From Dictyostelium discoideum (taxonomy: Eukaryota), in contig CM000152.2 in the NCBI GenBank assembly GCA_000004695.1, positions 1,408,001 through 1,472,000 on the forward strand: 64,000 nucleotides of DNA. Reading direction: 5' to 3'. Of the stretch, positions 1 through 64,000 are shown piece after piece; within the stretch, counting starts at the first letter, position 1; each line of letters starts with the position of its first letter. The position numbers and the translations under genes are program-made. Under the pieces are notes generated by a model. It made no database searches. It saw nothing but the letters and a program-made list of their open reading frames with translations, and was not told the origin of the DNA.

Positions 1-27463: not shown

Positions 27464-29785
27464 ATGACAACAATTGATATATTATTTAAAAAAGTTTTCA
27501 AAAATAAAATTTTATTTAATTTAATTTATGGATATGTTCATTGTAAAGAAAGTGTATTAGATTGGACAATTAAAAGTTTATTAGAAAGAAAAGAATTTAA
27601 AAAATTTGAAGAAATTATTAATTGTAATTTACATTCAAAAATAACTCAAGATAATTGGTATTTTGAATTGAAACCAAAAGAAAGTGACATAATACCTTTA
27701 CTAAATTATAGAGGATTAAAATCATCAACTCTAATACTATTTTATTGTAAATTTAAACACCTTTTTTTTAAAAACAAATTAAAGAATAAAATCATCAGTG
27801 AATCATTAAAAGGTGGAAATTTAGAAATTGTCATGTTTTTACTTGAACAAGGATTTCAATACAAGTTCAGTAAATTTAATGACCATGCTGCTAAATTCCA
27901 TAGCGGATTATTTGAACAGGTTTTAGATTGTGGTAATAGTTTAGATTGTTATAATTTCATTTTGTCAATTCTTCCAAATTTGATAACACCAACACTTTAC
28001 AACCAAGATAGAACAGTTTCATGGCTAATAAAATATTTCTCTGGAAAAAGGTATTATAATATTTATCCAATAATAATACCATTAATAAATACTGCAATTG
28101 GTCTTGCATATGCAATTAAAATTAGTTTTCAAAATTTAGATCTCAAATTATCAAATCAAATCATTATTCAAAATAATAAATTAAATTTAATAACAAAATC
28201 ATCAATTATTATAATGATTGCAAAAGATTCAAATTTTATAATGAATAATAAATATTTTAAAATATTTTCAAACTATATATCAAACACCACCACTAATACC
28301 ACTAATACCACCACTGATAATCACTATAATATAAATTTATTTGAAAGAGTTAAAAAAAGTTCATTTTTTAAAGATAAAGTAGTTTATAGTTTAAAATTAT
28401 GGCAAGTTAATGAAGACTTATTAGGATTGATTTGTGGTTGTTATGTACCAAATTCACTTGAGGAATTTAAATTTATGTTAAAGAATGTTTCAAAATTTAA
28501 AACTTGTTTCAGTTCGAGGTATAATCTAATTTTATTAGCTCGACATATATCAAGTGACTTATTGGATTTAGAATATTCAAAATACTTTATCAATGAATAT
28601 TTTCATAATGGTTTTACTATCGATAATAGTGAAAATACAAATCAAGATTATTCAATTTGTGTTCGAATTTTTTGTGATAGTACACCTGAAATTTCATGTT
28701 ATTTTTTAAAAGAGAAAATATCAAAAAGAATGATACCATTAATTTCATCTAGTGATTTATTTTTAAGAGGATCTAGTAGTTCAAATTTTGGTAATTTAAA
28801 AATTTTAAAATATGCTGAAAAGAATTATTCAGTAAAGCCAACTATAGATACTTTACATTCCGCTGTATTAAATGGTTATACGGAAATAATTAAATATCTT
28901 TGTGAAACGTTACCACCGATCTCGTCATTTCCACCACCATTAAGAGTACCTCAATTACAACAAGTATTAATGATGTTAATGACATGTGAAAAAAACAATG
29001 ATTTTCAATCATTTACCACTATTATACAATCTAAATCTATAACGTTTTTTAGATTTGTAGAATCTAAATCTGTTTTAGAATATAAGTTACTTGAAAATAA
29101 AGTAAATTTTAAATCTAAATTTTTAAATCACCTTTTTAAAGAGAAATTAATAGATAGTAAAGCTATATTTAAAAGGTATTGTAAAATTGATTTAAATTTA
29201 TTTTTATTATTTAAATATAATCAAGATTGGATTAATCAAGAATACTTTTTTCAATTAATTCAAGATTCAAATATTCAAATTTTTAATAATATTATACTTG
29301 ATGAATTGTTTTTATCAACTTTTTTAATAACTGATAAATTAAAAGATAAATTTATAATTACATTAATTTCAAATTGTCCAAGAAGATTATTATATTTTAT
29401 TTTAAATTCAAATTATTTATTAGAAATTGGTTTTAATAGAATTTTTAAATATTTAATTTTATTTTCAAATTCACCATCAATCACTATAAATCAATTATTA
29501 TCAATTACCACCATCACCACCGCCAATAATAATAATTTTTATAATAGTTTACTACTTAATTTAATATTATTTTATGATAAAAATTTAAATTTAATTAAAG
29601 AAATTAAATTTTCAAATCAATCTAATAATAATAACAATAATAATAATAATAATTATTATTTTAAAAATTTTAAAGATTTTCTAAATCAAACATTATCTGA
29701 AAAGAGTCAAAAAAAATTTAAAGATAATTATTTTAAAATTTTAAATTCTTCAAATATTTTAAATCAAATTGGTTTTAATTATTAA
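27464..29785 (+). CDS. hypothetical 773-aa Leu/Ile/Asn/Lys-rich protein with degenerate ankyrin-like helical repeats
   Basis: A single ATG ORF with ankyrin-like segments (GGNLEIVMFLLEQGFQ, LHSAVLNGYTEIIKYLCE). It resembles the 49351..51600 product in composition and length. Confidence 0.4.
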   Translation: MTTIDILFKKVFKNKILFNLIYGYVHCKESVLDWTIKSLLERKEFKKFEEIINCNLHSKITQDNWYFELKPKESDIIPLLNYRGLKSSTLILFYCKFKHLFFKNKLKNKIISESLKGGNLEIVMFLLEQGFQYKFSKFNDHAAKFHSGLFEQVLDCGNSLDCYNFILSILPNLITPTLYNQDRTVSWLIKYFSGKRYYNIYPIIIPLINTAIGLAYAIKISFQNLDLKLSNQIIIQNNKLNLITKSSIIIMIAKDSNFIMNNKYFKIFSNYISNTTTNTTNTTTDNHYNINLFERVKKSSFFKDKVVYSLKLWQVNEDLLGLICGCYVPNSLEEFKFMLKNVSKFKTCFSSRYNLILLARHISSDLLDLEYSKYFINEYFHNGFTIDNSENTNQDYSICVRIFCDSTPEISCYFLKEKISKRMIPLISSSDLFLRGSSSSNFGNLKILKYAEKNYSVKPTIDTLHSAVLNGYTEIIKYLCETLPPISSFPPPLRVPQLQQVLMMLMTCEKNNDFQSFTTIIQSKSITFFRFVESKSVLEYKLLENKVNFKSKFLNHLFKEKLIDSKAIFKRYCKIDLNLFLLFKYNQDWINQEYFFQLIQDSNIQIFNNIILDELFLSTFLITDKLKDKFIITLISNCPRRLLYFILNSNYLLEIGFNRIFKYLILFSNSPSITINQLLSITTITTANNNNFYNSLLLNLILFYDKNLNLIKEIKFSNQSNNNNNNNNNNYYFKNFKDFLNQTLSEKSQKKFKDNYFKILNSSNILNQIGFNY

Positions 29786-29806
29786 AAACTAATTTTTAAA
29801 TAAATA

Positions 29807-29858
<52 letters not shown>

Positions 29859-29953
29859 ATTAAATTATTAAATTTGGTTTTAATATGAAATTAATTATTT
29901 TTATTAATTATTTGTTTATTTTTTTTTTTTTTTTTTTTTTTTTTAATAATTTA

Positions 29954-31078
29954 TTAAAGTTCTGAAGTTGGATTTATTTTTTTCTCAATTCTAATACCTT
30001 CTTGGGAATGTTCTTTAATTTCTTCTTCACCAACTGGATTAATGATTGTTGGTTTATGGAAATGATTTTCTAAAATGATTGGTTCATTATTATTGAGGAC
30101 AATCTTATTACTAATTTCATGGTTAACTAAACGATGATCGGATTCGTCTTGTCTAATTACCAAGATTAAGTCTCTTAAAGTTGCGTCTTCTGGAAGACCC
30201 CAATATTCAATGGCGATTTGTGGAGCTTTATAATTTGGAACTTTACCAGAATCAATATCTTCCAACATATGAGTATAGGTAACTACTGCTTGTTCTTCAA
30301 GATAACCTGTGAAACGATGTGCTGTCTTTGGTGATAATACATAAAATACCAAGAATAAATTCCAATAAATTGCTTGAGTAACTGCTACCATACCTCTTTC
30401 AAGTAATGTTGGTTTGGTAAGCTCCATAAATGATAAAAGATGCATTCTCTCATTCTCCATTTCATCCATTAATATTTTAATCCAATTATTACTTTGCATA
30501 TTTCTTAATGTTTTTAAATGTAAAAACATACCAGCAACTAAACCTGGAACAGCTATTTTAATTTTTAAAAAAAAAAAAATAAAAATAAAAAAAAAAAAAA
30601 AAAAATTAAAAAATTAATATATTAAATATTTAAATAATAATAAATTATAAATAATAAACTTACCAGCAACAGTTTCTAAAACAATTGCATAATGTAAAAA
30701 CTTTTCTTTAAAGAATAAATTTGAAAATTTTCTTAAAAATAAAACAGAGAATTTTGCAAAGTTATCAGATAAACTTTTAGCTTCATAGGATGGTGGCATT
30801 ACGAAATCTTTTTCAATTTTAATTAAAACATCACGTGGAGTAAAGGAATACAATGTTGAATTTCTATGGTAAAGTGGATTTTGAGGCTTTTCACTTCTTT
30901 TATCGAGCATTACTTTACTTGATGAGAATGATGAAAAACTTCTAATTGAACTATTAATTGAAATACTGGTTGAAGCTAATCCATTATTACTATTTAAGGT
31001 ATTACCTTTTGAAATTGAATTTAATAATAATTTATTTAAATTATTATTTTTATTTAAAACTGTTACGTATTTGAACAT
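29954..31078 (-). CDS. aoxA: mitochondrial alternative oxidase (AOX); 2 exons
   Basis: CDS is complement join(29954..30552,30664..31078). The intron 30553-30663 has a GTAAGT donor and TAG acceptor. The di-iron ligand motifs are present: LETVA-VPGLVAGMFLHLKTL, ENERMHLLSFME, LEEQAVVTYTHML and RDLILVIRQDESDHRLVNH. The N-terminus is Ser-rich and presequence-like. Confidence 0.8.
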
Positions 31079-31980
31079 TTTCTTTTTTTTTTTTTTTTTT
31101 TTTTTTTATTTATATATATCTTTGATTATGTTTTTTTTTTTTTTTTTTTTTAAGTTTTTAGGAGAAAAAAAAAAAAAAAATTTACTTATAAATAATTTTA
31201 TTAATAAACCGATTATTTATTTTTATTTGTATTTTAATAAAATGAAAAAAAAAAAAAATTATCGGGCCTTAAATATTTTCATCATAAATTGTTTTTTTTT
31301 TTTAATTTATTAAAAATTAATTAAAAAATTATTTTTTTTATTTTTTTTTTTTTTAATTGGTTATTAATCAACATGACACGAAATTTTTGGTTGTGGTTTG
31401 AAAATAGATATTTTTATGGTTTTTTTTTTTATTGGTTAATAAAAAATATAAAAAAAATGAAAAAAAAAAAAAAATAAAAAAAAAAATATAACTTTTGCAG
31501 ATCAACACTGCTTATTTAATCGAAAGAGTATAAATTTTTTAATTTCGAAGGTAGATAAAAAGTCAAAACTATCCAAACCGTAAAAATTTTTTTCATTTTT
31601 TTTTTTTTTTTTTTTTTTGGGACAAGTCACTGAAATTTCATATTTTATTTTATGGAATATGATTCTATAAATAAATATGTTTTTTAATTATTCCACAAAT
31701 AAATAAATAAATAGAAGAAGCGAATAGAATAGAATCAAAATCAAAATCAAAACAATAAAAATAAAAAATTAACTGGGGGTATATTTTGCAATAATAACAA
31801 CACATTTCCTTTTTTAATCTTTTTTTTTTTCTCTCTATTCATCCTTTAAAATTAAATTTATTTTTTATTTTTTATTTTTTTATTTAATTTACAAATATTT
31901 TTTTTTATTACTTTTTTTAAAATGAATAAAAAAAAAAAGAAAAAAATAAAATAATACATTATTATTGCTACTATCATTAA

Positions 31981-32031
<51 letters not shown>
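31981..32031. repeat. (ATT)n microsatellite
   Basis: Seen directly in the sequence. Confidence 0.8.
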
Positions 32032-32032
<1 letters not shown>

Positions 32033-32056
32033 TATAAAAGTTGATGTTAATTAATA

Positions 32057-32625
32057 TTATTCACGAACACCTAATAATCTATTTAATTTATAATCGAATA
32101 AATCACATCTAATTTGCATTTCAATTTCATAGAAAGGATTCTTTAAAACGTAATCTGTATATAATTCATAAACACCATGTAAAAGCTCTTCTAATTGTTG
32201 ATGATTTGGATCTGCTATAACATAAAATTTAATACCTGTATGTGTTTGAAAACATTGAAGTTTGAAAGCCTCTGTTTCAATTACTTCTATACCTGAACTA
32301 GATCCACTAACTGGTGATAAATTACTCGCAATTGCATGTAAACTGTGAAATGTTGAACCTAGTCTAATATATGAATTGTGTGATAGTTTCTCTGTATTCC
32401 CAAAATCCTATATTTTATTATATATACACACACACATAAATAAATAGATATTATTTTTTTTATTTTTTTTATTTTTTTTTTTTTTGATTTAAAACTATTA
32501 ATATTAAAATAAAAAATAAACCTCATTTATTTCAAAATAAAATATCTCTACCAAATATCTAATCGTACATTTTGATATATAAGAGTTCCCGCTTTATTTA
32601 AAATATATATTGAATTTATTGTCAT
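32057..32625 (-). CDS. TRAPP complex subunit 1 (Bet5/TRAPPC1, sybindin fold); 2 exons
   Basis: Exon 2 (32057..32407) encodes DFGNTEKLSHNSYIRLGSTFHSLHAIASNLSP...FQTHTGIKFYVIADPN...LHGVYELYTDYVLKNPFYEIEMQIRCDLFDYKLNRLL, which aligns with human TRAPPC1 (YETPTGIKVVMNTDLG). Exon 1 begins at ATG 32625 (MTINSIYILNKAGTLIYQN, cf. MTVHNLYLFDRNGVCLHY). The only phase-compatible donor is the unusual GTACGA at 32568, so the exon 1 end (about 32569) is uncertain. Confidence 0.55.
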
Positions 32626-33027
32626 TGTGTATTTTGAAATTAAAGAAAAAAAAAATAAAAAAAAATAAAAAATAAAAAAAAATAAAAAATAAAAAAAAAT
32701 AAAATTAAAAATTTTTTTTTTTTTTTTTTTTTTTTTAATATTGAAATTTAAAAAGGTAATCAAACTGCAATGTGTATAAAAAAAAAAAAAAAAGGAAAAA
32801 AAAAAAAAAGTTAACATCCCCATTATGTTGCTCTAAAAATAAAATATGCAAAAAATAAAAATAAAAAAAAAACATGGAAAAAGAACACATATTGTAATTT
32901 TGCATTTTTTTTTATTAATTTTTTTTTTGTTTTTTTATTAATTTTTTTTTTGTTTTTCTATTAATTTTTTTTTTTTTTTCTTTTTAAGCAACAAACTACT
33001 TCAACCAATAAAAAGTAGTAGTTAATT

Positions 33028-33060
<33 letters not shown>

Positions 33061-33073
33061 TAATAATAACGAA

Positions 33074-33741
33074 ATGGATAGCATTAATATGACAGAAAAA
33101 GAAAAAATGACTAAAGGGTTAATGTATGACTCATTTGATGAAGAATTATGTAAAGATAGAACAGAAGCCAGAGAACTTATTCATAGATTTAATAATAGTA
33201 TGGATAAATTGGAAAGAAAAGATATCACCAAACAATTATTTGGATCAACTGGCGAAAAGATTTATATTGAGCCAACATTAAGAGTGGATTATGGTTACAA
33301 TATTCATGTTGGTGAGAATTTCTTTGCAAACTTTGGTACGATATTTTTAGATACTTGTCCAATCACAATTGGAAAGAATGCAATGTTAGCTCCAAACGTT
33401 CAATTTTATTCCGCAACTCACCCAATTGATCCAACTGAACGTAACTCTGGTTTAGAATTAGGTAGGCCTATTACAATTGGAGATAATGTTTGGATTGGGT
33501 AGGTTCTCCTTCTTCTTCTTTTCTCTTCTTTATTATTTATTAATTTATTAATTTATGAAAAAAAATTGAAAAAATTGAAAAAATTAAAAGTGGGGGTGTA
33601 ATAATTTTGCCAGGTGTTGAATTAGGAGATAATGTTGTTGTTGGTGCTGGTGCTGTGGTGACTAAATCATTTGGAAGTAATGTTGTTATTGCTGGAAATC
33701 CTGCCAAAATTATTAAACAAATACCTGTTAAATCTGAATAA
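33074..33741 (+). CDS. maltose/galactoside O-acetyltransferase-like (hexapeptide-repeat, left-handed beta-helix); 2 exons
   Basis: CDS is join(33074..33498,33591..33741), with a GTAGGT donor and AAAAG acceptor. The motifs are the Mac-N-like [21 protein letters not shown], the hexapeptide stretch [39 protein letters not shown], and [33 protein letters not shown]...IAGNPAKII. Confidence 0.75.
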
Positions 33742-33795
33742 ACTTTTATTTATTTATATATTTTGTTTTTTTAATTTAATTTTATCTTACCACTG

Positions 33796-33827
<32 letters not shown>

Positions 33828-34352
33828 ATAGAAATATTAATTTAATTTTAGATTTTTTATTATTCACTTTTTTTTTTACTTATAATTTTTTTTTTTAGGT
33901 TTAACGCATTTTTATTAAAAAAAAAGGGATTGTTTTTCAATCACCTTTTTTTTTTTAATAAAAATGCAATAAGCGCATAAAAAAAAATTTAGAAAAAAAA
34001 AAAAAGAATCATAAAAAACAAAAAAATAAAATATACAAAATAACATAAGATGAATTTAAATTGGTGGAATTAAAATAAAGAAAAAAATAATAATAATAAT
34101 AATAAATGTTTTTTGTCTAATAATAATTTTGAGTGCACAAAATAAAGAAAAAATAAATAAAATTAAAAAAAAAAAAAAAAATTAATCAAAAAGAGAAAAA
34201 AAAATGAAAAAAAAAATGTGATTGCTCCTATAAAAAAAAAAACGTTTAAAAAAAAAAAAAAAAAAAATGAAAAAAAATTTTTAGGCCACGACCAAAAGTA
34301 AAATTTTTTTTTTTTAAAACGGTCTTTCGAATTTGATATACGTACACACACA

Positions 34353-35385
34353 ATGAAGGTATGATTATATCCACATATTTTATTCATTTAATTATTTATA
34401 TAAAGTTGTCAATCTTTATCAATCTTTATCAATTCAGATAGATCGTTAGTTAAATAAGAGACATATGGTGGATAATGATGAAAGATATGCAACCAATACA
34501 CACACGCACACATACACAAACTACATGAGTAGAGAGAAGAGTAACTAACAATTATAATTTTTAGCTTAACATTGCTTACCCAGTCAACGGATCCCAAAAA
34601 AAGATCAACATTGAAGACAAGAACAAAGTTCGTTGCTTCATGGAAAAGAGAATTGGCCAAGAAGTTGAAGGTTTGTGTTTATTTTTAAATTTTATATAGG
34701 TTAGGGGTGGAATTATTTGTTTATTGATTTTTAGGTAAAATTAGAAGGATGTAATATTAATTTATAAATTTCAAAATAAATTATAGCCACTACTTTAGGT
34801 GATGAATTCAAAGGTTACGTTTTCAAGATCACTGGTGGAAATGATACTGAAGGTTTCCCAATGATGCAAGGTGTTGGTGCCCCAACTAGAGTTCGTTTAT
34901 TATTAGATGGTCGTTCAGGTTGTTTCAAACCAAGCCGTGATGGTGAAAGAAAGAGAAAATCAGTTCGTGGTTGTATCGTTGCTGAAGATATCGCCTCTTT
35001 ACAATTAATCATTGTCAAGAAAGGTGATGCTGAAATTCCAGGCCTCACTGATGTCTCATTCCCAGCCTCAAAAGGTCCAAAGAGAGCCTCAAACATTAGA
35101 AAACTCTTCAAATTATCAAAAGACGAAGATGTCCGTTCTTTCGTCATCCGTCGTGAATTACCAGCCACCGACAAAAGAAAAGCTAAATCAAAAGCACCAA
35201 AGATCCAACGTTTAGTTACCCCAACCACCGTTGCCCGTAGAAAGGCTCTCCGTGCTAAAAAAGCTGCTCGTCACACTAAAGCCAGCAATGAAGCCGCCGA
35301 ATACGCTAAACTCGTTGCCCAAAGACAACAAGCTAAAGCCAAGAGATCCGTCAAAGTTTCAAGCAAAAAAGTTGTTGCCAAGTAA
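34353..35385 (+). CDS. rps6: 40S ribosomal protein S6 (eS6); 3 exons with a 6-nt first exon
   Basis: CDS is join(34353..34358,34565..34670,34787..35385). Exon 1 is ATGAAG followed by GTATGA. Exon 2 encodes [35 protein letters not shown]. Exon 3 encodes [30 protein letters not shown]...RVRLLL...[13 protein letters not shown]...LVIVKKG...PGLTD...[27 protein letters not shown]...[10 protein letters not shown]. This is colinear with human RPS6. Confidence 0.85.
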
Positions 35386-36247
35386 ATAAATAATACTTTT
35401 TTCCCTATAAAATAATATCATCCAATTTTTTGTTTTTTTTTTTTTATTATTATTTTTGGAAAGTTTTATTTTTAGATTATTTAAATTTTTAAGAAATGAA
35501 ATATTACTATTTTTGGGGGTAAAATTTGATAAAATTTTCTATATTCTTTATTTTAAAATTTTATTGGAAATCAATTTTTTTTTTTTTTTTTTTATCAATT
35601 AATTATTATATTTTGCCTTTTTTGGCTTTAAAAATTATTGGTTTGTTTTTGGAAAAAAAAAAAAAAAGGTATTTTTAGGAAAATAATAAATGATTTGAAA
35701 TTAAATAAATAGTTTTTTAAAATCGATCTATTGCTAGAAATGGTAAAGTTTTTTTTATTTATTATTTATTTATTTTTTATTTAATTTTTTATTAAATTTT
35801 TATTTTTAAAAACAATTAAAAATAAAAGAATTTTTTTTTTTTTTCAGATTCTTTATTTTTGGTTTTTTTAATTTTGGCGCCAGAAATGATTTTTAAGAAA
35901 ATAGTTTTTTTCTTTTTTTTTTTTTTTCTTTATTTTTTTTTTTAATTTTATTTTTTTTTTTATTTTATTTTATTTTTTTTTTATTTTTTCGTTTTTACCA
36001 CAAAAATTTTTTTAAAAAAAAAAATAATAAATTCCTTCCATTGACCTTTAATTTTTTTTGTGTGGATAAACAATTAAAACAATTTCTTTTTTGTTTTGTT
36101 TTTTTTTTTTTAAAAAAGATTTTTTATTCCTTTTTTTTTTTTTTTTCTTTATTTTTATTTTCCACAAAAAAAAACAAAAAAAAAAAAAAAACAAAAATAA
36201 ACAAAAAAACAAAAAAAAAAAGATAAAGTTTATATTTGATAATAGTA

Positions 36248-37515
36248 ATGGAATGTAATAGAGAAGATGCAATTAAAGCTAAGGAGTTGGGAGAAAGTTA
36301 TTTTAAACAACAAAATTACACAAAATCGTTATCACTTTTTACAAAATCAAAAAGATTATATCCAACTGATGGTATTGACCAATTAATATCCAAAGCTGAA
36401 GCTTTTTTAAATAATAGTAATAGTAATAGTAATAATAATAACAGCAGCAATAATAATAATAACGGTAACAGCGGCAATAAATCATATACACCTTCATCAA
36501 CAACAACAACAGCAACAACTGCAACCTCAACATTAGAATATACAAAAGAACAATTTGAAATATCCAAAAGAGTATTGGATTCAAAAACTCATTATGAAAA
36601 ATTATCACTTTTAGTGAATTGTACAGATGTAGATATAAAAAGGCAATATAGAGCACTGGCAAAACTATTACATCCCGATAAAAATAAAGCACCTCATGCT
36701 CAACAAGCATTTCAAGAAATTAAAGTAGCAAACGATATATTAAGTGACGCAATTCAAAGAAAACGGTATGATGTTCAACATAGAATACATCAAAAACCAC
36801 AAACAAATCGTTACCAACAACAACATCAACAACAGCAACAACAACCATTTTATAATAATTTTACATATACAGCAGAAACAGCATATGCACAAGCACATTC
36901 ACATCAAAGACAGCAACAGCAACAACAACAACAACAACAACAATACCAGGAGGAATTCAAAAGGAGACAGGCTGCAGTGAGAGCGGCTCAACAGCAACAA
37001 TATCAGCAACAACAACAACAACAACAGCAGCAACAACAGCAACAACAGCAACAACAACAAAAAAGATCAACATTTGTAGAGGTAAAATGTATAAATTCAC
37101 CCAATTGCCCACCTATAGTGGTCTCACAAGTTGTTTACGATTGTTATAATCGTGGTGATGTTAGTATTTTATGTAATAGTTGCTCAAAGGAGAGCACCTA
37201 TGTAAAGTGTAAATCGTGTCAATCTATTTATCATTTGGATGATAAATTTAAATCAGTATCTCATGATCTTACATGCCAAATGCCAAGTTGTAAAAGGTCG
37301 GTATCAGTTGGATTTCCAAATTTAATTTATGATGTAAAATTGAAAAACACTTTTATGAGAGGTTCAAAAGCACCCGAAACTACACCACCAGTTACTGGTA
37401 GAATACCAAGACCAAAATTTCCACCCGCAACTACTCGACAAAAACAATCAACTCAACCACAACAACCAATATTTAACCAACCACAACAACAACCAATACA
37501 TACTCAACAGCAATC

Positions 37516-37571
<56 letters not shown>

Positions 37572-37585
37572 CACAACAACAGTAA
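36248..37585 (+). CDS. DnaJ (J-domain) protein with N-terminal TPR-like region and C-terminal Cys-rich zinc-finger region
   Basis: The ORF-track start 36236 is TTG; the first ATG is at 36248. The J domain is [61 protein letters not shown], with the HPD motif present. The Cys cluster is CINSPNCPP...[27 protein letters not shown]...CQMPSCKR. The ORF ends at TAA 37583 inside a CAA repeat, immediately before a 100-N gap. Confidence 0.55.
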
Positions 37586-37610
37586 CAACAACAACAACAA
37601 CTAACAACAA

Positions 37611-37710
37611 NNNNNNNNNNNNNNNNNNNNNNNNNNNNNNNNNNNNNNNNNNNNNNNNNNNNNNNNNNNNNNNNNNNNNNNNNNNNNNNNNNNNNNNNNN
37701 NNNNNNNNNN
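37611..37710. other. assembly gap (100 N)
   Basis: A run of N inside a (CAA)n tract. Confidence 0.99.
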
Positions 37711-37711
37711 A

Positions 37712-40417
<2,706 letters not shown>

Positions 40418-40551
40418 TGTAAATAAAACTTTATATGCACCCAATAGATGTGTGTATATAGTTGTAAATAATTTTATAACAATATTAAATGTAAAAAAAA
40501 AAAAAAAAAAAAATTTACTTTGTTTTATTACTTTATTATTTTATTATTTTA

Positions 40552-42485
40552 TTATTTTATTATTTTCAAATTAAATAAATTTGTTAAAATAAATAAAAGT
40601 TGGTTATATGGTTGTTGGATAGTTGATGATAATGAAGATAATGTTTGATTATTTGTTATAATTGTTGAAATTTGATTTATATGAAGTTGATTTAAATGAT
40701 TAATATTTCCAAGATTTTGAAAATAGTCATTTAAAAAATCACACACAATTAAAATGAATGTTTCATCACTATCAATTCCATCATTTTCTTCATTAATAAT
40801 TTGAATTGGTTTTAGAAGATTCTGTTGTTGGTAATTAATAATTACATTTAAAATGATTGATAATGTAAAAGGATTTTTTATAATTGAATTTAATAATGGT
40901 TGTTTTGTAATCATTGATGCTGAAGATTTATCAAAATATAAATTTGAAAATAAATAAATAAATTCTCTTAATAATATTCCATTTTCATTTTGATCCGTAT
41001 TTGATAAGAATCTATCAATAAATTTATTCTCTATAATTATAATTTGATTGATTTCATTTAATTGATTTGAATATGCTGTTAAATTTGATAACAAATACAT
41101 TGATTCATTTAATAAACCTTGATTAATGAAATCATTATTATTATTATTGTTTTCATGATTATTAATATCTTCATTTAATAATATATTATTTATAATAATA
41201 GATATAATTTCTTTAATTACATTATTATTATTATTACTATTTTCATTTTGTATGACTTGAGTGAAAAGAATTGGTTCTAAAACTAACCAACCTAAAATTC
41301 TTATACATGGTGATAATAGTATTGGATTTTCAATATGGTTCATTATTATAAAGTTCATAATAGTTTTAAATATACTATTATCGATAGTTAAAAATTTAAT
41401 TGTTTCAGGTTTAATACTGGATATATTAACTAAAAAATCATTTAATAACCAAAGTAAGTGATATAAAATTTCAATTTCTATGAAATTTTCATTTTGTTTT
41501 TCTTGTTCTTGTTGTTGAGGTTGTTTAATTTTATTATTTAATCTATTATTTCTAAAATTAATTTGATCATTTAATTGTAAAAGTATATTACTATTATTAT
41601 TATTATTATTTTGATTGGTAAAAAATTTTATTAAAATTGAAGGGGATGGTAGAGGTTGAATTAATAAACTTGATAATGTAAAACAAGTCGTAATAGTAAG
41701 TGATGGTACCCTTGAAGATAATAAAGTAACTAAAGGTGGTAGTATACCTTGATGTATTAATAAATCTCTATACTCTTTTGAATCTAATGAAATATTTCCT
41801 AAGGCCCATGCACATTGATCTTGTAATGTACTATTATTACTTGATAAATGATTAATTAAAAACGGTGTACTATTAATAATAGATTTAGTATATTCTGATC
41901 CTGCTATGTTTGTTATACACCATGCTGCTTCTAACTGATTTCCATCATCCATTGGGTCATTTAACATCTTTAATAAAAAATCAATAAATAAATTATTACT
42001 ACTTTTATTATCATTATTATTATTATTATTATTATTATTTTGTTCATTAAAATTAACTAATAATTCAATTGCTATATTTAAATTATTTGATGATAATAGA
42101 TTTCTTAAACTGACTAATGTTTGTTTTTTTTGGTAATTTGAATATTTTCTAAAATATTGCTGTTGTAATTTCTAAAATAATAAACTCAAAAATAAAAAAA
42201 AAATGATATTAATTAGCTATTATATTAGGAACTAAATTAATAGTAAGAATTTAAACTTACAATTTGACCATGTAACTTTTTTAATTCATTTTTAATATTA
42301 TCTGTAATATCATCTTTGAGCTGTTGAATATGTTCTTCATTTTGTTTTTGTATTTTTTGACGTTTTTCAACTATAATTTGATTTTTTAAAATTTGTCGAA
42401 TAAAATCTTGTTTTTCTTTTCTTTTTTCTTTATACTCGTTTGTTGTAGTTGTTTTTCTGTATTCACTATTTCTATTGTTATTCAT
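40552..42485 (-). CDS. armadillo-repeat protein (importin-alpha-like ARM repeats); 2 exons
   Basis: CDS is complement join(40552..42171,42261..42485). The intron 42172-42260 has a GTAAGT donor and TTTTAG acceptor. The ARM signatures are EAAWCITNIAGSEYTKSII and DQCAWALGNISLDSKEYRDLLIHQGILPPLVTLL. Exon 1 is basic (EYKEKRKEKQDFIRQILKNQIIVEKRQKIQKQ), reminiscent of an IBB-like segment. Confidence 0.55.
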
Positions 42486-42853
42486 TGTTGTTATTTTAAA
42501 TTAAAAAAAAAAAAAAAAAAAAAATTTTGGGAAAAAAAAAAAATTGATTTTTTTTTTTTTTTTTTTAAATATTTTATTTTGGACAAAGAAATAGTGGTTT
42601 GGGATTATTAATAAAATAGTTCCATCCTTCCAGCCTAAAATAGGTAGTCTGTAGGATGGAATTAACAAGTTATTTTTTTATTTTTGTATGATTAATAAAG
42701 TGGTTTAGATCTTTGTCTTTTGTCCTTTTATACAGTGAAATAGTGGAATTCCACTATTTCACTGTATAAAATAAAATAAAATAAATAAATAATATAATTA
42801 AAGGAAAAAATTAATGTTAAAAATACATAGGTTTTTTTTTATTAAAAATAGGT

Positions 42854-45800
42854 TTATAAAGAACTGGAAGGTAAATTATCTGGAAGATTTTTAAAGAAAC
42901 CGTCAGATGTTGGTGGAGTAACAGTATTTGTAGCTTCAATAGAAACTGAGAAACTATTTCTAACCCAATATACTTTAACACCATCTCTCTCATAGTATTC
43001 TGATGGATCACCCGTTAGCACCAAATTAACAAGTTTAACATATAGGAAATTACCATCAAAATAGTATTTTGTACCATTACCAGATCTGACATCAGCTGCA
43101 CTACTTGCAAGTGAAAAAACATGGTTATAATTAATTGCACTACCCCAAATGTAATTTGATTTAATAATAAAAGTTGTTTGTGTTGGGTAAGGAAGAGCTA
43201 AAAATATATGTTGACCATATACAACTTGTGATAACCAAATTTTCATATATTTTGGGCTACCAGCCTTTAAATATAGATACCAACCCTAAAAATTTTTATT
43301 TTATTTTTTACAATTAGTATCTAAATATATATATATTGTAAGAATCATCCAAGTTTGCGCACTTTTTTGTAATTACAAATATTTTATATGGGGACTCATA
43401 TAAAAATAATATGAGCCATTTTCAAATTTTGAAAAGCGCGCAAATTTGAATGATTTTCAATAATTTGATTATTAATAATTGATTAATTAACTTACCATAT
43501 TACTAACACCAGTTACACCTTGATTTTTTGTTACAATAGTACTTCTTCTTTCAGTGATACCACTTCCAAATAAACTAATGTTACCAACATTAAGATTTTC
43601 AAATGAATCATAAACTAAAACACCATCATCAATTAAACCTGGAATTATAAACTGAATATTAGCAATTTCTTTATTACCTTTTTCACAAATATGACAAGTC
43701 CAATCGGAATTATATTCACAAGTGTTATCAAATTTATACCATAGTTCATGTGAACCAACGAGTGCTGGTTGACCAGGTTTCTTTCCAGTAATTGATGAAT
43801 CCCAATCAATGAAATTGAAATATCTACTTCCAGAAGTTGGTAAAACTTGATGACCTACAATTTGTGATTTAGCAACATTAACAAATGAAATTGCTCTTGC
43901 AGTTGAAATACCTTGAGGTTTGAAAACATCACCATGGGTCATTGAAATAATTGCACGATTATCATCTTCATCATTTAAACTCTTTGGATTTCTAATGTAA
44001 TTTCTAAAACTAATATTTGAAAGTACAGTTTTAACATAGGTATCATAATATTGGAACCCTTGCTTATTGAAATTTATTGATCTTGCAATATTATTTGAAT
44101 TACCATTAACAATTGCTTTTGATAGCCAGGCTTCACCAAATATAGATGCTGAACGAATATTATCATGACTTTCATATGAAACAACTTCAACATATTCTCC
44201 CCAATGACCTATACCAAAATTTGAGAGATAAATTTTAGTATTATTAAATCTCATTGGAACTTCATTACCATATACAACAGTGCCATTTTTATAGGTAAAT
44301 CTTTCAAATCTACCACTATCATAATATAACAATCCATCCACTTCATTATAGGTTAAATTTGCTCCAACATAGATTGTAGCGCCTGTAATAAAAAAGTGAC
44401 CTGATGAATGACCAGTATTACCTTCAAAAACTTTGGTTGAATATGCTTTTGGTATCATTTGAACTGTTCTATGATTACCAATTGGTTTATCTAAATTTGG
44501 GAAAGCATAACCAGCCCAACCACCTGATGCTGTATTACCAATAATTTTATTCCAAGCATTTGTAATATAATATCCACTTTTTTTTTTTTTTTTTTAATAA
44601 ATAAAATAAAATATTAATATGTTATTAATAGTTTAAAAAAAAAAAAAAAAACTTACCTTGCTGCACAATCAGCAGGTTGTCTTAAATTATCAGATTCAAC
44701 AAAAACTTCACCAATTTGAGAAGGACCAGCAGCGGGACGACCAATTGGATGAACATATGCAGCTAAATTAAATGAAATTGTATTATCCATTTCAACACCA
44801 TCCTCTAAATAATAACAATGTCCACTAACATCAAAAGCAACTATATAAATAAATTTAATAATAATTAGTAAAAAAAAAAAAATTAATTTATAATTTAAAT
44901 TTAATGTTCTTGCTATATTTACCATTTCTAGTTAAAGTAACATTATTTGTACCATGAATTGTATAACAACGATAATAACTATTAGTTACCGAACAATCTG
45001 AAATATAAGAATTCTTTAAAACTTTACCAAGATGATAGTGAAGTGGATATCTATAAATGAAAATAAAATTAATTTAATATATTATTATTATTGATTTGTA
45101 TATATATATATAATAATTTTATTTACCTTGCTTTAATATTTCTTTGACCCATACCAATTAAACCAAGACCAGCAAATTGACCTTCACCCATTACCATAAC
45201 ATGACCACCAAATTGATTTACATCAGATGATTGGAATGTTATTCTTCTTGTTAAAAGTGCAATTTCAGCTTGATATTCTTGACCACCATAATGAAAGAAT
45301 TTTAATGGTTCAGTGAATTGAATTGTTTTTCCTTGAATTGCGGCAATAGTCATAACTTCATTTTGATTATTATCTTCATCTTGATAATAACTTGTAATGA
45401 CAACAACTTTTTGACCAACTTCCCAATTTACATTGTCTTGTATATAAACTACATAATCACCACTCCAAGCTGATGCAGAAAGTTTACTCCAAGTATTATG
45501 ATATTGTTTAGCATGAACACTAATGAAACCACTTGAAGAGACACCAATACCTTTAGATCCATAATACTGAGAGATCGTGTCTGATAATGTTTTTTCACCA
45601 TGGAATATTATATTGATTTTAGAATTATATCTACATTTTGTAGTACCCATTATAAACTTACCCTCAACATAAATATCTTTAACATGGAAATCCATTGGAG
45701 AATCAGCGAAAATAAGTTCACTTGTTGATGGAACTTTTATCCATTTGTAAACTTGAGTTTGTGATATTGAACATGGTGAAATTAAAACTTTTTTACCTTC

Positions 45801-47684
45801 TGGTAAAGTAATATTTGATGATGGTGATGGAATGATACCATTTGGCCAAGTTGAAGGATTATGCCAATGAACTAAATCATTTGCGAGATATGGACATGTT
45901 GAAGAATCTTGTGGATCAAAAGAAGTAGATGGTTTGGGAAGATTAACTAATTCTGAATCTTTAATAAGAAGAGTTGGTTGTGTAATTGTTTTTGGTAAAA
46001 TTGTAAATTTCATATCTTTAATTATTACTGTTACAACATCACCACCAGTAAAACCTGTACGGAAAATTCTTAGGCCAAAAATTGATGTACCAATATCAAC
46101 TGTTGGTGTAAATTCGATTTTCGTTAAAGCAAATTCTGTATTTGATGTAAAATTACCTTCAAATGTATGAACAAATAATGGAATTGTATCTTTCAATTCA
46201 TAATATTGAGATGCACCATTAATAGGATCAGTAATATCTCTTGGATTAAAGAAATAAAGGCTCATATTTTGAATTCTATTAAATGAACCCAATGGCTGAC
46301 CCAATTTAACTGAGATACTAAATTGATATTTTACATTTGCTTTAAAAGTTGGAGAACCAATGATTTTACTAACTAAAAAGTTTGATGGAGGTATATAAGC
46401 TGGGTATGAGACTATAAATGAATTTTCTACTGGACCATCTGTAATACTTTGATTTGAATAACCATATTGAGCCATATAAACAAGATCATTTTTTTTAAAT
46501 ATGAAATCAGTTGCTGGCTGAGAAGTGATAATTGATGGTGATGGTGGTACATTATCAGCACCTACTGTAACTCTCCAACTATTATCAATGGGACATGTTA
46601 TTTCAGCATTTGATACAACTGTTTTACCTGTGATTGCTGTAATTGATAATTTTGAATTATCACTACCACCATTACAAGTTCCAATGATAATTCCAGTATT
46701 TGAATCTTTAAAGGTTTCACAAGCACTATCCAATGTTAAATCATTTGTATTTATTGAAAATGAACCACTATAACCATTATGAAAATCTAAATTCACATTT
46801 GAACTACTCGTTAAATTTAATTTAACATTTGTTGAAGTTAATTGAATTTCATTGATATTAATTTCTTTGGTTGAACAAATATTCAATTCTGATGAAATTG
46901 AAATTTGATTTAATTCAATTGAATGATCTTTTGAATTGGTTGTACAACCATCAATCTTTAATGAACTTGCAATTAGTCCATTAATTATTGATGAACCACT
47001 ACCCAATGTCAATATCAATGAGTCAAATTTAAATGTTGATGGTACTTTAATATCAATACGAACTGAAACCTCTGATATTTTAATTGAATTTGATAAATTA
47101 AAAATACTAATACAAATTAATAATACAATAAATAATAATGGTTTTGATGAAGATCTTGGATTGTTTTTTGTAAATAATCCAAATGTGATTATTGTTGAAA
47201 ATGAAATTAAAATTAAAGAATTTAAATTTATTTTTGAAACTAATTTATTACTTGAACTAAGTGTACTACTTGTATAGTCACCAAATGTTAAAGACTTTTT
47301 ATCATCACTTATTCGAAGAATATCATCAATACTTGTCGCTTCACCAAATATTGATGTAACTGATAATTTTGGTTTTGTTATTGTATTATCTATTAAATAA
47401 TTAATTTTTGTCTTATTTTAAAAAAATAAAATAAATAATAAATTAAACAATAATAATATAAAATAAAAAATTAATAAATTATATACACACATATATATAT
47501 ATGTGAAAAAATAATTCTTTTTTATTAATAATGATTAAATACATACATTAATAACAGATGCATCGATTGTAAAACTTTTTTCAGTAATTTCGATTTCTCC
47601 CAATAATTGTTGTGCTGATACACTAGAGGAAAATAAATATAAACATGATAAGAAAAAAAATAAAATAATTTTATTTATTTTCAT
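42854..47684 (-). CDS. secreted G8-domain protein with parallel beta-helix region (CEMIP/TMEM2-like); 6 exons
   Basis: CDS is complement join(42854..43285,43496..44576,44657..44840,44923..45050,45127..47411,47547..47684). All junctions are phase-consistent, with donors GTATGT, GTAAAT, GTAAAT, GTAAGT and GTAAGT and acceptors ending in AG. Exon 1 encodes a signal peptide (MKINKIILFFFLSCLYLFSSSVSA). The G8-like block is WHNPSTWPNGIIPSPSSNITLPEGKKVLISP...GKFIMGTTKCRYNSKINIIFHG. Beta-helix-like repeats follow (SVTNSYYRCYTIHGTNNVTLTRN, GHCYYLEDG). Confidence 0.6.
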
Positions 47685-48173
47685 TTTAATATATATATTA
47701 ATAATTTAAAAAAATAAAAAATAAAAAGTAAAAAAAAAAAAAAAATATTGTTGTGACAAATTTTTTTTTTTTTTTTTTTGTTTTTTTTTCTCATTCCAAA
47801 AAAAATATCTAGATATGTAAAATATCCTCCCATTTTTTTTTTAAAAAAAAAAAATCTAAATTACAATCAAAAAAAAAAAAAAATCTATAATAAATATAAA
47901 AAAAAGATATTATTTATTTTTTTTACACAAAAATTTTATTTTTATAATTTGTTTATTTTTTTTTTTTTTTTAGTCAATCAAGATAGCACAGTAAACAAAA
48001 TATGGATTACTGTAAACAAAATCAAGGATATTTTTATTTTTATTTTTATTTTTATTTTAAATATTGAAATTAATATTGAATTAATTTAAAATATTGGTTT
48101 TTAAATGAACACTTTTTTTTGGTTGACCACCGTTTTAAAAATAAACTAAAAAAAAAAAAAAATTTAAAAATTT

Positions 48174-49264
48174 TTAACCCTCGAAAGCTCAATTCAAAAA
48201 ATCAATAAAAAGGTTTTTTTTTTTTATTATTTTTTTTTTTAAGTGATTGATCATTTTGTTGGTGTTGGATTGCAATGATAATATTATTTAATTCTACTAA
48301 AAATTTACATTATATATTTTAATGATATTTTGGAATGATTGTAAAAAATTCAGTGTGCGTGGTTGTATTTTTTATAAAAATTCCCACATTTTCACTGTTG
48401 CGCTATTTTCATTTTTAATTTCATTGAAATAGAAAAAAAAAATATAGTTTAATGTAATATCTTATCCTACACCTCAATAACAATATATTTAATAAAAAAA
48501 ATTTTGAAATGGAAAAAAAAAAAAACAAAAAGTTGAACAACAAATTTCAACAAATTTTGACAACATGAATTCTGATAGGATGAAGACGATGAAGGTCACT
48601 TTGATTTATTATCTCATTCAATTCAAGAAGAAGAAGATAGTTTAATTAATGAAAGAAATAGGATGTTTTACTATTATTATAGAATGTGGTGGTTCAAACA
48701 ATTAAAGATCCAACAACAGAGGAGGATTATAAATCAAATTCAATGGAAAGAATGAATTCAGAACCTATTAAACTTTCTATTGTGTTGGTGAGTTATCGTA
48801 TGAACATGGGTGCTTGCGACCGCCAAGACCAAAGAATAAAAAAAGAATTTTATTCTGGTCATAATAAAAAGTGGTATTTAACACTGTTTTGGTATATCAT
48901 AGAATGTTATATCGTAAATAGCTTTGTGGTTCACAAAAATTATAACAAATATAGCCTATCCTATAGAGAATTTCGTAAAACTATTTTGGAAGATTTGAAT
49001 GGTCACCAAACCCTTAGAAACTACGCTCCAAGTTCAACTTTTTCAATTTTTTCCACTTTTTTGCAGATTTTTCAAAGAAAAAATAATGAAAAAAAATAAT
49101 AAAAAAAAAATTAATAAATATAAATAAATATTCATTTTAATTACCAAACAATCTAATTATTATTTTTATTTGTAGTTTTTTAAAAAAAACCGTTAAAAAA
49201 CTTTATTGATTTTTTCTTATTTTCAATAATTTTTTTTTTTTTGAATTGAGCTTTCGAGGGTTAA
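48174..49264. mobile_element. internally deleted piggyBac-superfamily DNA transposon (non-autonomous), with TTAA target-site duplications
   Basis: The left end reads TTAA-CCCTCGAAAGCTCAATTCAAAAAA (48174-48201). The right end reads TTTTTTGAATTGAGCTTTCGAGGG-TTAA (49237-49264). This gives a perfect 24-bp TIR starting CCCTCGAAAG (cf. piggyBac CCCTAGAAAG) with flanking TTAA on both sides. The internal ORF has the transposase C-terminal motif. Internal GC content is well above the local background. Confidence 0.65.
48686..49099 (+). pseudogene. piggyBac-type transposase C-terminal fragment (DDE_Tnp_1_7-like)
   Basis: SYRMNMGACDRQDQRIKKEFYSGHNKKWYLTLFWYIIECYIVNSFVVHKNY matches the conserved piggyBac transposase block Y-x-MGGVD-x-x-DQ...KKWY...F...D-x-A-x-VNS. 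Only about 137 aa are present, and upstream frames are broken, consistent with an internal deletion. Confidence 0.55.
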
Positions 49265-49268
49265 AATG

Positions 49269-49302
<34 letters not shown>

Positions 49303-49350
49303 ATTGGTAAACATAATCAATACAAAAAAAAAAAGAAAAAAAATAGAAAA

Positions 49351-51600
49351 ATGGAACTATATTATAATAAAAATATATTAAATAGAGATATAGAAAGAAA
49401 TTTAACAGAAAAAGAACTTGAAGATTATTTTAATGAAGGTTTATTATATATTATAACTAAAGATTATTATGAAATTACAAATGATGAAATTAAACAAATA
49501 GAAATTATTTCAAATAATAAATTTTCAATAAAAGAAAATGAAAAAGAAATTTTAAAATTAATATTAAAAAATAGAAATTCAAATTGTTTTAAATTTTATT
49601 TTGAAAAATTTGGATTCACTGATGAATTTGATATTGAAAAGAATGGAATAATTATTGATTATATATTTTGGAATTTAAATATAAAAGGTTTAAATAAAAT
49701 AATTGAAAAAGGTTTTTTAAAAAAAGTTTCATTATCAACAATGGGTGAAATTAATTTATCAAATGATTCGATTGAATTTTTAGAATTATTTCTTTCACAA
49801 AAAAAAGTGGTACCAATTAATAATAATATAGATAAATGGTTTAAAGATATTTTTTCAAAAATTATTATAAAGGCAAAATTAGAAAATGACTATACTGGTT
49901 TAAATAAATTTCAAAAAATAATTTCAAACACTGATTCTCTATCAAATAGTTATAAAAGAGATATTATTTCCAATTATCAATCATTACACTTAATTGATGA
50001 TTTTAATATTTTTAAATGGTTTTATCAATTATTTTTACAATTTGAATTTAAAAAACCACCAAATCATTCATTTATAATTAATTCAAGGGATCAGGTTGAT
50101 TTTTTAATTGAAAAAGTATATAAAGAATTTGATGATATAAATTTCAGAATTAATTTTGAAAATTATGAATTGGTAAATTATTTCATTGAAAAAGGAAAAC
50201 AAGTTGGAAAAGATTTCACACAATATCAAACAGATCTATTATCATCTCTTTTTGATAGATCTCTTGAAAAATATGATATTGAAACTTTAAAAATAATTTC
50301 ATCACTTGGTTTAAAATTTAGATCTGATTCTCTACTAAAATTCAATGAACCTTTATCAAAAATTCAAATAATAGAATTAATTAATTTTTTAAATTCAATT
50401 GAATTTAATTGTTTTAAAAAACCAATTTTTTATTCACTTTTTTATAATTTAATCAACCTTTGTAAAAATAATGGTTTAACTAGTTTAGATGTTAAAATTA
50501 ATTTCAATTGTATACCCAATGATTCTTTAACAATTTTCATAACAGCTTTGACCTATAGTGATACTGTTTTAGAGTTTATTTTAAATAGTAAATTCACTTT
50601 ATATTTAAAAAATTTTGAAAAAGAAATAACCCGAAACCCAATTCGTAATCATGCATGTTATAAAGGTATTATCGATCATCATTTATTATATGAAAATAAT
50701 ATTAAACTTTTAATTTCAAAGTTCAAACCAAATGAATTAATTTATTTTTCAAATGTTATCAATTCATTATATTTAAACCTTTTATTTTCAACTCAATTAA
50801 ATCATAATAAATCAATGAGTGAAGTTGGTAATAACTTTTTAAAAGAGAATATAAACAATCTTGAAAAATTGTTTATTTTAAATGGTATAGAAATCAATGT
50901 TACACTATCTCATGTAACACGTTGGTTAATGTTAAAATCAAAATCCTTTAATGCATATTTCCAAAAATTTAATTCTTTTCTTGAAAATAAAGAATTATGT
51001 AATGAAATGGTAACCCTATTTTCATTCAATTCAATTTTAAATTCAGAAACCTCTGAATTATTCTCAAAAATTAGAAAATTATTTTTTAAATATAAATCAA
51101 AAAATTTTAAAGAAAATTTAGAATTTCTATTACATTATAAGTATTATGATTTAGTTATCGAACAAATTATACAATATGAAAAAAAATCAAAAAGGTCATC
51201 ATTTTTAGGAACTATGGCTACAATAATGCCGTCATCATTACCAATTGAAGAATTTCAAAAAATACAACTTGAAACAATTTGTAATAATATTCCTCGCAGT
51301 GAATTTATTAGTAAGTTAATTGACCTTTCAATAAAATTTGATAGATTTGATATTTTTAAATACCTTTTATCATCTCATGATAATCAAAATTTATTATTTG
51401 ACCATTTTCCCATTTTAGATAAATTAAAAATTGAATTCTTGGAATTCTTTTTAATTTATAAAAATGATTTATTTGTCAAACTTGTGGAAACTCATTTACC
51501 CTATAATTTTTCAAAATTAAAACAAAATGAAATTTGTGTTAATCTATTATCAAAATATTTACCATCACATTATCAAATGAAAGAATTTTTCAATAAATAA
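49351..51600 (+). CDS. hypothetical 749-aa Lys/Ile/Leu/Asn-rich helical-repeat protein
   Basis: A single ATG ORF with no recognisable catalytic motifs. Composition and architecture are similar to the 27464..29785 product. Confidence 0.4.
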   Translation: MELYYNKNILNRDIERNLTEKELEDYFNEGLLYIITKDYYEITNDEIKQIEIISNNKFSIKENEKEILKLILKNRNSNCFKFYFEKFGFTDEFDIEKNGIIIDYIFWNLNIKGLNKIIEKGFLKKVSLSTMGEINLSNDSIEFLELFLSQKKVVPINNNIDKWFKDIFSKIIIKAKLENDYTGLNKFQKIISNTDSLSNSYKRDIISNYQSLHLIDDFNIFKWFYQLFLQFEFKKPPNHSFIINSRDQVDFLIEKVYKEFDDINFRINFENYELVNYFIEKGKQVGKDFTQYQTDLLSSLFDRSLEKYDIETLKIISSLGLKFRSDSLLKFNEPLSKIQIIELINFLNSIEFNCFKKPIFYSLFYNLINLCKNNGLTSLDVKINFNCIPNDSLTIFITALTYSDTVLEFILNSKFTLYLKNFEKEITRNPIRNHACYKGIIDHHLLYENNIKLLISKFKPNELIYFSNVINSLYLNLLFSTQLNHNKSMSEVGNNFLKENINNLEKLFILNGIEINVTLSHVTRWLMLKSKSFNAYFQKFNSFLENKELCNEMVTLFSFNSILNSETSELFSKIRKLFFKYKSKNFKENLEFLLHYKYYDLVIEQIIQYEKKSKRSSFLGTMATIMPSSLPIEEFQKIQLETICNNIPRSEFISKLIDLSIKFDRFDIFKYLLSSHDNQNLLFDHFPILDKLKIEFLEFFLIYKNDLFVKLVETHLPYNFSKLKQNEICVNLLSKYLPSHYQMKEFFNK

Positions 51601-51748
51601 ATAAATATAAAAAATAAATAAATAAATAAATTAACAAAAATAAATGGATAAAATAAACATAAAAATAAATAAATAAAAGCAATATATTATTTTATTGTTT
51701 TTGAGAAAAAAAAAAAAAAAAAAAATATATTATTTCTTTATTGTCAAA

Positions 51749-55597
<3,849 letters not shown>

Positions 55598-56107
55598 TTT
55601 TGTTTGGCTTTTTTGATTTTTTTTTTTTTTTTTTTTTTTTTTGTTATAAATAGGTTGTTTGGTGGTCTAAATTTATGTAAAAATAAATAAAAAAAAATTA
55701 TTTAATATTTATTCCTATTACCAAAATAATATTGAAACAACCAAAAATTAAGTGAAAAAAAAAAAAAAAAGAACAAAAAAAAAAAAATATAAAAAAAAAA
55801 AACAATCACTGGTGGGTATGAGTCAATAAAAAAAAAAAAAAAAAAAATAAAAAAGATATAATGATTTTTAGTGATAGAAAAAAAAAAAAATAAATAAATA
55901 AAACTTGAAAAAATAATATTAAAAAAAAATAAATGAAAAATTATTGATGGCAAACTATTAATTGCCAATATTTGTGAATATGGAGTGTATTGGTTGATTG
56001 GTGAATATTTTTTTTTTTTGTTTTATATTATTTTTTTTTTTTTTTTTTAATTCCTGTTTTTTTTTTATTCAAATTATTATAGCAATAATAAAAGTTTAAA
56101 AAACCAT

Positions 56108-56144
56108 ATAAAATAAATAATAAATAAAATAAAATAAAATAAAA

Positions 56145-56179
<35 letters not shown>

Positions 56180-56226
56180 ATAGATAAATAAATAGATAAA
56201 TAAATAAATAAATAAATAAAATAAAT
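56108..56226. repeat. (AAAT)n/(AAATA)n microsatellite
   Basis: Seen directly in the sequence; intergenic. Confidence 0.8.
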
Positions 56227-56281
56227 AGGTGGTCTGTTTGGTGTATATTAATAATAAATAAATAAATAAATAAATAAATAA

Positions 56282-56326
<45 letters not shown>

Positions 56327-56684
56327 TTTGTTTTTTTTATTATTTTTATTTTTATTATTTTTATTTTTATTTTTTATTATTTTTTTTTTTATGAAATAAA
56401 ATTAAGTTGGGAATATAGATTGCGCTTAGAGTGTATGTAAATTTATGGTGTGAATATAAGTGGGTGTGTATGTGTGTATGTGTGAATGTTGTATCACAAT
56501 AAAAAAATATTAAAAAAAAAAAAAAAAAAAAAATTAAAAATAATCAGTTAAAAAAAAAAAATAAAATAAAATAAAAAAATAAAATAAAAATAAAATAAAA
56601 ATAAATAGTTTATTATTTGTTTATCGAAGGTGAAATAATTAATTAATTGGTTTTGATTAAGATGAAAAAAAAAAAAAAAAAAAA

Positions 56685-56718
<34 letters not shown>

Positions 56719-57097
56719 ATATATAATTTAATTTGGATATATTTAAAACGTGTGAGAGGGTAAAATAAATAAAGTGTGATCCATACAAAAATTGAATAGA
56801 AATTACATCGTAAGAATTATATTTGGGTGCATGTTCTCTATTATTTTTCTCCAATAAAAAATTTTAAAAAAAAAACACCACCCCTCCAACCCCTCACTAT
56901 TATTTTTTTTTTTTTTTTTTTTAATTGTAAAATTTTGAAGGAGCGAGAGGAAAAAAAAAAAAAAAATTTAACCCAACATGGGTGTCACAGATATTTTCAA
57001 ACACCAATTGCTCAAATGTATAGAGCGCACTACTAATATTATTTTGTAAAAATATATTATAACTGCCAAATTTTATATGATTTTAAATTTAATTATT

Positions 57098-57099
57098 TA

Positions 57100-57165
<66 letters not shown>

Positions 57166-57166
57166 T
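57098..57166. repeat. (ATT)n microsatellite
   Basis: Seen directly in the sequence; intergenic. Confidence 0.8.
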
Positions 57167-58204
57167 TACTTAACACACCCAATTAATTTACTATCAATCC
57201 AGGGTGACAAGGTTGGTGCCAATGAATCTAAAAATAAACACAATAAAAAAAAAAATAAAAAGTAAAAAATAAAAAATAAAATAAATATAAAAGCTATATT
57301 GGTGAAAAAAAAAAACTATTTTTAGATTTTTTATAAAAAATAAAAAAAAAAAAAAAAATCTGTGTATGTTTTTTTTGTTTTTAAGAATTTGGGTAGTGAA
57401 AATATTTTAAAGCATTAAAACTTTCAAATAAAGTGGTAAAAATAACTTAAAAAAATGGTGGCGATAAATATGATGATATAATATGATGATATAATATTTG
57501 GTTATAGTGGACATTGAGAGAGCGAGAGAGAAAAAAAAAAAAAAAAAAAAAAAGGTATATAATATGTTTAAAATAATAAATGAAAAAAAAAAAAAAAAAG
57601 AAAGTATATGATGATATATCATCATTAAAAAACAAAGAAATTCGCAAATAATAATTACCTATTTTTTTTTTTTATTTTTTTTTTTTTTATTTTATTTTAA
57701 AATGTAATAATTTGAGGTTTCGAATAAGTTTTTTTTTTTTTTTCAGGTTAAACAAATAGTTAAAAAAAAAAAAAAGAACACTGTTTTATTTTTACTTTTA
57801 TATTATCTTTTATATTTTTTTTTTTGAAATTTTTTTTTTTTTTTTTTTTTGATTTCTTTAAAAACTATTACAAATCTTTGATAACTAAAATATATATTGT
57901 TATTTGTTAGAGATGTTATTTTTGTTGTTTTTTTTTTTTTTTTTTTTTGCCCTGTTTAGATTTTTAAAATTAATTGAAAATTAATTTTTTTTTTTTTTTT
58001 TTTTTTTATTTGTTTTTTTTTTTTTTATTTTTAGATTTGTTAAAAAAAATTTTAAATTTAATTTTTTAAATTTTTCTTTTTTTTTTATTTTTAATTTTTT
58101 TTTTTTTTTATTTTTTTTTTTATGGTTGAAGTCCTATATCTTATTTTATATATATATATATTTTATTTCACATATTTATTTTACTTTTGTGGTTTTTTTA
58201 AAAA

Positions 58205-58243
<39 letters not shown>

Positions 58244-58443
58244 AGGCCTCAAATTCGAAAAAAAAAAAAAAAATAAAAAAAATAAAAAAAATAAAAAAAA
58301 AAATAAAAAAAAAAATAAAATAAAAAAATAAAAAATAAAAACGATCGTTTTTTTTTATTATGCTTACAATTTATTATCTATTTTAAAATTATATTTAACC
58401 AAATTTAAAAAAAAAAAAGAAAAAAAAGAAAATAAAATGAAGG

Positions 58444-58480
<37 letters not shown>

Positions 58481-58871
58481 AATCAAAACTTGTGCAGGGT
58501 TATATTATTATCATTATGACCGATATTTAATTGAGGTCGGGAGTGTTTTGGAATTTGGAAAATAAATTAAAAATGTAAAAATAAAAATAAAAATAAAATT
58601 CCTTTTGCATAAAAAAAAAATAAAAAAGGTAATTATTATTTTATTTTATTTGTTTATATACCAAGAACCTTTTTTTAATAACATTTGTTATTCTCGATGT
58701 TTAAAATTTTTTATTTTTTATTTTTTTTTTTTTATTTTATTTTATTTTATTTTATTTTTTTTTTTTTTTGGGAAAAATGGGATTTTGATTTGCACAAAAA
58801 TAAATAAATTTAAAATTTGGATTTATTTATTTCTTCTAATATTTCAAAGAGATACAAAAATATCTTTGTTA

Positions 58872-60184
<1,313 letters not shown>

Positions 60185-60455
60185 TTCTTTTTTTTAATTT
60201 ATTTATTAAATAAATAAATAAATAATGATTAAATAAATATCCCCCACAAACGATTTTTTAAAATTTCTAAAAAAAAAAAAAATAAAAAAAAAAAAAATTT
60301 AAAAAAAAAAAAAAAAAAAGTGAAAATAATAAAAAAAAAAAATTTATATCTATTTTTATTTTTATTTTTATTTTTTTTATTTTTTTTTTTTTTTTTTTCA
60401 GATTCCCGATATTTTGGACTTTTTATTTAAATTTCCAATATATTGGTGTCATACA

Positions 60456-60487
<32 letters not shown>

Positions 60488-60579
60488 ATATTTTTTTAAT
60501 TTTTATTATTTTTTATTATTTTTTTTTTATTTTTTTTTTTTCATTTTTATTTTTATACGATCAATGATAAATTAATACA

Positions 60580-60673
60580 ATGGATTATAACAATGAAAAT
60601 AGTAATCAAGACAATAATAGTAGTGTAATAGAAATTAAAACAATACCATTACCACTAAATAATAATAATAATG

Positions 60674-60720
<47 letters not shown>

Positions 60721-62456
60721 TTACAAGAATTTAAAACAAATTTAAATCAAGAAGATGAAATAAAATATTCAAACTATATAATGTTATCACATTTTATAAC
60801 GAGAATGGGTGATAAAACATTTGAATTTATGATACCACTTTTTCTAATTTATAAATCACCAAACTCATTATTACCAGTATCACTATTTGGATTATCAATA
60901 ACATTTGTAAGAATTTTATTTGGAAGTACAATTGGAGAGATTTGTGATAAATATAAAAAAATTCAAGGTATTTAAATTTTAATATATTAAATTTTTATTA
61001 AAAAAAAAAAAAAATAATTAATTAATTTTATTTTAATTTAGTAATTAAACTTGGTATTTTTGGACAAGCAATTTCAGTTGGATCAATATTTTTAATAATA
61101 TATTATTTTTTAAATTTTAATTTTATATCAATTGATAATAATAATAAAGAAAATAATCAACTACTAAATTTATTTTCAAATAAAATCAATATATTATTTT
61201 TCTTTTTATTATTATTATTTTCATCAATACATTCTTTATCTGGTTTATTAATGGATATATCAATTGAAAGAGTAATTATTATTAAAATAAAATAAAATAA
61301 AATAAAAATTTATAATAAATATTAATAAATTTTTTTTTTTTTTTTTTTCTCTCTCCAAAAATAGAAATGGACACCAAGTTTAATAAAAAATAATAATTTA
61401 TTAAATAGAGTAAATACTTGGATGAGACAAATTGATTTAGGTACTGAAGTATTAGGACCATTTTTAGTTGGACTTTTAATGACAACATCCAATGATGATG
61501 ATAGTATTGGTGGTAAAGAAATTATTTCAAATAATCATTCAACTTATTTAATTATAACAATTTTAAATTTCTTTTCATTTTTCCCACAATATATTTTATT
61601 AAAAATAGTTTATGACTTGGTATCAAAACAAAATTTAATTATTTTTGAAGATGAAGATGAAATTAATAATAATAATAATAAAAATAATAATAATAGAAAA
61701 TATTTAAAATTTACAGATGGATTAGATTTAAATAATATTTTAAATAATAATAATAATAATAATAATAATGATTTTAATATTTTTAATATTTTTAAAAATT
61801 TGGATAATCCAATTTCGACAATTGTAAAAGGTTGGAAATTATTTTATCAACAAAGTATATTTTTAGTTATGATATCTTATGTAATGTTATATTTGACAGT
61901 ACTATCACCACATGATGTATTGATGACAGCTTATTTATCAAACAACAATGGTACAACACCAAGTGAATTAAGTACATTTAGATTATTGGGTGCATTATTT
62001 GGATTAGGTTCAACAATGTTTTTCACAAATTTTGTAAAATTTTTAAATGGAAATATGAATTTAGTTGGTCAATTCTATATTTTTGAAGAAGCAATTATGA
62101 TTTTAATTTCTGGTTTTTACTTTTCAACAACAAATTATAATAATGATAATAATTATAAATTACTATTTTTAGGTTCAATAATTTTATCAAGAATTGGATT
62201 ATATGGTTTTGAATTAAGTGAAATTTATTATGTTCAAAGAAAAGTAACTCAAACCAATAGAGGTATTATTAGTGGTGTTGAATCCTCGCTAACAAGTTTA
62301 TCAACTTTATTTGTATTTTTAATTTCAATAATTTTTCATAAAATTGAAAGTTTTTATATATTGGTAACTTTTTCAATTATTTCTATTAACTTTTCAGCTC
62401 TAATTTTCTTTTATTGGTGTAAAAGAAATCAACAAATTCATCAACAAATTGAATAA
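60580..62456 (+). CDS. ferroportin / SLC40A1-family iron exporter homolog; 3 exons
   Basis: CDS is join(60580..60967,61042..61271,61365..62456), with donors GTATTT and GTAATT and acceptors TTTAG and AATAG. The N-terminal signature is IMLSHFITRMGDKTFEFMIPLFLIYKSPNSLLPVSLFGLSITFVRILFGSTIGEICDK (cf. [57 protein letters not shown]). The central motif is NTWMRQIDLGTEVLGPFLVGLLMT (cf. [24 protein letters not shown]). There are 10 or more predicted TM helices. Confidence 0.7.
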
Positions 62457-62569
62457 ATAAATAAATAAATAAAAAAAAGATTCTTATTATATTTTACATT
62501 TTTCTTTATTTATTTTTGATTTATTCTTTTCTTTTCTTTTAGTAATGGATTTTTTTTTTTTTATTTTTT

Positions 62570-62600
<31 letters not shown>

Positions 62601-62680
62601 GAATAACGAAACCTACTTTCCACACCTAAACTTCTTTTTCTTTTTTTTTTTTTTTTTTTTTTTCTTTTTCTCTTTTTTTT

Positions 62681-63276
62681 TTATTGATTAATGAAACCAT
62701 CCTCAACACCTTCTAAAAGATGTTTTAATTTTGTTGAAGCTAAATTAGTCATTTCTTTAAGATCGAAAATCTTTAAATCTTGATGGGCTTGTGAGAGAAG
62801 GAATGAGAGTTGTTCAGTAGTTTTTTCAAGATCACTTTGAATGTATTCAAAAAGATTTTTCTCTGGACCATCTTCCATGAAATAACCATATACATAAGTA
62901 TATTTAAGAGTTCTACGACATTGAATGAGGATTTCAGTTGAAGTCTCTACAAATTTGATATCAATCCAACGTTTATCAGTTTTATTTTGGAAAGAGATGA
63001 TTGTTTCTAAAGCTGCTGTTCTAAGTTTAGTTTCAAATTTCTTTGCTTGTTCATGTGTATTGAAACGATGGAAATAAAATAAATATCTCTCCAATTGTTT
63101 CTTACTCTCTGATTTATTAGAATTTTCTTCTTTTTTATAACTATTACAATTTGAATGACCAATCCAATTACCTAAACAAATCCAACAAAATTCATGTTTA
63201 CATTTTTTACATGTCATATGCATACAACCACCTATTTTTAAAAATAAATTAAAATAAATTAAAATTAATATGTTAG

Positions 63277-63307
<31 letters not shown>

Positions 63308-64000
63308 TATAATAATTATTATCCTTTAAAATTTACCATTCTTTTCAATTGCTGAATGACATTTTGGACAATCTTGAGTATTTGTAGAAATCCAATTTGC
63401 AGTTTCAGAATCATCTTCACATTTCTTTTTCCAATGTTTCATTTTTTCACAATCTGCTGGAAAATGAGATTCTTGTTTACATTTGAAACAAATTTTGAAA
63501 CCACAAGAACAAAGAGCGGTTGCTTCAGTTTGACTATCAGCTTTGAGTGCATTACCACATTTTGGAGCTGGACACCATCTCATATTTGGGTTTTGATCTA
63601 CATAGGTTTGGGCTAATCTTTCTAAATATTTTGGATAGACAGTTGGTGCTACCAAATTTATAAACTCATCTGGAATTACACTTGGACATTTAAGTCCCAT
63701 ACATGTGATACTAGTTGCTCCACCTTCAAGTACTTTTAATGAAAGATATTGATTCCAACAATCATTACATGAATAATGTTTACATGGTAAATAACTACCA
63801 TTCAATGAATCCAAATCATCAGCACAAACACTACAACTTTCACCTTTTACATTTTGATGTGTAAAAAATTGATCAATCTTTTTAATACCAGCTTGTGCTA
63901 TCACCTTTTCTGGATCTTCATAATATCTTTCTAATAATTTATTACCATTCCATCTTTTAAAATAAAAAAAAATAAAAAAAAAATAAAAAAAAAAATTTAA
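62681..64000 (-). CDS. Ariadne-type RBR E3 ubiquitin ligase (ARIH1-like), 5'-partial (start beyond window end)
   Basis: Exons are complement(62681..63231) and complement(63337..63953), plus at least one upstream exon outside the window. The intron 63232-63336 has a GTAAAT donor and AATAG acceptor. RING1 is CSVCADD...LPCKHYSCNDCW, the IBR is CMGLKCP...RWCPAPKCGNAL...CSCGFKICFKCKQESHFPADC, and RING2 is [32 protein letters not shown]. The C-terminal Ariadne domain is YLFYFHRFNTHEQAKKFE...TEQLSFLL. Confidence 0.7.

Follow-up and report, generated by a model that had tools for sequence, protein, structure and literature searches.

piggyBac (IFP2) of Trichoplusia ni is the founding element of the piggyBac superfamily of DNA transposons, and the autonomous piggyBat element of Myotis lucifugus is accompanied by shorter deletion derivatives that retain its ends and can be mobilised in trans. 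The DDD catalytic triad of the superfamily transposase corresponds to D268, D346 and D447 in T. ni numbering. The terminal inverted repeats (TIRs) of piggyBac-like elements (PBLEs) start with C and end with G, have C[C/A/T][C/A/T][T/G/A][T/A/G][T/G/A] as their first six nucleotides and are typically 12–19 bp long; the subterminal inverted motifs of piggyBac are asymmetric, with spacers of 3 and 31 bp; and a cysteine-rich C-terminal domain is found in almost all PBLE transposases, most of which use it for end binding (PMC5381638). The only amoebozoan entry in this 2017 survey is Entamoeba invadens, and Dictyostelium does not appear in it (PMC5381638).

The DNA transposons described in Dictyostelium discoideum are Tdd, DDT and thug, and none of their transposases resemble known ones (PMC5633606). 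The catalogue of Glockner et al. 2001, which PMC5633606 summarises, lists Tdd-4/5, DDT-A/B/S and thug-S/T. According to a 2026 preprint (10.64898/2026.03.01.708701), piggyBac is 'not reported in D. discoideum', and our literature search found no report of it in this species. Few protist genomes have been annotated as intensively as that of its strain AX4. Here we analyse an element in a 64-kb stretch of AX4 DNA (the window). On the observed anatomy, family membership, empty site, common deletion at two loci and near-intact transposase of another strain, it is very probably a non-autonomous copy, shortened by internal deletion, from a DNA transposon family of the piggyBac superfamily that resides in D. 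discoideum, with the history that we propose below.

Results

Anatomy of the element in AX4

We scanned the 64-kb window for the 24-nt inverted repeat CCCTCGAAAGCTCAATTCAAAAAA, allowing up to three mismatches, and obtained exactly two matches, one on each strand, where the chance expectation from shuffled sequences was 0 (Table 1). The two TIRs are perfect and directly adjoin TTAA on their outer sides, as the initial annotation had it, and they delimit an element of 1083 bp, which becomes 1091 bp when the two TTAAs are counted. The inverted identity is limited to the element ends (arms of 37 nt at 92% identity) and is not part of a larger segmental inverted duplication. The family TIR of 24 nt, made up of an 18-nt core and an A-run, falls at the upper limit of reported PBLE lengths, and the terminus CCCTCG...CGAGGG fits the survey motif at positions 1–4 and 6, while position 5 is a C, outside the motif. 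The first ten nucleotides of the window terminus, CCCTCGAAAG, match at nine of ten positions the sequence CCCTAGAAAG, which we take to be that of piggyBac.

Inside the TIRs, a subterminal motif, AAAAATCAATAAA, has four matches in the window, where 0.39 would be expected, and two of the four are within the element, in inverted orientation. Their spacing is asymmetric, the motif starting 19 nt from the left tip and 46 nt from the right tip. One variant base of the motif covaries at both ends from one sublineage to another, with TCAATAAA in the window copy and in L002 and TTAATAAA in L008 and L001, three further copies described below. No special DNA hairpin was found at the left element end (z = −0.06), an Rfam search of the window element returned no match, and a TIR scan across metagenome contigs returned none either.

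Two remnants of a transposase gene lie between the ends. The 137-aa ORF matches the Pfam domain DDE_Tnp_1_7 (PF13843; E=3.7e-6, 26.9 bits against a curated cutoff of 22.4), which bears out the piggyBac transposase C-terminal signature that had been read from its residues. The match covers only profile positions 288–349 of 349, the last ~60, and of the catalytic motifs the ORF holds only the third (MGACDRQDQ), together with the KKWY...VNS helix. Because the third catalytic motif alone is retained, the window remnant is catalytically dead. The acidic peptide DEDDEGHFDLLSHSIQEEEDSLINE, found in another frame of the element, had been suspected to derive from the transposase N-terminus, and it does match residues ~25–50 of P0014, the protein annotated at L008. 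This N-terminal remnant is broken by a length change in an A-run and by a 1-nt deletion (GATAG-GATG). The initial annotation considered the N-terminal two-thirds of the transposase to be missing; the deletion is real, but it has taken the middle two-thirds, codons ~61–420 of 556. Its junction reads TATAGAATG/TGG/TGGTTCA, with ATG microhomology and a short filler.

Table 1. Features of the element and its surroundings in the AX4 window. L numbers denote loci in other genomes and P numbers annotated proteins.
Feature	Position	Strand	Remarks
Left TTAA target-site duplication	48174..48177	.	Read directly; single TTAA at empty sites L005, L006, L007
Left TIR CCCTCGAAAGCTCAATTCAAAAAA	48178..48201	+	18-nt core conserved across family; homologous left ends in L002, L003, L004, L008
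Left subterminal motif AAAAATCAATAAA	48197..48209	+	Inverted partner of 49202-49214
Small second deletion, 5′ subterminal (approximate site)	48227..48232	+	~108 nt absent relative to L008 5617-5724 and L002 (BLAST coordinates)
Transposase N-terminus remnant, codons ~1-60, acidic DEDDEGHFDLLSHSIQEEE stretch	48510..48686	+	Aligns with P0014/P0001 residues 1-60
1080-bp internal deletion junction	48686..48687	+	L008 6180->7260, transposase codons ~61-420; identical junction in L002
137-aa ORF, transposase C-terminal remnant	48686..49099	+	Pfam DDE_Tnp_1_7; 96.4% nt identity to L008 ORF
3′ untranslated and subterminal region	49100..49236	+	Right motif copy at 49202-49214 (-); conserved in L001, L002, L003, L004, L008
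Right TIR	49237..49260	-	Perfect reverse complement of left TIR
Right TTAA target-site duplication	49261..49264	.	Read directly; single TTAA at orthologous empty sites
Host gene DDB_G0278977 (context, outside element)	49351..51600	+	100% identical to XP_641882.1, D. discoideum AX4

A near-intact transposase in a wild strain

A ~2.27-kb relative with a 556-codon transposase ORF is present in the wild strain GCA_054859355.1 (L008). Its annotated protein, P0014, is 530 aa long and was missed by two word-index homology searches and found by an exhaustive profile search. The annotation of P0014 includes a 79-nt GC...AG 'intron', which we rejected, preferring a homopolymer frameshift. Read-through of this 'intron' regains a conserved N-terminal motif and extends the Pfam coverage from 36–349 to 2–349. 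The single lesion in the 556 codons is a 1-nt length change in a 12-T run at L008 6435–6446, on contig JBTAPG010000035.1, and after a -1/+2 T correction in this run the ORF has 556/557 codons. The corrected ORF scores 173.6 bits against DDE_Tnp_1_7 (profile 2–349/349), and the ORF of another copy, L004, scores 64.5 bits.

The catalytic motifs of P0014/L008, IDEDIV, FTDNYF and CDRQDQ, align with their counterparts in piggyBat and piggyBac. P0014 matched piggyBat (9c0f) with E=4.7e-22, its residues 132–491 being aligned with 123–472 and all catalytic motifs included, and it matched T. ni piggyBac (6x67) with E=1e-12 across the IDE, TDN and CDRQDQ motifs. A five-sequence protein alignment was dropped, as the central DDE columns would have been lost, and a two-sequence union alignment was used instead; the profile retained only 274 P0004 positions.

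We looked in P0014 for the C-terminal cysteine-rich domain and found it to be absent from this family transposase, as the last 57 residues include zero cysteine; from the stop codon to the element end of L008 there are only ~150 AT-rich nucleotides. The missing domain is a real difference, though the domain is a typical rather than a strictly defining PBLE feature. L008 is damaged at its ends, where the right TIR is lost and nucleotide 1 of the left TIR carries a C->A change. The 90% cluster of P0014 has one member, and among the annotated proteins none from AX4 or ACTFIT came within 90% of it.

Other copies and a shared deletion

The window element is collinear with L008 except for deletions, with 95–96% identity on both sides of one 1080-bp gap (plus the ~100-bp subterminal deletion), and both its TIRs are perfect. 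With a near-full-length transposase in the same species and with TTAA at every preserved TIR terminus (all seven of those in the other loci adjoin it), the view of this feature as an internally deleted piggyBac-like element, put forward in the initial annotation, was substantiated. A second copy, L002, lies in the AX4-like genome GCA_054883475.1. Within unrelated flanks, it shares both the deletion junction and the private 1-nt deletion of the window copy, and the two copies differ by 11 substitutions in 793 nt (1.4%). Because the same junction and the private frameshift recur in L002, at an unrelated locus, the deleted form itself is evidently one that was mobilised in trans, a potential that had been pointed out for it beforehand.

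The other copies, too, are found at loci unrelated to that of the window element. L001 carries an independent deletion. L003 and L004 were considered as two insertions, which we rejected, since their flanks are homologous on both sides and point to one insertion that was duplicated with a host repeat. Also rejected was a duplication relating the right flank of the window element to the left flank of L002 (73% over 178 nt of poly-A), a match of low complexity and inconsistent orientation. Every copy seen except the window copy has at least one damaged end, and among the copies seen none has both intact ends and an intact ORF. No full-length transposase protein is annotated in the AX4-like genome.

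Insertion site and empty alleles

The insertion splits a bidirectional intergenic region of ~560–590 bp between a G8-domain gene and DDB_G0278977. Between the right TTAA and the downstream start codon of DDB_G0278977 there are 86 nt, and the element is in the same orientation as this gene. Exact-sequence queries with the two neighbouring ORFs of the window gave no match, and the locus was recognised by homology search and by cluster membership. In GCA_054883475.1, an independent AX4-like assembly, the 1091-bp element is found at the same site (L009) with 100% identity, and therefore the window element is not an assembly artefact. The initial annotation had proposed a comparison with other strains. 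Two strains of D. discoideum (among L005, L006 and L007) and also D. cf. discoideum have one TTAA and no element at the orthologous site. Because the locus is empty, with a single TTAA, in these three other genomes, the element is a genuine TTAA-duplicating insertion. The empty alleles are also compatible with precise excision that restored a single TTAA, rather than with absence of the insertion. Located 86 nt from a start codon, the insertion presents a natural promoter-disruption polymorphism between strains.

Discussion

The TTAA duplication, the TIRs and the DDE_Tnp_1_7 domain place the window element in the piggyBac superfamily, and the DDD triad is found at the level of the family. In the history that we propose, the autonomous form would be ~2.3 kb long, with TIRs of 24 nt, 18 of which make up a specific core, and with subterminal inverted motifs that are spaced asymmetrically. 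Its only gene would encode a DDD transposase of ~556 aa that has an acidic N-terminus and lacks the cysteine-rich domain at its C-terminus. One copy would have lost 1080 bp (codons ~61–420) while keeping both ends, probably through abortive gap repair or through end-joining at the ATG microhomology. Transposase supplied in trans would then have cut and pasted the deleted form into TTAA sites, and one such event, in the AX4 lineage, would have duplicated the TTAA and brought the element into the promoter region that DDB_G0278977 shares with the G8-domain gene. The ends of the window element would presumably still be recognised, and the window copy would be stranded despite these intact ends if, as seems to be the case, no transposase source is left in AX4; both the absence of an autonomous copy from AX4 and the copy number were assessed from annotated proteins only.

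It is conceivable, though we would not expect it, that the family is still active in some strains, the L008 frameshift being a sequencing error and the 556-aa transposase a functional enzyme that mobilises end-intact copies. The lesion in L008 is the only one in 556 codons and falls in a 12-T run, the Pfam domain is complete with all catalytic motifs, the window copy has perfect TIRs and a target-site duplication, and the window copy and L002 differ by 1.4%, as compared with a host dS of 0.07–0.08 between strains. However, L008 has lost its right TIR and the first nucleotide of its left one is changed, an intact ORF and intact ends were never seen together, the transposase is without the cysteine-rich domain, and the annotation of the AX4-like genome is without a full-length protein. 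Also rather doubtful, judging from the sequences at hand, is a strain-polymorphic piggyBac system that is live or one homopolymer error from live, in which an L008-type transposase would mobilise end-intact copies of the AX4 type. If such a live system existed, crosses between strains could activate transposons, and the system would show that piggyBac ends can be recognised by a transposase that lacks the cysteine-rich domain. A working transposase would also provide a native TTAA-targeting mutagenesis tool for an AT-rich genome, and its missing domain would be of interest for the mechanism.

A recent horizontal acquisition of the element is improbable. In its favour, the family is unevenly distributed among strains, with a polymorphic insertion, and horizontal transfer is known for piggyBac elements (PMC5381638). 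Between the lineages of D. discoideum and D. cf. discoideum, the transposon dS (0.89) far exceeds the host dS (0.12), which could in principle reflect separate introductions. Yet the composition is that of the host, with a GC content of 0.26 in the transposase ORF and of 0.30 in the 137-aa coding remnant, both in the range of host coding sequence (0.19–0.30 in the neighbouring genes; 0.22 in the whole window), and the description of the remnant as GC-rich does not hold. A dN/dS of 0.15 between the family lineages, over a long branch, argues for long evolution as a functional transposase. No plausible donor emerged, the best non-dictyostelid matches reaching ~60–80 bits vs 403 bits within Dictyostelium; D. 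cf. discoideum has the family as well as D. discoideum, and D. giganteum has been reported to contain piggyBac-like fragments. Horizontal transfer or an anomalous GC content was rejected in view of the host-like GC, the two dS values and the dN/dS, and with the lack of a close non-dictyostelid relative these also speak against the initial view of a young or horizontally acquired element. The family is evidently an old one that has evolved under purifying selection.

Host co-option of the remnant is very unlikely, whether it were to serve DDB_G0278977 as a new promoter or 5′ exon or to encode a domesticated protein of piggyBac origin. The position of the element just upstream of this gene, in the same orientation and inside the bidirectional intergenic region, would suit such a role, and an 863-aa gene model annotated in GCA_054883475.1 (P0012) joins the remnant ORF to this gene. 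Against this, the gene is intact in the three related genomes that are without the insertion, and the curated AX4 model is a 749-aa protein without the extension. The fused P0012 may be a predictor artefact. The remnant is without two of the three catalytic motifs and its N-terminus is frameshifted. A polymorphic insertion, intact TIRs and a broken ORF set the element apart from a domesticated PGBD-like gene. The loss of ends in L008 might hint at domestication of its ORF, yet this ORF has a frameshift and its 90% cluster a single member.

That the inverted repeat and TTAA arose by chance or by a segmental inverted duplication in AT-rich DNA can be dismissed, since for all the extreme AT-richness and low complexity of the sequence, with 619 inverted pairs in 3.5 kb, the expectation for the 24-mer is 0, the same termini recur in copies at other loci, the empty sites are exact and the inverted identity ends after 24–37 nt.

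Comparison with known transposons

Viewed as an internally deleted piggyBac derivative, the window element is in kind an ordinary non-autonomous DNA transposon. It apparently belongs to a small piggyBac family that is not yet catalogued for D. discoideum and that, judging by published descriptions, is probably distinct from Tdd, DDT and thug. The family would thereby be the fourth DNA transposon group of this genome and the first clearly classifiable one, and it extends the piggyBac host range within Amoebozoa. With Tdd, DDT and thug it shares the host and the character of low-copy class II elements, some of which are short and non-autonomous (DDT-S, thug). It differs from them in its clear Pfam piggyBac domain, and was tentatively set apart by published descriptions rather than by alignment; thug-S, for one, is described as a miRNA-hairpin-bearing repeat. 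The piggyBac-like element of Entamoeba invadens, compared by description, is of the same superfamily and supergroup and has the same TTAA/TIR architecture.

Of the solved structures, piggyBat (9c0f) gave the best match to the family transposase. The family differs from piggyBat in that its host is amoebozoan, not mammalian, that it lacks the cysteine-rich domain and that no fully intact copy was seen; the two systems are alike in having deletion derivatives that keep their ends and are moved in trans. Compared with T. ni piggyBac (structures 6x67/6x68), which is 2.48 kb long, the window copy has 1.08 kb and no functional transposase; the family TIR has 24 nt vs 13, the transposase has 556 aa vs 594 and no cysteine-rich C-terminal domain, and the protein similarity is distant. 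What the D. discoideum family has in common with T. ni piggyBac is the TTAA duplication, the asymmetric subterminal inverted motifs and a DDE_Tnp_1_7 DDD transposase with an acidic N-terminus.

The deletion derivative and its termini

By type, the window element is an ordinary non-autonomous form of a piggyBac-like element, derived by internal deletion. This reading, already proposed in the initial annotation, is strengthened by empty sites in other genomes, a sister copy that shares its deletion and a nearly intact transposase in a wild strain. Allowing up to three mismatches, the 24-mer CCCTCGAAAGCTCAATTCAAAAAA was located exactly twice in the window (no match is expected in shuffled sequence), and both terminal inverted repeats (TIRs) directly adjoin a TTAA, as had been described. 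The inverted identity of the two arms ends by ~37 nt, and the feature is therefore a short TIR pair bounding 1083 bp; a segmental inverted duplication as the source of the repeats is ruled out on the same ground. The TIRs of other family copies read CCCTCAAAAG on the left and CCTCGAAAG on the right, and the window copy is the only one of those compared whose two ends are both perfect.

Near each end of the element is a 13-nt subterminal motif, AAAAATCAATAAA; its two copies are mutually inverted and are spaced 19 nt from the left tip and 46 nt from the right. The window holds four occurrences (0.39 expected), but as no TIR-like terminus was found elsewhere in the window within two mismatches, the two exact copies outside the element are probably unrelated AT-rich matches. 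The variable base of the motif is sublineage-specific, yet identical at both ends within each sublineage (TCAATAAA in the window copy and in L002, a second copy in an AX4-like genome; TTAATAAA in L008 and L001, two copies in strain GCA_054859355.1). From this single covariation we predict that the transposase binds the motif.

The 137-aa ORF of the element, thought to carry a piggyBac transposase C-terminus, indeed matched Pfam DDE_Tnp_1_7 above the curated cutoff (26.9 bits versus 22.4, E = 3.7e-6), but only across the final ~60 positions of the profile (288-349 of 349). An acidic peptide in another frame had been suspected to be an N-terminal transposase remnant, and the L008 protein has the same acidic N-terminus. 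The remnant is not GC-rich as first described, since its GC content of 0.30 falls inside the range of neighbouring host genes (0.19-0.30; entire window 0.22). The adjacent 749-aa ORF matches D. discoideum AX4 DDB_G0278977 with 100% identity. An independent chromosome-level AX4-like assembly (GCA_054883475.1), 99.84% identical to the window across 4.5 kb, has a 100% identical element at the same site (1091 bp including both TTAAs), so the element is not an assembly artefact. The annotation of that assembly fuses the remnant ORF and DDB_G0278977 into one 863-aa model (P0012, ACTFIT_010305), which may be an error of gene prediction or else a sign that transcription reads through, or forms chimeras, from the element into the gene.

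Elsewhere in the window, a tRNA-Lys(UUU) gene is the sole tRNA or Rfam match. No ORF of at least 250 aa is found between ~19.4 and 25 kb, and thus there is no sign of a full-length tRNA-targeted TRE retrotransposon beside it. Two neighbouring ORFs have very long poly-Asn/poly-Gln tracts, typical for D. discoideum proteins; exact-sequence look-up of the first returned no record.

Coordinates of features in the window and at related loci
Feature	Location	Strand	Remark
Window element	window 48174-49264		TTAAs included
TTAA	window 48174-48177, 49261-49264
Left TIR	window 48178-48201	+
Right TIR	window 49237-49260	-
Remnant ORF	window 48686-49099		137 aa
DDB_G0278977	window 49351-51600		749 aa
Subterminal motif outside element	window 34720-34732	-
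Subterminal motif outside element	window 41976-41988	+
tRNA-Lys(UUU)	window 23187-23259	-
Poly-Asn/poly-Gln ORFs	window 51749-53398, 53555-55597	-
P0012 fused model	L009 4001-7031		GCA_054883475.1; window ~48565-51600
P0014 annotated intron	L008 6379-6457		79 nt, GC...AG
12-T run	L008 6435-6446
Inverted 5′ part	L001 9495-9701		window element positions 66-277
L001 copy	GCA_054859355.1		right TIR adjoining TTAA; left part inverted
L002 copy	AX4-like genome, beside G6PD gene		left TIR with 1 mismatch, adjoining TTAA; right end truncated
L003 copy	D. cf. discoideum		3.05 kb; both ends adjoining TTAA
L004 copy	D. cf. discoideum		2.36 kb; both ends adjoining TTAA
Flanking repeat	L003 940-1239, 4290-4590; L004 10073-10372, 12733-13030
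Recurrent ORF	L003 2604-2771, 3071-3205; L004 11463-11630	-

Empty sites in other strains

Orthologues of DDB_G0278977 and their loci were fetched from other genomes and the flanks aligned to the window. The element is absent, with both flanks alignable, from two D. discoideum strains (L005 in GCA_054859385.1 and L006 in GCA_054859355.1) and from D. cf. discoideum (L007 in GCA_054859205.1). The L006 site, ...AAATTTTTAAAATGAAAAA..., is exactly the AX4 sequence less the element and one TTAA. The TTAA-duplicating insertion that had been proposed thus finds its empty counterpart, and the comparison shows the pattern that piggyBac-type integration leaves when it duplicates TTAA. As D. cf. discoideum, which is more distant, lacks the element too, the simplest reading is that the insertion took place in the AX4 lineage; loss from the other lineages is formally conceivable, piggyBac excision being precise. 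For DDB_G0278977 itself, AX4 and the D. discoideum-labelled assemblies differ by a dS of 0.07-0.08 (protein identity 92-94%), little below the 0.12 for D. cf. discoideum (window 49351-51600 versus L005, L006 and L007), a substantial divergence inside the named species.

A near-full-length relative

An exhaustive profile search reported P0014, a 530-aa protein (gene model ACTFIW_011222) of D. discoideum strain GCA_054859355.1, whose locus, L008, holds a family copy of ~2.27 kb. The gene model includes a non-canonical intron that removes conserved coding sequence. Read directly, this region encodes PIEIFNFFFF and, one frame on, SAIEDIIINQTLIYIDQK; joined, the two make up the N-terminal motif that is conserved in the piggyBac domain. 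Removing one T from the 12-T run, or adding two, gives one ORF of 556/557 codons with no other stop, which scores 173.6 bits on DDE_Tnp_1_7 and covers profile positions 2-349 of 349 (36-349 before repair). Since read-through restores both the motif and the coverage, we rejected the intron and read the lesion as a 1-nt frameshift in a homopolymer, which may be genuine or an error of sequencing or assembly.

The L008 protein aligns with piggyBat (9c0f, E = 4.7e-22) and with T. ni piggyBac (6x67, E = 1e-12), and all three catalytic motifs (IDEDIV, FTDNYF, CDRQDQ) are in register with both. A cysteine-rich C-terminal domain is absent from it, and there is no space for one before the element end. 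The copy itself is immobilised: its left TIR starts with A in place of C, and it has lost its right TIR. P0014 is the only member of its 90%-identity cluster, with no equivalent annotated in AX4 or the AX4-like assembly, and judging by annotated proteins AX4 would therefore be without a transposase source.

Origin of the deletion and mobilisation in trans

The window element is 95.0% identical to L008 at positions 60-513 and 96.2% at 514-1069, and it lacks the 1080 bp that separate these two blocks in L008 (6180 to 7260). The loss takes out transposase codons ~61-420 and leaves the first ~60 codons (with two frameshifts) and the last 137; it is thus the middle two-thirds that is missing, and not the N-terminal two-thirds as initially stated. 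The junction, TATAGAATG/TGG/TGGTTCA, shows microhomology (ATG) together with a short filler, as abortive gap repair or end-joining could have left. A second deletion, of ~100 bp, affects the 5′ subterminal region.

L002, in the same genome as a window-type copy, has unrelated flanks but the same junction and the same private 1-nt deletion (GATAG-GATG). The already deleted element therefore transposed at least once and so was mobilised in trans, a capacity first suggested by its intact TIRs. Only 11 substitutions separate the two copies over 793 aligned nt, compared with a host synonymous divergence of 0.07-0.08 between AX4 and the empty-site strains, which places this transposition well after the lineages split. 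A different deletion, independent of this one, is found in L001 (reference 710 to 1775); deletion derivatives thus arose in the family repeatedly.

Family copies and age

When the remnant and a composite built from family fragments served as protein queries, the matches came solely from Dictyostelium, and further copies were found by fetching the loci of the matched proteins. TTAA adjoins 7/7 preserved TIR termini, a count that omits truncated, lost or rearranged ends (L002 right, L008 right, L001 left). The flanks of L003 and L004 are homologous on both sides, which rules out two insertions and points to a single one, duplicated later and evidently carried along with its host repeat. This repeat lies in retrotransposon-rich regions (nearby RVT_1, integrase and tyrosine-recombinase ORFs), and its right flank has a short tandem array with a unit of ~13 nt (TATTATCAAGTGC). 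L004 keeps a 199-aa ORF (64.5 bits on DDE_Tnp_1_7) that directly matches the piggyBac transposase of T. ni, whose structure is solved. An ORF (MIFVEKLKIRFENKTLHFF...) recurring within the D. cf. discoideum copies resembles, inverted, the segment CVEKLKKKFENKKPIEIF that the L008 transposase gene encodes on its plus strand, which suggests that these copies contain inverted duplications or are rearranged internally. In the L001 copy, near an EFL1-like gene, the 5′ part is inverted, so that either the element was inverted internally or the insertion was rearranged; no left TIR was seen at the locus.

The L008 and L004 transposase ORFs have a dN/dS of 0.15 and a dS of 0.89 (198 codons), against a host gene dS of 0.12 for the same species pair. 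The family has thus long evolved as a functional transposase, and its sublineages predate the separation of the hosts. The AX4 remnant differs from L008 by seven synonymous and eight non-synonymous changes (dS 0.10). The best non-dictyostelid matches (insects, a fish, metagenomic proteins) reach ~60-80 bits versus 403 for P0014. With these values and a host-like GC content, nothing supports recent horizontal acquisition, and the earlier suggestion of a young or horizontally acquired element was abandoned.

Comparison with known transposons

A review of Dictyostelium mobile elements names only Tdd, DDT and thug as DNA transposons, their transposases said to resemble nothing known (PMC5633606). 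Amoebozoa are represented in a 2017 piggyBac survey by Entamoeba invadens only (PMC5381638), and a 2026 D. giganteum preprint calls piggyBac 'not reported in D. discoideum' (10.64898/2026.03.01.708701). Our full-text literature searches found no report of piggyBac in this species. We provisionally regard the family as uncatalogued and, going by the review descriptions, as probably distinct from Tdd, DDT and thug. The kind of element is ordinary, and its presence in a heavily studied model genome is a small surprise; if the transposase is functional, it could offer a practical lead, a native TTAA transposon system run by a transposase that lacks the cysteine-rich domain. In its asymmetric spacing the subterminal motif is reminiscent of the repeats near the ends of T. 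ni piggyBac (PMC5381638). With the piggyBac superfamily the family shares the TTAA duplication, the terminal sequence, the DDE_Tnp_1_7 domain and, at the family level, the DDD triad, and it differs in having a transposase without the cysteine-rich domain.
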